A program made the translations under genes and the position numbers. The notes beneath the pieces were generated by a model. That model did not search any database and was not told the DNA's origin. It saw nothing but the letters and a program-made list of their open reading frames with translations. From positions 1 to 64,000 of IMG/VR virus record IMGVR_UViG_3300011336_000243: a stretch of 64,000 nucleotides of DNA. One strand, given 5' to 3'. Below, in pieces: positions 1 to 64,000 of this stretch (positions are counted from its first letter, which is position 1; every line of letters starts with the position of its first letter). Source of the stretch: a virus. Lineage: Duplodnaviria; Caudoviricetes.

Positions 1-2
1 AC

Positions 3-269
3 GGAGCTAAAGTTACAGATTTACCATTACTAATGGCGCATGAAAGTCCGGAGTGGAGTACCTGCAAGCATAGATATATTTACACTCATCATATTCATCA
101 CAAGATGAGTAAAGATTATATGAGTGTTTGCGTAGAGAGTTTAAGAAGCCCAAGCGGTGCGGATGGGTGGCATCATAGAAAAGGTTATCAGCATGCACCT
201 AAAGCTATAGAAGCTTTTATACACCATAAAGAACATGGTCAAGTAGCTAAACTAATCCACTTATTTTAA
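3..269 (+). CDS. Calcineurin-like metallophosphoesterase, C-terminal part (5'-truncated by window edge)
   Basis: Frame is open from nt 3 (GAKVTDLPLLMAHESPEW...RYIYTHHIHH), so the ATG at 33 is internal; the His-rich GH/HH-type motif and C-terminal pattern resemble phage metallophosphoesterases. Confidence 0.55.
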   Translation, partial: GAKVTDLPLLMAHESPEWSTCKHRYIYTHHIHHKMSKDYMSVCVESLRSPSGADGWHHRKGYQHAPKAIEAFIHHKEHGQVAKLIHLF

Positions 270-270
270 C

Positions 271-468
271 ATGATAAAGATGACATTTACAACAGATTGC
301 AAAGATGAAGCTAAGGTACTTTTACACGCAGTAGAAAAGGCAATAGCTGTATCTGAACTAAAACAAAAACTAAGATATGGTTTAAAAGAACTTGACTTTG
401 GAGAAAACCATAACTACATTGAGCAGTTGTATTCTTTGATTTGCGAGATTGATAGTATAGGAGAATAA
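271..468 (+). CDS. Hypothetical protein (65 aa)
   Basis: Tightly packed + strand ORF starting 1 nt after the previous stop. Confidence 0.7.
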   Translation: MIKMTFTTDCKDEAKVLLHAVEKAIAVSELKQKLRYGLKELDFGENHNYIEQLYSLICEIDSIGE

Positions 469-608
469 CAACAGTACCACGATGCTTCCCGTAAGAACAG
501 CACACTTCCTGTGGTCTTTTTCTCACGTAAACGAATAGCCCAAGGCATAAGTTAAGGTGAATTACCAAACCTCTCTGTGGTAGACGTACTGCATGATGTT
601 TGGGACAT

Positions 609-713
609 AGTCAGGTGGCGGAATGGTAGACGCTAACATCTCTTAAGGTATTAGGGTATAAACGAAAAGAGAGAACGACCCTTACCATGCAGGTTCGATT
701 CCTGTCCTGACTA
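609..713 (+). tRNA. Non-canonical tRNA-like element (class II Leu/Tyr-type D arm, aberrant 55-nt anticodon/variable region)
   Basis: Acceptor AGTCAGG(609-615)/CCTGACT(706-712), A73 at 713; D arm GCG-GAATGGTAGA-CGC; T arm GCAGG-TTCGATT-CCTGT; no canonical 5-bp/7-nt anticodon arm. Confidence 0.75.
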
Positions 714-729
714 CTAATTAGAAACAAAT

Positions 730-1251
730 ATGAGCAGAAAAGAATACCTTATTTCTCAGGAGCGAGAAACCGCATTAACTCTAGAACTAGCAGAAAGACT
801 ACTTAGAGCAAACTTTAATGCAAGTAATACAGTAATAGTAACTGTATCAATGGACTATTCATCTAATGTAGGTCAGCTGTTACGACACGCACTAACAAAA
901 GATGGAGAAGTTTGTGATGGATTTGGTATAGACGTGCCTTATCCTGATGAAACCTGGGATGGAAGATATGCATACGAGCTATCGTCTTTATTAAGCATGT
1001 ATCACTACAAGCTGAACAACAAGAAGATACTTTTAGTTGAGGCTGGTGTTATTCGAGGTTCAAACTATAAGTTTGTAATAGAATGCCTTAAAACAAAGTT
1101 AAACCTACCGAATGTAATATATACGCTTGCTTTGTTTGAGAACGAGCACTCAGCGTTTAAGTCTGGCTTTGTTGGGGAGTTCTATGACAACGAAACGGAA
1201 GACTTAACCTTTTGGTGGGAGAAAGAAAACAATCACTGGACAAATGGATAA
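730..1251 (+). CDS. Type I phosphoribosyltransferase-like protein
   Basis: KKILLVEAGVIRGSNY aligns with the PRPP-binding loop (hhhhDD...TG) after a beta strand; C-terminal F.GEFY...LTFWWE resembles the xanthine/hypoxanthine PRT ending ..FPWE. Confidence 0.6.
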   Translation: MSRKEYLISQERETALTLELAERLLRANFNASNTVIVTVSMDYSSNVGQLLRHALTKDGEVCDGFGIDVPYPDETWDGRYAYELSSLLSMYHYKLNNKKILLVEAGVIRGSNYKFVIECLKTKLNLPNVIYTLALFENEHSAFKSGFVGEFYDNETEDLTFWWEKENNHWTNG

Positions 1252-1459
1252 GATGAAACAAACAGCAGTAGAGTGGTTAGAACATGAGTTAATTGCATTA
1301 CAAAATTATGGGGTGAATGAACTTGGTTTAATTGAAAAAGCCAAAGCAATGGAGAAAAAGCAGATAATGGATTCACATAATCAAGGATATGCTGATGGCT
1401 ATAGAGATAATGGTAATAGTCCAATAGAATACTACAACGAAACCTTTAAAAATAAATAA
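1244..1459 (+). CDS. Small phage hypothetical protein (KQTAVEWL...AKAMEKKQI family)
   Basis: Overlaps the previous stop; pattern typical of small early Bacteroidota-phage proteins. Confidence 0.75.
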   Translation: MDKMKQTAVEWLEHELIALQNYGVNELGLIEKAKAMEKKQIMDSHNQGYADGYRDNGNSPIEYYNETFKNK

Positions 1460-1460
1460 G

Positions 1461-1676
1461 ATGACAGCAAAAGACAAAGCAGAGCAATTAGTTGATAAAA
1501 TGTATATGCCTGAAAACATATATCAAGGGCATGAACTTGCCAAACAATGCGCAATTATAGCAGTAGATGAGATAATAAAAGCTAAAACTAAAATATTAGA
1601 TAAAGGCGATGGATGGCAATTAGTTGAATCTAATATTTATTGGCAAGAAGTCAAACAAGAAATAGAAAACTTATGA
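1461..1676 (+). CDS. Small phage hypothetical protein (MTAKDKA...AKQCAIIAVDEII...YWQEVKQEI family)
   Basis: Packed ORF with a recurrent small phage-protein pattern. Confidence 0.75.
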   Translation: MTAKDKAEQLVDKMYMPENIYQGHELAKQCAIIAVDEIIKAKTKILDKGDGWQLVESNIYWQEVKQEIENL

Positions 1677-1837
1677 AACTAACATTAGATAACATCAAAA
1701 ATATACTTGAAAAAGAGTATGGTTGGTTTCATCTGGATTCAGAAACTTATCAATGGCTTATTGATGAGTTGATTAAAGACACCCTAAAGATTATTGATGA
1801 TAAATTAAAGTACCATAAAAACATATCAATAAGATGA
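1673..1837 (+). CDS. Hypothetical protein (start revised to ATG 1673, MKLTLDN)
   Basis: ATGA overlap with the upstream stop, in frame with the 1640 ORF. Confidence 0.65.
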   Translation: MKLTLDNIKNILEKEYGWFHLDSETYQWLIDELIKDTLKIIDDKLKYHKNISIR

Positions 1838-2037
1838 AACAGAAAACACTAAAAAAGCTACAGGAGCTATACCCTGAACAAGTCTTCAGAGAAGGAGACT
1901 TCACAATTAGATGGAACGTAAATAGTCTATGCTTAGACGACTTAGACAAACTTTCTATGATAGAAGGAATGTACACAGACTTACTAGTAAAAAGAAGTGG
2001 GACTGGTATAGTAGTAATCTTAAACTTTGAAGAGTAG
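1834..2037 (+). CDS. Hypothetical protein (67 aa)
   Basis: ATGA overlap with the upstream stop. Confidence 0.7.
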   Translation: MKQKTLKKLQELYPEQVFREGDFTIRWNVNSLCLDDLDKLSMIEGMYTDLLVKRSGTGIVVILNFEE

Positions 2038-2430
2038 TTATTTAAACCTACTCATGTATTTAAGTTGAGCACCTACGCCACTTAACTCTTGAGCTAAGTT
2101 CTCTATGTCACAGTATTCTTTAACTTCAGCAAAGTCTTCTAGTCTTTCGGCTATGCCCATAATGCTAATAGCTAAGCTACGTGGTTCCATAGGAGATACT
2201 GTCCCTATGCTAAGATTAGCAGGATCTACTTCTGAGTAGCCTATTAACTTTTCAGTGATAGTATCTACTAAATCCTCAATAGCATCATAAGTTTTACCAA
2301 AGGCTTCATGCGCAGCAAAAGACTTAGTTACGTAGTGAGATAACTTAGATGTAAGAAGTACTTTATGCAATTCTGTATACACTGTTTGTGGTGTATAATC
2401 GGTTGAGATTTTTAAACGAGTCTTTTCCAT
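2038..2430 (-). CDS. Ferritin/Dps-like four-helix protein (DUF5856-like)
   Basis: LSHYVTKSFAAHEAFGKTYDAIEDLVDTITEKLIGY matches the H..T...A.H.A....Y....D..D...E pattern of phage Dps-like proteins; has its own promoter. Confidence 0.65.
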   Translation of the reverse strand: MEKTRLKISTDYTPQTVYTELHKVLLTSKLSHYVTKSFAAHEAFGKTYDAIEDLVDTITEKLIGYSEVDPANLSIGTVSPMEPRSLAISIMGIAERLEDFAEVKEYCDIENLAQELSGVGAQLKYMSRFK

Positions 2431-2434
2431 CCCA

Positions 2435-2442
2435 CAAAGATA
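2435..2442 (-). promoter_or_regulatory. Bacteroidota sigma-70 -7 element TATCTTTG
   Basis: Matches TAnnTTTG; 4 nt upstream of the ATG at 2430. Confidence 0.65.
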
Positions 2443-2447
2443 ATAAC

Positions 2448-2510
2448 TTTACACGATATTGTCTTCGGACATGTGTAAAAGTAAGAGAAGGTTAGGGGTT
2501 TCCTTCTCTT
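2448..2510 (+). other. Two tandem hairpins (cUUCGg-capped hairpin 2448-2479; 9-bp hairpin 2483-2510)
   Basis: TTTACAC/GTGTAAA enclosing TGTC-TTCG-GACA; AAGAGAAGG/CCTTCTCTT. Confidence 0.6.
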
Positions 2511-2513
2511 CGA

Positions 2514-2583
2514 CGTTTAGTAGTACAATGTAGTACGTCTAGTGTGATGCTAGAAAATAGGGGTTCGAGTCCTCTCTTAACGG
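2514..2583 (+). tRNA. Non-canonical tRNA-like element (nominal anticodon TGA, G33, short variable loop)
   Basis: Acceptor CGTTTAG/CTTAACG (6 of 7 bp); D arm GTAC-AATGTA-GTAC; anticodon arm TCTAG-TGTGATG-CTAGA; variable AAAT; T arm AGGGG-TTCGAGT-CCTCT; G73. Confidence 0.7.
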
Positions 2584-2585
2584 CT

Positions 2586-2888
2586 ATGGAAAAACAAGCA
2601 GTACAAGCCATCATAGAAAAGGCTTTTAAAAAGAAAGCGTTCATAACTCTGTTTACATCTGAAGGGCAAATCAGATTTAATACAGACAAAGAAGCTACAA
2701 CAAACTATGAAGATACCTACTTAGAAGTGGTATTAGATGATCAAACTATTCCTGTAGATGATAAGGGAATGACAGAAGTAGTTGATGTGTTTACTCATAT
2801 AGAGTACACTAACATTCAATCTATCACTTACTACGTACCTAGGCTTATTCAACCTGTTCCGAAAGGAAAAATAGTTGGGTTAGCTTAA
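2586..2888 (+). CDS. Hypothetical protein (start revised to ATG 2586, MEKQAVQ)
   Basis: The upstream in-frame part of the listed ORF lies inside the tRNA-like element. Confidence 0.7.
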   Translation: MEKQAVQAIIEKAFKKKAFITLFTSEGQIRFNTDKEATTNYEDTYLEVVLDDQTIPVDDKGMTEVVDVFTHIEYTNIQSITYYVPRLIQPVPKGKIVGLA

Positions 2889-2889
2889 T

Positions 2890-2996
2890 TAGTTGTACGT
2901 AATGCAATAACGCAGTAAAGCGTAGCACTCTCTATAATTCCTGTGACAAGGTTGAGAAATCCAAGTAAAGTCTTGGCGTAATTCATCACACAACTA
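2890..2996 (+). ncRNA. Candidate structured ncRNA (multi-stem)
   Basis: Closing stem TAGTTG/CAACTA, inner stem TGTGA/TCACA, hairpins ACGC-AGTAAA-GCGT and CCAAG-TAAAGT-CTTGG; followed directly by a terminator. Confidence 0.55.
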
Positions 2997-2999
2997 CCT

Positions 3000-3039
3000 A
3001 GCCTATGGCTGAGATTATTCTTGGTCATAGGCTTTTTTT
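3000..3039 (+). terminator. Intrinsic terminator
   Basis: 15-bp stem AGCCTATGGCTGAGA-TTAT-TCTTGGTCATAGGCT (with G-U pairs) followed by a T-run. Confidence 0.85.
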
Positions 3040-3079
3040 CACTTATTAAAGTTTTATCTTGACTATAAAAGATACTATT

Positions 3080-3946
3080 ATGAACACAACTCCTTTAATA
3101 ACAAGGACAGAACGTAAGTCAATGATAATTAGACCATCAGGTAGAAGCAGTGACTTTATTACTCCTTCATTTGACTTTGGCTGTTTAGCTCAATGCACGT
3201 ACTGTTACCTTAAACGATACAAAGAGTCTGGAGTAGATATTGCTACTAATGAACACGGTATTGTGAACTCTGTAATAAGACATCATAAAAAGCTACCATC
3301 TAAAGTTGCTAATCAAACTCATCCTACCAAATGGACTTATGATGTTGGTTGTAACCATGATGTAGCTCTTCAGTGGAAGTATCACGATTATCCTAAGATA
3401 TTTAGTAAGCTGATTAGTTACGACATCTTCCCGACATTTGCAACAAAGTACGTAAACAATAAACTACTTGAGTACAACCCTAAACAACAAGCTAGGATTA
3501 GGTTTAGCTTAATGCCACAGGTAATCAGTAGCGTAGTTGAGCCTAATACTTCACTTATTACAGATAGGATTAAAGCTATTAATGAGTTTACTAAAGCAGG
3601 ATGGGATGTCCACATTAACTTTAGTCCTATTATCATCCATAAGAATTGGTTGACAAACTATACTGCTTTATTTACAGAGATAAACGATATTGTAGAAGAT
3701 AAAGATAAAGTCTTAGCAGAGTGTATTTTTCTTACGCATAATGTTAAGAAGCATGAGGCTAATCTTAAAGTCAATGCAGAAGCAGAGTCTTTACTATGGG
3801 TACCAAATTTTCAAGAATCTAAAACAAGTCAGTATGGAGGAGAGAATATTCGGTACGAAGTAGGATTTAAGCAAAAAGCAATCTACAGTTTTACTAATCT
3901 TCACGACTCTATAATCCCATGGAACAAAATACGCTATATTTTTTAA
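3080..3946 (+). CDS. Spore photoproduct lyase-like radical SAM protein
   Basis: GCLAQCTYCYL (CxxxCxxC plus YL); YDVGCNHD equivalent to SplB FEAACTSD; RFSLMP; HINFSPII; start set at ATG 3080. Confidence 0.8.
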   Translation: MNTTPLITRTERKSMIIRPSGRSSDFITPSFDFGCLAQCTYCYLKRYKESGVDIATNEHGIVNSVIRHHKKLPSKVANQTHPTKWTYDVGCNHDVALQWKYHDYPKIFSKLISYDIFPTFATKYVNNKLLEYNPKQQARIRFSLMPQVISSVVEPNTSLITDRIKAINEFTKAGWDVHINFSPIIIHKNWLTNYTALFTEINDIVEDKDKVLAECIFLTHNVKKHEANLKVNAEAESLLWVPNFQESKTSQYGGENIRYEVGFKQKAIYSFTNLHDSIIPWNKIRYIF

Positions 3947-3964
3947 CCCCTAAACAACCAACTA

Positions 3965-4369
3965 ATGACAGGAATAGTATTAGACGTTAAGTACCGTCCA
4001 GAAGCATCAAGCTATGAAAAGCTAGATCTTTTATCAGGGTTTCACAAAACTCTTGAAAGCTTAGCTATTAAACCACGTGCAGAAGATATGTCTTATAACG
4101 ACTTACTTTATGTACTAAATAGAAATGATGTCTTTTACATGGACTTACCAAACTATAGTAACCAACTCTTACAAAGAGTAATGGAGATACTAAGCACAAA
4201 GTTTAAAAAAATTATTTACACACCTGAGTTGGATTTGCTAATCGACAGCTGGGAAACTTTCTCTAATGATGAGATTAGATCTTCTTGCTTTCGTATGCAT
4301 CTTCACTTAGTACAAAACAGAAACACATTTAAAGATGTTAGTTATCTTTCAAAACGTAGCCACGTATGA
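3965..4369 (+). CDS. Hypothetical protein (134 aa)
   Basis: Operon-packed ORF. Confidence 0.7.
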   Translation: MTGIVLDVKYRPEASSYEKLDLLSGFHKTLESLAIKPRAEDMSYNDLLYVLNRNDVFYMDLPNYSNQLLQRVMEILSTKFKKIIYTPELDLLIDSWETFSNDEIRSSCFRMHLHLVQNRNTFKDVSYLSKRSHV

Positions 4370-4571
4370 TACATACTGTTGGAACGGACATTACCCTGTA
4401 GGAGTTACTCCTTACACACAAGCCTGGAATACTCCAGCAGAAGTCACTGACCAAGAAGTCAGACTCTTTCAAGCTTTAGAGACAAGTAAAGCTAGAACTT
4501 TTGAACTCAAAGAAAGAGGCAAGTTCTCTATTATTTCACGTGTAAAACTACCAGAAGATGATAGGGATTAA
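4335..4571 (+). CDS. Hypothetical protein (78 aa, start uncertain)
   Basis: Fills the gap and overlaps the next start. Confidence 0.6.
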   Translation: MLVIFQNVATYDTYCWNGHYPVGVTPYTQAWNTPAEVTDQEVRLFQALETSKARTFELKERGKFSIISRVKLPEDDRD

Positions 4572-5265
4572 CGGAAAAATCTCGTCGGGAAAAGATACTG
4601 TTGGTAGTATTATAAAGTACTGGCTTAACTACAGAAGTAATCACAAAGCAGGGTCATACAGTTCCTATCTACTTATGGACCATTGGTACAATCCAGGAGA
4701 CTGGGAGATCAAGAAGTTTGCAGGAAAGCTTAAGCAAATAGCTACTCTTCTTACAGGAGTTCCTATAAAGAAATGGGAAGACCAAAGTTTTAAGAAGCAA
4801 GAAATGCCTAGAGTCTGGGAAGTTACTAAGCAAGTCATGGAAGCTGATGAGAATAACCAAGATGGTTACAGCACAGACTTGATGAATTACAGAGAGTTCT
4901 TACAGAAGCTAGGTACAGAAGCAATGCGTAATGGGTTACATGAGAACACGTGGGTAAATGCTTTGTTTGCAGATTATGAAAGTCATTTAAACTGGATTAT
5001 TACAGACATGCGTTTTCCTAACGAGTATGATGCTGTTATAGGAAAACAGGGCATCTGCATAAGAGTAGAAAAGCCATGTCAGTACTGTAATGGATTAGGT
5101 TATCACAAGATAAGTTGTGTTAAACTTTATCAGACTCAGCATGCATCAGAGACAGCCTTAGACAATCATGTATTTGATTACGTGATAAACAACACAGGCA
5201 CGATAGACGACTTAGTAAAAGAAGTCAAAAAGATGCTTTTACATTTTAACTTACTTAAAGCTTAG
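4558..5265 (+). CDS. Deoxynucleoside monophosphate kinase
   Basis: IGINGKISSGKDT P-loop; REFLQKLGTEAMR; WVNAL; IITDMRFPNE; HASE. Confidence 0.9.
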   Translation: MIGINGKISSGKDTVGSIIKYWLNYRSNHKAGSYSSYLLMDHWYNPGDWEIKKFAGKLKQIATLLTGVPIKKWEDQSFKKQEMPRVWEVTKQVMEADENNQDGYSTDLMNYREFLQKLGTEAMRNGLHENTWVNALFADYESHLNWIITDMRFPNEYDAVIGKQGICIRVEKPCQYCNGLGYHKISCVKLYQTQHASETALDNHVFDYVINNTGTIDDLVKEVKKMLLHFNLLKA

Positions 5266-5290
5266 ACAGCTATATCCTCTACAAATAATT

Positions 5291-5641
5291 ATGTCAGCTT
5301 ATCAGCATTGCATAACTATTAACGCCTCAATTCCTTCAGCTACGTTTACTAACCCTTACGTAGTTGATGGATTATCCCCAACACTTACTATTGTACTCGA
5401 CCACAAGTATTACTCCAGAAGTTTAATACGAGAGTACATTAGTAAGTTTGAAGGATTACGCGTAGAAGTTGCACATGAGCCTTTTATAGAAGTGAACAGT
5501 CCTGTTGTCTTAGAACAAATAGATGCACAAAGACTTGTTATAGAAGGAGAACCGTACATAGATGATTTTGGTTTCTATGTCTACGTAAAATGTGAACTTA
5601 GTAACGAACCAAAATTTATAGACTACAGATACGATGATTAA
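5291..5641 (+). CDS. Hypothetical protein (116 aa)
   Basis: ORF overlapping the polA start. Confidence 0.7.
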   Translation: MSAYQHCITINASIPSATFTNPYVVDGLSPTLTIVLDHKYYSRSLIREYISKFEGLRVEVAHEPFIEVNSPVVLEQIDAQRLVIEGEPYIDDFGFYVYVKCELSNEPKFIDYRYDD

Positions 5642-7793
5642 AGTAATAACAAACCAAAGTGTACCGTTTGAGTACATGACTGAACCAGAGTTTAAAGCTT
5701 GGCTAGAAGAAGCTAAGAGAGAGTCCATAGACTTAGAAGTGGATATAGAAACTAACGTAGATAATCAATGGTGTAGAAGAAAGATAGCTACTATACAGTT
5801 TGGCTACTTTGACACACAAGTAGTAATCGACATGGCAGCTATGACTGATAGTTTATGGACTACGATTAAGTCTATACTAGAAGACAAGACAGTTAGGAAG
5901 CTTGCACACAATGCTAAGTTTGAGTACATTACGTTTAGATTTCACGATGTTATCATCAGAAACCTGTACTGTACAATGATAGCAGAGCAAGTTTGTAATG
6001 GCGGAGAAGCTAATGGCAACTATTCTTTACAAGACTTAACCTTAGCTAGACTAGGAATTACAGTTAGTAAAGAAATGCAAAAAGCATTCTTTCCTGGTTG
6101 TGTCTTAACTAAAGAGCATATTGAGTACGCAGCAGAAGATGTCACTAATCTTACACCTATTAAAGAGTCGCAAGACAAGATAATAGAACAGTGGAAACTA
6201 GAGTCTGTAGTAGATGTAGAAATGAGAAGTTTACTTGGTCTAGCAGACATGACTTTTTACGGTATGAAGTTAAACACAGATAAGTGGACTACTAATATTA
6301 ACTCAGCTCTTCCTATTATAGCAGAAGCTAAAGTACAGTTAGATGCGCAAGTCCACAAGGATATACTTCTACGTACACAAGCTATGCAGTTAGGCTATCT
6401 TAGTAAAGAAGATAAACTTCTATGGAATTGGAATAGTAGTACACAAGCAAAAGAGTTACTACAAAAACTAATGCCAGACTTAGCAGGTAGTACTAAGTTA
6501 ATACTAAAGAAGTATATGTCTGATAATCCTGCTAGTCCTTACTTGATACCGCTAATCCATTACGAGAAAGGTAATAAAGAACCAATCTCTAGTATCTTAG
6601 TTAAAGAACATAGAGACTGGCTAATAGAAAAAGGATACTTATTACCTGCAGGTCAATTAGACCTTAACTGGAATAGTACTACTCAAGTTTTACCTTTACT
6701 ACAAGCAGTGGCGCCAAGACTAAAGTCTTTAGCACAAGAGTCTGTAGCTAATCAGCATCATCCTATCTTTAAGTATCACAAAGAGTATGTAGACACATTG
6801 AAGTTAACTACTACGTATGGTCAGTCTTTCATAGACAAACACGTAGAAGATGATGGAATGGTAAGAAGTGAGTACAATCAAGTGGTAAGTACTGGCCGTA
6901 CAAGTAGTAGAAATCCTAATATGCAAAATATTCCTGCAAAGGAGTCTGTAGGTACTCTTTACAGAAATGCTTTTGAGTATCTTCCTGGATGGGAGTTTGT
7001 AGATTCAGACTACAGTCAACAAGAACTTTGCATCATAGCTCATATAGCTAAAGATGATGTGTGGTTTAAAGCTATTAAAGAGAACTTAGATTTACATTCT
7101 GTAGTTGCTGCTAAAGTGTTTAAGTCACAATGGGTAGCTGTTACGGAAGAAGGATGTGAGTTTGTAAAGAGTCAACAGAAGTGTAAGTGTAAAGGTCATA
7201 AGAAGTTTAGAACCTTTACTAAGACAGTTAACTTCGGACTTGCCTACGGAATGTCTAAATATAAACTATCAGCTACATTAGAAATATCTGTACAAGAAGC
7301 GCAGAAGATAATAGATGACTACTTTATAGCATTCCCTCAGATCAAAGTAGCTTTACAACGCTTTGGTGTATTCGGTGTTAGAAATGGTTACATTAGAACT
7401 ATGCAACCTTACAGTAGAGTAAGATGGTTTTCTGAACATCACTACTACGTAAAAGACATTGAAGACCATTTGTCTGAACGTAAGTATAGCAAAGTCTTAG
7501 GTGAGATAGAGAGAGCTTCTATGAATATGCCGATTCAAGGTACTGCAGGTAATATGTTAAAGTTAGCAGTGGCAAAAGTTTACGAGTATATTCAAGACAA
7601 CAACTTACAAGACAGTATAAGACTAGTAGCTAATGTCCATGACCAGTTAACCGTAGTATGTAATCCTACTTTAATAGACACAGAGTTTGTGATGAAAGAG
7701 TTAGACAGACTAATGGTTGAAGCTGGTCTTGAGATAGTATCTTCTGGATTAGTAAAGGCTGACACCCAACGATCAAGTAATTGGACAAAATAA
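5634..7793 (+). CDS. polA: Family A DNA polymerase with 3'-5' exonuclease domain (no 5'-3' exonuclease)
   Basis: Exo motifs DIET, HNAKFE, YAAED; TGRTSSRNPNMQNIP; motif A DSDYSQQEL; motif B KTVNFGLAYG; NMPIQGTA; motif C VHDQ. Confidence 0.95.
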   Translation: MIKVITNQSVPFEYMTEPEFKAWLEEAKRESIDLEVDIETNVDNQWCRRKIATIQFGYFDTQVVIDMAAMTDSLWTTIKSILEDKTVRKLAHNAKFEYITFRFHDVIIRNLYCTMIAEQVCNGGEANGNYSLQDLTLARLGITVSKEMQKAFFPGCVLTKEHIEYAAEDVTNLTPIKESQDKIIEQWKLESVVDVEMRSLLGLADMTFYGMKLNTDKWTTNINSALPIIAEAKVQLDAQVHKDILLRTQAMQLGYLSKEDKLLWNWNSSTQAKELLQKLMPDLAGSTKLILKKYMSDNPASPYLIPLIHYEKGNKEPISSILVKEHRDWLIEKGYLLPAGQLDLNWNSTTQVLPLLQAVAPRLKSLAQESVANQHHPIFKYHKEYVDTLKLTTTYGQSFIDKHVEDDGMVRSEYNQVVSTGRTSSRNPNMQNIPAKESVGTLYRNAFEYLPGWEFVDSDYSQQELCIIAHIAKDDVWFKAIKENLDLHSVVAAKVFKSQWVAVTEEGCEFVKSQQKCKCKGHKKFRTFTKTVNFGLAYGMSKYKLSATLEISVQEAQKIIDDYFIAFPQIKVALQRFGVFGVRNGYIRTMQPYSRVRWFSEHHYYVKDIEDHLSERKYSKVLGEIERASMNMPIQGTAGNMLKLAVAKVYEYIQDNNLQDSIRLVANVHDQLTVVCNPTLIDTEFVMKELDRLMVEAGLEIVSSGLVKADTQRSSNWTK

Positions 7794-7834
7794 CAACAGG
7801 CATTGAGGCGCCTAAATAAACCTCCTTTACAAGT

Positions 7835-8509
7835 ATGTACGATGATAAACAACCAAAGCAGAAACTATTCAAAGAAGAAGAGTTTTCTGCTGCTTCCTAC
7901 ACAGGAAAAGAAGATGCATTACACGAAGTAATGCAAGCATTATTTGTGGGCAGAGCACATGCCTCACAACTTTATGCTCTAGGTAACAGTAAAATGGTTA
8001 CCGATGAAGCTAAACTGATGCTTACTGCTTTATACAAGGGTATCTTAGAACAGGAAAAGGCAATACTTGCCATTATTCCTAAAGGGAAACTAGCACAGAT
8101 TACTAGAGTTTTAGAGTCTGATGAATACCTTAATGCTAGCAGTGTTATAAACTTAATGTGCAGTCATACAAGTAAAGTTGCTGATTTCTCAGAAGCTATA
8201 GTGGATACTTTTGAAACCCTATACAGAGGACAGCGATTTAAGCCTGTAGACGTAAACAAGTACAGAGTACTCTTTAAATTTCTACGCGAAGAGATACTAG
8301 CAGACACAACAGACGGAGGAATACCTTTAGTCAGCGTAGTAAACAACTCAATTAACTTCACACTTCAAACCCCTGAGAGAGGGACCACAACTAAAAATGA
8401 GAACAAAACAGCTATTCGGACCGCCCCAAGAGAGTATAGACCATCTACAAAACCTTACAGAAAGCCAACGTCCAGTAGCAGAGTCCCTACTGGAATACCT
8501 CACAGATAA
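7835..8509 (+). CDS. Hypothetical helical protein (224 aa), 3' end overlaps the helicase by 113 nt
   Basis: Long ORF; the last ~40 aa are low-complexity and lie in the overlap. Confidence 0.75.
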   Translation: MYDDKQPKQKLFKEEEFSAASYTGKEDALHEVMQALFVGRAHASQLYALGNSKMVTDEAKLMLTALYKGILEQEKAILAIIPKGKLAQITRVLESDEYLNASSVINLMCSHTSKVADFSEAIVDTFETLYRGQRFKPVDVNKYRVLFKFLREEILADTTDGGIPLVSVVNNSINFTLQTPERGTTTKNENKTAIRTAPREYRPSTKPYRKPTSSSRVPTGIPHR

Positions 8510-9758
8510 CTACGAAAATTATGATTACGTAGTACTATCAGGTTTTGCAGGAACAGGAAAGTCTTATACACTTAATTCAGTAATAGCTCAGTTAGATAGG
8601 AAGCTAGCATGTTCAGCTCCTACGCATAAAGCTGTAAAAGTTTTAGCTAGAAATGACAAGGATCAAGTAGCAGACTATGGAACTATTCATAGTTTCTTAG
8701 GTTTAAAGCAAGTAATCAACAACGTAACAGGCGAAGTGACTTATGCTCCAGAAGGTAACAAACCTCCTAAGCTAAACAACTACTCTTTGTTATTAGTAGA
8801 TGAAGCTTCTATGCTTGATACTAAGTTGTTTAAATTACTAATGGACTACAAACTTACGAGACCACGTTTACGCTTAATCTTTAGTGGAGACAGTTTACAA
8901 ATTCCACCAGTAGGAGAGCCACAGACTTTTGTATTTCTTCCTACTGATGCGTATAAAGTGTTGAATCTAGAACTTACTCAAATCATGAGACAAGCTAAAG
9001 ATAATCCTATCTTAAGACTTGCTACAGACATTAGAGAAAACATAGATTCCACTTCTGTATTCCCTTCAGAAGAAGACTTTCAGATTCTACGTGATGAAGC
9101 ATCACTTAAAGAAGTCTTTAAGACTTACTATTTAGATCCAGCTTATGAAAGAAATGCAGATTTCTGTAAAGTTTTAACGTGGACTAATGATTGTACAAGT
9201 AAGATGAACGGTATCATTAGAGACTTAGTTCTAAAGTTTCCTGTCTCACCTATTATGCCAGAAGAAAAGATGGTGTTTCGTAAGCCTTATGTAGTAGGAG
9301 AAGTTATCTTGTTTAAGAATTCAGACGAAGTTATTGTTGAAGACATTACAGTCTTTGATAGAACTATGGCTTACTACTTAAATGGAAAAGAGCATATCGC
9401 TATTATTAAGTGTTTTAACGCTACGATGATCAACGAGTGGGATGAGATAATTCATAATGTCTACATTCTTCATCCAGACGATAGTGCTAAGTACAATAGT
9501 ATTTTTACTAAGTTAAAAACTCAGGCTATTAAGTCTAGAAGTGGTAGAGACTGGAGAAATTACTACAACTGGGAAGGTTCTTTTGCGTGGGTGAAATACA
9601 ACTATGCGACTACTACACATTTAGCACAAGGTAGTAGTTATGAGCATGCTATTGTGATGCATTCAGACATCTGTAACAACAAGAATATTACAGAGAGAAA
9701 CAGAATACGTTACGTAGCTGTGACACGTGCTAAAAACAACTTAATTTTTAAAATATGA
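8397..9758 (+). CDS. SF1B helicase (RecD/Dda-like)
   Basis: LTESQ; GFAGTGKS; APTHKA; DEASM; GDSLQIPPV; THLAQGSSY; YVAVTRAK. Confidence 0.93.
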   Translation: MRTKQLFGPPQESIDHLQNLTESQRPVAESLLEYLTDNYENYDYVVLSGFAGTGKSYTLNSVIAQLDRKLACSAPTHKAVKVLARNDKDQVADYGTIHSFLGLKQVINNVTGEVTYAPEGNKPPKLNNYSLLLVDEASMLDTKLFKLLMDYKLTRPRLRLIFSGDSLQIPPVGEPQTFVFLPTDAYKVLNLELTQIMRQAKDNPILRLATDIRENIDSTSVFPSEEDFQILRDEASLKEVFKTYYLDPAYERNADFCKVLTWTNDCTSKMNGIIRDLVLKFPVSPIMPEEKMVFRKPYVVGEVILFKNSDEVIVEDITVFDRTMAYYLNGKEHIAIIKCFNATMINEWDEIIHNVYILHPDDSAKYNSIFTKLKTQAIKSRSGRDWRNYYNWEGSFAWVKYNYATTTHLAQGSSYEHAIVMHSDICNNKNITERNRIRYVAVTRAKNNLIFKI

Positions 9759-10054
9759 TAGAGTTAATGAACAAAGACACTGAGCTAATAGAGTTATTAG
9801 ACAGTATCGAAGAGACAAAGAAAGGTACTTTAGTTAGAGACCTACTGAATAAAGCTATTCAGAAAGCATTTACAGCTGGCTACTTACAAGCTAATGTAGT
9901 TACTGGAAACTGTGTAGATAAAGAAGTATACAAAAAAGAAGATGACCTTTATATACTTGATTTTACATGTAAACTAAATACATTAGACTTTTCTGACCAA
10001 GTAGGAGAGATTCGTACTTTACTAAACGTATATACTCAACACAATGGTTACTAG
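9755..10054 (+). CDS. Hypothetical protein (99 aa)
   Basis: ATGA-type overlap with the helicase stop. Confidence 0.7.
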   Translation: MIELMNKDTELIELLDSIEETKKGTLVRDLLNKAIQKAFTAGYLQANVVTGNCVDKEVYKKEDDLYILDFTCKLNTLDFSDQVGEIRTLLNVYTQHNGY

Positions 10055-11231
10055 AGAAGAAGCACTAGCTAATAAGATTAGAGTGCAAGCAGAAGGAGTA
10101 CAGAGTTGGGTAGACTATGGGTATCGTTCATGTTTAGAATGGGCAACAGGTGTCGGCAAGAGTAAAGCAGCTATAGACTGCATGAAACTTTATGAAACTA
10201 CAAACACTCTTCCTATTTTATTATTAACTCCTACTGAAAAGATGAGAGACGAAGACTGGCCTGAAGAGTTTAAGAAGTGGAATTACATCCCACGTAGTAT
10301 TAAGATAGTTTGCTACGCGGTAGCAGCTAAGGCAGACTTTAGTAAGTACGGCATGATAGTATTCGACGAGATGCATAAGCTTACAGCTCATAATCTTAAA
10401 AGACTTACTAATGACCCATTTCAAAAGTTATTAGGCCTAACTGCTACACGTTACAACAGAAACTATTCTGATGAAGATAGAGAAAGAGTTCTTCTTAGTG
10501 AAGAATTGCTTCCTACTAGTCATAGAGTAACTACTGATGAAGCTGTAGATTTAGGACTAATAGCAGACTTTGAAATCTACGTAGTAAAGTATTTCTTAGA
10601 AGGAGTAAAGAAGACTATCCTAGCAGGAAATGCTAAAGCTCCTTTCTATCAGACAGAAGTAGAGAAGTATAAGTTTCTTACAAAGAAGTTGCAGTTTGCT
10701 ATGATGAAAGCTAAAGATAAGAAGTTTGAGTTTATGAAGTTTAGTGCTATGTCAGCACGTACTCAATTCATCTACAACTTACCTTCTAAGTTAGTCATGG
10801 CTAAGCATTTCCTAGAAAGATTACAGAAAGAACCTGGTAAACGTACACTTATCTTTGCAGGTAGTGTAGAGCAGGCAAACCTTTTATGTGACCACGTGTA
10901 TCATTCTGATAGTACTAGTGAATCTTTGGACAAGTTTCAACGTGCAGAGATTGATACTATTGCTTCTGTACGCTGTCTAAACGAAGGTGCAAATCTACAT
11001 AAGCCTGACCAGAACTTAATAGTTCAAGTTGACAGTGTAGACCGTAATCTTGTACAACGTATAGGCCGATGTGTCAGAATTCGTTACGATCAGTTGGATT
11101 TTAAAGCAAGAATAGTTATCTTAGTAGCCCTAAATACTTGTGACGAAGAATGGTATAAAAAGGCTATAGCAGGTTTTGATTCTAAACGTATAACAGAACG
11201 TACTCTGGCTAAGATACCCTATGATGAATAA
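10044..11231 (+). CDS. SF2 (DEAD/DEAH-like) helicase
   Basis: ATGVGKS; FDEMH; GLTAT; LNEGAN; QRIGRCVR. Confidence 0.9.
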   Translation: MVTREEALANKIRVQAEGVQSWVDYGYRSCLEWATGVGKSKAAIDCMKLYETTNTLPILLLTPTEKMRDEDWPEEFKKWNYIPRSIKIVCYAVAAKADFSKYGMIVFDEMHKLTAHNLKRLTNDPFQKLLGLTATRYNRNYSDEDRERVLLSEELLPTSHRVTTDEAVDLGLIADFEIYVVKYFLEGVKKTILAGNAKAPFYQTEVEKYKFLTKKLQFAMMKAKDKKFEFMKFSAMSARTQFIYNLPSKLVMAKHFLERLQKEPGKRTLIFAGSVEQANLLCDHVYHSDSTSESLDKFQRAEIDTIASVRCLNEGANLHKPDQNLIVQVDSVDRNLVQRIGRCVRIRYDQLDFKARIVILVALNTCDEEWYKKAIAGFDSKRITERTLAKIPYDE

Positions 11232-11299
11232 CCCGATGAGAAACATTCCCACTACGTTAAAGTGGAAGACGTTTAAATTAGAAAAAAGGAGAAAACTAT

Positions 11300-11806
11300 A
11301 TGCAACTAGAAGAAGTGTTATTGTTTCTTGTGGAAAACAGCTATGTCAAAAACCACAAAGGAAAATTTCTATTCACTAATGAGTTTTACAAGAAGATTAC
11401 AAACGTAGATAAAGGACTGACTGTTACTGGAAAAGTGAAAGAGCCTGCATTAGCAGAAGTGAATAGTACAGAATCTGTTTACTTACGTTTTATTCAGCAT
11501 TGTAAAGTCCCAGAGAAAGGCTATACTAGTAGTGGTACTTATGCTATGAATAAGTTTAGTCAAGATGGGTTAAAGGCTTTTGAGAAAGCTTTGAAAGAAG
11601 GATACGAACCAGAACTCTTAACTTTAGCTGTAACTCTTTACTATAAAAGTAGTGTGACAATGAAGAAGGCAATAGGTAACTATATGACCTCTGGAGAATG
11701 GAAGACAGACTACGCTTTAGTAAAGAAACATAAAGAAGAGAACACATTAGATAAATTGTACAAACAACAAACAAATGGAGAATATACAAAGTTCAAGATG
11801 GCATAG
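11300..11806 (+). CDS. Hypothetical protein upstream of the replicative helicase
   Basis: 168-aa ORF overlapping the DnaB-like start. Confidence 0.75.
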   Translation: MQLEEVLLFLVENSYVKNHKGKFLFTNEFYKKITNVDKGLTVTGKVKEPALAEVNSTESVYLRFIQHCKVPEKGYTSSGTYAMNKFSQDGLKAFEKALKEGYEPELLTLAVTLYYKSSVTMKKAIGNYMTSGEWKTDYALVKKHKEENTLDKLYKQQTNGEYTKFKMA

Positions 11807-12992
11807 TAAGTCTAGCGATTTAAAGCAACACATAGAGGAAGGTAAACAAGGTAAAAAACTAGGCGCTAGTGTAGGTCTAAAAAGATTAGAAGCTTTAATA
11901 CATGGCTTCGCATCTTCTAGATACTATTTAATAGGTGCAGATAGTAACGTAGGTAAAACTACCTTGGCAGACTATATCCTTATTAATGTGATGCTAGATT
12001 ACATAGCTAAAGGTAAGAAGTTACATGTCTACTACTTTTCTTTTGAGATTCCTAAAGTAGATAAGCAGTTGAAGTGGTGTGCTTACTTTATCTTTAAAAA
12101 GTATGGCATCAACTTACCAATAGACTACTTGTCTGGTACTATTAAAGGTATGAAGATTACAGAAGAGCATGAACGTATGTTGATAGAAGCCTATGAGATA
12201 GTGGACAAACTTTTTGACCACATCATCTGGATAACTTCTAAATCTAACGAAGCAGACCTTTATGGAAACTTTGAATCTTTCTTTAGTAAACATGGTACTA
12301 TTAACTATTACGCACAGACAGAAGCAGAAAAAACTGCTAAGTCTAAACTAAGGTTTAAATCTTTTGAAAAGAATGACCCTGATATATTAGTAATAGGAGT
12401 AGTAGACCATATAGGTCTTGTAGGAGAAGGTAAGTCAGAAATAGATGCTTTTAGTAAGAACGTATGTATGGCTACTAGAAATCATTTTGGTATGTCCTGG
12501 TTGGTAGTACAACAGTTTAATCCTGACTTCTTAGCTAACTACGAAGAAGCAAAAATTAGAAATGGAAGTAAAGCTAAACTACCTACGCCTAGTCGTAGTG
12601 ACTATGGTGACAGTAGATTACCCTTTAGAGATGCAGACTATGTATTCTCTTTGATAAAACCTATGCAGTTTGACATAGAATCGTTTGCAGGTTACAATTG
12701 TAGAAGAGCAGATGAAGGTGGATTAGGAGACTTTTTACTATTACTATTTGTTACAAAGAATAGACATGGTAGAAAAGACTTAATCTTTCCTTTATTTATG
12801 AACTTTACAGTTGGTGCTGCTTATGATTTACCTAAAGCTACAGATGGTTTTATGGAAGATGAATCTACGTGGGTATTTAGAAGTCGTGCTTTACTACAAG
12901 AACAAGAGAAATTCACTATAAAAGAAGAAGAGGAAGAATGCAATTACCTAAACAACGAATGGGAGCTTCATCAACAATCCCTCGCAATATAA
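11775..12992 (+). CDS. dnaB: DnaB-like replicative helicase
   Basis: YYLIGADSNVGKTT Walker A; YYFSFE; VVDHIGLV; QQFN; DADYV; VTKNRHG arginine finger. Confidence 0.85.
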   Translation: MENIQSSRWHSKSSDLKQHIEEGKQGKKLGASVGLKRLEALIHGFASSRYYLIGADSNVGKTTLADYILINVMLDYIAKGKKLHVYYFSFEIPKVDKQLKWCAYFIFKKYGINLPIDYLSGTIKGMKITEEHERMLIEAYEIVDKLFDHIIWITSKSNEADLYGNFESFFSKHGTINYYAQTEAEKTAKSKLRFKSFEKNDPDILVIGVVDHIGLVGEGKSEIDAFSKNVCMATRNHFGMSWLVVQQFNPDFLANYEEAKIRNGSKAKLPTPSRSDYGDSRLPFRDADYVFSLIKPMQFDIESFAGYNCRRADEGGLGDFLLLLFVTKNRHGRKDLIFPLFMNFTVGAAYDLPKATDGFMEDESTWVFRSRALLQEQEKFTIKEEEEECNYLNNEWELHQQSLAI

Positions 12993-13711
12993 TCCTTTAC
13001 GGATTACCAAAGTGCGGAAAAACAGAAGCAGTATCACAGTTAGATAACTGTTTAATCTTAGACCTAGAGAAAGGTTCTGAGATGTATGATGTCATGCGCC
13101 TAGACATTGGTGCTATGACAGACATTAAGAGTACCTTAGTTGCTTTACACACTGAAAAGGAAGCTCGTAAAGCAGCAGGTAAGACAGGGGATGACGTATA
13201 CCCTTACAAGTATGGTGTTATAGACACTATAGACAAACTAGAAGAGTACGCTGTTATTTCAGCAACAGAGAAGTACAAGTTGTCAACTATAGGTTCTAAG
13301 TTTACAGGAGATTCTGTAATAGACTTACCTATGGGAGCTGGTTGGGGTTTAGTACGTGAAGAATTATTACTTCGTGTAGGACAACTATCAGAGTACTTTC
13401 GACATCTTATTATTATCTCTCACGTAAAGGATAAATACCTTGACGGCAAAGATAGTAAAGATGGTAACCAAGTTAGTATTCTAGACTTATCACTAAGTGG
13501 TAAACTAGGTGCTATTCTATCTGCTAAAGTAGATGCAATTGGTTATCTGTACAGAGGTTCTAAATCAAAAGATGAACCTTATGGACAGTTGATGGTATCA
13601 TTTGCTACCAATGACAAAAGCGTGATGGGCTCACGCTATAAACACCTAGCAGGCAAGACAGTTCCATTTAGTTGGGACACTATCTTTACTCCTACACCAC
13701 CACAAGTTTAA
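12938..13711 (+). CDS. AAA ATPase (AAA_24/Sak4-like)
   Basis: LYGLPKCGKT; LILDLEKGS; VIDTIDKL; IISHVKD; DAIGYLYR; typical of the crAss-like replication module. Confidence 0.85.
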   Translation: MQLPKQRMGASSTIPRNIILYGLPKCGKTEAVSQLDNCLILDLEKGSEMYDVMRLDIGAMTDIKSTLVALHTEKEARKAAGKTGDDVYPYKYGVIDTIDKLEEYAVISATEKYKLSTIGSKFTGDSVIDLPMGAGWGLVREELLLRVGQLSEYFRHLIIISHVKDKYLDGKDSKDGNQVSILDLSLSGKLGAILSAKVDAIGYLYRGSKSKDEPYGQLMVSFATNDKSVMGSRYKHLAGKTVPFSWDTIFTPTPPQV

Positions 13712-13730
13712 AACTTAAATATAAAACAAC

Positions 13731-14534
13731 ATGAGTACACCAAGTGCATTCCAGTTTTTCGAGAACTTAGTTTTCGCAGAACAACCAGAGTTAACTACTA
13801 AGAAAGTAGTTTTGAAAAAAGACCGCAACCCAGAAGAGACGTTCATGGGATTCCGTTTATGGAAAGACGGTACAGTTTATCCTTCTAAAGCATTAGTAGA
13901 TAAACTACAGTTAGAGTATCCTAACAGATTAGTACAGAACACACCAGTTATGAAAGATGGTGTAGAAGTTAAAGACGCAGCAGGTAACGTAGTTACTAAA
14001 CAGACTTTTAACTTTGCTGATGTACGCTATGGTTTAGACATCATAGACAGTGCTAACAGTGCAGGTTTAATTCCTGCAGGTGGTCCACGTTTTATCTTAG
14101 TAGCAGTGACTCCTAAGACAGAACCTAAAGTAGATTTATTTGCTTCTACTGTTTACAATGAAGATGGTACTCCTAAAAGTTCTGTAATGGAGCAAGGTGC
14201 CGCTACATACGGTAAAGAAACTTTACTTCCTTTAATGGCAGAAGTTGGTTTCTTACCTAATGAAGAAGGTTACATGGATTTCCAAATCGGAGTAGACATG
14301 AACTTAGCTACTAGATTAAAAGGCGGTGCTTTCCCAGTAATGAAGAAAGTAAAGCGTGGAGCTAAAGAAGGTTCTGCTTCTTATGAACTACGTGAAGGAG
14401 TTGATCTTTTCCCTGTTATCATTGTTAAAGCTAATGAAGTTTCTAATGTAGAAACTGCTATAACTGAAGAACATGAAGAAGTTTTTATTCCAGTAGAAGA
14501 AGTAACAAGTCAAGTATCAGGTGATACTGTTTAA
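13731..14534 (+). CDS. Hypothetical protein (267 aa, acidic C-tail)
   Basis: Long ORF followed by a terminator. Confidence 0.8.
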   Translation: MSTPSAFQFFENLVFAEQPELTTKKVVLKKDRNPEETFMGFRLWKDGTVYPSKALVDKLQLEYPNRLVQNTPVMKDGVEVKDAAGNVVTKQTFNFADVRYGLDIIDSANSAGLIPAGGPRFILVAVTPKTEPKVDLFASTVYNEDGTPKSSVMEQGAATYGKETLLPLMAEVGFLPNEEGYMDFQIGVDMNLATRLKGGAFPVMKKVKRGAKEGSASYELREGVDLFPVIIVKANEVSNVETAITEEHEEVFIPVEEVTSQVSGDTV

Positions 14535-14546
14535 AAGTTTAACTAA

Positions 14547-14576
14547 GAAAAGTGTGCAAATCTGTACACTTTTCTT
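14547..14576 (+). terminator. Intrinsic terminator
   Basis: AAAAGTGTGCA-AATC-TGTACACTTTT plus T-rich tail. Confidence 0.75.
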
Positions 14577-14602
14577 TACCTTAGACACCCAAAAATTTAA
14601 GT

Positions 14603-15367
14603 ATGAAAGTAGGAATAAACGAAGGTCTTAACTTAACCAAAATAAGTTACAATGCAAAGGAAGGTAGCAATGCTTCCATAGATTTTCACTTCTCTGATGG
14701 AAGTGCAACAGCAACAGTAGGCGTAGATGACGACCCATTTGCTGAGAATACCGAGAATGGTTTAGTTGACACAGGCAGTGGTGGAGGAAACTCTATCAAA
14801 GTGTGGGAACTAGAACCAATCAAAGCTGTAAATGAGATGTTAGGTAAAACATTGACAGCAGATGAGATTAACAAAGCATCAAGTGATCAGATTACAGAGT
14901 TACGTAACTTGATACACAGTTTTGCTCTATGTTACAGAAGTGGTAAAGATTTACCTACTAGTGGTGACGTATGGACTTCAATTGGTATCACTACTAAAGA
15001 AGACTATGCTGCAAACAAGAATTCAGCATCTACTTTAAAAGCTTTTTGTAAAGGTTTAGTAGACAAGTATTCTGAAGCTTTAGATGGTTACTTATCTCCT
15101 CAAGACAGAGTTGCTAAAGAATTACCTCCTGTTACTTTACGTGTATTATGTGTACGTCAAAGTAAAGCAAAACATTATCCAGCGTTTAGAAGAAAGTATC
15201 TTGCTACGCAACCTGTAGTAGAGTTAGGTAGTATTCCAATCGAAGCTACTAAGTTGACTTTTTCTACTTATGAGAAAGCTAATGGTTTAGATAGCGGAGA
15301 AGCTATCATAAACACTAGTGGTGATAAGAAGGAAGATATGAAGACAGGAGAGGACATGTTTAGGTAA
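14603..15367 (+). CDS. Hypothetical protein, possibly ssDNA-binding
   Basis: ORF is clear; the SSB idea rests only on position between the AAA ATPase and primase and the acidic/aromatic C-tail (GEDMFR). Confidence 0.6.
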   Translation: MKVGINEGLNLTKISYNAKEGSNASIDFHFSDGSATATVGVDDDPFAENTENGLVDTGSGGGNSIKVWELEPIKAVNEMLGKTLTADEINKASSDQITELRNLIHSFALCYRSGKDLPTSGDVWTSIGITTKEDYAANKNSASTLKAFCKGLVDKYSEALDGYLSPQDRVAKELPPVTLRVLCVRQSKAKHYPAFRRKYLATQPVVELGSIPIEATKLTFSTYEKANGLDSGEAIINTSGDKKEDMKTGEDMFR

Positions 15368-15370
15368 AGA

Positions 15371-16333
15371 ATGATTACTGAAATAGAAGTATTAGAGCGA
15401 GTCGATGAGTACTCGCTCTATTCTTTTTACTTAGGGTTTGAGTTCGTTATTAATGAAGGCTACTCTTCTCCAATTAGAGAAGGAGACGTCAACTCTTCAT
15501 TTGGAGTCTACAGAAGAAAGCTTAGAACTTCTTTTCATCTTACAGAGTTAATGTGGAAAGATGCAGCGTATAAAGGAAAGAACTTTGGAGACATTTTCGA
15601 CCTTGTACAAATCATCTTTACAGAAGTAACAAACAGAGATGAAGCTATTTATAAAGTAGCTGCAGATTCAGGACTTGTACCAGGTTTTGCTACGACACGT
15701 AGTATCCCCTTAAAACAAGTCAAAGAGAAAGACCCTTCTTATATTACTATACGTAGTAGACCTTTTAGTCTTAAAGATTTAGCTTATTGGCAAACATTTG
15801 GTGTTACTCTTCCTACTTTAGAAAGATACCAGTGTAAAGCAGTAGATTTTTATTGGCTTACGAAACAACAGAAAGTTCCTTTTAGAGGAATGCAGACTTA
15901 TTCTTATCAAGTAAAAGACAAGTACCAACTTTATACTCCTTATTCGGATAATAAAAAGTATAAGTTTACTACTGATTGGGATGAGAGTTGTGTCCCTGGT
16001 GCAATACAGTTAAAGAAATATAAGAAGTTAGTCATTACTAAAGCTTACAAGGATTTAATGACTATAGCAGAAGTACAAGATCAATTAGGTGTAGATGTTT
16101 TGGCAGTGAGAGGAGAGAACATAGTATTACCACAACACGTAATACAAAAATGTAGTGAAGTCTATGAAGAAGTGTTTACACTGTTTGACAATGATGATAA
16201 AACTTCAGCTCATAAGTATCCTTTCAAAGACAGAATCATTCCTAAGATTACAGGACAAAAAGATCCTTCTGATTATAGAAAAGCTTTTGGTCCAGATGCT
16301 TTTATTCACCTACTTAATAAACTTTTATGCTAA
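15371..16333 (+). CDS. DNA primase (TOPRIM, crAss-type)
   Basis: N-terminal SPIREGD...SF domain; LVITKAYKD; FDNDD; KDPSDY. Confidence 0.85.
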   Translation: MITEIEVLERVDEYSLYSFYLGFEFVINEGYSSPIREGDVNSSFGVYRRKLRTSFHLTELMWKDAAYKGKNFGDIFDLVQIIFTEVTNRDEAIYKVAADSGLVPGFATTRSIPLKQVKEKDPSYITIRSRPFSLKDLAYWQTFGVTLPTLERYQCKAVDFYWLTKQQKVPFRGMQTYSYQVKDKYQLYTPYSDNKKYKFTTDWDESCVPGAIQLKKYKKLVITKAYKDLMTIAEVQDQLGVDVLAVRGENIVLPQHVIQKCSEVYEEVFTLFDNDDKTSAHKYPFKDRIIPKITGQKDPSDYRKAFGPDAFIHLLNKLLC

Positions 16334-16554
16334 CAGAAAAAGAATTAGAGCAACTCTATTTATACAAGATAGTAGAGTACCCATTTACTCCTTATAAACA
16401 GGAGCCACGTTTAGAGTATGCACGTGTAGAAGTATTGTCGGTAGACACTGCAACTAAAAGCACACCACAGGTAATAATACAAACGTCTCTAAAACATAGA
16501 GTACAGTTTGAGTACAATGAATTTATAAACGAAGTCACTATATGGCCATCTTAA
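16327..16554 (+). CDS. Hypothetical protein (75 aa)
   Basis: Overlaps both neighbours. Confidence 0.65.
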   Translation: MLTEKELEQLYLYKIVEYPFTPYKQEPRLEYARVEVLSVDTATKSTPQVIIQTSLKHRVQFEYNEFINEVTIWPS

Positions 16555-19076
16555 ACCAATCGGCAAACTCCATAGAAGGAGGAATGAAAAAGCAGATAGA
16601 TGCAGGGTCTTTCGACCTAATGCTAGACGTACTGCAAAAGTTTCAGTACAAGCATCCTATTTCATCTACTATCAGAGAATTACTCTGCAATGGTATAGAT
16701 AGTGTGACTGAAAGAGAAGAAGCAAAGTTAATATTATCTAACAAAGCTAAGGTAGAAGATTTCTACGAACAAAGAGAAGGTGACTTATACGCAGACAGTA
16801 AGTTTAATCCAGAGTATTACAACTTAGACCACTTATCTACAGACTCTACAATTTACATAGAATACTACGTAGGAGAAGGAGTAGAGAAAGATAAAATAGT
16901 TATTACAGACTATGGTGTTGGACTAGGTGGAAGAAGACTAGAGAAGTATTTTCAACTAGGTAGTTCTACTAAGAGATTAAGTAAGAAGCCTATTGGTAAG
17001 TTTGGACTTGGTAATAAGAGTCCGCTTTCAGTGGGCCCTTTTTATACTATAGAAAGTTGTTACAACGGATACTTATTTAAGTTTAATGTCTATTCATCTA
17101 AAGTAGAGTCTTGCATTCCTAAGTTTGATTTAGAAAACAACGTAGAGAATAAAGAGTTTCAGTTCTCTGACGGTTCTATTTACTACGCTAATAAGACACA
17201 CAAGAAAAATGGCTTGACTATTACTATAGAAGCTAAGAAACATCACAAAGAACAGTACATTCAGGCTATCCAGTCTCAAATGACTTACTTTGACTGTATT
17301 AAACTACGTGTGATAGAAAGAGATAATGTGCAGTCTATCAGTGTAGGTTCTAAAGTCTTGTTTGAGAATGAGAAGTTGATTATTAGTGATAATAACTTCT
17401 ACTCTAAACCGCATGTTGTTATCAACAAAGTAAACTATGGCTACATCAACTTTGAGGAGTTAGAGCTAGTTCCTTTGTATGGCAATATAGGTATTAAAGT
17501 GAACGCAGAAGAAGTAGAAACTACTCCTTCACGTGAAGAATTAATCTGGAGTGACACTACCAAAGAAACAGTCTTACAAAGATTTAAAGACTGTAAAGAC
17601 ATAGCTACTTCTATCTTAAATGAAGAGTTAAAAGAAGAAGACTTTGTAAAATGGTTGAGACTTTGTAAAAGTATTTCATCTTCTTATAACAGTTCTAATC
17701 CAACTCTTACTAGACTTGCTAATATAGTAAGTTTAAAAGAGATTGAGTTTAGTTATAAGAATATGTTTACTTACTCTTTTGGTTGGCATACGTATTCAGG
17801 ATTAAGAGAAGTATCTCGTAACACGTACACTAAAAAGAATAAAGTAGTTGATCAGATAGTAAGAGAAACTAGTGATAAAGTTCACTTGCCTATCTACTAT
17901 ACAGAAGGAAACGCTAGTAATAGAAAAGACAGGTATCTTGTATTTTGTCACGATGGGCCCTTTATTTTGCTTCAGCCTAATCTAGAACAGAAGTATCCAG
18001 AGACTATGGAGCCACACATTAAAGACAAGCATGAAGAGCAAAAAGCTTTACTTACGCAACTATTTTTGCAGAGTAAAGAAGTGATAATGTATGATGATAT
18101 AGTTGTGCCTGAAGATTTTAATGGTTCAGACTTAGACACTGTAGAGGAAGAAGAAGATGAAGAACAAAGAGCAGAAAGTAGTATGTCTAATGAAGAGCGT
18201 AGAAAGTTACAAGGTAAAGTAATAGTAAATACTCCTAGAATACAAGTTAATGGTTTTTATACGTATCAGAAAATGGAGATTCCAGTAAAAGATATAGACA
18301 AGTGGGATGATGAAGAGATTTACTATGGTTCTGATAAAGATAAACCTCTTATAGAGTTGGCTGCTTTACTAACTAGGGAAGCACCTGATTACTGGACACA
18401 AGGTACTCTTGCAGACTCAACAGGACATGTCTACGATGTTTGGGAATATTACAGAAAGTATTGTCATCACTTCTTCTGTGGTAACCAAGTAAAACTTATT
18501 AAAGTAGCTGAACCTACTACTAAACTTTACAAGGATTTCTCTCACATTACGAAATTCTTTTACACGTTCAAAAAAGGCAAAATAAGCATGAGTAACAAAC
18601 TAATAAAGTGGAATACAGCCAGAAAGATTAAAGAGAAAATACAAGAACTTACCTTCTTGAAAAACTTTGAAATAGCTCCAGAGAAGCAAGCAAGTTACGT
18701 AAAGTTTACTAACTACGTAAGGGAGAATTATAGAGATGTGGAGTTCTTTGGTAAGACAAGTGCGGAAGTTTCTAGTGGTTATAATTCGATGATTTCTCAC
18801 GTAGATAAGGTCGAAAGTTTTCAAACTTTTGTAACTAATGGTGCTACAAATGAAGCTATTGCTGAGGTTGCTAAACAACTATTCGGTACGGATTCGGTAA
18901 CCGAAGCTTGCGTAATTGACTACGAGTTGTATAAAGAGTTCTTAGAGTTAATCGAGTGGAGTTCTTCTATCTCTTTGTTTCTAAACAATATGTATGCACT
19001 AACAAGAGATAGCGGACTTTCACCAGAATTTGAAGCAGAACTTCGTTGGTATTGTTCACAAAAAGGAGTAATTTAA
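16542..19076 (+). CDS. rIIA: rIIA-like protein (N-terminal GHKL ATPase)
   Basis: IRELLCNGIDS; ITDYGVGL; IGKFGLGNKSPL; followed by an rIIB-like gene. Confidence 0.85.
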   Translation: MAILNQSANSIEGGMKKQIDAGSFDLMLDVLQKFQYKHPISSTIRELLCNGIDSVTEREEAKLILSNKAKVEDFYEQREGDLYADSKFNPEYYNLDHLSTDSTIYIEYYVGEGVEKDKIVITDYGVGLGGRRLEKYFQLGSSTKRLSKKPIGKFGLGNKSPLSVGPFYTIESCYNGYLFKFNVYSSKVESCIPKFDLENNVENKEFQFSDGSIYYANKTHKKNGLTITIEAKKHHKEQYIQAIQSQMTYFDCIKLRVIERDNVQSISVGSKVLFENEKLIISDNNFYSKPHVVINKVNYGYINFEELELVPLYGNIGIKVNAEEVETTPSREELIWSDTTKETVLQRFKDCKDIATSILNEELKEEDFVKWLRLCKSISSSYNSSNPTLTRLANIVSLKEIEFSYKNMFTYSFGWHTYSGLREVSRNTYTKKNKVVDQIVRETSDKVHLPIYYTEGNASNRKDRYLVFCHDGPFILLQPNLEQKYPETMEPHIKDKHEEQKALLTQLFLQSKEVIMYDDIVVPEDFNGSDLDTVEEEEDEEQRAESSMSNEERRKLQGKVIVNTPRIQVNGFYTYQKMEIPVKDIDKWDDEEIYYGSDKDKPLIELAALLTREAPDYWTQGTLADSTGHVYDVWEYYRKYCHHFFCGNQVKLIKVAEPTTKLYKDFSHITKFFYTFKKGKISMSNKLIKWNTARKIKEKIQELTFLKNFEIAPEKQASYVKFTNYVRENYRDVEFFGKTSAEVSSGYNSMISHVDKVESFQTFVTNGATNEAIAEVAKQLFGTDSVTEACVIDYELYKEFLELIEWSSSISLFLNNMYALTRDSGLSPEFEAELRWYCSQKGVI

Positions 19077-19095
19077 CAGTCTAAAATAATACAGT

Positions 19096-20250
19096 ATGAT
19101 TACAGTAAACAGACTTGACGACCAGATAATAGGTTTCGTCAATGGAGAACAGTTCTCCGTAACTTTTACAGAAGAAAAGTATTCTTCTATGAAAGAATTA
19201 GAAAATGCTGCTAGTAAGGCAGCAACAATGGAAGACTTAAAGCTAATAGTAGCTGAGTTTAAACCATTACTAGAAGAAAGCTACAAAGAACTTGTAGAAA
19301 CTGCTAGTCCGTACATTCACGTAAATAAGGATACAAACACTTTCTATTTGAAGTGGAATGATCGTATTCTTAAGTCTATGCCATTACCTACTAGTTTTGC
19401 AACTAAGTTAGTGGAAGTAGTAGAGAAAGGAATAGATACACTTCCTTTAATTAAGTGTTGGGTACGTTATCTTCGTCCATCAGAAGGAAGACCAGAGTAT
19501 ACTCTTCAAAGAGGTGAATCTTTTGCGTGGTTTATTAATGCTCCTTATGTTAATAGAGCTAAGGTTACAGAGTTAATGACTAAGCATGGTTTATCTGAGG
19601 AGTCTGCTATTAAAAGAGCTACAACTAATCAAGTTGCTATTACGCAAGAAGGTTTAATCGTAGGATATAAAGTTTCCGAAGAAGTGACAGACAAGTTTAT
19701 TTTAGATGCAGATGGTAACAAGAAAACGGTAAGTCGTTATACTCCTGAAGTAGATGAAGATACTGGTGTTATTACTTATAACAAACCAGAGTTTGTAGAA
19801 GATTTAGTTTTTAAACCTGCTATCATGGGCGATGGTGGTGATGCATTCTATTGTGGTGATAAACTAGGTCATCGTATTCGCGTAGGTGAAAGACACTATT
19901 TACCTAAGTGGAGTCAAGTAGGTGCGCCTATGGGCCCTGGTCTTCACTTTGGCGGTCTTTCTTACATTAAGAACTATCAACACGAAGGAACAGTTACACA
20001 TAATATCTTTGTTGATCCTGCTGACATTCACAGTGTTAGTATGCAAGGAGATGGTGCAGTAACTTGTAAAAGTTACTTTGTTCACTCTTCTTTTGCAGGC
20101 GTAAACAAGTATATCTATCATTCTTCTACGTATAGTCAGTTGAAAGATGCAGAGTTTCAACAAGAGCTTCAAGCACTCCTTCAAGCACAAGACGAGAAGA
20201 CAGCAGAGATCCAAGAAGTGAAAGAAGATTTCACTACGTTAAATTCTTAA
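19096..20250 (+). CDS. rIIB: rIIB-like protein
   Basis: IVGYKV; GLHFGGLSYIKNY; IFVDPADIHSV; directly downstream of rIIA. Confidence 0.8.
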   Translation: MITVNRLDDQIIGFVNGEQFSVTFTEEKYSSMKELENAASKAATMEDLKLIVAEFKPLLEESYKELVETASPYIHVNKDTNTFYLKWNDRILKSMPLPTSFATKLVEVVEKGIDTLPLIKCWVRYLRPSEGRPEYTLQRGESFAWFINAPYVNRAKVTELMTKHGLSEESAIKRATTNQVAITQEGLIVGYKVSEEVTDKFILDADGNKKTVSRYTPEVDEDTGVITYNKPEFVEDLVFKPAIMGDGGDAFYCGDKLGHRIRVGERHYLPKWSQVGAPMGPGLHFGGLSYIKNYQHEGTVTHNIFVDPADIHSVSMQGDGAVTCKSYFVHSSFAGVNKYIYHSSTYSQLKDAEFQQELQALLQAQDEKTAEIQEVKEDFTTLNS

Positions 20251-20257
20251 ACATTAA

Positions 20258-20293
20258 AAAAGGTAGGAGAGTATCAAAACTTTCCTACCTTTA
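20258..20293 (+). terminator. Intrinsic terminator
   Basis: AAAGGTAGGAGAG-TATCAAAA-CTTTCCTACCTTT. Confidence 0.7.
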
Positions 20294-20298
20294 TTCTT

Positions 20299-20742
20299 AT
20301 GAACGGAAAAAGAAATAGAACAGCAGGGCATGTATGGGAAAGAGAATGTGCTAAAAACCTTAGGGTTATAGGCTATGAGCACGTAGTTACATCAAGAAGT
20401 GAGAGTAAAAGAAGAGATGATTCAGGTGTAGACTTAATGAACAAAGACGAGTTTATCAATGGAAGACTACCATGGAATTTCCAGTGTAAGTCTACTATTA
20501 CTTTAAACTATCTTAAAGTTTTAGAAGCTATGCCTAAAGACTCTCAGATTAATGTAATACTTCATAGACAGTCTAAACGTGCAGGAACAGTAATACGTAC
20601 TGAAGCAGAGTATGCTGTCTTAGATGTAAAGCATGCACCTCAATTCTATAACTACGTAGTAATAGAAAAGAAGAACGGAGCAGTTCTACAAATAGAGTTA
20701 AAAGAATTTTACAACCAAATCAAACAAGATGCAAAGAATTAG
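20299..20742 (+). CDS. PD-(D/E)XK nuclease, Holliday junction resolvase-like
   Basis: NRTAGHVWERECAK...GVDL...FQCK. Confidence 0.75.
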   Translation: MNGKRNRTAGHVWERECAKNLRVIGYEHVVTSRSESKRRDDSGVDLMNKDEFINGRLPWNFQCKSTITLNYLKVLEAMPKDSQINVILHRQSKRAGTVIRTEAEYAVLDVKHAPQFYNYVVIEKKNGAVLQIELKEFYNQIKQDAKN

Positions 20743-21502
20743 CGTAATAGATGCGGACTCTATGGTCTGGATAATAGGCTGGGCAGTAAAAGATAATAAG
20801 AAAGATGACTTTGGTATAAAAGAAGTGGTGCAGGTAAAGTGTGACAGTCTTTTAAAATCTATTCTTAGTACTACTAACTCCACTGGTTACATAGGTGTAT
20901 TCAGTGAAGGAAAGTCCAGTCGTTATACAGACTATAAGATGGCGCCTTATAAAGGCAAGAGACCAGAAAAACCAGAGTGGATGGTAGAGTGGGAAAGTTT
21001 TATTATAGATTTCTTAAAAGAGTCTTATGGTTTCTTTAGTATACCTGACTACGAAGCAGATGATATAGTAGCTATGATAGCTAAATTTCCTAAAGAAGAA
21101 ACTGAAGTAGTTATCTGCAGTCCTGATAAGGACATGAAACAAATACCAGGACTTCACTATGATTATAAGAACTCCAACTTTACAGAAGTAGACGTAGTAA
21201 ATGCTACGTTGATGAGTAAGTTTCTTATACTTTGTGGTGACTCTGCAGACAACATACTAGGCATACCTGGGACAGGAGAAGTAAAAGCTAAGAAACTGTT
21301 GCAAGAATGTACACATGATACTGAAGTATTATGTCCATGTGTACAGACTGCATACCAAAAACACTTTGGTCCATACTACGGAGAAGTTATCTTAAAAGAG
21401 ACTTATAATGCTGTCAACTTTATAGATTACGAAGATAAAAACTCCTTATGGAAAATACAGACATTAAACAAAAACGACTTGGAAACAGATCTGTTTTATT
21501 AA
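20729..21502 (+). CDS. 5'-3' exonuclease / RNase H (T5 D15/T7 gp6-like)
   Basis: IDADS; YKGKR; YEADDIV; SPDKDMKQIPG; GDSADNILGIPGTGEVKAKKLL. Confidence 0.92.
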   Translation: MQRISVIDADSMVWIIGWAVKDNKKDDFGIKEVVQVKCDSLLKSILSTTNSTGYIGVFSEGKSSRYTDYKMAPYKGKRPEKPEWMVEWESFIIDFLKESYGFFSIPDYEADDIVAMIAKFPKEETEVVICSPDKDMKQIPGLHYDYKNSNFTEVDVVNATLMSKFLILCGDSADNILGIPGTGEVKAKKLLQECTHDTEVLCPCVQTAYQKHFGPYYGEVILKETYNAVNFIDYEDKNSLWKIQTLNKNDLETDLFY

Positions 21503-22059
21503 CAGCTATGAGAGAACATCCTACAATTACAGCCATTAGAAAAGTATTAGATACGTACAACTTAAGTACCTATTTTCTACTTCCTTTAGCAGGTATGAAT
21601 ATGACTACTTTCGGAGGAGATACTAATTATCTCAACTGTTTCTTAGGCTCATCGGGTGAGCTTATAGTAGAAGTGCAGAATGTGGAATGGTGTCCTGAGA
21701 TTACACGTTCTTTAATTAACTGGGAAAATGACAAAGGTACTTACTACATACACGTAGATATTCCTGAGCATTTCCTAGAAGAGTATGAACTCTATAAAGA
21801 AGGTAGGTATTCAGAGTTTAGTCAGAAGGCTAAAGACATTATTTACACTCACAGTGGTTTACTGTGGAAAGGAAAAATTGGGGGGAAGAAAGTATCAGAC
21901 GTATCATTGTCAGACTATATTCTTCTTGCTTTTAACAAGTCTAAAGAAGCTAAGAAGTACTTAGAAGATATGATTTATGAGACTTGTTATGAAAGTAAAA
22001 TTACAGAAGATATGGAGTTATTATCCAAACCTACAGAGAAAGACTACATAGTCGTTTAA
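21448..22059 (+). CDS. Hypothetical protein (203 aa)
   Basis: Last + strand ORF before the convergent terminator. Confidence 0.75.
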   Translation: MENTDIKQKRLGNRSVLLTAMREHPTITAIRKVLDTYNLSTYFLLPLAGMNMTTFGGDTNYLNCFLGSSGELIVEVQNVEWCPEITRSLINWENDKGTYYIHVDIPEHFLEEYELYKEGRYSEFSQKAKDIIYTHSGLLWKGKIGGKKVSDVSLSDYILLAFNKSKEAKKYLEDMIYETCYESKITEDMELLSKPTEKDYIVV

Positions 22060-22062
22060 TAG

Positions 22063-22098
22063 AAAAAGCCACAGCAGAAATGTTGTGGCTTTTTTTTT
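22063..22098. terminator. Bidirectional intrinsic terminator between the converging arms
   Basis: AAAAAGCCACAGCA-GAAA-TGTTGTGGCTTTTTTTTT. Confidence 0.9.
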
Positions 22099-22112
22099 AG
22101 AATTTGCGTCTA

Positions 22113-22460
22113 CTAGCTTTGATCTGCTTCAATCGGATCTTCTGGTAACGTAGGTAATACTATAGTGTCTGTTGTAGGGATTTCAATAGTCTCTCCTTCA
22201 GTTACACCCATTTCTTCTAAGACAGGATTAGTGGTTAAATCTTCTTCTGTTACTACGTGTTCGTAGTGACCACCAGCTGCTTCAATTTGAGGTGCTATTA
22301 AGTCTTCAATCTCTTTAGTTACTTCTTCTTGAGTCTTTCTTGAAGTGTTAGGATTGTACACTGCTGCATAAGCATCACTATAAGTTTGTTCCCAGTGAAG
22401 GCCTACTGATTCTGCTTGTTCTTGTAACCAAGCTAGTTCTTGTTTAATTTCTTGATACAT
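22113..22460 (-). CDS. Acidic hypothetical protein
   Basis: 115-aa ORF with HVVTEEDLTTNPVLEEMGVTEGETIEIP segment. Confidence 0.75.
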   Translation of the reverse strand: MYQEIKQELAWLQEQAESVGLHWEQTYSDAYAAVYNPNTSRKTQEEVTKEIEDLIAPQIEAAGGHYEHVVTEEDLTTNPVLEEMGVTEGETIEIPTTDTIVLPTLPEDPIEADQS

Positions 22461-22486
22461 GTTTCTAAATTTAGGAGTTAAAGGTA

Positions 22487-22759
22487 CTAATAAAAACTTT
22501 CTTCCTCAACTTTTTTCCATTTTCCTTTAGGACATTCTTCTTTTTTATTAGTAGTCTTTGCTGCCAAAGGACAACCACAGACTTCACACTTAAAAACATT
22601 TCCTTGTTGGTTGACGGTAGTTACTACTAGTTTACCTAATGTAGTCAGTTGCTGCTTAAAAGGACAAGTGTCACATATAGCTAATCTTTCTTTTACTAGT
22701 TCTTTGTTAGAAGACGTAGCGTAGTTAAACCAACCTTGTGCTATATTTACTAAGTCCAT
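22487..22759 (-). CDS. Cys-rich zinc-binding small protein
   Basis: RLAICDTC...CEVCGCPL..K....ECPKGKW. Confidence 0.8.
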   Translation of the reverse strand: MDLVNIAQGWFNYATSSNKELVKERLAICDTCPFKQQLTTLGKLVVTTVNQQGNVFKCEVCGCPLAAKTTNKKEECPKGKWKKVEEESFY

Positions 22760-24000
22760 TATACTTGACGAATTACTCTACCACCAGGAAGAATATGTTT
22801 TTTAACTACTAAAGAAACATCACACCAAAGTTGTGCACTGACACTTAAATCTAAACTTTCAATTTCACGAGCATTACCTTTTAAAGTTTCTTTAATATCA
22901 CTCATATTAGTAATAGCTACAGAACGTCCGTTAAGATAAAACAAAGTAGAAGTATTAATATCTTGTGTAACTGAAGTTTTCCCAACTATATAAGGAAGTC
23001 CAGAAGCAGGATTTACTCCACTAGCAACTGAAACAAAAAATAAACTAGCTCCACCTATAGTAATATCTACACTTCTTAATGCTGGTAGTGCTACTGTGTT
23101 CTTTATTGTTATCATAACTTCTATATCTAAATGCACAAGTCCTCCTTCTATATTAGCATCATCTGGATAAAGAGGAGTAAATGGTAAAGTTATAGTAGCA
23201 GTTTCTAAAGTACCACCTGCATTACTATATTCTCTAGGTTCTATAAAGTATACTTCTGTTTGATTCACGTTACCCGCAGGAAGAGCAATAGACTCTGCAG
23301 CTATTACCTTACCTACTCTATTAACTTCTATCTTAGGAAACGTAGTAAGTGAACCGTATGTTCCTGCCAAGTCGTTAATAACTGTATTAGCTACTACTAT
23401 TTTAGCAGGTTCTGTAAGTGTAGCCGCTACTGGTGTAACAGTTACATCTCCAGTAGCAGGAACCAATTGTGTAGGTTTAACACTAACTATTCCACCTGGC
23501 GCTATTGCTCCACCTGTGTTTACTACTACAGGAAGTACAGGTATACCTGTAGGTAATACAACAGATGGATCTCCTGATAATACAAAAGGTCTTTCTGGTG
23601 TAACTCCAGTAACTCCAGTAACATGTCCTTGTGCATTCACAGTAATCTGAGGTATTACACTTGCACTTCCATAAGTACCTGCAGTAACTCCAGAGTTAGA
23701 GTGTCCTATGACGTGTGTACTATTGTTGATAGTAATTTGCTGTGCAGGAGTATAGAAGTTATTGTACAGTATTTGTAAAACATCTGAGGACGTAATTAAC
23801 GTAGTTCCTCCTAGTAAATCTTGTAGTGTTATGTTTACATCTCCAGTTTGTCCATTTACTGATGATACACTACAACAGTCAGTATCATTTTGTAAAGGGT
23901 TATAGATGTCCATAGAAGAAGGACAGCCACAAGGACTTCCACTCATTGATAAATCGAGGCTATCTCCTAGGATACCTCCACATGTAGTACAGTTACTCAT
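22759..24000 (-). CDS. Fibre-like virion protein
   Basis: SVSSVNGQTGDV fibre motif; two AGTYGS..P.I.VN..G.V repeats; beta-rich C-terminal domain. Confidence 0.6.
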   Translation of the reverse strand: MSNCTTCGGILGDSLDLSMSGSPCGCPSSMDIYNPLQNDTDCCSVSSVNGQTGDVNITLQDLLGGTTLITSSDVLQILYNNFYTPAQQITINNSTHVIGHSNSGVTAGTYGSASVIPQITVNAQGHVTGVTGVTPERPFVLSGDPSVVLPTGIPVLPVVVNTGGAIAPGGIVSVKPTQLVPATGDVTVTPVAATLTEPAKIVVANTVINDLAGTYGSLTTFPKIEVNRVGKVIAAESIALPAGNVNQTEVYFIEPREYSNAGGTLETATITLPFTPLYPDDANIEGGLVHLDIEVMITIKNTVALPALRSVDITIGGASLFFVSVASGVNPASGLPYIVGKTSVTQDINTSTLFYLNGRSVAITNMSDIKETLKGNAREIESLDLSVSAQLWCDVSLVVKKHILPGGRVIRQV

Positions 24001-24268
24001 TACAGCAGTTGGTGTTTATACGTTCTAATTTAAGGGTTATAGCATTCAGTTGAGCAGGACTAAGCAAAGACTCTCCATCTACTTCATGGTTGTCTAGTGC
24101 GTAAGAGTAAAGGAAGATGCAGTAAGGATTTACTACGTCTCCGCATTTACTAGAAATAAGAAAAAGCTTTTTAATGTAGTCACTAATGATAGAGTCTACT
24201 ACTAGTTCTTTGGCTACGCTTTTAGCTTTGCATATTTCTTCTGGTAAAGTAGTGATTGCGTAACTCAT
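23993..24268 (-). CDS. Hypothetical Cys-containing protein (start revised to 24268)
   Basis: TAATG coupling with the upstream gene; ends NCCNE. Confidence 0.7.
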   Translation of the reverse strand: MSYAITTLPEEICKAKSVAKELVVDSIISDYIKKLFLISSKCGDVVNPYCIFLYSYALDNHEVDGESLLSPAQLNAITLKLERINTNCCNE

Positions 24269-25047
24269 TAGCAAGAAGAACAGTTAGGTGTTGAAGAAAT
24301 ATTTTTAGAAAGAAGTGCAGTAGCCTGTGCTGCTTTTTGGTAGTTTCCGCAGTTAAAAGCTACTGTAGCAGCAGTCTTTAAAAGAAGTTTACCCATAATA
24401 GCTTTTGCAGTAGGCATGTCACAACTAATCCCATCTAAAGCTTCAGTAAGACTCATTTCTCCTATCTGCTTTACTAAGTCATTACCAGCTTCGTTTGTAA
24501 TTAGTACAAACTTTTGTGCTTTGTATACAGTGTAAAGATTAGTAGAGTTTGCAGGAGGAGTAGAAGTTAATAAGATAGTATCTGGAGCAGAAACTTCTAA
24601 TCCTTTGATTACATTAATAGCAGTAGGATCAATACTTTGTGGAGTAGTTGTAGTTATTAAACCATACGCACCACTCATCCATCCATTAACTATAGTACCT
24701 ACACCAGCTCCAGTTAAAGTCATAGTGTTCCCACTGACCGTAAAAGTTCCTGAATAAGGCATTAGAAAATACTCTGTAAACAAGTGAATACCGTCTTGTA
24801 GTGCAAACGTAGTTACTACACTATTTGCGTTTACAGCTGTTGCTGGAGTATAAATTATCTTTTCTACCTCTGTACTTCCGTACATTTGGTGGTATAAAGA
24901 TTTAGTCCATGCTTGGTTGTAAGGAGGAGTATTCCCTGGTTGGTTGTAACCAGTTGGGTCAGTAGGCCAAGCCCCTGTAACTTCTGCAATTGTCCATTGA
25001 GTAGCTAAGGTATTAATGTTCTGGATGGCTATTTTAGGTGTAAACAT
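24268..25047 (-). CDS. Putative structural protein (259 aa)
   Basis: Thr/Gly-rich beta region; ends NCSSC; own promoter. Confidence 0.7.
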   Translation of the reverse strand: MFTPKIAIQNINTLATQWTIAEVTGAWPTDPTGYNQPGNTPPYNQAWTKSLYHQMYGSTEVEKIIYTPATAVNANSVVTTFALQDGIHLFTEYFLMPYSGTFTVSGNTMTLTGAGVGTIVNGWMSGAYGLITTTTPQSIDPTAINVIKGLEVSAPDTILLTSTPPANSTNLYTVYKAQKFVLITNEAGNDLVKQIGEMSLTEALDGISCDMPTAKAIMGKLLLKTAATVAFNCGNYQKAAQATALLSKNISSTPNCSSC

Positions 25048-25051
25048 AAGG

Positions 25052-25059
25052 CAAATTTA
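25052..25059 (-). promoter_or_regulatory. Bacteroidota -7 element TAAATTTG
   Basis: TAnnTTTG 4 nt upstream of the ATG at 25047. Confidence 0.6.
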
Positions 25060-25098
25060 AGCTGTTTTTAAGTAAGTTTATAATTTTTCTGTGTCAAG

Positions 25099-28000
25099 TT
25101 ATCTTTTTATATCTTCAAGGCTTCTATTAAACATAAAGTCAAACTTGTTTAAGTTATTCACAATAGGAACTACTTTACTCCATTTCAACAATAAATCATG
25201 ATATAAGTCTGGATCTTCTTCATAAGTTAGTTTAGCTGTAGCTTTAGTTGCTTTCCAAGCATCTTGTACTAAAGAAGCAGCAGGAATAAGACTACCTGTA
25301 AACTGACTAAACGTACCATAATCTGAATACATACTTACGTCTTGGTAGTTTCTATACAAGATATTAGTCATCATAGAAACAAATTTCTTTTCAGCTTCAT
25401 CGTCATCATCTAATCCTTTTAACATCATTCTGATTAACTGAGTAAGTGCATACAATCCTATACCATAAGATAGTTCTGCCATATTTCTACGTAAGTTCTC
25501 TATCTCAAAGTCACGTATAGGCATCTTCTTTAATATCTTTTCTCCTTTAGCATTAGTAGTCCACTGGTCAGTCATTAAACCTTCATAAGGATCTATGCTT
25601 TTGTTTATTACGCTAAGCATTTGCTTACCTACAACTTTAAAACTACTAGAACCTAAGTCTATATAAGTACGATAACGTCCTTTAGTTTTTCTACCTAGTA
25701 CAACATCTTCTTCTTGAGACTCTCCTCCCCATCTAGCATTAATACCATCATATAACCAAGAATTTCTAAACTGTCCAATTAATCTACCTAAGATTTCTTT
25801 ACGTCCATACTGAGGAGAGTTTTTATCTTGGTTACCAAAAACAATTATAGAAGTGTGACGTACTTTAGTTTTAAACTTATTCCAGTCTGTCTGAAGAGTC
25901 TTGTCTTTAGAATACCAGTTTTCTGCTTTTCCATTAGCTTCTTCATCCCATTTAGCATCTTGTCCCAAAGCTTCAAATAAGTTTGTAGCTACTCCATTTA
26001 CTTCTACTTTAGTATTTAAGGCCATAGCTAATGCCATAGCACCTTTAGATAAGAAGTCACCATTCTTTTGCCATGCCATTGGATCAAATGTCTTCTTTAG
26101 ATTACTACGTTCAAGTTCTGTAAGATTAGATTTACCAGCTTGTGTTTCTAAAAACTGATCTATTAAACCTATTCTGTCTAAGAAGTTTTTAATCTTTTGT
26201 GCTTGGTCCGAACCTTTAGCTCCTCTAATAGACCCTAAAGTTTTTACTATGTTTCCTCGCATCATTTTTAAAGCAGTTCCATACTGTTTAGAACTAAATT
26301 CTCCATTAGTAAAACCATCTTTATCAGCTCTAAAGCCCATAGAGTAGATATGTACTGCCATTAAACCATAAGTTAAGTTTGCGAATGCAGAGAAAGGACT
26401 AAAAGCTAATGCACGTAGTTGATTAATGCCCATAAGAGTATCACCTGCCTTAGATACAGCAAAATAACGCTTCTTATCCTCCATAGCTTCAAACTCTTTG
26501 TTTACTTGTGCTAACTCTTTTTCTAGTAATGCAATCTCTTCTTTTTGAAGTTCTACGTCTAGTGTTTTTAGTTTTTCTACAATCTCTTCTTTTTTATCAC
26601 GTAGTGCTTCATATCTTCTTGTATCTGACTCCCACTTTAAAGGGTTCATAGTGAATATAGGTTTCTTAGAAACACCTTGTACATTAATCGCTTTCTTACG
26701 AACTAGTGCATCATTATAATAATCTACGGCATCCATTAAGTTAGTCAACTCTGGTTTTTCTTTATTATCAGAGTTCTTTCTTTTTTGAGACTCTTTATTA
26801 ATCAAAGTCTTCATCGTAGTATATTGAGCTTCCATTGGCGCCATGTAGTGAAAGTGTATAGCCATGTTACCAAACATCTCAAACATCTTGAATAGATCAC
26901 GTGAAGCAGTACTTTTATTTCCTTTAGTATACATCAAAGGAATAGAACCATTTCCTACTCTGTTTACTTGTTCTTCTGTAACACTGAAAGCATGGAATAT
27001 TTTCTTTCCTACATTAGTGTTTTGCATCCTAGTAAGAAGTCCATAGTTTTCTTCTACATCTGCTGCATTAGTAATAGGCAAGAAGTTTTCATGTAGTTGA
27101 TTTTGTACGTTAGGAGGTAAATAACTTCTAAACTCTTTAGACATATTTTTAAACGTCTCATAGATTTTAGATAATCTTTTATCTCCCATAATAACATTAT
27201 ACTTAGGGTCTATGTTACTACTACTAGCCTTAGGAATAAAAGCAGGTGCGTAGTATCCAGTGTGACGTAAGTTAGGATGTTCCTCTGGTTTAGCTTGTGT
27301 ATCTGTAAAAAAGAATGGACTACGTTCTTGCTGATACCTAGTAAACTCTTGAGCAGCTTTATCTTTTAACGCTTCTTCTCTTCTAGTTTCAATAACAGCA
27401 TCTAGTTCAGCTTTGTACTCTGCAGTTCCCACAGCATACGTAGAAGTAAAACTTTTTGTAATTGCTAGAACTAATTCTGCATCTTCACCAGGTGTAAGTT
27501 TTACGTTGTCTAAGATATGATTTTTACGTACATTCTTAGAGTCATTAAACCTTTGAATAGTAGCTTGTGTACTACGTATAGCGTCGTCTACTATTTCTTT
27601 ACTACCACAGAAATCTACTAAAGCTTTATACTCTGCAGAATCCTCTCCTAGTTTTCTAGTTCCATCATAGTTAAAGAATAAGTTAGGATCTATAATCATC
27701 TGGTCTTTTTTAGTTTCCCAGAATCTATCCCAAGCTTTCTTTACTTCAGCAGGAGCGTTACTATTTCTCTTAGCATTCCAAAGAGTATCTATATGTTTGC
27801 CAAGTATTTTAGAGTTGTTAGTATACCATTGTGAGTTTAGTCTTTGCGTAAGTCCAAACATATTAGGGTCCGATGGGTCACTTTGAATAAACAAGTCCAT
27901 TACTTCTTGTTGTGACTTTCCTGTAGCCTGTTGATATTCTTTCATCAAAGCTTTCAAATCTACTAAAGCGTCTCTATGTTCTAGTTGAGACTCTTGAGCC

Positions 28001-31000
28001 ATATCAGCAGCCATCTTTACTTGGATAGCATAAGACTGTATTGCTCTGTTTAGATCTTTAGCTAATGTTAGTCCCCATTTGGTAAGAAGATTAGGGTTTT
28101 GTAAGTCATCTGTAAAGTCTTTAGTCTCTACGGTAAATCCTGCTTTAGCACTTACTTTAATTAAAGTGTGACCTGCATACTCTTGCATTTGAGGAATAAG
28201 TCCGTCTAATTGTTTACGTACATCTCCCATTTGATTATAAACTGTAGGGATTAACTTAGGAGAGTCTGGTGTGTATATATCAGTAATACCTTCCCAAAGT
28301 TTAAGAAGCGTACTAATCATACTACACTCTTCATGGGTCATTGCCTTACGATTAAGTAAAGTTCTGGCCCAGTCTAGTTGTTTAGCAGCAATGTCGTTTA
28401 AAAGTAACAAGTCTTTTTCTCTGATTACGTTTGACAAGTCTTCAGAGATTTCATCGTATATCTTTTCAGCTATACCTCTACGTTCAAACTCTTCAGGAGT
28501 ATATGCGTTGATAGCAATTACTGTGTTGACTTGATCTAACTGTAGTTCCATCCTTTCACGTAGTATCTCTAACTGTCTAGCATCCGCTAAAGACTTGCTA
28601 GGAGTTACTGGTGCTATAGAATAGTGAGTACCTAAATCTACTACGTCATTTTCTATTCCATAGACTTTCTCTACAACAGCAGACTGCTCTATGGCATTAT
28701 ACTCAGAAGCAAAGATGTTATCCCCTAGTTCAAACTTACCATCTGCATTACGAGTTAACTCTAATTTGTCTGTACGTTTAACTATATCATAAGCTAAGGC
28801 ATAAGCTTCTTTTAGTATAGACTTGTCATTAACTGTTACTCCTATACTTTCTAACATAGAAGTAAGGAAATCTAAGATGTTGTCAATAAGATTTTGATAC
28901 CATGCTTTATCTCCTTCTACTGTGTTTAAAAACTTAATTACACTGCCTTCAGTTAATACTCCAGGGATAAACTCTGTTACACTAGATAAAGCATACATGA
29001 TTTGAAACTCTTCATTAGTAGGTCTCATTTCTTTTTCTACTTCACGTAAACGAGCATCTCTATCAGGAGTACTCTCTTCTTTCATTATCGCTATTAGTCT
29101 GTCAGCTATAGCTCTACGTTCTTCACTAAGACCATTTCTAAAAGCACTTAATGCTTGGTAACGTAGTTTATCTAAACGTGCTGCCTTCTTAAACAAGACT
29201 TGATTGTTCTTAATTACTGTAGTATACCCTGGTTTGTTACCAAAGCCTAGTAATGATAAAACTGCTGAGCTATTAACGTGAGTAAGTTCATGAAGAAGTT
29301 TACCAGACATCTTAGCTATAGAAGACTGTCCTCTATTTGTTCCTAAAGTTATTTTGTTATTTCTAATAGAGTAAAGATTAGCGTTACCATTGTTAACTTC
29401 TAAAGACAATTGACCATAAGTATCTCCTAGTAAAGAAGCAAGTTGGTCTTCTCCACGTAAGTCCATCAAACTCATCTGATCCGCTAATACGCGTAAGTGC
29501 CCAGGTAATTCTACGTTTACACTCATTAAGTCTAAAGCATATTGAATCTCTGTAGTTCCAACTGTAGTCCCTTCTAAGTTTTTTAAGTAGTTACCGTTTC
29601 TATCATGTAACTCTTTTACTTCTCTGTTTAATCTTGCTTTTTCTTCATTAGTAGCAGTACCTGTTTGTTGCATTGAAGTATAAGCTCTGTTCTTAGGGAA
29701 GACAGACCTCATGTGAGAAGTATTTAAGTCGTACTCTGTTAAAGCGCCTTTACCTAAAGTATCTATACGTTGATACGTAAGTCCACCTACGTTAGCATAC
29801 AAAGCAACACCACTAGGAAACTCTACGTGAAAGTAACTAACAGCACCATCATCTGTTTCTAATGGTTCTATTACTTTTCTATTACTATTATTTAAGTTAA
29901 AGACTTCTGGAATACTAAGACCATCATTTATCTTATAAGAAGAGATGTCTCTGTAGTTCATTTTAACTGCATCAGTAGGGTTATGCTGAAAGTACTGTCT
30001 TGTAATATTTCCTACTTTAGCTTCCATGTCTCTTAACTCTTGTGAGAACTCTTTACTAAGTAATAGAGCTGCAGGAACTTTAGAGATAAAACTATTGGGT
30101 CCATTATTAGGAGAAAGAAGTAAAGCGTAAGTAGCTATATCTTTTGCTAGTTGAGCAGTCTTCTTGTCTGTACTATTAAACATACTCATAAAAGCATTGA
30201 TGTTAGCTTCTGTGTCCATCAAGACAGCTTTCCCATTTTCGTAACTAATAGTACTAGGTTCTGCAATAGACTTGCTTCCTTGTACTTTAATTCTTTCTAC
30301 AAAGTAGTTACCAGGGTTTTCTTTTCTCCACTCAAATACTCTTTGTGCTAATGAAGTTTCTGTAGCTGTTCCATAAAGTAGTCTTATTCTTTCTGCATAC
30401 TTATCTACTCCTAAAGAAAGAGGAGAAGAAAGTACAGCAGCTTTATACGCTCTTTGTAACTTCAATGCTTTTTCATTAGACAAAGAAGTTAAACTAGTTT
30501 TCATTTGGATAGCTATTTTACTGTTAACTTCTTGCATAGATCTCATAGGCATTAAGTCTGATTGTAAGTCTGTAGCTAATCCTATAGTTAAATTAAATAA
30601 AGTACTCTTTTCTATGTTGTCTGCTAAAAGAGTATGACCTCCTATAAAAGATCTACCTCCATTTAGTTCAAAAAGATTTGTTTTATTTTCTGCTTGACTC
30701 TGTGCGTAGATAAAGTTTTTACCTGCACCATTAGTATCTTGGTTTATTGTTTTTTGTAGTTTACCTAAGTCTTGTCCTTTCTCGTAAGCATATCTAAAAG
30801 CCTTAAAAGCTTGTAACTCTAAAGCTTTTTGTTCTGGAGTAAGTTCTTTAGTTTTTACTAAATCTTCAAGACTTTTAGAAGTAATAGGTATCATAGTTTC
30901 TTCTACTTTTTTGTAAGAAGCTTCTATCTCGTCAAAAATCTTTTCTGCATTTTTAGGGAACTCACTAATACTATCTTTAGCATTACTCATCATCTTAGCA

Positions 31001-34000
31001 AACTTCTTTATTGGAGCTTGTAACATTAAAGCTATTACAAAGTCTACACCTAAAGCTTCTCCTTTACTGTTTCCTAGTTGATGAAGAAATTGTATGGCAG
31101 GATACGTAGCTAAGTTAATATTTAAGTAGTCTAATAATCTGTCTTTTGCATTATCTACGGCAGCTGATTGATAAACAGTATGGTTTTCATGTTTAGACCT
31201 TCTGTTAGTAACCATCTCACCTGTCTTTTTATCTTTGTACGTGTACTCAGAATACCCTTCACCAGAAAGTCTATTAAAACTCATTCCATTAAGTACTATA
31301 ACTTCAGGGACTTCATCACCTTTATCATAAGAACCTAATTTTACATTTGCTCCTTGTAAGTCTGAGTTGAAAGTTACAGCTAATGAAGTACTACCTACTA
31401 AAGTCTTTGCATCTTTTCCTGAATCAAACTGTGACATTTGTGTAAAACCACTCCAGTACCAATCTTCATTAGAATCATTAGGAAACTTTTCATTCATCAA
31501 AGTCAAGTCATTTAAGTCTAATGCTTTTGTTACTTTCTCTGCAGAAACTACAGGATCAGTTAAGATAGCCCAGTGTAAAGCTACATATTGATTTACTATA
31601 AAATCTTCAGTTTCTTCCTCTGCCATTCTTAAACCACTTAAATCCTCATTTATAGTAAGTCTGTTATCTAAAGGTTTAAAAGAGTTAATCTTTTCTGTAG
31701 ACTTTACGTTGTAAGGAAACTTGTAGGTATAGATTTTATCTACGTCAAAGTCAGAACCCATCTGTCCTGTAATCATGTCTGGAACAAACATAACGTCTCC
31801 CATCCAGTCAGGAACAAAACCTACTATTTCCATAGCAAGCATAGAGTTATGACCTTGGTTTGGAATACGAGCACCTACTAAACGTAGTAATTCCTGAGGA
31901 ACTCTTTCCAAATCTAACATAGTTCGACCGTTCTCATCTACTTTCACGTAGTCCTTCACTGACTGTAGTTTACCGTTTACGTGGAAGTTAAATGGCGCCA
32001 ACACTTGTGCAGGTTTAACTACACCATCTTCTATTCTTTGATGCTTAAGTGGTTCAGTCCCATCGTAGCCTTCTACAAAAACTATCTCCGCTTTTTGTTC
32101 AGCAGTCAACTCATTAAACTGTTTTACGTCTTGGAAGTAACCTGTACTAGATGCCTGTACGTAACTCTTACCTGGTATTTTAGTAGTAGTCACTTTTTTA
32201 ATCATTGACATAATCAAAGACTCAAACTTTTCTTGCGCATTGTGCAGTAAGAAAGGCACTACAAATTCTTGAGAGTCTACTGTGTTTCCATCAGGTAAGA
32301 CTTTAGTGTCTACAAATAACTTTAGTGCTACTAAATCATTACTTGTATATCCACGTGACTTAGCTTCTTCTTCTAGTTTAGCTACAAGTAAAGCTTTGTC
32401 TAAGTCTCGACTTTCTTCATTAATACCTAAAGCTTTTAAGACTTTAGGATATTCTTTTTGAGCCATTGCAGCTCTTAGTTTTTCTTTATAACGACGAAGT
32501 TCTTTACCTTTTACAGTAGTTCCATCTATTTGAAAGTCTAAAGAGTTAATACCTTCTACTATTAACTTATTCATCTGAGACACAATCTTTACTTCTTCTT
32601 TTGCTTCATCATAAGGGATGTCTTGTTGAATTTTAAAGTTTGCTCTGTCTACTTGCTGTATAGCTGGTAATAAGTTTTCACTAGTCAATTGTGTAAAGTT
32701 TGCTAGTTTAGTAGGCTTACCCATTTTAACAGCAGACTCAAACGTAATACGTTGTACTCCTCCATTAATTGTTACTCCATCTACTGTTCTTCCTTCAGCT
32801 AATTTACGTAGGTTATCCATGTGTTTACTACGTACTGTGAACTGTGGTAATAAAGGATAAGCAGAAGACTTGATATAATCTAAGTATCTAATGTTTCCAT
32901 TGTTTACACTTCTCCATCCTGCTACTACTGGTTTCATAGCCTGCATAGGTTGTAACATCTGCTTTAGTTGGTCGTCTGTAAACTTATAAAAACCATCTTT
33001 GTCTGCATTGTCTACGACACCTTTTAACTCATCAAATAAGTTACTATCTATAAGACCGTAAGCTTTCATTACAGTAAGATGCTCCATCACAGTAGTAAAC
33101 TCTTGAGCATCTGTTCCATTAAAAGAAGTGATACCTCTTAACTCTTTCATGTAATCTTGCTTAAAAGTTTTTCCATCTTTTACGTCAGAGAAAACTAACT
33201 GGTTGTATTGAGTATCTTCAAACTGTCCTTTAGAACCAGGTGCAATGTCTTTAGCGGTACGTTTAGAGTACTCTTTCATTGTAGAAACTACATCTTTCTT
33301 AAAAGCTAATGCAGGATCTCCAAAGAATAACATAGACATATTCATACTGTGTACAGCGTAGTTAGCAGAGAATTCCATAACTACTTGTTCTAAAACTCTT
33401 CTTTTGTTTCCAGCAGTATCTTCTGGGTTATACCCTTCTCTTGATGCTATATCTTTACTAATACGTTTAATGACTTTTTGATCTACGTTGTTTAGTCCTA
33501 TACCTAAATCTTCTACATTAGCTAAGTCTTTAGCTATTTGCTTTTTAAGATGCTCTGTAATATAAGTAGTACCGTAATCTTTTAAAAACTGTCTTAACTG
33601 TTCTTCACTTAACTTTTTAATAGTGCCGTCTTCGTTCCATAAGACTTTACCCATATCAGCATTGCCAGACTTTCCACCTATTTCAGATTTGTTGAATGGT
33701 AAGAAGTAAAAGTATTTACCACCTTCCTTAAACTGAGCGTCAGTATGTAGATTGTTTTCAGTCATTCTTTGATGCTCAAGTACTCTACTGTACTCAGCCA
33801 TAAATTTCTCTTCTAGTCCTTGTATACACTTGCTAATTTCGTAACGTGGTAATCCTTGAAAAATAGGAGTTTCTGTTTTATCTGAGTGAGACAAAGACAT
33901 CAAAGAGATGGTATCAGGTTGTTGATAGAATAGACCTAGAGCTGTTTGTATTTGTTCACGTAGAGACATATATTGTCTTACTACTCCTTTGTCTGTTTCA

Positions 34001-37000
34001 TTATGATTTAGCCCACTTAAAGATGATAGTGCGAATTTGTTTCTGTTCTTAGGTACGCTAAAATAAGATAAAAAGTTTTTACACCCATTACGTGCAAGTA
34101 ATGACTTCTTAGAGTTTTCTGCAAACTTCTGCCAGTTATTCTGCATTAACTGTACTTGGTCAGATAAAGAAGTGTTTAACTGATTAAGTGATATAGTCTT
34201 TCCTTCTGTACTTCTGTACGTAGAAGTGTTCATGATTGGAGTATGCATCATAGTCAACTTAGCCAACATCTTCATTGTAGTTGGTTCTGTTAATAAAGGA
34301 TTGTTTAGCATCACTTTATTCATTCCTTCATCACTTAACTCTTGGTCTTCTTTAAAGATACCTTCACCTGCAGCTTTAGCAAAGAAGAAAGAGAATGGTC
34401 CACCTGGTGTACTTAATGCGTTCATTCCAAAACATCCTTTCCATGAAGTCTTCATGTAATTCTTTATATTGTCTTCACCATTAAAACTTCTAGTCATAGT
34501 TTCTATAGCACCATCAGGTAAGTCTATACCGTACTCAGCAAACATCTTTTGTAGAATACCTCCTACTATCTTACGCTTTTGACTAAAGTCTATTGTACCT
34601 GGAGTACTAAAACCTTGTTCGTCTACTACAGGTTTAGTAGGAAATTCGTCTTCTATTAACTGTTCTAAAGTACCTTTAAAGTACTTACGAATACCACTGT
34701 TTTCAAACTCATCTTGAATAGCAGCTTTAGCTTCTGCAACTCTTTGACTTTCTGTTTCATTATAAGAAGTTAAAGCAGTTTGTTTATTACCGCCTAGTTT
34801 AGCAAAGTTTGCAGGTTTAAAACGTAGTGTCTCAAGTTTGTTGAAGAACTTAATGATGTTCCAGTGCTTTCTAGATTCTTCTATGTCTATAACAGCTTTG
34901 TTGTTTACTACCTTTACTATAGGACTAAGAGCAAACTCTTCTCTCCATTTGTCAACTAAGTCAGTCTCATTTCCACTACGTGCTAAGTCCCTAACTTTTA
35001 CATCAAGTATTTTACCACCTTCATCTCCTCCAGTTTCTATTAGTTTAGTTCTAACTTCTAGACCCTTTTTGTTCTGTTGGTACATAGCCTTCATGAACTG
35101 ATGTTTAATGATAAGTGGAGTCTTATCACTCATTAGTTGATGTCCTACTTTCCAAGTAGATGGGCCACCCATAGTCTTTAATAAAGTCGCTGCTTTTTCT
35201 ACAGTTAGTTCAGGTTGCCCTGCTAAGACTAAAGCACATTTACTAAAGATTTCATCAAAGTTTGTCGCGTAGTAAACCGACATGCCTATAGAGTTCTTCT
35301 TTATATTAGTAGGTTTCTTAGGATTGATAATAGAGTTACCGTTCTCATCTACCATAAAGTTAAAACTTTCTTCTTCTGTAAACGTAGATAGCCACATTTT
35401 TACACGAACTGAAGTAGTGCCTCTTTGATCTTTGGTTACGTTGTCATAGTTTTCTCTATAGACTTGTCCTTCATTCAAAGCTTCTACTTCACTCTCTTCA
35501 CTTTCTATATCGTCGTCAGGTGTAGTCACTGCATCTTTTTCTGTAATCTCATCTAACTTTAACTTAGCGTCATCATTTAATAAGTCTGGAGAATTTGCTG
35601 GTAAGTCTTTTAACTTATAAAACAAGTTCTGTAACTTCATAGAATTCTCTGCACTGATTACGTAACCTAGTGCTTCCATGTTATTTAGAACTAACTGTAA
35701 TATACTTTTACGTTGGTCTACTCCTTTTTGGATAGTTACTTTTCCATCTTTACCTGTAACTTTACTTCCAGCTGGAAAACTAAAACTTCTAATGGCTGCT
35801 TCTAACTTATCTGCTTCTTCATTCTTACCATCTTTTCTAAATAGATTAACTTGTATCTTTAAAGAGTTTAGTGCACTACGTAAAGCAAGTTGAATAGGAG
35901 GAGTCTTAGCTGTTGACTGAGTTAACACTTTATACGTAGAGTATAGAGCCATGCCTGCTATTTCTAATTGGAAGTCTTGGCCAAACTCAGACAAGTATCC
36001 TATAGTTTTGTTGTTAGCATCTACTAAAGGTACTTCTGTTTTCATTCTTTGTTCCTTTACAGCTTCTGGATCTAACTTCAGATTACCTAGTCCCACTGTA
36101 TCAGGATTTACTGAACTACGTAGAACCTCAGGACTATTGTTCATGTATGCCTCTACGTCTTTACTGAACTTTAAGTTAGTAGGAAAGGTGTCTTTCATCT
36201 CTGCCTTAATCTCTGCAACCATAGTCACATACTCTTGAGCAGTCATACCGTTAGTGTCTCTACGTAAAGCTTCTTTACTTAGTGGGTTCTTAAGAGGAAG
36301 AAGAATAGTGTCTGTAGTGTTTAAAGCAGGAAGTATCCAGTTATCTTTAATCCACTGACGCATTTCATTTACGTCGTCTACTGTTACTTCGTAGTATTTA
36401 CGTGCTTGCTTGAATGGACGTGTAGGTAATGCTGGAGCTGGTATTACTTTAGTTTCTTCTGTAGTGGGAGTAGTTTGTAAGGGTGCTTTAGGGATTTTCA
36501 CAAAATCAATTACTACAGAGAAGCTGTTTCTTACATCATCTAGTTTAGTTTGTATATCAGCTTTTAAACTTTCTGAAATGTCTGCACTTAAATCGTACTC
36601 ATAATTCCCTACTACTTCCGTGTACAACTCAACAGTAGGCTCATTAAACAATTCTTGTGCTTTAGGTTCAAACTCTGTAAGAATAGTGGTAAACGGTACT
36701 AGGTTTCTTTTTATACTAACCACTTTAGTTGCGTAGTTTTGATTGAAGTACTCAAGTTCTTTTCCTTGTAACCCTGTGTATTGGAATGTAGCGTACTCTG
36801 AGTCTCTAGTAGCTAACCCTAAATCTACTAGTTTTAACCAGACTTTAGCTGCTTCTGGTTTAAACCCATCACTGTTGACTAGAAATTTTCCCCTTTGTTT
36901 AGCTTGTTCTCCTTTTAATATATACAAAGCTACTCCTAGTCCTTTATTTCTATACTCTTTTGGAAGTTGAATATGCTCAGGCTCTACTGTGTTTTTACCT

Positions 37001-37398
37001 TCTATAGGTGCAAATATAATCTTACTGGGGTCTAAAGGTTTTTCTTCATCTATAAGTTCATTAGGGTTTTCTCCTATACGTAATAACGTCTCGATGTCGT
37101 CTATGGCTTTTAATATTCGTGAGTCTACTGAGTTAGTAGTCTCCTGAGCTAGGTGGATGTCTTGAACAGTCTCTAGGTTTGGAAATAATCCTTTTACCCA
37201 CTCAAACGTGGGTTCTTGACTCTCTGCATCTACTGGCATGTTAGGAGCTACTGTCTCCTTAAACTTTCCATGCAGAGTCTCAAAGTCAGTAGAATACACG
37301 TAGTTCATTATACGTGAGGTCTCCTGTTCTCCATAGGCTTGAGTTAGTGCAGTTGCTAATACAGATTTCTTTCCATTCCAAGAAGTGTAACAATTCAT
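25099..37398 (-). CDS. Virion-packaged single-chain RNA polymerase, crAss-type, with GNAT and zincin domains (4099 aa)
   Basis: Catalytic GSDFDVDK at 31738-31752; ARIPNQG; TDAQEF; YIKSS; HELTH at ~29280; EYRNKGLG GNAT motif near the N-terminus. Confidence 0.92.
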   Translation of the reverse strand: MNCYTSWNGKKSVLATALTQAYGEQETSRIMNYVYSTDFETLHGKFKETVAPNMPVDAESQEPTFEWVKGLFPNLETVQDIHLAQETTNSVDSRILKAIDDIETLLRIGENPNELIDEEKPLDPSKIIFAPIEGKNTVEPEHIQLPKEYRNKGLGVALYILKGEQAKQRGKFLVNSDGFKPEAAKVWLKLVDLGLATRDSEYATFQYTGLQGKELEYFNQNYATKVVSIKRNLVPFTTILTEFEPKAQELFNEPTVELYTEVVGNYEYDLSADISESLKADIQTKLDDVRNSFSVVIDFVKIPKAPLQTTPTTEETKVIPAPALPTRPFKQARKYYEVTVDDVNEMRQWIKDNWILPALNTTDTILLPLKNPLSKEALRRDTNGMTAQEYVTMVAEIKAEMKDTFPTNLKFSKDVEAYMNNSPEVLRSSVNPDTVGLGNLKLDPEAVKEQRMKTEVPLVDANNKTIGYLSEFGQDFQLEIAGMALYSTYKVLTQSTAKTPPIQLALRSALNSLKIQVNLFRKDGKNEEADKLEAAIRSFSFPAGSKVTGKDGKVTIQKGVDQRKSILQLVLNNMEALGYVISAENSMKLQNLFYKLKDLPANSPDLLNDDAKLKLDEITEKDAVTTPDDDIESEESEVEALNEGQVYRENYDNVTKDQRGTTSVRVKMWLSTFTEEESFNFMVDENGNSIINPKKPTNIKKNSIGMSVYYATNFDEIFSKCALVLAGQPELTVEKAATLLKTMGGPSTWKVGHQLMSDKTPLIIKHQFMKAMYQQNKKGLEVRTKLIETGGDEGGKILDVKVRDLARSGNETDLVDKWREEFALSPIVKVVNNKAVIDIEESRKHWNIIKFFNKLETLRFKPANFAKLGGNKQTALTSYNETESQRVAEAKAAIQDEFENSGIRKYFKGTLEQLIEDEFPTKPVVDEQGFSTPGTIDFSQKRKIVGGILQKMFAEYGIDLPDGAIETMTRSFNGEDNIKNYMKTSWKGCFGMNALSTPGGPFSFFFAKAAGEGIFKEDQELSDEGMNKVMLNNPLLTEPTTMKMLAKLTMMHTPIMNTSTYRSTEGKTISLNQLNTSLSDQVQLMQNNWQKFAENSKKSLLARNGCKNFLSYFSVPKNRNKFALSSLSGLNHNETDKGVVRQYMSLREQIQTALGLFYQQPDTISLMSLSHSDKTETPIFQGLPRYEISKCIQGLEEKFMAEYSRVLEHQRMTENNLHTDAQFKEGGKYFYFLPFNKSEIGGKSGNADMGKVLWNEDGTIKKLSEEQLRQFLKDYGTTYITEHLKKQIAKDLANVEDLGIGLNNVDQKVIKRISKDIASREGYNPEDTAGNKRRVLEQVVMEFSANYAVHSMNMSMLFFGDPALAFKKDVVSTMKEYSKRTAKDIAPGSKGQFEDTQYNQLVFSDVKDGKTFKQDYMKELRGITSFNGTDAQEFTTVMEHLTVMKAYGLIDSNLFDELKGVVDNADKDGFYKFTDDQLKQMLQPMQAMKPVVAGWRSVNNGNIRYLDYIKSSAYPLLPQFTVRSKHMDNLRKLAEGRTVDGVTINGGVQRITFESAVKMGKPTKLANFTQLTSENLLPAIQQVDRANFKIQQDIPYDEAKEEVKIVSQMNKLIVEGINSLDFQIDGTTVKGKELRRYKEKLRAAMAQKEYPKVLKALGINEESRDLDKALLVAKLEEEAKSRGYTSNDLVALKLFVDTKVLPDGNTVDSQEFVVPFLLHNAQEKFESLIMSMIKKVTTTKIPGKSYVQASSTGYFQDVKQFNELTAEQKAEIVFVEGYDGTEPLKHQRIEDGVVKPAQVLAPFNFHVNGKLQSVKDYVKVDENGRTMLDLERVPQELLRLVGARIPNQGHNSMLAMEIVGFVPDWMGDVMFVPDMITGQMGSDFDVDKIYTYKFPYNVKSTEKINSFKPLDNRLTINEDLSGLRMAEEETEDFIVNQYVALHWAILTDPVVSAEKVTKALDLNDLTLMNEKFPNDSNEDWYWSGFTQMSQFDSGKDAKTLVGSTSLAVTFNSDLQGANVKLGSYDKGDEVPEVIVLNGMSFNRLSGEGYSEYTYKDKKTGEMVTNRRSKHENHTVYQSAAVDNAKDRLLDYLNINLATYPAIQFLHQLGNSKGEALGVDFVIALMLQAPIKKFAKMMSNAKDSISEFPKNAEKIFDEIEASYKKVEETMIPITSKSLEDLVKTKELTPEQKALELQAFKAFRYAYEKGQDLGKLQKTINQDTNGAGKNFIYAQSQAENKTNLFELNGGRSFIGGHTLLADNIEKSTLFNLTIGLATDLQSDLMPMRSMQEVNSKIAIQMKTSLTSLSNEKALKLQRAYKAAVLSSPLSLGVDKYAERIRLLYGTATETSLAQRVFEWRKENPGNYFVERIKVQGSKSIAEPSTISYENGKAVLMDTEANINAFMSMFNSTDKKTAQLAKDIATYALLLSPNNGPNSFISKVPAALLLSKEFSQELRDMEAKVGNITRQYFQHNPTDAVKMNYRDISSYKINDGLSIPEVFNLNNSNRKVIEPLETDDGAVSYFHVEFPSGVALYANVGGLTYQRIDTLGKGALTEYDLNTSHMRSVFPKNRAYTSMQQTGTATNEEKARLNREVKELHDRNGNYLKNLEGTTVGTTEIQYALDLMSVNVELPGHLRVLADQMSLMDLRGEDQLASLLGDTYGQLSLEVNNGNANLYSIRNNKITLGTNRGQSSIAKMSGKLLHELTHVNSSAVLSLLGFGNKPGYTTVIKNNQVLFKKAARLDKLRYQALSAFRNGLSEERRAIADRLIAIMKEESTPDRDARLREVEKEMRPTNEEFQIMYALSSVTEFIPGVLTEGSVIKFLNTVEGDKAWYQNLIDNILDFLTSMLESIGVTVNDKSILKEAYALAYDIVKRTDKLELTRNADGKFELGDNIFASEYNAIEQSAVVEKVYGIENDVVDLGTHYSIAPVTPSKSLADARQLEILRERMELQLDQVNTVIAINAYTPEEFERRGIAEKIYDEISEDLSNVIREKDLLLLNDIAAKQLDWARTLLNRKAMTHEECSMISTLLKLWEGITDIYTPDSPKLIPTVYNQMGDVRKQLDGLIPQMQEYAGHTLIKVSAKAGFTVETKDFTDDLQNPNLLTKWGLTLAKDLNRAIQSYAIQVKMAADMAQESQLEHRDALVDLKALMKEYQQATGKSQQEVMDLFIQSDPSDPNMFGLTQRLNSQWYTNNSKILGKHIDTLWNAKRNSNAPAEVKKAWDRFWETKKDQMIIDPNLFFNYDGTRKLGEDSAEYKALVDFCGSKEIVDDAIRSTQATIQRFNDSKNVRKNHILDNVKLTPGEDAELVLAITKSFTSTYAVGTAEYKAELDAVIETRREEALKDKAAQEFTRYQQERSPFFFTDTQAKPEEHPNLRHTGYYAPAFIPKASSSNIDPKYNVIMGDKRLSKIYETFKNMSKEFRSYLPPNVQNQLHENFLPITNAADVEENYGLLTRMQNTNVGKKIFHAFSVTEEQVNRVGNGSIPLMYTKGNKSTASRDLFKMFEMFGNMAIHFHYMAPMEAQYTTMKTLINKESQKRKNSDNKEKPELTNLMDAVDYYNDALVRKKAINVQGVSKKPIFTMNPLKWESDTRRYEALRDKKEEIVEKLKTLDVELQKEEIALLEKELAQVNKEFEAMEDKKRYFAVSKAGDTLMGINQLRALAFSPFSAFANLTYGLMAVHIYSMGFRADKDGFTNGEFSSKQYGTALKMMRGNIVKTLGSIRGAKGSDQAQKIKNFLDRIGLIDQFLETQAGKSNLTELERSNLKKTFDPMAWQKNGDFLSKGAMALAMALNTKVEVNGVATNLFEALGQDAKWDEEANGKAENWYSKDKTLQTDWNKFKTKVRHTSIIVFGNQDKNSPQYGRKEILGRLIGQFRNSWLYDGINARWGGESQEEDVVLGRKTKGRYRTYIDLGSSSFKVVGKQMLSVINKSIDPYEGLMTDQWTTNAKGEKILKKMPIRDFEIENLRRNMAELSYGIGLYALTQLIRMMLKGLDDDDEAEKKFVSMMTNILYRNYQDVSMYSDYGTFSQFTGSLIPAASLVQDAWKATKATAKLTYEEDPDLYHDLLLKWSKVVPIVNNLNKFDFMFNRSLEDIKR

Positions 37399-37417
37399 AC
37401 TTTGTAGATTTTGACTA

Positions 37418-37425
37418 CAAATGTA
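37418..37425 (-). promoter_or_regulatory. Bacteroidota -7 element TACATTTG
   Basis: TAnnTTTG 19 nt upstream of the RNAP ATG. Confidence 0.55.
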
Positions 37426-37433
37426 AGACTATC

Positions 37434-40400
37434 TTAGCACTTCTTAAAAGGATTCCAACTAATAGACTTAAAGCCTTGTGCTTTTAATGCAACTAAAGCT
37501 TCATCTACAGTCATTCCATTACGTTCAGACTGTGGTGTACTATACAATAAAGAACTTAAAGCTTCTGGTGTAACTGCTGTCCCGTTCTCTATATGCGGAG
37601 TTGCTGGTTCAAGACTTTCAAACTCATCTGCAAAAGGATTAAACGTGTCATCTATAGCTTCTGTTGCCGTTATTGGTGTAGTATTAGGAGCAAAGTCTAC
37701 AAAACCTGTGTTAAACTTAATTACTGGGTTAGATGCATAAAACTTCTCACCTGTTTTAGGCTGACTACGATTAGTACTTGGAACACTTAAAGGTCTAATG
37801 TTAGTAGAAATCTTAGACATGATAAAGTTTCTATAAGTAGGATAACTTTTAGTAACCCACTCACCATTGTTATTCACGTTTAACTCTATAAAAGGGTCAT
37901 CTTCTTCAAAAGAAAGTCCTTGTATATTTCCCTTCTGAATGTTGACAAGCTGAGGTCTGTTCTCCAGAAACTCTTTTAACATTTCTACTGAGTCACTATC
38001 TAGTTCTCCATTCTTGTTGATACTTAACTTCTTTACTACAGAACCTTCTTCAGTTTTCTTACAGATTTCAATAGTAAACCCATGGCCGTCTTTACTAAAA
38101 TCTATAGCGTACCCTTTGTATTTTGGGTCAATTAAGAACTTAGTAATGTCTGTGGTATAAGAAAAGTACTGCGTAAATACATTACGTAGGTCTTGCAGTT
38201 TGTCTATTCGTTTACCTATAAGGTTTTCTATACGGTCTATATCTTTTTGGTTCTTTTCTGTACTTTGCGCTATTACTATCTCAAGTAATCTTTTAACAGC
38301 AGGAAAAGTATCATTGTCTAAAAGTGTATTAGGTTTTACAGTCATAGGAATCATAGTACCATTAGCTCCAGGAACTAAAGCAACTACTTGTCCTTCCATT
38401 CCTTTTCTATAGACTACAGAAGGGTCACCACCTGTCATAGAAGTCAAAGTATCAGATACTACGTGAAGTTCTAACTCACTAATAAATCTAGCAGCTGGTT
38501 CGTATTTATGAGCAAGGTTTACACGTCCTGCACCTTTAGTTTCTACAACACTGTTTAACGTAGCGCCTGTAAGATGTGCATTGATAACAGCCTCTCTAAT
38601 CTTACGAAGCCTGTCCGCTTCTGCTTGTGCGTTTCCACTTATTGTTCCTCCATTACCATCAGATATTAAATCTACCACGTGGATAAATCTATCATCAGAA
38701 GTAGAACCTGGTATTTCTGCCAAGATCCATCCTACTTTATGAATGTACGTAGTGTATCCTGTTGGGTTACCTGCATCGTCTAACACTTCTACCTTAATAG
38801 GAATGTTGTCTATAGCATCTTGTCTTTCAGCTTCATCAGAAGAGTTTAATCCTCTTAAGTAATCTTCTACACTTTTTTCTCTTTCTAAGTTTAACTTATC
38901 TCCTGTATAGTCAGAAGTAGACTCAGGTTTAACAGCTAAACCATCATAGTCCATATCTACAGATATACTAAGTTTAGTACCTGGAGGTAATCCTTCTTTA
39001 CGTAAAACATCTAAGTCTGTTTCTGAAGAGACTTTTCCTGTATTATTCCATACTCTATCTCCTTCTTTTACATCTCCAGGAGGAGCATCCATTACAGTAG
39101 TGTTGTAGGCTACTATATTCTGATGGGCCACAGCATTATGGGGACTGACTTGCTTAGCTCCATGCTGACGTCCTGACTCATTAGTACTAGGTATGAATTC
39201 AGCAGGCACGAATTCTACTGAGTGTACTTCTTGGTCTATGTCTAAAGTGTCTGTAGTTTCTTCTGTAGTTTCTGTTGTTGGTTCTTCTATAGGAAGTTCT
39301 TCTAATACACTTGCAGACTCTACTACTCTAAAACCTTTCTCTTCTATAGCAGCCTTAGCTATGTTAAAGTAAGGAGCTGCTTCTCTTACAGTCAATCCGT
39401 GAGAAGTAGCAAAAGGAGCAAACGTAATGTCATCATGAACTACCTCTTCCATGTGTTTAGCTGTTGCTTCTTCTACGTAGGTTGCTAAGTCATCTGCTAG
39501 TTGTACAGTTGCATCACTTCTACGTAAGTTATCAAGAGTTTCTTCAAATACAGTTTTAGTAGGAAGGACTTCTTCGGACGCAAGGGGTGGAGAGACTGGA
39601 TCCATTGTAGTTTCTTCTGGAACTTCTTCTTCTGTTACTGGTTCAGCCTCAGCTTCTGGTAGTGGGTTCTTTTGGTTCTCATCTACTTCTTCAGTACTTT
39701 GTAACTCAACCATAGTTGCTTCAATTAAAGCTTGGTTTTCTTTTAAAAACTGACTAAGTTGCGTAGGTAGTGATTCTAGTGAAGCTAAGATTCTTGCACG
39801 TTGTACTTCTTTCTGTCTAAACTGTTGTAAGATTTTATTGTACAACTCTTTTCTTTCTTCAAGTAAGTTAGCTAATGCAGGATTCTTTGTAGCTTCATCA
39901 ATTAAGTTGCGTAGGTTTTCTAAGTCTGCTAAGTTGTTACGCATAGTGGCAACTACTTTTCTTAACTCTTTCTCATTTTCTTTTTGCAGTCTTTCATACT
40001 GTTTACGTACTAAGTCTTCTCTAGTCTTTAAATTCTCAACCCTTCCTCTCAAAGCTTTTTGAGTTGCAAGGGTTTCTTTTTCCATTTTAGCATTCAACTC
40101 TTTGTAGTAGTTGCTAGTAATCTTCATTACAGAAGAAAGACTTTTAGCCGTAGACAATTCCTTTAAGTGCTCATCATGTCCTTTAATCATATCATCAAGT
40201 CTAGATGCTACGTTGGATAATCTACGATAATTAGCTGCTATAGGAAGTCTTTCGTTTACATCTTTATAGTAGTCTGATATAGTTTTATTAGGGTTGTTTT
40301 CTAACCACGTTGCGTAAACAGTAGAAGCTGCTAAAGTCTCTGCGTGTTTATCTAAATCCTTTTCTAAAGAAGCTTTACGTATCTTTAATCTTTTGATTCC

Positions 40401-42731
40401 TTTACTAATGCCTTTTGTACGCATAGGAGGAACAGGAACAGTGGCGCCAGTTTCTGTAAGTACTTCATCTACATCTTCTTCTTTTGCTTTTATGTCTTCT
40501 AGTATACCAAGTTTTCTTTCTACTTCTGCTAGAGATGTAGTAAGTTCATGATTACGTTTAAGCATGTTTTGCTCTTCATCTAAGTTGTTAGCAATGCCAC
40601 TATCAAAAGCATTCATTTCTTTTAACTCTTTATCTACTAACTTCTTTCTTTCTTCTAATAAGTACTTCTGTGCTTTCTTATGGAAGACCCATTGCTTAAG
40701 AGGCATCTCTGCGCCTTCTACATGTTTGTCACCGATAGTTTCGTAATCAAACTCATTTTGCTCATAGATTTTTTGAATAGCATCTAAGTCTTTCATAGCT
40801 TTCTCTGCTTTCTCCTTGTACGTAGTATCACCTACTTTTGTAGCAAAGCCAAGTCTAGTGGCTGCTGTATGTCCTTGTGCTTTACTACGTGCATCCTGTA
40901 ATACCGCTAAGTTCTGTGCTAGTTGAGTCTTTTCATCTGCGTCTTGAGAAGCGGCTATTTGTGTTTGTGTAGCTGCTATCTTTTCATCTAATTCTTCTGT
41001 ATCTACTTTAGTGTTGTCTATGTTAGCAATAGACTGAAAAGTGTTCTTAAGACTATCTCCCATACCAAGAGCCACAGAGTTACGAACACTAAGATTAAGC
41101 ATTTCGTCTCTAAGAAGTTGAGCTTCTTCTGGTCTACCATTCTTAATGGCATCCTCCATCTTCTTTGTAGTGTTGTAATAGTATTCTGCATCATTTTGTA
41201 CTCTTCCTTTAATAGCGTCAAAAAAGTCTACTCCTTGTATTCTAGCCATTTCTTTTTTAGACACTCTACCATTGATAGGTATGATTCCAAGTATCTTACT
41301 TGAGTGATATTCTTTAGCAGCATCTTCTGGATTAGTTACTGGTTTTCCCTCTGCATCTACTAAGTTGTTTTCTCCATCTACTCTACTTTGCTTTTCTACT
41401 TTAAATAGTGGATTGTTCTGTGTAATGCTTTGTTGTCCAGGGCCTGCTATAGCTCCTAAGATAAAGTTGAATGCACCCTCATCATCATTTACTCTATTGA
41501 TGTAGTTTTTTAATTGCCCAAACTGTCCTAAGAAACTGTAAGTATTTCCTTTCTTTCCCTCTTCTATACCTGTACGTTCAGCAAACTGATTAGTTAATTC
41601 TTCAAGACCTTCTGCTCCCATTTCTCTTAACGTAGAAAGTGAAAGTAATCCTTCTTTTTTTCCTAACTCTTTAGCGTATTTACTACCAGTTTCTCCCGCT
41701 AATCTTTCCATATACTTAGCTAATCCTTTTTCACCTAAAGCAGCTTCTGCACTTGACATACCAAGTACTCTTCTAGCCACTTCTACAGTTTCATCTACAT
41801 CGTGTCTAAAGAACTGAGAAACTCCTCCCATCATGTTTAGACCTGTATTGATTACAGTGTTAAGTTGTACTGTAGTCTGAGCTGATTCACCTGCTATTCT
41901 ACGTGCCTCTGCATCTGCTTCTTCTTCAGAATAACCTTCAGCTTGTAATTTAATAAATTGGTGTTGGTATACTTCATCGTAAACATGTTTACCTGACATA
42001 GCACCTTCTGTGTATGCCATCATACCAGCAGTCATCCACTGTTCTCCTGCTCTAGCTAATTTCATGCCTCCTTGAAGTGCACTTCTACCAGTTTTAGCTA
42101 TTCCAGTAACTTTCCCTACTTCTGCTAAACCTCTAGTAGCTATTTTTCCTAAAGTCATTCCTTTTCCTGCTATAGATCCTACTTTGCCTATTTCTCCTAG
42201 TACTTTAGCAAATCCTGCACCATCTAAAGCAAAAGCAGCCAATGTAGTTATTAACCCTTCCCCAGTCTCTAATACAGAACTTAAATCTGTAAAGTCAAAA
42301 AGTTTATCTGATTTTCTATACAAAGGAAAGTTAGCATCTAACCAAGAGTTAGCATCATCCATAGCATTAGTTAAACCATTTTGATAATCATTAGCTGAAT
42401 CGAACAACTCAGGAATATAACCTACACTTTGCACAAGGTTAGTACCTATTTTAAGAAAAGTACGAGGTACAAAATTTCTCCACTTTTCTAATGCCGATTG
42501 CTGTTCTCCTAGTATATGTTCTAAGTTTCCTTGTGCTGGAGAATAACTAGCTCCAGAATATTTAGGAAGTGCTTCTAAATTTAAGTCTACAGCTGGATTA
42601 CTTTTAAACGTGGAAGGTATAGAAGGAAGATAAAAAGAATTTGGGTCTTGTTTTCCTACTTTTTGTGCTTCTGGTTTTTCTGTTCCCCATCCTACTCCAT
42701 CATACTCGTTGTTTAAATCTTCTAATGCCAT
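37434..42731 (-). CDS. Large virion cargo/ejection protein adjacent to the RNAP (1765 aa)
   Basis: Gly/Ala-rich amphipathic N-terminal region (EGLEELTNQFAE), long coiled coil, acidic linker; position typical of crAss-like ejection proteins. Confidence 0.75.
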   Translation of the reverse strand: MALEDLNNEYDGVGWGTEKPEAQKVGKQDPNSFYLPSIPSTFKSNPAVDLNLEALPKYSGASYSPAQGNLEHILGEQQSALEKWRNFVPRTFLKIGTNLVQSVGYIPELFDSANDYQNGLTNAMDDANSWLDANFPLYRKSDKLFDFTDLSSVLETGEGLITTLAAFALDGAGFAKVLGEIGKVGSIAGKGMTLGKIATRGLAEVGKVTGIAKTGRSALQGGMKLARAGEQWMTAGMMAYTEGAMSGKHVYDEVYQHQFIKLQAEGYSEEEADAEARRIAGESAQTTVQLNTVINTGLNMMGGVSQFFRHDVDETVEVARRVLGMSSAEAALGEKGLAKYMERLAGETGSKYAKELGKKEGLLSLSTLREMGAEGLEELTNQFAERTGIEEGKKGNTYSFLGQFGQLKNYINRVNDDEGAFNFILGAIAGPGQQSITQNNPLFKVEKQSRVDGENNLVDAEGKPVTNPEDAAKEYHSSKILGIIPINGRVSKKEMARIQGVDFFDAIKGRVQNDAEYYYNTTKKMEDAIKNGRPEEAQLLRDEMLNLSVRNSVALGMGDSLKNTFQSIANIDNTKVDTEELDEKIAATQTQIAASQDADEKTQLAQNLAVLQDARSKAQGHTAATRLGFATKVGDTTYKEKAEKAMKDLDAIQKIYEQNEFDYETIGDKHVEGAEMPLKQWVFHKKAQKYLLEERKKLVDKELKEMNAFDSGIANNLDEEQNMLKRNHELTTSLAEVERKLGILEDIKAKEEDVDEVLTETGATVPVPPMRTKGISKGIKRLKIRKASLEKDLDKHAETLAASTVYATWLENNPNKTISDYYKDVNERLPIAANYRRLSNVASRLDDMIKGHDEHLKELSTAKSLSSVMKITSNYYKELNAKMEKETLATQKALRGRVENLKTREDLVRKQYERLQKENEKELRKVVATMRNNLADLENLRNLIDEATKNPALANLLEERKELYNKILQQFRQKEVQRARILASLESLPTQLSQFLKENQALIEATMVELQSTEEVDENQKNPLPEAEAEPVTEEEVPEETTMDPVSPPLASEEVLPTKTVFEETLDNLRRSDATVQLADDLATYVEEATAKHMEEVVHDDITFAPFATSHGLTVREAAPYFNIAKAAIEEKGFRVVESASVLEELPIEEPTTETTEETTDTLDIDQEVHSVEFVPAEFIPSTNESGRQHGAKQVSPHNAVAHQNIVAYNTTVMDAPPGDVKEGDRVWNNTGKVSSETDLDVLRKEGLPPGTKLSISVDMDYDGLAVKPESTSDYTGDKLNLEREKSVEDYLRGLNSSDEAERQDAIDNIPIKVEVLDDAGNPTGYTTYIHKVGWILAEIPGSTSDDRFIHVVDLISDGNGGTISGNAQAEADRLRKIREAVINAHLTGATLNSVVETKGAGRVNLAHKYEPAARFISELELHVVSDTLTSMTGGDPSVVYRKGMEGQVVALVPGANGTMIPMTVKPNTLLDNDTFPAVKRLLEIVIAQSTEKNQKDIDRIENLIGKRIDKLQDLRNVFTQYFSYTTDITKFLIDPKYKGYAIDFSKDGHGFTIEICKKTEEGSVVKKLSINKNGELDSDSVEMLKEFLENRPQLVNIQKGNIQGLSFEEDDPFIELNVNNNGEWVTKSYPTYRNFIMSKISTNIRPLSVPSTNRSQPKTGEKFYASNPVIKFNTGFVDFAPNTTPITATEAIDDTFNPFADEFESLEPATPHIENGTAVTPEALSSLLYSTPQSERNGMTVDEALVALKAQGFKSISWNPFKKC

Positions 42732-42732
42732 C

Positions 42733-45075
42733 CTAATTATTTGTGTAGTTTAAAAATGTTTCCCAATCTGTTTTGCTACTATTAAGTTTTTTAGTTACTC
42801 CATTAGGTATAATAGTACCGTCTTCTTTATGTACGCTAAAAGTATTACCGTCCTTGTGAATGTTTACAACTATTTTTGTAGGTTTTCCATTAAGAGTAAT
42901 CATTAAAGGTTCTCCATTTCTATTAGTAGTTATTCTTTTTCCTGCTATAAATGGTAACTCACTTCCTACGTCTCCTCTTTGAGCTGTTTTTTGTAAGTCT
43001 ATTACTCCTGTTATGTCATCAGCATTAGACATTAAATAAGGTAACATTTTTTGCATGTTAGGTACTTTTATATAAACAGTTCTATTAAATTCTTTAGTCT
43101 TAGCATCATACAAATTTAACTGTGTAAGATTACGTCCTGGTATAATGTTTACTTCTTTATCGTTAATAGTAAGACCTTCATCCTTCATCAAATCTAGTAA
43201 ATTACCTTCTTGTGCTCCTCCTATGTTGTTTAAGTATGCAAAGTTTCCAGGTGAAGAAAGAATAGCAGATTTAAACTTCTTGTGATTAGGAGTAACATCA
43301 TCTAAAGCTGCAGTAGGTGTAGTCATCTTCATATTTTTAAAAGATTCTTTAGCTCCTGGAGTTTCTCCAAAGTGTAAAGAATTTAACTTGTCCCTATAAT
43401 TAAGACCTCTACCAGTTGAATATATTTGTCCTTCAGATTCAAGCCAGTTAAATAACTCTGGGTTTTTAGCTTTAGTTACTACATAGTCTTTTCCATTAGC
43501 TTTTACTTTGAATCCTACCCAAGTTCCGCCACTAGTAAATAACTGACCTAGAACAGAAGTTGGTGCATTTTCTACTATTGGCTCTAACTCTCTTCCATTA
43601 ACTAAAGAGTTTAGTATAGCTTCTTTAACTCCTGGTGCATAAGTTAATTTAGGTAAACTTTTTTCATACTCTTGTCTAGCTTTTCCTTGAATAGTTCTAT
43701 AATCTTCTCCATAAGCTTTTTTAGCTACTGGATCTAATGAAGACTGTAAGAAAGTTTTATAATAAGAAAGTTCATTTTGTGCAGCGGCTACTGCTCCAGA
43801 ATACTTTTCAACATCAGCTTTAGCTTTTTCAACTTGTTCTTTAGAGTACTTTGTAGGATTACTAAGAATGTTATTAGCTATCTTAAGTTGGTAGTTACTC
43901 ATTTCTAGTTCTTTTTCAAGTGGTTCAATTCCTTTAGATTGCATATCAGACAAGGATTCAAAAGGTGCACTTAAAAGTGCTACGTTACCTACTAAAGCAG
44001 GTAATGCATTATTTTCTTCTGCTTTTGCGGCTTTAGCTCTTTCTTCTTTTTTCTTTTCAAATACTTCAGCTAGAGTTGCTAATTGATATGGACTAGGTTC
44101 AGTCTTTATTTCCTTAGTTATACTAGAAATTTGTTTAGTAGCAGCGTAGTTAAATATATCACCGTAAAGAGTATTATAGACATCTTTAGTTGTTAGTTGT
44201 TGTAAAGCATTAGTTGGAGTTATTTCTCCTTTTAAGACTTTATCTTTTAATAACTGTTCTGAAGCTATTTCATCTTCGTTAACTCCTGTAGGAACAAATT
44301 TGTTTTGGAAGAAGTCATAAGCAGCTTTATCATCTACGCCATTAGTGTTGGCAAAAGTTTGTAGTCTAGACTGTTTGTCCAAATATTGAAAAAGTTTAGT
44401 ACCTGGAGTTTTAGCAGCTGAATCAAAAGCTTGTCTAATTTTATCTACTCCTATAGTTTCATAAATACTACCGTTTTTATATTTTTCATATAAAGTCCCT
44501 ATATCTTCAGTTACACCATACTTATCAGGACCTAACATAGATAATACTTCACGTGTAGCCTCATCAGGATCAGGTAAGTCTCCCCAGTTCTCACCACTTT
44601 TAAAGCCACCTACTTTTCTTCCCATCTCATCAAACTGTAATGGTTTAGAACCAGCTAAAGCTTTAGCTTTCATATCATTCTTTTGAGACTCTGTCCAACC
44701 TTTATACTTATCTATTTCATCATAGTACGTAGCTTCTTGTTTAGCATCATTAGCTATAGCTCCTAGTTTACTATGTACGTTTCTTCCTAAAGACATTAAA
44801 GGACGAGTGTAGTGTTCATAGTCTCCTTTCTTAGCTATTTCATCTAACTTTTGTGTAGTCTCCATAGCTATCTTGTCTAACTCTGGTTTACCCATTGTCC
44901 CTGCTGGAGCTTGAGCAATCAAGTCTCTAGTAGTTGCATCTATCTGCACACCTACTTCAAACTTCTTGTCAAGTTCTTCACGTAGTCCTTTAATATCAGC
45001 GGCCATACCTGGGATGTACTTTGGTATGGCATTCTCACTTGTGTTTACTAGTCTAAAATTATCTGATGCTGCCAT
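42733..45075 (-). CDS. Virion cargo/ejection protein (780 aa)
   Basis: Helical ORF in the cargo cluster, translationally coupled to neighbours. Confidence 0.7.
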   Translation of the reverse strand: MAASDNFRLVNTSENAIPKYIPGMAADIKGLREELDKKFEVGVQIDATTRDLIAQAPAGTMGKPELDKIAMETTQKLDEIAKKGDYEHYTRPLMSLGRNVHSKLGAIANDAKQEATYYDEIDKYKGWTESQKNDMKAKALAGSKPLQFDEMGRKVGGFKSGENWGDLPDPDEATREVLSMLGPDKYGVTEDIGTLYEKYKNGSIYETIGVDKIRQAFDSAAKTPGTKLFQYLDKQSRLQTFANTNGVDDKAAYDFFQNKFVPTGVNEDEIASEQLLKDKVLKGEITPTNALQQLTTKDVYNTLYGDIFNYAATKQISSITKEIKTEPSPYQLATLAEVFEKKKEERAKAAKAEENNALPALVGNVALLSAPFESLSDMQSKGIEPLEKELEMSNYQLKIANNILSNPTKYSKEQVEKAKADVEKYSGAVAAAQNELSYYKTFLQSSLDPVAKKAYGEDYRTIQGKARQEYEKSLPKLTYAPGVKEAILNSLVNGRELEPIVENAPTSVLGQLFTSGGTWVGFKVKANGKDYVVTKAKNPELFNWLESEGQIYSTGRGLNYRDKLNSLHFGETPGAKESFKNMKMTTPTAALDDVTPNHKKFKSAILSSPGNFAYLNNIGGAQEGNLLDLMKDEGLTINDKEVNIIPGRNLTQLNLYDAKTKEFNRTVYIKVPNMQKMLPYLMSNADDITGVIDLQKTAQRGDVGSELPFIAGKRITTNRNGEPLMITLNGKPTKIVVNIHKDGNTFSVHKEDGTIIPNGVTKKLNSSKTDWETFLNYTNN

Positions 45076-46703
45076 TATATTATCGGTTTTAAGTTCATAC
45101 GTTTAATCATTCTTCCTGCTGTGTAACCTCCCCACTTCTTTTCAGTTAACTCTCCAGGTTTCTTAGCTTTTAGTTTGTCTAAAAAAGTTTCTGAAAAAGT
45201 TTTTGAATTTTTTTCAGCTTTCTTAAGTTCTTCATCTAGAATAGATCTTTTTAAAGTCCCATACTCATCTTTACCAAACTCTAACTGAGCTTTAAAGTTT
45301 TCCATGTTGTACGCATTCTTCTGGTCTTGCATTCCCATATACTTACCAACTGCATTAGCTATGTTTTCACTTCGTGCACTTGTCAAAGCATTCTTTCTAG
45401 CAGCTTGCTCAGCATTAAAAGCTGCTAGTCTGTCTGCATTAGAACTATTTACTTGTCTGTTAATAGTAGCTTCTTGATTAGCGATTCCTATGTTAGTGTT
45501 ACGTTCATTCTGGTTGATAGATGACAACTGATTTACACTTTGTCCTAATGCCCCTAGTTTCATTAAACCTGCAGTTTGTGCATCCATAGAGTTATCTAAA
45601 CTTCTAAAAGTTGTGTTCATTCCTCTACGTACTTCATTACGGTCACTATCCATATTCTGTCTTTCAAGTTGTATTTGATTTTCGTAGATAGGAGAAGGCA
45701 CTGCTGCTGGTTGTCTAAAAGAGTTTAGTATATTAGACAAGTAAGGAACTCCAGAAGTTCTATAAGGCGGAAGTTGTGGAGTTTGTTTAGTTGCTACTGT
45801 TGGTGTTGTAGGAGTGGTAGGATTTACTACTGTATCTCCAAAAGGAGTTTGAGGAGAATACCTATCATCTTTAACTATTGTTTGTGGTTTTACTCCATAC
45901 ATCTCATTTCCACTCATAATAGGTTGTTGAGGTATAGGAGTATTAAAAGTTTTAGCAGGTTCAGGCAATCTTAAAGACTGATCTTGCATAGGTTTAACAG
46001 GAGGTGCAACTGGTTTAGGAGTTGGTGGAACTGTTCCAGTTACAGAGGGTCCAAGTATTCCGTTTACAGATTGTCTAGTGAATTCAGGTAAGCCTTGTTT
46101 ATTTACTGGAGTACCTACACTAGGTGGTGTAGGTAAAGACCTTGTTGTTTGTGGTGTAGTAGTTTGTGCTGTAGTTGTAGCTCTTGGTCTAGTTACACCT
46201 CTGCTTCTAGCCATTTCTCTATACTTTTCAAAAGTAGTACCCTTTCCTTTTTCATTCCCATCTTCCCAATTTTTTAAAGTTCCAGATTTTAAAGCAGCTT
46301 GAAAACTTTCACTATCACCCGCTTGGTGATATACTCCAAATCTTTCTTCTTTAGTAAAGTCTGGAAGTTGTTTAGAAACTTCTTTTCCATAAAGTTTTTC
46401 CATTCTATTATACTCAGGTACCTGGTATTGTTCAAAGAATTTGTCTTGTATACGTTCATCATTTACGTAAAGTTTTTTAGCTTCTTCTAAAGTTTTAGCT
46501 TTAGTTACTTTCATTAAAGCTTTAGCATACGTTGGACTTGTTTCAAATCCTGTTTGATACTTACCTATGTATTTAGCATTAGGGTTTATAGCTCTTGGGT
46601 CTTCCCCAAAGCTAGACTCTACTGAAGATATATACTTTTTAAGCCACTCTTTATCTATAGAAGGGACTGTTACTTTTCTTTGTGGTACTTTTTTCTTTGC
46701 CAT
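45075..46703 (-). CDS. Cargo protein with an N-terminal lysozyme-like domain, Pro/Thr linker and coiled C-terminus
   Basis: ISSVESS...AINPNAKYIGKYQ resembles the SLT/goose-lysozyme catalytic ES and GxYQ motifs; ends KKWGG. Confidence 0.65.
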   Translation of the reverse strand: MAKKKVPQRKVTVPSIDKEWLKKYISSVESSFGEDPRAINPNAKYIGKYQTGFETSPTYAKALMKVTKAKTLEEAKKLYVNDERIQDKFFEQYQVPEYNRMEKLYGKEVSKQLPDFTKEERFGVYHQAGDSESFQAALKSGTLKNWEDGNEKGKGTTFEKYREMARSRGVTRPRATTTAQTTTPQTTRSLPTPPSVGTPVNKQGLPEFTRQSVNGILGPSVTGTVPPTPKPVAPPVKPMQDQSLRLPEPAKTFNTPIPQQPIMSGNEMYGVKPQTIVKDDRYSPQTPFGDTVVNPTTPTTPTVATKQTPQLPPYRTSGVPYLSNILNSFRQPAAVPSPIYENQIQLERQNMDSDRNEVRRGMNTTFRSLDNSMDAQTAGLMKLGALGQSVNQLSSINQNERNTNIGIANQEATINRQVNSSNADRLAAFNAEQAARKNALTSARSENIANAVGKYMGMQDQKNAYNMENFKAQLEFGKDEYGTLKRSILDEELKKAEKNSKTFSETFLDKLKAKKPGELTEKKWGGYTAGRMIKRMNLKPII

Positions 46704-49621
46704 TACGCTAGATTTAATTGTTTACGTACTTGTTCTTGTTGTGCTTTAAGCATTTCTACTTTTCCTTGGAGTAAACGTAGTGCATTCACTCTATCAGGAG
46801 TCATAGGTTTCTTTTCTATCTTACCCATAGCTCTTGCTAATGGTCTATGTAAGTCTGCAAAACCTAGTTTCTTAGAGAAGACATAACTACCCTCTGTAGT
46901 TTCTCCTGCTTCTACTTCAGCTCCTAAGTCTGGAAGTGCTTCTCCTCCTTCTGCATGAGACCTACCTTTTACTTCTGTAGCATTCTCAGACATAGGTTTC
47001 ATGTTAGAATTCTGTCTGTTCATCATAGCAGCTGCTAAAGGTCTCTTCATTAATCCTCCATCAGCGTACATAGCTGTATTATCTACGCCTACGTTGTTGT
47101 TGAAGTTTAAAGTTGAAGCTGCTCTATCTTGATAAGCTGCTTGGTCTTTAGCTACTTGCTTAGCCTTATCCCTTTCTCTTTTCTTAGCCATTACTACTCC
47201 TGCAACTCCTCCTACAACTGCGCCAACTACTGCTCCAGCTGGACCAAGTTTTGCTCCCATAGAAGCTCCTTGCAATGCACTACTAATTCCCATTTTCCCT
47301 CTGTCTGTTGCATCATATCTACCATACTGTCCAGCATCACTAAGTGGCATTACACTAGAAGCAAGAGAAGCAGCCATTCCTAAACCATCACTTAGTTGAC
47401 CATTAGTAGTGTCTTTAAAAAGATTGTTCTTATCTTTTTGTTCACCATTGTCTTCACCACTATTTTGTGCAAATCCATTAATGTTATCTCTAAAGTCTTT
47501 TTCTTCTTCTCCTTCTGTATCTCCTCCAATACCAAACTTTACGTTACCAGCACTTACGCCATACACATCTACGCCCATACTCTTTTTATTAGAAACTGGT
47601 GGAGCCTTAGGAGCTAACCAGTTTCTTTCGTCGTTTATGATACCTAGGTTTCTCACGTAGCCTCCCAACTCTCTTTTATTCATTCCTGTTGCTACTTTGT
47701 AACCTGTGTCACTAAACATATCTGCAACTCTGTTAGAAGGCATAGGCATTACGTTTCCTGCATTCCTAGCTCCTTCAAACCCATTGTACTTTAGTCCACT
47801 AGGAGTCATGTTAATCGTTGGGTACACTACAGGATTACCTCCAGTCTTATCTAGATCGTAAGCCATATAGTGTGTAGATCTTTGTGAGTTTGGTAGATTC
47901 TGTAGTCTAGGTTCTCCCATAGTGTTTGATTGTAAAGAAGGCTGGTTAGGATCCATAGCTCTCTGCATAGCTTCTCTACTTCTATTACGAAAAGCTAGTA
48001 CTTTAGAAATAGCTGCGTCTGAAGGGTCTAGTGCTCCTCCGTCTTCACACTTACGAAGTCCACCTCCGTTTTTATATTTTCTCATTGTATAGTCGTTTAT
48101 GTTTGTATTTTTTAGTGAAGTAACTTTTCCACCATACTCTAGTTTAACTGGTTTAGTGTAAGGAATTAAGGTATCTCTTTCAGGTAATATATAAACTTTA
48201 CTATTATCTTTTAACGTAGAAAATCCACAACTTGTTCCATCAAGATTAATACAACCATTACTCATGTTACGTGAAGTCTTGTTAGTAGTATCTTTTAAAG
48301 CTGCTATTCTGTTCATGTATCCAGTTCCATGTATAGCTTTACTACTTTCTTTTCCTTCTTCATCTGTAAGTGTTAAAAGTTGTCCTGTTGGTCCGTAACT
48401 TTCTATTCTATGGTTCTTAGCTTCTTGCCATGCATCTTTGTCTATTATCTTCTTTATTTTGTTTTTTAACCCTATAGGTTCAGTATAGTTAGTTATTAAC
48501 TTTGTAGAGAATACTCCTGCAGGTGTAATCTTTTGTTTAATTTGGTCTAAGTAATCGTAATAATCTTTGTACTTATCTTTTAAGTCACTCTTATAATATT
48601 CTTGTTGACTTGGTGCTGTAGTTACATCTCCTGAATCTACTCCAGTAATAATAGGTTCATTCTTTATACGTTTTCCATTTCTGTCTACGTAAACAATGTT
48701 ATTACTGTTCTTATCTATTACTGCGTAGTTAAGTGTATCATTCTTACTCTTATTAGCTTGTACGTATTTGATTTGTGCGTCAATCAAAGAGTCTCTTCTT
48801 TTAACTTGCGGTTTAGTACTAATCCTCATAGGAGAAGGTGGGGGTGTAGTCAATCTAGGAGCTGCTTGTCTTACACTATTTGCATCTACTGCTGTAACCG
48901 TGTATGGAGTAGGAGGTATTACGACTTTTTTATTTATAGGTCCACCGTTTCCAAACTTCTGCTCTCCTTTAGTATTTGGTTGATACTCTTGATTCTGAAC
49001 TTTCTTTTGTAACTCATCTCTAAGACTATCACTGTATAACTGTTGATTTTTATACATCTCTGTACTGTCACTATAGTCTTTAGCCTTTTTAAAAGAGTAT
49101 ACAGCTTCTGCCGCATCAATACCTCTACCTAAAGGAAGCATCTTTTTAACAACAGAAGGTTTACTAAATATGTCTGAAGCAGGTATAGTCTTAGTTCCAA
49201 AAGGTATTTTTAAATAACCTGATAAAGCATCTACAGGAACTTGTGCGTACTCTTTTCTATTTAAGTCATTAACAATATCTAGTGCTGCTAAACTTGTTCC
49301 TAATACAGGAGGTCCAACAGCTTGAAGAGTATTAGATAAACCATTTTCAAAGTACTCATTAGCTTTTCTACCGTAGTTTAAAACTTTTTCAGAGTATCCT
49401 TTTTTTCTTAAAGCATCTGTATTCTTTTTAGCAATAGCTTCTGGTGTATTAGAAGCTGTAACTGAAGGTTTTAGATTAATGTCATAGTTAGGTAACTGTA
49501 GTTTTCTTTTAACTGTAGGCGTAGAGGGATAAGTCGCTTGTCCACGATTATCTACTTGCGTAACTGTGTAAGAAGGATTAGCTACTATAGGTTTCTTTAA
49601 TCTTGTTTTACTTTTAGCCAT
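46703..49621 (-). CDS. Modular cargo protein with a YkuD L,D-transpeptidase domain and repeated xxxGG motifs (start revised to MAKSK at 49621)
   Basis: YAVIDK...ITG; AIHGT...SNGCINL; C-terminal KGRSHAEGG...EVEAGE...YVFSKKL, a crAss-like cargo signature. Confidence 0.75.
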   Translation of the reverse strand: MAKSKTRLKKPIVANPSYTVTQVDNRGQATYPSTPTVKRKLQLPNYDINLKPSVTASNTPEAIAKKNTDALRKKGYSEKVLNYGRKANEYFENGLSNTLQAVGPPVLGTSLAALDIVNDLNRKEYAQVPVDALSGYLKIPFGTKTIPASDIFSKPSVVKKMLPLGRGIDAAEAVYSFKKAKDYSDSTEMYKNQQLYSDSLRDELQKKVQNQEYQPNTKGEQKFGNGGPINKKVVIPPTPYTVTAVDANSVRQAAPRLTTPPPSPMRISTKPQVKRRDSLIDAQIKYVQANKSKNDTLNYAVIDKNSNNIVYVDRNGKRIKNEPIITGVDSGDVTTAPSQQEYYKSDLKDKYKDYYDYLDQIKQKITPAGVFSTKLITNYTEPIGLKNKIKKIIDKDAWQEAKNHRIESYGPTGQLLTLTDEEGKESSKAIHGTGYMNRIAALKDTTNKTSRNMSNGCINLDGTSCGFSTLKDNSKVYILPERDTLIPYTKPVKLEYGGKVTSLKNTNINDYTMRKYKNGGGLRKCEDGGALDPSDAAISKVLAFRNRSREAMQRAMDPNQPSLQSNTMGEPRLQNLPNSQRSTHYMAYDLDKTGGNPVVYPTINMTPSGLKYNGFEGARNAGNVMPMPSNRVADMFSDTGYKVATGMNKRELGGYVRNLGIINDERNWLAPKAPPVSNKKSMGVDVYGVSAGNVKFGIGGDTEGEEEKDFRDNINGFAQNSGEDNGEQKDKNNLFKDTTNGQLSDGLGMAASLASSVMPLSDAGQYGRYDATDRGKMGISSALQGASMGAKLGPAGAVVGAVVGGVAGVVMAKKRERDKAKQVAKDQAAYQDRAASTLNFNNNVGVDNTAMYADGGLMKRPLAAAMMNRQNSNMKPMSENATEVKGRSHAEGGEALPDLGAEVEAGETTEGSYVFSKKLGFADLHRPLARAMGKIEKKPMTPDRVNALRLLQGKVEMLKAQQEQVRKQLNLA

Positions 49622-49622
49622 G

Positions 49623-50432
49623 TTATCTATTTGCTTTTTTAGCATCCCCTGATACTTCGTGTAAAATTAGTTGTTTTTGCTGAGAATTATCGAACTCTAA
49701 TCTAACAATTGCGTACTTGTCTTGTATAAACTCTTTTTCATACCAGTCTTTAGCTCCTACTGCTGTAATGTCTAAAGCGTAGTTATCAAAAAGGTCTTTC
49801 AAGAATGTTATTCCTTTCTCCTTAACCACATCTCTAAAGTCATTAAAACTCCACACTCCCTGAGTTTGTCTATTACGTTGATACTGCAAGTCTGCAAACT
49901 CCTGTACAGTATTTAAAGGAATACGTCCTGTGTGCTGTGTACTATTCCAGATAGAGATATGAGTCAACGTATTCCACTCAGCCTCTTTACTAGAGTAGTC
50001 TGGAGTATCAGTCTTTACTGTAGTAACCCAGTTTAAAGCGTAAAGCATAAACTCTGTATCTGATTTGAATACTACGTCTATGAAGAAAGGCTTTGTTTCT
50101 GGCTCAGCAGTAAAACTTTGGTTGTGGTATTGACCGTACTTACCTGCGTTATGTTCGTAGTGATACACTAGTCCATCTTGTTTTAAGTTAAACAACTTAT
50201 CTCTAGTATGGAAATAAAAGTCAGGAATAAAGTCGTGGAAGAATACCCACTCATTACTCTGTGGTGCGTAAGAAATAGTAAAAGATTTATCCTTTAAGTC
50301 TACGACATCTTCAAACAGAAGACAGAACGTGCCTTTAGAGGTTACTACTTTTTTAAGGTATTTGCAACTATAGTCCCAAGTAGTAGCTGAAGGGTTAAAG
50401 TTATATGCTGAAAGTTGTGTACATCCGTTCAT
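49623..50432 (-). CDS. C-terminal part of the tail stabilization/muzzle protein encoded as a separate ORF
   Basis: TISY...EWVFFHDFIPDFY resembles the muzzle C-terminal region; begins with a GCT...AYNFNPSA...SC repeat. Confidence 0.65.
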   Translation of the reverse strand: MNGCTQLSAYNFNPSATTWDYSCKYLKKVVTSKGTFCLLFEDVVDLKDKSFTISYAPQSNEWVFFHDFIPDFYFHTRDKLFNLKQDGLVYHYEHNAGKYGQYHNQSFTAEPETKPFFIDVVFKSDTEFMLYALNWVTTVKTDTPDYSSKEAEWNTLTHISIWNSTQHTGRIPLNTVQEFADLQYQRNRQTQGVWSFNDFRDVVKEKGITFLKDLFDNYALDITAVGAKDWYEKEFIQDKYAIVRLEFDNSQQKQLILHEVSGDAKKANR

Positions 50433-50434
50433 GT

Positions 50435-53400
50435 CTAAATTGGTTTATAGCCTAGTAAAAGTATTCCGTGATCATCGCCTGCACTTGCAAATCCTCCTGG
50501 CAGTTGTTGCGCTGATAGTTTAGTATATGGAGTTGTGCCTAGTATTCCGTTTCCATAGAACCATCCTTTATTTTGAAGTGTCCATCTATAGTAACTTACT
50601 ATAGGTTGTCCATTCTTATTTATTCCAGAATAAACAGTATTAGGGTCTGGAGTAAAAGCTGTTATATTATGATCAGTTAAAGTTGCTATAGAATTATATG
50701 GGGCAGGTACGTCTGTTAAAGGATTAGTAACAGTTAGAATATTAGAAGTATTACTGGCTTGAGTAGCTAATCCTTCTACTCCATATTGTCCTGTCATACT
50801 ATAACCTGCGTCTCCTGGGAATAATACTGTTCCTACTACTCCTGATGTTATAGGGTCTGTCTCACAACTAGCAATAGAAGAACTACAAGTTCTAGCTACA
50901 AAACTAATATTTCCTATTTGCATTCCAAACTCTACTTCTATAGTAGCATTGTTTCCTGGAAGGTTTGCGTAAATATGTTGTAATCTAGGTAATGGACCAA
51001 ACCCACTAGAAATAACAGACCAAGGACCTCCATTAGTTCTAACTCTATATAAAGCAGGCATTTCTCTTGTTATAACGTAGGTGTCTATTCTTTCACCTGG
51101 AGTAGGAACACTCACCACTGTTGCTTCACTTACGTTTAAACTAAACTGAATTATAGAAGGGTTAGAGTACACTTGTTGGTCTGTTCCTGGTTCACAAACT
51201 CTTTGTACTTCTAACTCGTAGTAAGCTTGTTCAGTAAGATGAAAGTCTAAAAAACTTCCAGTAGTAACTCCACTTATAAGAACTCCGTTTATAGTAACAG
51301 GTACTCTAGTTAGTGTACCCCCTAAGTTTTCTAACTTCCATAAAGTGTACACAAAAGTATTAAAAGCAGCAGAAGTCCAAGCGACATGGTAGTCATTAGG
51401 ACCAATCCAAGAACCTGTTAAAGATAAAACTGGATTACAAGTAATTGCATTAGGCTCACACTGATCAGGAGAGTTTGTTGGATTTAGTCCTTTGTACTTT
51501 AAATACTTTCCATCCATAAAGACTATATCTTCAGGATAAACAAACTGTCCATTACCCACTACTAAAGAATTACTTACGGGTTGTCCGTTTAGAATAAGAG
51601 TTTGTACAGACGTAATAGAATCTGAAGAAAACGGTATACCTCTTATAGGACTAGTAGGTTCTAAGTTCTTTACAGAAACAAATAGTCTTTTATAGAACTG
51701 ATCCCAGCCTATAGTTATAGAGTTATTACTGTTAAAAGAATTTGCTCCTCTTACTTTTAAGTACTCGTTTAAGAACCTACCAATATCTCCGTTAATAGCA
51801 GATAGTTTCTTGTCACTGAATATGTACATCTCTCCTACTTTAGCATCAGGGAAAACGTAGCCAATTGGAGTGTTTACACAGCATAAGTCGCTTTGAGTTC
51901 CTCCGTATCCTAGATTAGACTGTATTGCTTCTTGTGGTTCAAACTGGAAGATGTCTCCAGATCCTAAAGTTACTCCTAGTAACCCTGTTTCTAACTTTAC
52001 TTTATCACGTGTAAGGAATAAAGCGTGAAGATGATGTATAAGTAAACTGTCTGAGATAGCAGATAAGTTGACGATTGGTCCTCTATCTTTTTGGCAGTCA
52101 TAGTAGTCTGCAGCTAAGAAAGTTCTCCAACTACGTGTGTTCTGTCTAGACAACTTACCACCTCTAGCTATCCTATGAGGAAACTCTGTAATGTATTCAC
52201 GTAAAGGACTATATATGTCCTGAGCAACTAAGTCATTGATTCCCTCTGCACCTTTGTAGTATCCAAACTTATTAGGGTCTAAAGTAGCATCCCAGAATGC
52301 AGGATAACTACCAGGGAACGTAGGAGATGAAGAAGTTTCTATTTGACTTTTAGGATAGAACTTTCCTTGAGGTGTATTCTGTTCAAACAGTGACCAAGTG
52401 TTTACTACGGACTCACATAAAAGTCTGTAAACAAATCTTTCTGTTTTCATGTACGGATAAGAAGTAGGTCTGTCTGCTCCAGAACCATCATCTGTAGGTA
52501 CGTCATAATCTTGTTTTACTCCGTGAGTATGAAATGTGTACGGCCCTAAGAAACAATCTCCGCCAAAGAATGCATCTGTGTTACCTATATACTTGTGTCC
52601 ACCTGCAGATACTAAGTTTTGATTGTAGTATTCTTTATACATATCGTCTTTAACTTCACATAGTTCAGTAAAGCTAAGTTGATTAGTAGTAAGATTAGGT
52701 ATAGTAGTACCAGACCCAACTGTAGTAGCTACAAGAGAAGGAGGAGTAGTCCCTAAAAGATTTCCTATTAAAGCTTCTTCTATGTATACGTTATTTGTCT
52801 CTGTCGTAATACTATGGTTCTTTATCCATTTAGCTTTGTCTACTCCTGATATTTTATAAGCTGAAGGAAATAACGTAGCGGTAGTAATAGACTTAGTGCA
52901 GTCTACCATATACACGTTACAAGGTTTTCCACTTGCCACTGTTCCTGGATTAGAAAAAGTCCATTTAACATACTTCTGTTCTACTTTACCGTTTAAGTTT
53001 AACTCACGTGCTATGAAGTTAGGTTCTATAGTAGGATGAAAGATATTTAAGTCTGGACTAAGAAACCTGAACTTGTTCCAAGTAATCTGCCAGTCATTTA
53101 CGCCACTACCTGTTCTAGTAATGTTACATCCTGTAGAGAAAGTCCTAAGTGGGTCTTTAACTGTATTAGTAGCTCCTTGGATTAATACGCTTTGTGCGTA
53201 CACTGACATATTAGAGATAGTTCTCTTAGCATAGAAAAGCTCGTAACCTATAATGTCTCCTTGATACTTTAATGGTATCTGTATGTTTGTTAGTCTAATA
53301 CCTAGTACATCTAACTTAGAAGTACCGTAAGAAGTTTCACTACTATAAAGATTTTCTTTACACCAACCTATAGAAGGCATTTTATGATGTCTTACTTTCT

Positions 53401-54685
53401 TACCTCTTAAGTCTAGACCTCCTAAGGCAACACTATTAAAGTTAGGAGTGTTAGGATAAGTCTCGTTTTGGTTTTCATGCACACCTAATCTTCCTATTTT
53501 GTTTGTACTACTAAACGTAGTAATAGTATCTTCTACTTGGAACTTAGGTCTAGTTACTCCTCCTGTAGTTCCTACAGTTGATGTAAGATAGTTTGCAGCA
53601 GTTGCTGGTACTCCTGGTATTGTGAAAGCTATAGTCTTAGTACCGTTAGCACGCAGATACTTTACGTATAATGCATAAACTTCTCTATGCTTAAAAGTTT
53701 TCTTAGCGCCACTAGATAACTCTTCTTGGTCAGAAATATCTTTTAACTCACTAGTCCATTCAGGAATAATCAAGTTAGCATACTGTTGCATATCTAAAAG
53801 GTCGTCTTCTCTAGTAAGATTACCTATGTAAAGAGCATCATTTAGTTGCGTCATAGTACCTACTTTATTGTAGCGTACTTGTCCTACTAAAACTTCTGTA
53901 ATGTCTATACTATCTCCATCAGGACTATCCGATACTATACTCATACTACTGCCTCCTATTAACTGTTTAGGAAGTACATAACATGCAGTTACTCCTTTAG
54001 TCTTAGCAATCACTACTAACTCTAAGTACTGATAACTAGTGTCTACGTTCTCTAGTTTAAAGTTTAAACCTGCTACGTCTTCAGTATTAATAATACAACC
54101 TCCGTAAACAGAAGAGTACGGTGTACTAGTACCGTCTTTTTTGTAGTAACGTAAAGCAGTATAGTATGAACCTTCTTTGTAGTATCCAGCTGCTGAGGAA
54201 GTCATGGTTATTGTAGGAAGGATAAAGTTTGGAAATAAACTCCAACTACCCAGTTTAGTAGTGTCAGGATTAGACAAGTTTAAGAACTTAGGAAAAGTTC
54301 TTTTATCTGTAAAAGCTACTATTAGTTCATTCTTGTAGTTTCGTTGTACTTCTCCAGTAATATAGTATTCTATGTTAAACCCTAAAAAGTAACCTACGTT
54401 AATATCATTCCAAGAAAACTCTATTATGTTAGAAGTTAAATCTACTAGTTGAACAGCAGAGTTAATATTATTTGTAGAGAATACTACTACTTTACCAGAG
54501 TCTGCTTCTAAAAGTCCATTAATTCTCCAGCCACTTGGGCATAAAGACTGTAGTCTTTTAAACCCTGGCTCATTAACTATAGTACCTTTTAAGTCATACT
54601 GAATACCGTTCTTGCCAAAACGATAGTGCCCTTCTTCTGTCTCTAATGGAGTAGAGTCTAAACTTATTCCTTTTATAGGTTTCAT
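50435..54685 (-). CDS. Tail stabilization/muzzle protein (P22 gp10-like), N-terminal part with FN3/Ig-like insertion
   Basis: Starts KPIKGISLDSTP...YRFGKNG; YLRANG; GGDCFL; DRGPIVNL; GSGDIF; GYGGTQS; tail-cluster position. Confidence 0.8.
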   Translation of the reverse strand: MKPIKGISLDSTPLETEEGHYRFGKNGIQYDLKGTIVNEPGFKRLQSLCPSGWRINGLLEADSGKVVVFSTNNINSAVQLVDLTSNIIEFSWNDINVGYFLGFNIEYYITGEVQRNYKNELIVAFTDKRTFPKFLNLSNPDTTKLGSWSLFPNFILPTITMTSSAAGYYKEGSYYTALRYYKKDGTSTPYSSVYGGCIINTEDVAGLNFKLENVDTSYQYLELVVIAKTKGVTACYVLPKQLIGGSSMSIVSDSPDGDSIDITEVLVGQVRYNKVGTMTQLNDALYIGNLTREDDLLDMQQYANLIIPEWTSELKDISDQEELSSGAKKTFKHREVYALYVKYLRANGTKTIAFTIPGVPATAANYLTSTVGTTGGVTRPKFQVEDTITTFSSTNKIGRLGVHENQNETYPNTPNFNSVALGGLDLRGKKVRHHKMPSIGWCKENLYSSETSYGTSKLDVLGIRLTNIQIPLKYQGDIIGYELFYAKRTISNMSVYAQSVLIQGATNTVKDPLRTFSTGCNITRTGSGVNDWQITWNKFRFLSPDLNIFHPTIEPNFIARELNLNGKVEQKYVKWTFSNPGTVASGKPCNVYMVDCTKSITTATLFPSAYKISGVDKAKWIKNHSITTETNNVYIEEALIGNLLGTTPPSLVATTVGSGTTIPNLTTNQLSFTELCEVKDDMYKEYYNQNLVSAGGHKYIGNTDAFFGGDCFLGPYTFHTHGVKQDYDVPTDDGSGADRPTSYPYMKTERFVYRLLCESVVNTWSLFEQNTPQGKFYPKSQIETSSSPTFPGSYPAFWDATLDPNKFGYYKGAEGINDLVAQDIYSPLREYITEFPHRIARGGKLSRQNTRSWRTFLAADYYDCQKDRGPIVNLSAISDSLLIHHLHALFLTRDKVKLETGLLGVTLGSGDIFQFEPQEAIQSNLGYGGTQSDLCCVNTPIGYVFPDAKVGEMYIFSDKKLSAINGDIGRFLNEYLKVRGANSFNSNNSITIGWDQFYKRLFVSVKNLEPTSPIRGIPFSSDSITSVQTLILNGQPVSNSLVVGNGQFVYPEDIVFMDGKYLKYKGLNPTNSPDQCEPNAITCNPVLSLTGSWIGPNDYHVAWTSAAFNTFVYTLWKLENLGGTLTRVPVTINGVLISGVTTGSFLDFHLTEQAYYELEVQRVCEPGTDQQVYSNPSIIQFSLNVSEATVVSVPTPGERIDTYVITREMPALYRVRTNGGPWSVISSGFGPLPRLQHIYANLPGNNATIEVEFGMQIGNISFVARTCSSSIASCETDPITSGVVGTVLFPGDAGYSMTGQYGVEGLATQASNTSNILTVTNPLTDVPAPYNSIATLTDHNITAFTPDPNTVYSGINKNGQPIVSYYRWTLQNKGWFYGNGILGTTPYTKLSAQQLPGGFASAGDDHGILLLGYKPI

Positions 54686-54689
54686 ACTA

Positions 54690-54697
54690 CAAAGGTA
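54690..54697 (-). promoter_or_regulatory. Bacteroidota -7 element TACCTTTG
   Basis: TAnnTTTG 4 nt upstream of the ATG at 54685. Confidence 0.65.
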
Positions 54698-54704
54698 AGT
54701 TATT

Positions 54705-55172
54705 CTATAATACAGCCAACTGGAAATGCATACCGTCTTTTACACTAGTCCAATTTCCTCCCCACTCTAATCCTTCGGTAGTAAAACACTTTACAAACTT
54801 AGCAGAAAGTTTAGGAATTTTACCTAAACCATTCTCAGCAGCATTTACGTCAATAGCTATAGCCCAGCTATGAAGGCTCATAGAACTGTTAGTCATCTTT
54901 TTACGTATCATGAAACAACCGTCCCAAGTCTTTAACTCTTTGGCTAATCCTGCCGTTATAAGATTACGTAGTGATGCTTCAAGTTTATCTTTTAAGTCTT
55001 TGTTTACAAAGATTCTTTTAGGAAAACCTATAGTTCCTACAGCTGAAAAACGTACATGACTTAATGCGGCTTGTATGTCTGCTGGGACTTCCCAAGTTAC
55101 AAACCATTTGTTCTGTGTTGCTAGTAAGTTTGGGTCTCCGTACTTAGCGAAGCATTGTCTTGATGTTATCAT
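54705..55172 (-). CDS. Endolysin, M15-family peptidase (L-Ala-D-Glu type)
   Basis: SLHSWAIAIDVN (SxHxxxxAxD) and WGGNW...DGMHFQL. Confidence 0.9.
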   Translation of the reverse strand: MITSRQCFAKYGDPNLLATQNKWFVTWEVPADIQAALSHVRFSAVGTIGFPKRIFVNKDLKDKLEASLRNLITAGLAKELKTWDGCFMIRKKMTNSSMSLHSWAIAIDVNAAENGLGKIPKLSAKFVKCFTTEGLEWGGNWTSVKDGMHFQLAVL

Positions 55173-55677
55173 AAGTTTGCATTTTAAAAAGTATATAAAG
55201 TATTATAGCCAAAGCTGTAATGATGAGTATGCGTAAATAGTTAAAAGACCTTTGCTTGTACAGTTTTCTTTCAACTTCTAATTGAGTGTTTTTCTCTTTA
55301 AGGACAACGATAGAGTCTATAAACATGTTTACTTTTCTAGTATCCTCATAGTAGTTGAATGTTTTATTGACTACTGTGTCTACTCTAATAATAGAAGGAG
55401 GACATTTAGCTCTAACTATGTAAGGGACTTTTACTGTGTCTAATAATGAAGGAGGACATTCAACATCTATGTAGTTTTCTACTGTGTCTGTCTTCCCAGG
55501 TAGAAACTTCTCCACGTAGGCAATTGAGTCTTTTGTAGGATAGTAAGACAAGCATGCTTTAGCTACTACACTAGGATAGGAAGTCTGTGCTTTAACTATG
55601 TCTTTAGTTGCTTTCTTACTAGTGTAACATGAAGTTAGACTAAGTATTATTAGAAGGATCGGTAAGTGTTTCATCAT
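55144..55677 (-). CDS. Putative unimolecular spanin (lipoprotein with C-terminal TM)
   Basis: Lipobox LSLTSC; C-terminal hydrophobic ILIITALAIILYILF; lies between the holin and endolysin. Confidence 0.65.
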   Translation of the reverse strand: MMKHLPILLIILSLTSCYTSKKATKDIVKAQTSYPSVVAKACLSYYPTKDSIAYVEKFLPGKTDTVENYIDVECPPSLLDTVKVPYIVRAKCPPSIIRVDTVVNKTFNYYEDTRKVNMFIDSIVVLKEKNTQLEVERKLYKQRSFNYLRILIITALAIILYILFKMQTYDNIKTMLR

Positions 55678-56104
55678 TCTCAGTTTGGTTATTTTGCAAA
55701 TCTACGGACTTTGTTTCGTTATTATCTACATCTATTCCCGTAAACTTTTGGATTCCTTTGTTAAATTTTGCAGGATAAGTCTTTTCTATGTATCTCATAA
55801 TACTCTCAGCTAGAAACGCAGATGCCATTACTATAGGTATACGTGGTAACGTAGACTTATAGAATAGAAGTAAGTAGTTAGTCATAAACCCTACAGCTAA
55901 AGCTAAGAATACTATTATAGTTATGTCAGACTTAGACACAATCTCTTTATCCCTTACGCGTAAGGCTACACGTACACCACTTCCTAATACTACTGCACAT
56001 AAGAATAGTGCTCCTTCCATAATTAAACCTTTTGGGTTATTTATGTCAGGCTGTATTAGTATCTGTAGTATACAGATTAAAATAAGGGTAGGATTGCTTA
56101 TCAT
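55640..56104 (-). CDS. Putative holin
   Basis: 3-4 hydrophobic segments, charged C-terminus, lysis-cassette position. Confidence 0.6.
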   Translation of the reverse strand: MISNPTLILICILQILIQPDINNPKGLIMEGALFLCAVVLGSGVRVALRVRDKEIVSKSDITIIVFLALAVGFMTNYLLLFYKSTLPRIPIVMASAFLAESIMRYIEKTYPAKFNKGIQKFTGIDVDNNETKSVDLQNNQTENDETLTDPSNNT

Positions 56105-56724
56105 TACCTTATACAGATTATTTTGATTTTACAGTCTTCTTCCGTAACAAATTGGTGAACTTGCTTTCTGTCTATCTTTATCATATCACCACTTTTTAGA
56201 GTACGAGTAATTCCTCCTTTATACTTTAACTTTAGTATTCCTTGGTTAATCAGTATTATAGTGTCAAAAGTATTGTAGTGCATCTGTCTAAACGTAGGGT
56301 GATTAACTATTAGAGTGAATATGATAGTGGTTTCTGAAGCATCTTTCTGTAGAGGGATTACGTTTTTATAGCTTTCTACATCAACAAGTCTATTGTAAAC
56401 TAAGTCTCCCCAAGTAATCCTGTAGTACTTTCTATACACGAATTTGTGAAAGACATCTACATTGTAGTAGTCTAGGATCTTCTGTCCTCCTACTAATATT
56501 GTGGTTAAAAACAAAAGGCTGTAAAAGACTGGCATTTCTACGAACTCACGTTGCAGAATGTCAAATCTGTTTACAGCAAAGAATAAACTTAAAAGATAAG
56601 TTATATATCCGTATTTTTCTATAGATCCTAGTTGTTTAATACTAGCAAAAGCTATCAAAGCAGTTACTAGTATAGTACATAGACTAGCGTACATAAGTAG
56701 GTCGACTGTATTGGTATACTCCAT
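56104..56724 (-). CDS. Membrane protein with a C-terminal cupin domain
   Basis: Three N-terminal TM segments; HYN...TIILINQGIL...LKSGDMIKIDRKQVHQF cupin pattern. Confidence 0.7.
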   Translation of the reverse strand: MEYTNTVDLLMYASLCTILVTALIAFASIKQLGSIEKYGYITYLLSLFFAVNRFDILQREFVEMPVFYSLLFLTTILVGGQKILDYYNVDVFHKFVYRKYYRITWGDLVYNRLVDVESYKNVIPLQKDASETTIIFTLIVNHPTFRQMHYNTFDTIILINQGILKLKYKGGITRTLKSGDMIKIDRKQVHQFVTEEDCKIKIICIR

Positions 56725-56750
56725 TTTAGTTAGTGATTCTTTTTGGCTAA

Positions 56751-56758
56751 CAAAGATA
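56751..56758 (-). promoter_or_regulatory. Bacteroidota -7 element TATCTTTG
   Basis: TAnnTTTG 26 nt upstream of the cupin-gene ATG. Confidence 0.55.
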
Positions 56759-56824
56759 GGAAGTAAACCGAAAAAGCTTGCTATAAGTGCTGTACAGTTT
56801 TCTTAATCAACGTAGTATTAAAAC

Positions 56825-57103
56825 CTAAAGTCCTAGTACTCTTTTATCTTCTTCAGATAATAAAGACAGTGCTCTAACTCGGATTAACTCGTTTATATCT
56901 AATTCATCTTTTTGGTAAAGCTCTTTAGTATAGTAATCCGTATTTTCACCAACTTCTAGTTTATTATCCAAATATGCCTTATAAGATATAGCGTTGTCAT
57001 AATCTACGAATGACTTTTCTGTATCATCATTGTAAACTTTTAAAAACTGGTTAGTTGTAGTGTCTATTACGTTCTTGTACTTTATTATTGTATGTAGTTC
57101 CAT
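56825..57103 (-). CDS. Hypothetical protein (92 aa)
   Basis: Ends LSLLSEEDKRVLGL, a common small phage-protein ending. Confidence 0.7.
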   Translation of the reverse strand: MELHTIIKYKNVIDTTTNQFLKVYNDDTEKSFVDYDNAISYKAYLDNKLEVGENTDYYTKELYQKDELDINELIRVRALSLLSEEDKRVLGL

Positions 57104-57113
57104 ATTGTCTATT

Positions 57114-58769
57114 TTATCTTGTTAGCATTAGTTGTAAAAAGTCTATGTTACCTCCCATTGGTTTAGGTGTGTTATAGAATGCAATCTTGTCATTACCATC
57201 TTGATACACAGTAGTAAATGCAAAGTTGCCATAAAATGCTGAAGTACTACCTGAACCTTGTTTAGGGCCACCAATTGCTTCAATCATTCCACTTTGCAAG
57301 TCTATTCTAAAACATGGTCTTTGCGATGTTGTAGATGTACTATTAGCTAATGAAAAATAATAGGCATATTTACCACTTTGCGTATGTGGATTATAAGCAA
57401 AGTATCCATAGTCATTGTTCATAGTCCATACATTATACCCTGTACTTAAGTTAAGAGGTGCTAAAGTATTAGTCCATGTTCCTGTTGCAGCACCTGTGAT
57501 GTCAAACAAATCATAGTTTGTTGTACTTCTTATAGAGTATATTTGACAAGGTTTTATAACTCCATTAGAATCATAAGGTGTTCCAAATTGAGCCCATGTA
57601 ATACCACCTGACCCCATTGCAGATGTTCTAGCACCCCATGTAGTACCTGCATCCCATGTGTTAGCAGTTCCACCACAATAGTTAGTAATCTTGTAGTTGT
57701 ATGTAACCGTTGCACCACCCATAAAACCTATTAAGTTATCAGTACAATTCTCTATTACAAACTTACAAGTAGCAGAAGGTGTTACAGTCCAAGTAGCAAC
57801 CGTATAAACATTTCCTGTATTAGCTGTGATTAATCTACGTTGCCCTACTGCTGTCGGTATTGCAGTATCTTCTACTATTCTTATTTGGAAGTTTCTAAAG
57901 TAGTTATTTTTTACTAACACATCTCCTCCACTAGTTTGACCTGTTATAGACGTTGCAGATATTGCCGTTGCAGTTAAACACTTTTTTACAAAATCCCCTG
58001 CTGTATCGTAAGTTGCAGTACCTACTACATAACCTTCACCTACATTCCTATCACTAGGTACATACTGTTCATCCATACTTATTAGTTGGTTGTGTGTAGC
58101 GGCTACTGTTGCAATTAAGTTAGTTGTACTTAAACTACTAAATGAGTTAGTAAGTAAATCGTATCTTCTAAACTGATTGGCTGCTAATGCACCATTATTT
58201 AAAAATACAACTGAACCGCTTAAAAACTCGTATCTATCACCTGAAACTGGAGTAAAACTTAAAGGTTTATCTAAGTAAATAGTTGGTGTAGTGCCTGATG
58301 TATTAGCTATTACTCTACGTTCTTCTATCTTACCACTACTACCTGTAGCATTTCCAATTACTCTAACAATGAAACCTTTACCATCTCCTCTATTTGCCAA
58401 CTGATTAGCATTTACAGATGCTGGTAGTGCAGTAGTTAGTGCAAATGATGAAGTGGTTGCACTTGCTGCTATTGTTCCTGTTGGTGATAAGCTAGGACAA
58501 AACGTAGCTGTTGCACCTGACGAAAAAGTACCACCCATACCCATAGCCGAATTAATATGAAACCATGCGTCATTTTTTATGTGATAAGCACTAAGTTGAT
58601 TAGTAAATCCTTGCATATAAAATAGTGGATGTGCGTAGTCTCTATTTCTGTAATCATCTGCAATAACTATACCGTTTGCGTTTGCAAAAGTGGCATTACT
58701 AGTAGTTATCATTTGGCTAAGACTACGCCACTCCATTAAGTCTAAGATGTCTTTGTGATTAATTGTCAT
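57114..58769 (-). CDS. Beta-rich tail-associated / receptor-binding protein (551 aa)
   Basis: Thr/Gly/Asn-rich, repeated R.I..NT..T and propeller-like W/Y blades. Confidence 0.6.
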   Translation of the reverse strand: MTINHKDILDLMEWRSLSQMITTSNATFANANGIVIADDYRNRDYAHPLFYMQGFTNQLSAYHIKNDAWFHINSAMGMGGTFSSGATATFCPSLSPTGTIAASATTSSFALTTALPASVNANQLANRGDGKGFIVRVIGNATGSSGKIEERRVIANTSGTTPTIYLDKPLSFTPVSGDRYEFLSGSVVFLNNGALAANQFRRYDLLTNSFSSLSTTNLIATVAATHNQLISMDEQYVPSDRNVGEGYVVGTATYDTAGDFVKKCLTATAISATSITGQTSGGDVLVKNNYFRNFQIRIVEDTAIPTAVGQRRLITANTGNVYTVATWTVTPSATCKFVIENCTDNLIGFMGGATVTYNYKITNYCGGTANTWDAGTTWGARTSAMGSGGITWAQFGTPYDSNGVIKPCQIYSIRSTTNYDLFDITGAATGTWTNTLAPLNLSTGYNVWTMNNDYGYFAYNPHTQSGKYAYYFSLANSTSTTSQRPCFRIDLQSGMIEAIGGPKQGSGSTSAFYGNFAFTTVYQDGNDKIAFYNTPKPMGGNIDFLQLMLTR

Positions 58770-58771
58770 AA

Positions 58772-59299
58772 TTATGCGATTGTGTTTTTTCTAAAGTTAT
58801 TAAAGTTATCTCTCATTTGGATATGTATAGTAAAAGGTACAAACTGGTCGTTTTGACTTCCATAATATGTTAGTTGTGTAACAGTTGATACGGAAGTAGG
58901 TATTACAGAATTGCTATCATTTCTTACCATCACATTTTTACCTTGAATAGTATCGTTCTCTATTCTTCTCAACATAGATAAATCTCTCCTAGTTATTAAG
59001 CTATCTATCTCACTTAGTGTTACACCTTGTGGTGCTTCACTCCAATAGAATATCTGTAAGTTGTCAGTATCTTCAAAACCTACTACATTTGTGTTATAGT
59101 CTAACAATAATCTGTTATCTGATGTTACTTCTCCACCTTTTGTGGGGTCGTTAAACTGATAGATAATAGTGTTGTTAGTTACATCAGTTACCATAAGTAA
59201 CCCATCTAGTGAGCATTTAAACCCACTAAATGTGATAGTCCTATTTTGGTAATCAAAGGTGTAACCACCTAAATCTCTGCCTATTAATACTTTTGCCAT
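58772..59299 (-). CDS. Tail-associated protein (175 aa)
   Basis: YTFD...RTITF...LLMVTDVTNNTIIYQFNDP pattern seen in phage tail accessory proteins. Confidence 0.6.
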   Translation of the reverse strand: MAKVLIGRDLGGYTFDYQNRTITFSGFKCSLDGLLMVTDVTNNTIIYQFNDPTKGGEVTSDNRLLLDYNTNVVGFEDTDNLQIFYWSEAPQGVTLSEIDSLITRRDLSMLRRIENDTIQGKNVMVRNDSNSVIPTSVSTVTQLTYYGSQNDQFVPFTIHIQMRDNFNNFRKNTIA

Positions 59300-59310
59300 G
59301 TTCTTTTTAT

Positions 59311-60888
59311 TTAGCCTAGTGCGATTGCGTATGCTATTGCGTCATTTGTAGTTACTCCTCCACCACCGCCACCACTTGCGCTTATCACGTAAGGAGATGC
59401 AGTAGTACCACTTCCTGTTATTGTTACATTTGTGCCCTGCGAAATTAAGGCATTTATGTTAGAAATGTAACCACTTGGATTAGTTGCATCATATTTTAGT
59501 CCAATTGCTGTTGCCTGAGCTGTGCTTACTGGCTTATTAGCATCAGATGTATTATCTACGTTACTAAGTCCTACAAAAGTTTTATCTATAGTTTTATTCT
59601 TCCAAAGAGAAGAAGAACTTTCGTAAACTAAAGCTTGATTGTTAGTTGGAGTATTTGTAAGTACGTCTACATCATGTATCTCTTTTAGTTCAAATCCGTT
59701 TTGCACCTTTACAAATATTTCTCCATTGCTAGAGTTTACACGAGTTACTACTCCGATAAAAACTAAGTGAGCTGGAGCGTAAGGTTTATTAACTAAACCA
59801 TAGATTAAGTCACCGTTAGTTCCAAGCCAAACTGGATCTCCAACAACTGCAGTAGATGTATTTAACCCAGTAAGTAATCCTTCTGTAACTACGTTTACTA
59901 GTGCATTTGTACTTCCGCCTGTCTCAAGTAAACCCATTGTCTTACTACTAGTGGCTTCACTAGTATTACTAGCTTTGCTAACAATCATGTTAGTACCATC
60001 AGCAGATGATACATACACTGCTTGCCCTTTAGCAATAGCTAAACCTAATTTTACCTTATGCTTTATTGTCGATGTAAAAGACGCTGCAGGTGCTTCATCA
60101 ATCCACTGAGTGTTATAGTTAGTAGAGTCTATTTTAGAAAGTATTTGTCCAGCAGTTCCTCCTATTGGGACACCTTGAGCAGATGTACTAGCAATGTTTC
60201 CATTTAACTTTTGGATAGCACTTAGTATCGTGTCTGCTGAAGTCACCGTACCTGCTCCACTTACGTAGCCAGTTAATACTTTTCCTATTACTGCTGATGT
60301 AAGTAAAGAAGGATTTGGGTAAGTTCCACTTAATTCTCCACCTGCAGTTATACTACTTATGTTAGAGATATATCCACTAGGGTTAGTAGCGTCGTACTTT
60401 AAAGCTAATGCTGATGCAGTAGCAGTACTAATAGGTTTGTTTAAGTCACTAGTATCATCTACGTTACCTAGACCAACTTGTGATTTAGTTGTACTATGAG
60501 GATTACTAGTGTTAGATAGATGCGCTAATATGTTTGCACCATTAGTACTAACCCAACTTACTACAGAGTCATAAGAATTCTTTAAAGCTGTAGTAAAGAT
60601 TTCAGTAATAGAAGTTAGTTTAGTTTTTTCTGCTGGCGCCATTAGTCCTGCATTAGTTCCTGAAGCAAGAGGCAACGTAGCATCTGCTCCTGTGCTACTA
60701 GTTACTATTCCATTTGTAGGAGAAGGAGTGTAGCCTAAATCAGTAAAAGTATTCCCTGCGTTTATGATAGCTTGATTTACACTACGTTTATTCATAGCGT
60801 CCATGTCATCTACGGCATCCATCATGTTCTTGATAGGATTGCCTAACATGTCAAAACCATGCGGGGTCTTTTTTAGTGTATCTGACAT
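59311..60888 (-). CDS. Tail fibre protein with internal repeats
   Basis: Two VGL.NVD.TSD.NKP.STA...LKYDATNPSGYISNI repeats; HLSNTSNPH; GGTAGQILSK; ELKEIHDV. Confidence 0.8.
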   Translation of the reverse strand: MSDTLKKTPHGFDMLGNPIKNMMDAVDDMDAMNKRSVNQAIINAGNTFTDLGYTPSPTNGIVTSSTGADATLPLASGTNAGLMAPAEKTKLTSITEIFTTALKNSYDSVVSWVSTNGANILAHLSNTSNPHSTTKSQVGLGNVDDTSDLNKPISTATASALALKYDATNPSGYISNISSITAGGELSGTYPNPSLLTSAVIGKVLTGYVSGAGTVTSADTILSAIQKLNGNIASTSAQGVPIGGTAGQILSKIDSTNYNTQWIDEAPAASFTSTIKHKVKLGLAIAKGQAVYVSSADGTNMIVSKASNTSEATSSKTMGLLETGGSTNALVNVVTEGLLTGLNTSTAVVGDPVWLGTNGDLIYGLVNKPYAPAHLVFIGVVTRVNSSNGEIFVKVQNGFELKEIHDVDVLTNTPTNNQALVYESSSSLWKNKTIDKTFVGLSNVDNTSDANKPVSTAQATAIGLKYDATNPSGYISNINALISQGTNVTITGSGTTASPYVISASGGGGGGVTTNDAIAYAIALG

Positions 60889-61898
60889 TACTTATCTATC
60901 TCAACTTTACCAGATTGAGCAGGGTTAAATTGTATAGTGATATGGTCTGGATCTGTTGCAGTGATTACTCCTGAAATCTCTACTCCATTTAAGTCGTAGA
61001 TAGTAACAATTGGAGTAAGCGTCTTAAGATTATGTTCAATAGTAAGACTTGTTTTGTTATAGAACATAAAGATTTTAGGACTGCCCATTATCTCTGTAAC
61101 TAAGTCATTAGCTGTAGGAGTTGTGTCTATGCCTGTGCTGTCTGTCTCGAAGTATCTTTCGTAGTAGTTTGCAGGAGGTATAAAGCGAGTCATTGCTTGA
61201 AGTTGTGCTTCTCTCATATCTACAGTAGGATATGTAATCTCGTTCATAGCTCTAGCACCATAAAGTTCAAATCTTCCTAATAGTTCAGTCTCTCTATAAA
61301 CTTTATCTTGGTAACCTGCTCCAATCATCTTCATTCTCACGTAGTAGTATAAAGCTTCTTTGTAGTTCTGGTTATCTGGAATAAGTGGAAGTCCGTTCTC
61401 GTCTAAAGGTCTTTGTAAGTAGTATATTCTTAAGTATCCTTCTTGAATGTTTGTAGTCAAATAGTCCATTTCTATTTTATACCAGTCTGAAGTATTCTGA
61501 GGAGTACTAGGGATGTTATTAGTGTTGTTTTGTTGTGCTGGCATAAAGTTGCCTGTCACAGGATTAATACCACCTAGTACAGATGAGTTTACACCTGCTA
61601 TCTTATAGAGATTAGCTAAACTGCCTGTCGCGTAGTGTTTAGCACTTGTTGAACTACGTAGTCTATTTCCTTTGTACTCTATTGCTTTAATAGAGATTAA
61701 GCCACAAGGAAGTTTTACTTTATGAAAGTCTATTAAACAGTCTGCATATTGTTCTGAACAAACTGTATTTGTATGAAGAAGACTCATAGCTTCAGGAATC
61801 CACTCTACCATATCTTCTATGTACGTGGCATCGTAAAGTCTTGTGTTTCTAATTACACTGGCTATTACCTCATCTATGGAGCAGGTCTTGTAAATCAT
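60888..61898 (-). CDS. Tail ring/tubular protein with a C-terminal appended domain
   Basis: CLIDFHKVKLPCGL; IYYLQRPLDENGLPLIPDN, a crAss-like ring protein pattern. Confidence 0.7.
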   Translation of the reverse strand: MIYKTCSIDEVIASVIRNTRLYDATYIEDMVEWIPEAMSLLHTNTVCSEQYADCLIDFHKVKLPCGLISIKAIEYKGNRLRSSTSAKHYATGSLANLYKIAGVNSSVLGGINPVTGNFMPAQQNNTNNIPSTPQNTSDWYKIEMDYLTTNIQEGYLRIYYLQRPLDENGLPLIPDNQNYKEALYYYVRMKMIGAGYQDKVYRETELLGRFELYGARAMNEITYPTVDMREAQLQAMTRFIPPANYYERYFETDSTGIDTTPTANDLVTEIMGSPKIFMFYNKTSLTIEHNLKTLTPIVTIYDLNGVEISGVITATDPDHITIQFNPAQSGKVEIDK

Positions 61899-62488
61899 TT
61901 GTGGTCTTTTTTGTTTTTAAAGTAAGGGTATCTATAGCGTAGTGCTTTATTCTCAGTTAAGGCTTTATCTAGCATTTGATTGAAGCCTTTTCCATTCCTT
62001 AGGTTCTTAGTAGGCTTAAACTCGTATAGGGCTTTGTTGGCTACTATAGCAGGTTTATACCATGATATCCTACACCAGTCATCTGAAGTGTAGTAGATTA
62101 TTTTAGCACGTTTAAAACTACCATCTTCTTGTTCTACTAAAGGTTGTTGACTTGTAGCTTTAAAGTTAACTGCTTTGTTCTTAAAGTTCCTTTCTACTCT
62201 ACGTGCATAAATCTTTCCTAGATGTCCAAACATATTAATAGACTTTCCTTGTATGATTTCTTCTTTAGCTCTTTCAAAGTAAAGTCGAATTACTTCTGAG
62301 AAAGTCCCATAGTCTAGTACGTTTAAGACACAAAGTTTTCCTTTAGCATCTGTGTACTTTCTATAAAGATTATAAGCAGGCATACCATGTTTAGCTCTGC
62401 CCCACCACTCTGGGTTTTGACTAAGCAACTTCATGGAATAAGCATTCCAGATGTCTTTAATATGATATGTCTGTGTTCCTTTTTTCAT
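61895..62488 (-). CDS. IHF/HU-like protein (crAss conserved)
   Basis: Basic; FSEVIRLYF...IIQG.SINM..HLGKIY resembles an HU/IHF fold; head-tail block position. Confidence 0.55.
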   Translation of the reverse strand: MKKGTQTYHIKDIWNAYSMKLLSQNPEWWGRAKHGMPAYNLYRKYTDAKGKLCVLNVLDYGTFSEVIRLYFERAKEEIIQGKSINMFGHLGKIYARRVERNFKNKAVNFKATSQQPLVEQEDGSFKRAKIIYYTSDDWCRISWYKPAIVANKALYEFKPTKNLRNGKGFNQMLDKALTENKALRYRYPYFKNKKDHK

Positions 62489-63129
62489 TATTGTTTGATG
62501 TCAGTTAAAGCGTTAGGAGATACACTTACTTCAGGAGCTATTCCTCCTCCCTTTAAATCTGCTTCTACCTTTTCTATGCATAGTTGAAGTATCTCATCTT
62601 TACAAGGATAAGGGGCATCCCAGAAATCACATGTAGGTTCTGTCTCACAAGTATATGCGTAAATACTATAAGGGTCATTAAAGATAGCATCTACTCTTAC
62701 CATAGGTAAGTCAGGATACTCATGTACTACTATTTTATTGTTTAACCAAGTAAACAAGACTTTGTTTTTAGAGTACTTACCTTTTTTAGCGTATCTCATA
62801 GTCCCAGGAGAAGTATAAGAAAATGCTAGTTGTCCATCAACAGAACCAACGTAGTCAAATACAACATTGTTCGCTCTGATGACTTCTATTGGTGCAGACA
62901 TTGCTACGTCACAAAGTTGTGGTAAGCAGTTCATCTCTTTAGACTTTTCTAAAGGAAGAAATAAAGTCTGCATAAAAAATCTTCTTTCTTGAGGAGTCTT
63001 TTCTAAAGTCTGTCTAGTGAAGCGTTCTCTATAAATCTTTATTCTTTCCATTACGCTAAGTTTGAAAGGAAGATCAAAAGTCTTATTAAACTTTTCTGCT
63101 ATTAAAGTTGATATTTCGTTTGGTGTCAT
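62488..63129 (-). CDS. Tail ring/adaptor protein (213 aa)
   Basis: Position after the capsid block; VRVDAIFNDP...DAPYP pattern. Confidence 0.6.
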   Translation of the reverse strand: MTPNEISTLIAEKFNKTFDLPFKLSVMERIKIYRERFTRQTLEKTPQERRFFMQTLFLPLEKSKEMNCLPQLCDVAMSAPIEVIRANNVVFDYVGSVDGQLAFSYTSPGTMRYAKKGKYSKNKVLFTWLNNKIVVHEYPDLPMVRVDAIFNDPYSIYAYTCETEPTCDFWDAPYPCKDEILQLCIEKVEADLKGGGIAPEVSVSPNALTDIKQ

Positions 63130-63136
63130 GACTCTA

Positions 63137-63144
63137 CAAAATTA
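63137..63144 (-). promoter_or_regulatory. Bacteroidota -7 element TAATTTTG
   Basis: TAnnTTTG 7 nt upstream of the ATG at 63129, right after a terminator. Confidence 0.55.
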
Positions 63145-63147
63145 AGT

Positions 63148-63180
63148 AAAAAAAGCTTCCCTTTTACGAGAAGCTTTTTT
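63148..63180 (-). terminator. Intrinsic terminator (A/T-flanked on both sides)
   Basis: AAAAAAGCTTC...GAAGCTTTTTT. Confidence 0.8.
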
Positions 63181-63203
63181 AATTTATGCTAAGGAAGAAA
63201 AGC

Positions 63204-64000
63204 TTATGCGAATAAAGCAGCCAAAGCAGCACCAGTACCTGCAGTACAAGCTACTATGATTGTTTTTCTATACTCTTGTTGATGCATAGGAGTTGGACTA
63301 GCTTCAAAGTCTAAAACTTCAAAAGTTACTAAGTCAAATGTGCTTGAAGAAGTTACAAATGAAGGTAAACTTACAGTACCGTAATCAGAACCATTAGTTA
63401 AACCACCGTCATTGCTATATTGCATTACACCTCTACGAGTGTTAAACTCAGTAAATAAGTCAACTACTTGCTCATAAGTACCGTTACCTTGAAAAGGAGT
63501 AGTACTTACTAAATAAGTGTAAACAACTGGAGAAGGATCAGGGTTTGCTTTACTTACGTTACTTACTACAGCTAACTTGAAAGTACGTCTGTAATCTGTA
63601 CTAGTAATAACAGCACCTGCAGTTAATGCAGAAGCACTAAAGAATTCACCTTCTTTTTTAGCATTGATACGTGCTACGATAGCTGTCCAAGCTGCGGTTT
63701 CACCTGCTGCTAAAGACTCTGTGTAATCCCACGTAGGTAATGGAATAGAACCTGGAGTTGTTTCAATTACTTTAAATACTAAAGTGTGTGAAGTTACTGC
63801 AGTACCTGTTCCACTTACTTGAGCTACTTGAGCTCTTGGAGCAGCATATACTTTGTTAGTAACTTTTACTGAAGTACCGTCAAAACCAGTAGAGGTTTTT
63901 AAGTTTCTTACAGAACCAACAATGTTGTCTATGTAAGCTAAGTTAAGACGATTTTTTCTAGTAGCAGCTGCGATAGGAGTAGTAGCAGTGTCTAAAGACA
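63204..64000 (-). CDS. Auxiliary capsid / structural protein, 5'-truncated by window edge
   Basis: Frame is open from the window end (SLDTATTPIAAATRKNRL...PFQGNGTYEQV...QYSNDGG); the listed 63425 start is internal; position fits the gene after the major capsid protein in crAss-like genomes. Confidence 0.65.
   Translation of the reverse strand, partial: SLDTATTPIAAATRKNRLNLAYIDNIVGSVRNLKTSTGFDGTSVKVTNKVYAAPRAQVAQVSGTGTAVTSHTLVFKVIETTPGSIPLPTWDYTESLAAGETAAWTAIVARINAKKEGEFFSASALTAGAVITSTDYRRTFKLAVVSNVSKANPDPSPVVYTYLVSTTPFQGNGTYEQVVDLFTEFNTRRGVMQYSNDGGLTNGSDYGTVSLPSFVTSSSTFDLVTFEVLDFEASPTPMHQQEYRKTIIVACTAGTGAALAALFA

Follow-up and report, generated by a model that had tools for sequence, protein, structure and literature searches.

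The locus and its tRNA-shaped RNA

The stretch of DNA analysed here (hereafter the window, 64,000 nt, positions 1 to 64,000 of IMG/VR record IMGVR_UViG_3300011336_000243) belongs to a distant crAss-like phage, with a terminase about 30% identical to Crassvirales and with Bacteroidota as the presumed hosts. Between two short open reading frames lie a conserved leader of 139 nt with three hairpins (470-608) and, fused to it, a gene for a tRNA-shaped RNA that has no usable anticodon arm (Table 1). Homologues of the downstream ORF were found in 16 viral contigs, none of which carried the RNA module upstream.

Table 1. Coordinates of the RNA module and of the flanking ORFs within the window.
Positions	Strand	Feature	Details
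271-468	+	Upstream ORF	65 aa; stop codon 466-468, 1 nt before the leader, which starts at 470
470-523	+	Leader hairpin P1, AbiFr-like RNA	Two-tier hairpin 476-515 with apical CCCGUAAGAAC, followed by U-tract 517-521; candidate AbiF pseudo-antitoxin
523-560	+	Leader hairpin P2	Stem TCAC 523-526 / GTGA 557-560 closing the loop AACGAAUAGCCCAAGGCAUAAGUU
565-603	+	Leader hairpin P3	CCAAAC...GUUUGG; ends 5 nt before the tRNA-like 5' end
608	+	U(-1)	Nucleotide before the predicted RNase P cleavage site (608/609)
609-633	+	Shell 5' half	Acceptor strand AGTCAGG 609-615; U8 G9; D arm 618-633 with stem GCG 618-620 / CGC 631-633, G13.A22 and a Leu-type loop (A14 A15 U16 G18 G19 U20 A20a)
634-688	+	Private core of 55 nt, in place of the anticodon and variable arms	Linker 634-646; bulged hairpin 647-686 (GGTA/TACC plus AGGGT/ACCCT, 20-nt purine-rich loop); A687-U688 (U48); possible 6-bp pseudoknot 639-644 (UCUCUU) with 667-672 (AAGAGA)
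689-713	+	Shell 3' half	T arm 689-705 with stem GCAGG 689-693 / CCTGT 701-705 and loop TTCGATT; acceptor strand CCTGACT 706-712, pairing 7/7 with 609-615; discriminator A73 at 713
714-716	+	Trailer CUA	CCA not encoded
730-1251	+	Downstream ORF, phrog_29004	173 aa, function unknown; start 16 nt after A73

A base-by-base check of the coordinates confirmed the observation on which the original prediction rested, namely a perfect acceptor stem, a Leu-type D arm, a canonical T arm and A73 surrounding exactly 55 nt that do not form the usual anticodon and variable arms. The Rfam tRNA model (RF00005) scored 609-713 at 36.4 bits, against a gathering score of 29, treating the middle as an insertion, whereas default ARAGORN, one of the programs proposed in advance as a check, made neither a tRNA nor a tmRNA call. 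A 5-bp anticodon stem with a 7-nt loop is absent, since nothing pairs at 635-639 and the minimum free energy fold leaves 634-646 unpaired. RNAfold recovered the roughly 40-nt bulged hairpin of the core, but not the 3-bp TAA/TTA anticodon mini-hairpin that had also been proposed, which is therefore not supported by folding; the CTCTTAA sequence is present and, as predicted, has no stem. Folding energy alone is not significant for the element (z = -1.38) or for its core (z = -1.09), and the evidence that it is more than a chance sequence comes from the covariance-model score and from its family. The possible pseudoknot was found by inspection, has a chance probability of about 0.03 and is not conserved in the look-alikes.

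Searches for relatives of the region by blastn against GenBank phages gave no match for the element or its flanks, and the short shell halves hit only ordinary tRNA-Leu D arms and generic T arms. Three unannotated hits were inspected and corresponded to a normal cyanophage tRNA-Leu(UAA), a Pseudanabaena phage tRNA-Leu with an insert of roughly 130 nt and a Brochothrix phage Leu-type D arm with a long insert, none of them having this shell. Neither the leader nor the cores matched any Rfam family other than tRNA. The core was also considered as an antisense guide to the phage's own genome, but only chance 9-10-mers were found, the one nearby 9-mer (644-652 against 743-751) not being significant.

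A family of phage RNAs with a common shell and private cores

The element belongs to a large family in uncultured phages. Thirty-six contigs share the D arm and T loop with a middle of 44-70 nt, and at least 120 IMG/VR contigs carry a near-identical 3' half (T loop TTCGAWT, T-stem start not constrained), giving 151 distinct elements of 54-196 nt that fall into 130 core clusters. The window matches both halves of the common acceptor/T-arm minihelix (AGTCAGG...CAGGTTCGAWTCCTGTCCTGACT-A) exactly, and its 5' half is the most common of the family. No canonical anticodon arm exists in the window element or in most of the about 150 relatives. Only 8 of 185,579 species genomes hold the 5' half, all 8 being MAG contigs and none a normal tRNA-Leu; the acceptor sequence was found in no bacterial tRNA-Leu in this set. 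Full-text literature searches found no description of this shell family, and a 2026 preprint on skipping-rope, DUF2693-FD and salivarius-1 mimics concerns other RNAs.

Covariation in relatives had been named beforehand as a test of the prediction, and it was observed: all 7 acceptor pairs show compensatory double changes, 99.1% of cells are paired and 0 of 500 shuffles reach the observed values. G.U pairs occur in the acceptor but no A.C pairs, so selection acts on RNA of this strand. The flanks are also conserved, with T at -1 in 126 of 151 members, C at position 74 in 149, C at position 75 in only 7 and A at position 76 in 108, whereas U48 is present in 120; the window itself has T608 and C714-T715-A716. 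RNase P prefers U(-1), and together with C74 and a non-C at 75 this points to RNase P, RNase Z and CCA addition, although no expression or processing data were obtained, and only the annotation of phage T5 RNA1 as a stable RNA speaks to accumulation as a processed stable RNA.

In contrast to the shell, the cores are unrelated in sequence but stay structured. In 15 multi-member clusters, 8 pairs changed on both sides, 10 changed on one side and kept pairing and 1 broke, with the reservation that the structures were predicted from the same alignments, which favours pairing. Cores also fold better than shuffled sequences (mean z = -0.63, p = 3e-10). For the window's own core, blastn-short against about 3 Mb of related loci found no homologue, so that its structure has no covariation support of its own, and pattern searches for cores like it found only a recurring hairpin base (UAAGGUA...UACCAU). 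TAAG (62 of 130 against 37 expected) and GGTA are both enriched in the cores, an enrichment that is unexplained, but TTAAG, considered as a retained Leu(UAA) loop, is not significantly so (z = 1.8).

The leader and its homology to the AbiF antitoxin RNA

The leader has 13 homologues, in which 98.5% of cells are paired and 10 of 25 pairs show double changes, against 28-39% of paired cells in slid controls. P3 alone has 15 pairs, 7 of them with compensatory changes and 97.9% of cells paired. The P2 stem covaries by eye (TCAC/GTGA, CCAC/GTGG, CCGT/ACGG, CCGA/TCGG), and its loop is near-invariant in the 13 copies, with the proviso that its 3' part, AGGCATAAGTT, was fixed by the search pattern. A shell follows within 4-10 nt in 12 of the 13. 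The leader is not, however, a general companion of shells, because the covariance model R1 found it in only a few of 200 shell-bearing loci, so the link may be local to this lineage.

The first hairpin is homologous to the RNA found directly upstream of Abi_2/AbiF genes in Bacteroidia, which is AbiFr, the RNA antitoxin of AbiF (abiF motif RNA, Rfam RF03085; PbAbiF-ncRNA complex PDB 8VZ6; RCd22 in C. difficile). Model R1 hit 20 of 30 Abi_2 loci, always upstream of and co-directional with the gene and just behind a TAnnTTTG promoter box, with E-values from 7e-7 to 0.055 (17 of the 20 below 0.01), whereas it gave only 4 hits in 1.68 Mb of phage loci. The shared features are the 5' AACAGUAC, a covarying basal stem, the 3' internal loop CAC.., the inner stem, the apical CCCGUAAGAAC loop (CCCGUAAGA-type) and the U-tract, and related phages even keep the same promoter box in front. 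The common two-tier fold rests on an alignment and on individual folds of 11 phage and 17 bacterial copies; as the alignment is misregistered by one column between the phage and bacterial basal stems, pair counts were not run on it and the individual folds were used instead. The Rfam abiF model did not hit window positions 380-760 at E up to 10, and matched a bacterial copy (locus L373) only weakly, with 26.9 bits against a gathering score of 37. The window has no abiF gene behind the hairpin, which is followed by two further conserved hairpins, the tRNA-like RNA and the phrog_29004 ORF, and it is therefore a homologue out of context (a mimic) and not a resident antitoxin. Abi_2 occurs in 46 of the 401 Bacteroidia genomes examined. 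In the same 401 genomes, P2-P3 and the core gave 6 and 4 weak hits, respectively, as expected by chance; one hit lay in an unpublished genome (G097), on which no claim rests, and a 22-nt match of the P3 strand in a repeated palindromic element of another genome (G134) is probably chance.

The module appears to be accessory. Three phages that are 88-91% identical (L114, L357 and L348) carry 2, 1 and 0 shells, respectively, behind the same leader, showing that shells are gained, lost and swapped between near-identical phages and that the leader can do without a shell. Leader-bearing contigs share only one ORF with the window phage (53-57% aa identity), while their leaders are 83-87% identical in nucleotides where this was measured (L114 and a further contig, L257).

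Interpretation and alternative explanations

The explanation favoured here, with moderate confidence, is that positions 470-716 form an RNA-only accessory counter-defence cassette that makes two small RNAs from one transcript. In this model, the first hairpin of the leader copies AbiFr, the cis-encoded RNA antitoxin that keeps the host AbiF abortive-infection toxin (Abi_2, a HEPN RNase) inactive, and, when made by the phage in trans, would act as a pseudo-antitoxin and stop AbiF from firing. AbiFr neutralises AbiF by direct binding (PMC12737573) and an abiF-motif RNA acts in trans (10.1101/2025.04.15.648962), but binding of the phage hairpin to AbiF was not assayed here. The tRNA-shaped RNA behind it keeps every part of a Leu-type tRNA that maturation enzymes read, but has a private structured core instead of an anticodon arm, so that it cannot decode. 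Host RNase P would cut between U608 and A609, which would also make the 3' end of the leader, RNase Z would cut after A713 and the CCA-adding enzyme would complete a stable RNA of about 108 nt. The shell would thus be a processing and stability scaffold and the core a payload binding some host factor, for which no target is known. The P1 U-tract could, however, terminate transcription before the shell is reached, and the compensatory changes in cores would also fit a mere requirement to fold out of the way of the shell. What the analysis has demonstrated is the structure of the shell, its membership of a large phage-specific family, the conservation of pairing in shell, cores and leader, the homology of P1 to the RNA upstream of bacterial abiF genes, and the turnover of shells between near-identical phages; transcription and processing, neutralisation of AbiF, any function of the core and aminoacylation are only inferred.

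Phage tRNA-like stable RNAs have been known since T4 and T5 and have never been given a function. The closest example is phage T5 RNA1, annotated together with RNA2 and RNA3 as a tRNA-like stable RNA with unknown functions (AY543070). It has an acceptor stem (GGAATA/TGTTCC), a Leu-type D arm (GCCGGAATTGGTAGACGG), a T arm and a core of about 80 nt in place of the anticodon arm, lies in the phage tRNA cluster and scores below the Rfam tRNA threshold (24 bits), and T5 RNA2 even shares the T arm CAGGTTCGAATCCTG. Its acceptor sequence and core differ from those of the window, blastn finds no relation, its host is E. coli, it has no AbiFr-like leader and, its function being also unknown, it offers no mechanism to borrow. 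The present data add that such an RNA belongs to a very large, phage-specific family with an invariant tRNA top half and swappable structured cores, that the flanks of the family carry the signatures of RNase P, RNase Z and CCA processing, and that in one lineage the RNA is physically fused to a phage copy of an RNA antitoxin of a Cas13-related abortive-infection nuclease common in the presumed host class. This gives the first concrete and testable context for these RNAs, namely counter-defence, and suggests that phage tRNA clusters double as factories for small anti-defence RNAs; it would also supply a set of compact RNA inhibitors of HEPN nucleases.

The logic proposed for the leader is that reported for pseudo-ToxI of phage phiTE (Blower et al. 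2012), a phage-encoded mimic of a type III RNA antitoxin that keeps an abortive-infection RNase inactive, although the toxin there is ToxN, ToxI is a tandem repeat processed by its toxin, and release of the present mimic by tRNA-processing enzymes is an inference. The shell would also be a natural precedent for the engineered tRNA scaffold (Ponchon and Dardel 2007), in which a tRNA body carries foreign structured RNA in place of the anticodon arm and gets its processing and stability from tRNA enzymes; here the core is not a simple extension of the anticodon stem, as a single-stranded linker of 8-17 nt precedes a hairpin that abuts the T arm. Canonical class II tRNA-Leu shares the acceptor, D arm, T arm, A73 and the Levitt pair A15:U48, but has the 5-bp/7-nt anticodon stem-loop at position 27-43 that is missing here. 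The tRNA-like domain of tmRNA and the bacterial Y RNA (YrlA) mimics are also non-decoding RNAs with a tRNA-like acceptor/T-arm module, but the element has no G3:U70 (its 3:70 pair is T-A), no tag ORF and no Rfam hit to such RNAs, and YrlA is circularly permuted relative to tRNA, whereas here the ends are in the acceptor stem.

A more speculative extension, possible but not likely on present evidence, is that the hypervariable cores are, like the AbiFr-like hairpin, copies or mimics of host regulatory or defence RNAs or of their protein-binding sites. Phages would then use the invariant tRNA top half as a universal, recombination-friendly display and processing platform, cut by RNase P and RNase Z, CCA-tailed and perhaps leucylated, amounting to a swappable arsenal of RNA decoys, an RNA counterpart of anti-defence protein islands. 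If true, this would be of great interest.

The original prediction had instead proposed a chargeable, non-decoding tRNA mimic acting as a decoy for anticodon nucleases or tRNA-sensing defences, or as a non-ribosomal aminoacyl donor, an interpretation that is partly supported. The non-decoding character is supported. Charging by host LeuRS is plausible, as the element has the E. coli LeuRS identity set (A73 at 713, A14 at 622, A15:U48 at 623:688, G18G19 at 625-626 and A20a at 628, with the D/T-loop tertiary pairs), which works without the anticodon and variable arms (PMC9976931, citing Larkin 2002), but it was not assayed and LeuRS rules for Bacteroidota were lacking. A73 is near-universal in the family (28 of 31 where it was not fixed by the search pattern). 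On the other hand, roughly 30% of elements with the same acceptor and T arm have non-Leu or odd D arms, and one is a canonical tRNA-Lys(UUU); the invariant part is therefore the acceptor/T minihelix rather than Leu identity. The decoy idea gains indirect support from the fusion to an AbiFr homologue and from the coming and going of the element between near-identical phages, and Cas13a, a descendant of AbiF, cuts tRNA anticodons (cited in 10.1101/2025.04.15.648962). Nothing shows, however, that the tRNA-like part is itself a decoy for an anticodon nuclease, for which an RNA without an anticodon loop would be odd. The donor idea has no support, no tRNA-dependent transferase or tRNA-metabolism gene having been recognised among the ORFs scanned, which cover only part of the genome. 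As a full explanation, a leucylated 3' end as the point of the RNA does not account for 130 unrelated structured cores and is considered unlikely.

About equally doubtful is the view that the shell is pure punctuation, existing only so that RNase P and RNase Z free the leader RNA and give the downstream mRNA a short 16-nt leader, with a core that merely folds out of the way. The U(-1) and the non-CCA trailer would fit, as would the short distance to the next ATG, a second tRNA-like gene that ends 2 nt before ATG 2586, the arrays in which leader and AbiFr-like hairpins are flanked by shells or tRNAs on both sides, and the extreme core variability, expected under relaxed constraint. Against it, cores are long (up to about 146 nt) in compact phage genomes although members of 54-72 nt exist and would suffice, core helices are kept by compensatory change and cores fold better than shuffles, the near-identical L348 lacks the shell at this junction, so that the cut is dispensable, and up to 6 shells with different cores occur in one tRNA array.

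An intron-containing tRNA-Leu is very unlikely. In intron mode ARAGORN proposes Leu(AAG) with a 21-nt intron at 649-669, and CTTAAGG resembles a Leu(UAA) anticodon loop, which, like the TAAG enrichment, fits descent from tRNA-Leu(UAA). The model needs a poor D stem and a 4-bp anticodon stem, however, and on 27 relatives the same program gives 14 different amino acids (Phe, Val, Leu, Asn, Glu, Ser, Ala, Asp, Tyr, His, Pro, Gln, Thr, Ile) with introns at varying positions. Inspection of 639-674 revealed no 3-4-3 bulge-helix-bulge, no Rfam intron was hit, an insert of 21 nt is far below group I size and the host is bacterial.

A decaying pseudogene or chance sequence is equally improbable: default ARAGORN misses the element, its folding energy is not significant and its core has no homologue, but the situation specified in advance as fatal to the prediction, relatives with an intact tRNA beside a randomly decayed copy, was not encountered, since no relative carries an intact tRNA at this locus, the shell is intact to the base and shared by at least 150 elements with compensatory changes, the flanking processing signals are conserved, and decay would not spare both halves and rebuild a 9-bp hairpin between them. 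Least likely is a DNA-level element such as an attP, a recombination site or a cassette boundary, suggested by identical 25-nt halves flanking variable inserts and by the cassette-like turnover of shells, because the acceptor covariation is a signature of RNA on this strand, the D-loop and T-loop tertiary nucleotides and U(-1)/C74 are conserved, no tyrosine integrase is found in the 92%-complete genome, T5 RNA1 is annotated as a stable RNA, and recombination between identical halves can explain the swapping without being the function.

Architecture of the tRNA-like element and its genomic setting

The sequence of the element was found to be as stated in the original prediction, so that its observation holds: the two acceptor strands pair 7/7, the D arm contains a G13.A22 and a loop of tRNA-Leu type, and exactly 55 nt separate the D and T arms. 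The Rfam tRNA model scores 609-713 at 36.4 bits against a threshold of 29, with the middle portion treated as an insertion, whereas ARAGORN in its default mode does not call it. RNAfold gives a 9-bp bulged hairpin in the middle region and leaves the preceding linker unpaired. The 3-bp anticodon mini-hairpin that had also been proposed is not predicted, and the folding energy alone is unremarkable (z = -1.38). A 6-bp pseudoknot between linker and loop is possible but has no comparative support, and a 9-nt stretch of the core (TAAGGTATT) is complementary to codons 5-7 of the downstream ORF, a match that is at chance level (blast E = 11).

Coordinates of the features described (window positions unless a locus is named)
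Feature	Position	Strand	Details
First ORF, open-ended	3-269		matches C-terminus of DNA repair exonuclease family phrog_704
Upstream ORF	271-468		stop lies 1 nt before the leader
Conserved leader	470-608		139 nt
Nucleotide -1	608		T
tRNA-like element	609-713		followed by C-T-A
Acceptor strands	609-615 / 706-712		AGTCAGG / CCTGACT
D stem	618-620 / 631-633		3 bp
Region between D and T arms	634-688		55 nt
Unpaired linker	634-646
Possible pseudoknot	639-644 with 667-672		6 bp
Core stretch complementary to downstream ORF	644-652 versus 743-751		9 nt
Bulged hairpin	647-686		9 bp
T arm			GCAGG/CCTGT around TTCGATT
Discriminator	713		A
Start of homology with relatives of the downstream ORF	722-736
Second tRNA-like gene	2514-2584	+	71 nt
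ORF in frame with the ATG after the second gene	2544-2888		in-frame ATG at 2586
Spore photoproduct lyase-like ORF	3059-3946	+	295 aa
Last ORF of the contig	L111:17923-19083 (genome 81923-83083)		phrog_704
tRNA-Lys(UUU) in a phage array	L160:13030-13101	-	anticodon loop CTTTTAA
AbiFr-like hairpins in other phage arrays	L121:2639-2704, L136:898-962, L167:3896-3960
Freshwater-1 RNA match in a phage array	L134:4124-4186
Leu-type D arm, Pseudanabaena phage PA-SR01	L362 (MT234670 117490-118310)
Leu-type D arm, Brochothrix phage ADU4	L363 (OM135992 8334-9155)

The virus record is a single contig of 83,179 bp with 36% GC, of which the window is the first 64 kb. The genome encodes on the + strand a DNA polymerase A, Dda-like and DnaB-like helicases, an RIIA-like protein, a DNA ligase and exonucleases, and on the - strand a structural block that includes proteins of 4099 and 1765 aa. 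Its terminase is about 30% identical to those of Crassvirales infecting Bacteroides and Flavobacterium, from which we infer a distant crAss-like phage of Bacteroidota. No integrase was found, and no tRNA-metabolism gene was recognised among the ORFs scanned. One ORF matches Pfam Spore photoproduct lyase (PF20903, E = 1.4e-18), a radical-SAM DNA repair enzyme that is unusual in a crAss-like phage. The open-ended first ORF matches the same exonuclease family as the last ORF of the contig, which suggests a terminal overlap or a circularly permuted assembly.

The genome carries only two tRNA-like genes, and both are aberrant. The second one scores 43.5 bits with the Rfam tRNA model and is a class I cloverleaf with the loop TGTGATG (G at 33), a nominal anticodon TGA and G73 followed by CTA. 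Its 3' end lies 2 nt before the ATG that is in frame with ORF 2544-2888, meaning that processing would leave a near-leaderless mRNA.

A large family with a common shell and unrelated cores

A pattern fixing only the D arm and the T loop, with a gap of 44-70 nt, found 36 viral contigs, almost all of which have the same acceptor stem or a compensated variant, while their middles are unrelated. Shorter members also exist, with 4-5 bp stems capped by loops of 4-7 nt that lack U33. Covariation in relatives, one of the checks proposed at the outset, was examined on an alignment of 31 members: all seven acceptor pairs show changes on both sides, 99.1% of cells pair, and G.U pairs occur but A.C pairs do not, with 0 of 500 shuffles and no slid control coming close. 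A search with the 3' half alone returned at least 120 contigs, giving 151 distinct elements of 54-196 nt, up to six per locus and usually inside phage tRNA arrays, whose cores fall into 130 clusters. The 5' half, in turn, occurs in only 8 of 185,579 species genomes; all 8 are MAG contigs carrying odd cores, and none is a normal tRNA-Leu.

About 70% of the members have the Leu-type D arm. The rest vary, and one (in the phage array of locus L160) is a canonical tRNA-Lys(UUU), with a normal D arm, that carries exactly the same acceptor stem and T arm as the shell family. The invariant unit is therefore the acceptor/T minihelix, which is shared between decoding and non-decoding genes in one array. 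Another phage tRNA array (locus L134), holding three shell elements, also contains a match to Rfam freshwater-1 RNA at 70.1 bits, just under its threshold of 72.

The flanks of the 151 elements show signs of tRNA-type maturation. U is found at -1 in 126/151, C74 in 149/151, A76 in 108/151 and U48 in 120/151, but C at position 75 in only 7/151. CCA is thus not encoded and is even avoided, which fits RNase Z cleavage followed by CCA addition, while U(-1) fits RNase P. The window element agrees with this pattern, which also explains the 'CTA' ends that had been remarked on separately at first reading.

The cores are structured. In the 15 clusters with more than one member, 19 predicted core pairs vary, 8 of them on both sides, 10 on one side with pairing kept, and 1 broken, although the structures were predicted from the same alignments. 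Across 114 cluster representatives, cores fold better than dinucleotide shuffles (mean z = -0.63, p = 3e-10), the core of the window giving z = -1.09. The latter has no homologue in about 3 Mb of related loci, and only the hairpin base UAAGGUA...UACCAU, next to the T arm, recurs. In otherwise unrelated cores TAAG is enriched (62/130 clusters against 37 expected, z = 5.4), as is GGTA in the first 22 nt (26 against 10.7, z = 4.7), for which we have no explanation.

A conserved leader and its homology to AbiFr

The 139 nt directly upstream of the element match two other contigs at 83-87% identity, where they are likewise followed at once by a shell, with a different core. A metagenome scan brought the total to 13 distinct copies. 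Three hairpins are supported in this leader, with 98.5% of cells pairing and 10 of 25 pairs carrying double changes, while slid controls reach 28-39%; a fourth stem (P2) covaries by eye. The leader is not in Rfam. Contigs carrying it share only one ORF with this phage, at 53-57% aa, and the RNA is far better conserved than its surroundings. In arrays (leader-bearing contigs L257 and L352) the leader starts one base after the A73-C of the preceding shell. Moreover, three related phages (L114, L357 and L348) are 88-91% identical over kilobases, yet carry two, one and no shells, respectively, behind the same leader, and L348 resumes with the same CTAATTAGAAAC that follows the shell of the window. 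The shell is therefore an accessory, swappable cassette.

The possibility that the first hairpin of the leader copies the RNA antitoxin of AbiF was tested with Abi_2 (PF07751) loci from 401 genomes of the class of a Sediminibacterium MAG, 46 of which have the gene. When 30 of those loci were searched with R1, the covariance model of the leader, twenty were hit (E from 7e-7 to 0.055, 17 below 0.01). Every hit is on the strand of the gene, about 80-240 nt upstream of the Abi_2 domain, directly behind a Bacteroidota -7 box (TAnnTTTG), and followed by a U-tract and the abiF start. The same model gives only 4 hits in 1.68 Mb of phage loci. Phage and bacterial copies share AACAGUAC, a covarying basal stem, the inner stem, the CCCGUAAGA-type loop and GGUCUUUU, and all 28 fold alike. 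The Rfam abiF model touches the bacterial copy only weakly (26.9 bits against 37) and does not touch the window. The first hairpin of the leader is a homologue of AbiFr.

Three related phages (L114, L348 and L357) carry in front of the AbiFr-like hairpin the same TAnnTTTG box and spacing (TATATTTGCATC|AACAGTACC) as the bacterial abiF loci (L364-L393), which suggests that promoter and RNA were captured together. The window itself lacks this box, and its leader starts 1 nt after the stop of the upstream ORF. AbiFr-like hairpins (R1 E-values 2e-4 to 3e-3) also sit between tRNA and tRNA-like genes in other phage arrays (L121, L136 and L167), where they are followed by a different conserved segment (GATATYGGGAAATTGGA...TTTATGGGTGCACGACGGTGCC).

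Possible role of the cassette and alternative readings

AbiFr binds and neutralises the HEPN RNase AbiF (PDB 8VZ6; PMC12737573), and an abiF-motif RNA works in trans in C. difficile. A phage copy with no abiF gene behind it is most simply a pseudo-antitoxin, as reported for pseudo-ToxI of phage phiTE. The best reading of the locus is thus an RNA-only counter-defence cassette, in which tRNA-processing enzymes would release an AbiF decoy and a stable tRNA-shaped RNA whose core is a second payload of unknown target. The structure, the family membership, the conservation, the AbiFr homology and the cassette behaviour are established by the present analysis, whereas transcription, processing, neutralisation of AbiF, any role of the core and aminoacylation are inferred.

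The initial interpretation, a chargeable non-decoding tRNA mimic, is partly supported. According to a review (PMC9976931), E. coli LeuRS needs A73, A15:U48, G18G19, A20a and the D/T-loop contacts, and variants lacking the anticodon and variable arms are still charged. The window element has all of these, so charging is plausible, but it was not assayed, and the non-Leu D arms in the family argue that it is not the common denominator. A second alternative, in which the shell would be an essential punctuation for transcript cleavage, is argued against by its gain and loss behind the same leader in near-identical phages. An intron-bearing tRNA is less likely still: ARAGORN in intron mode proposes Leu(AAG) with a 21-nt intron, but only with a poor D stem, and on 27 relatives of the element it yields 14 different amino acids with shifting intron sites, which we take as an ad hoc fit. 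Decay can also be set aside, since an intact tRNA at this site in relatives, specified in advance as evidence that would overturn the mimic, was not seen: of sixteen contigs encoding relatives of the downstream ORF (49-93% aa), none has any tRNA, and homology starts only beyond the element.

Full-text literature searches found no description of the family. The closest published analogue of the tRNA-like part is RNA1 of phage T5, which was confirmed to have the same architecture and is annotated as a stable RNA of unknown function. Unannotated Leu-type D arms were also seen in cultured phages: Pseudanabaena phage PA-SR01 has a tRNA-Leu(UAA)-like 5' half, an insert of roughly 130 nt, possibly an intron, and then a T arm, whereas Brochothrix phage ADU4 has a D arm followed by more than 150 nt with no T arm in view, next to tRNA-Met and tRNA-Lys.
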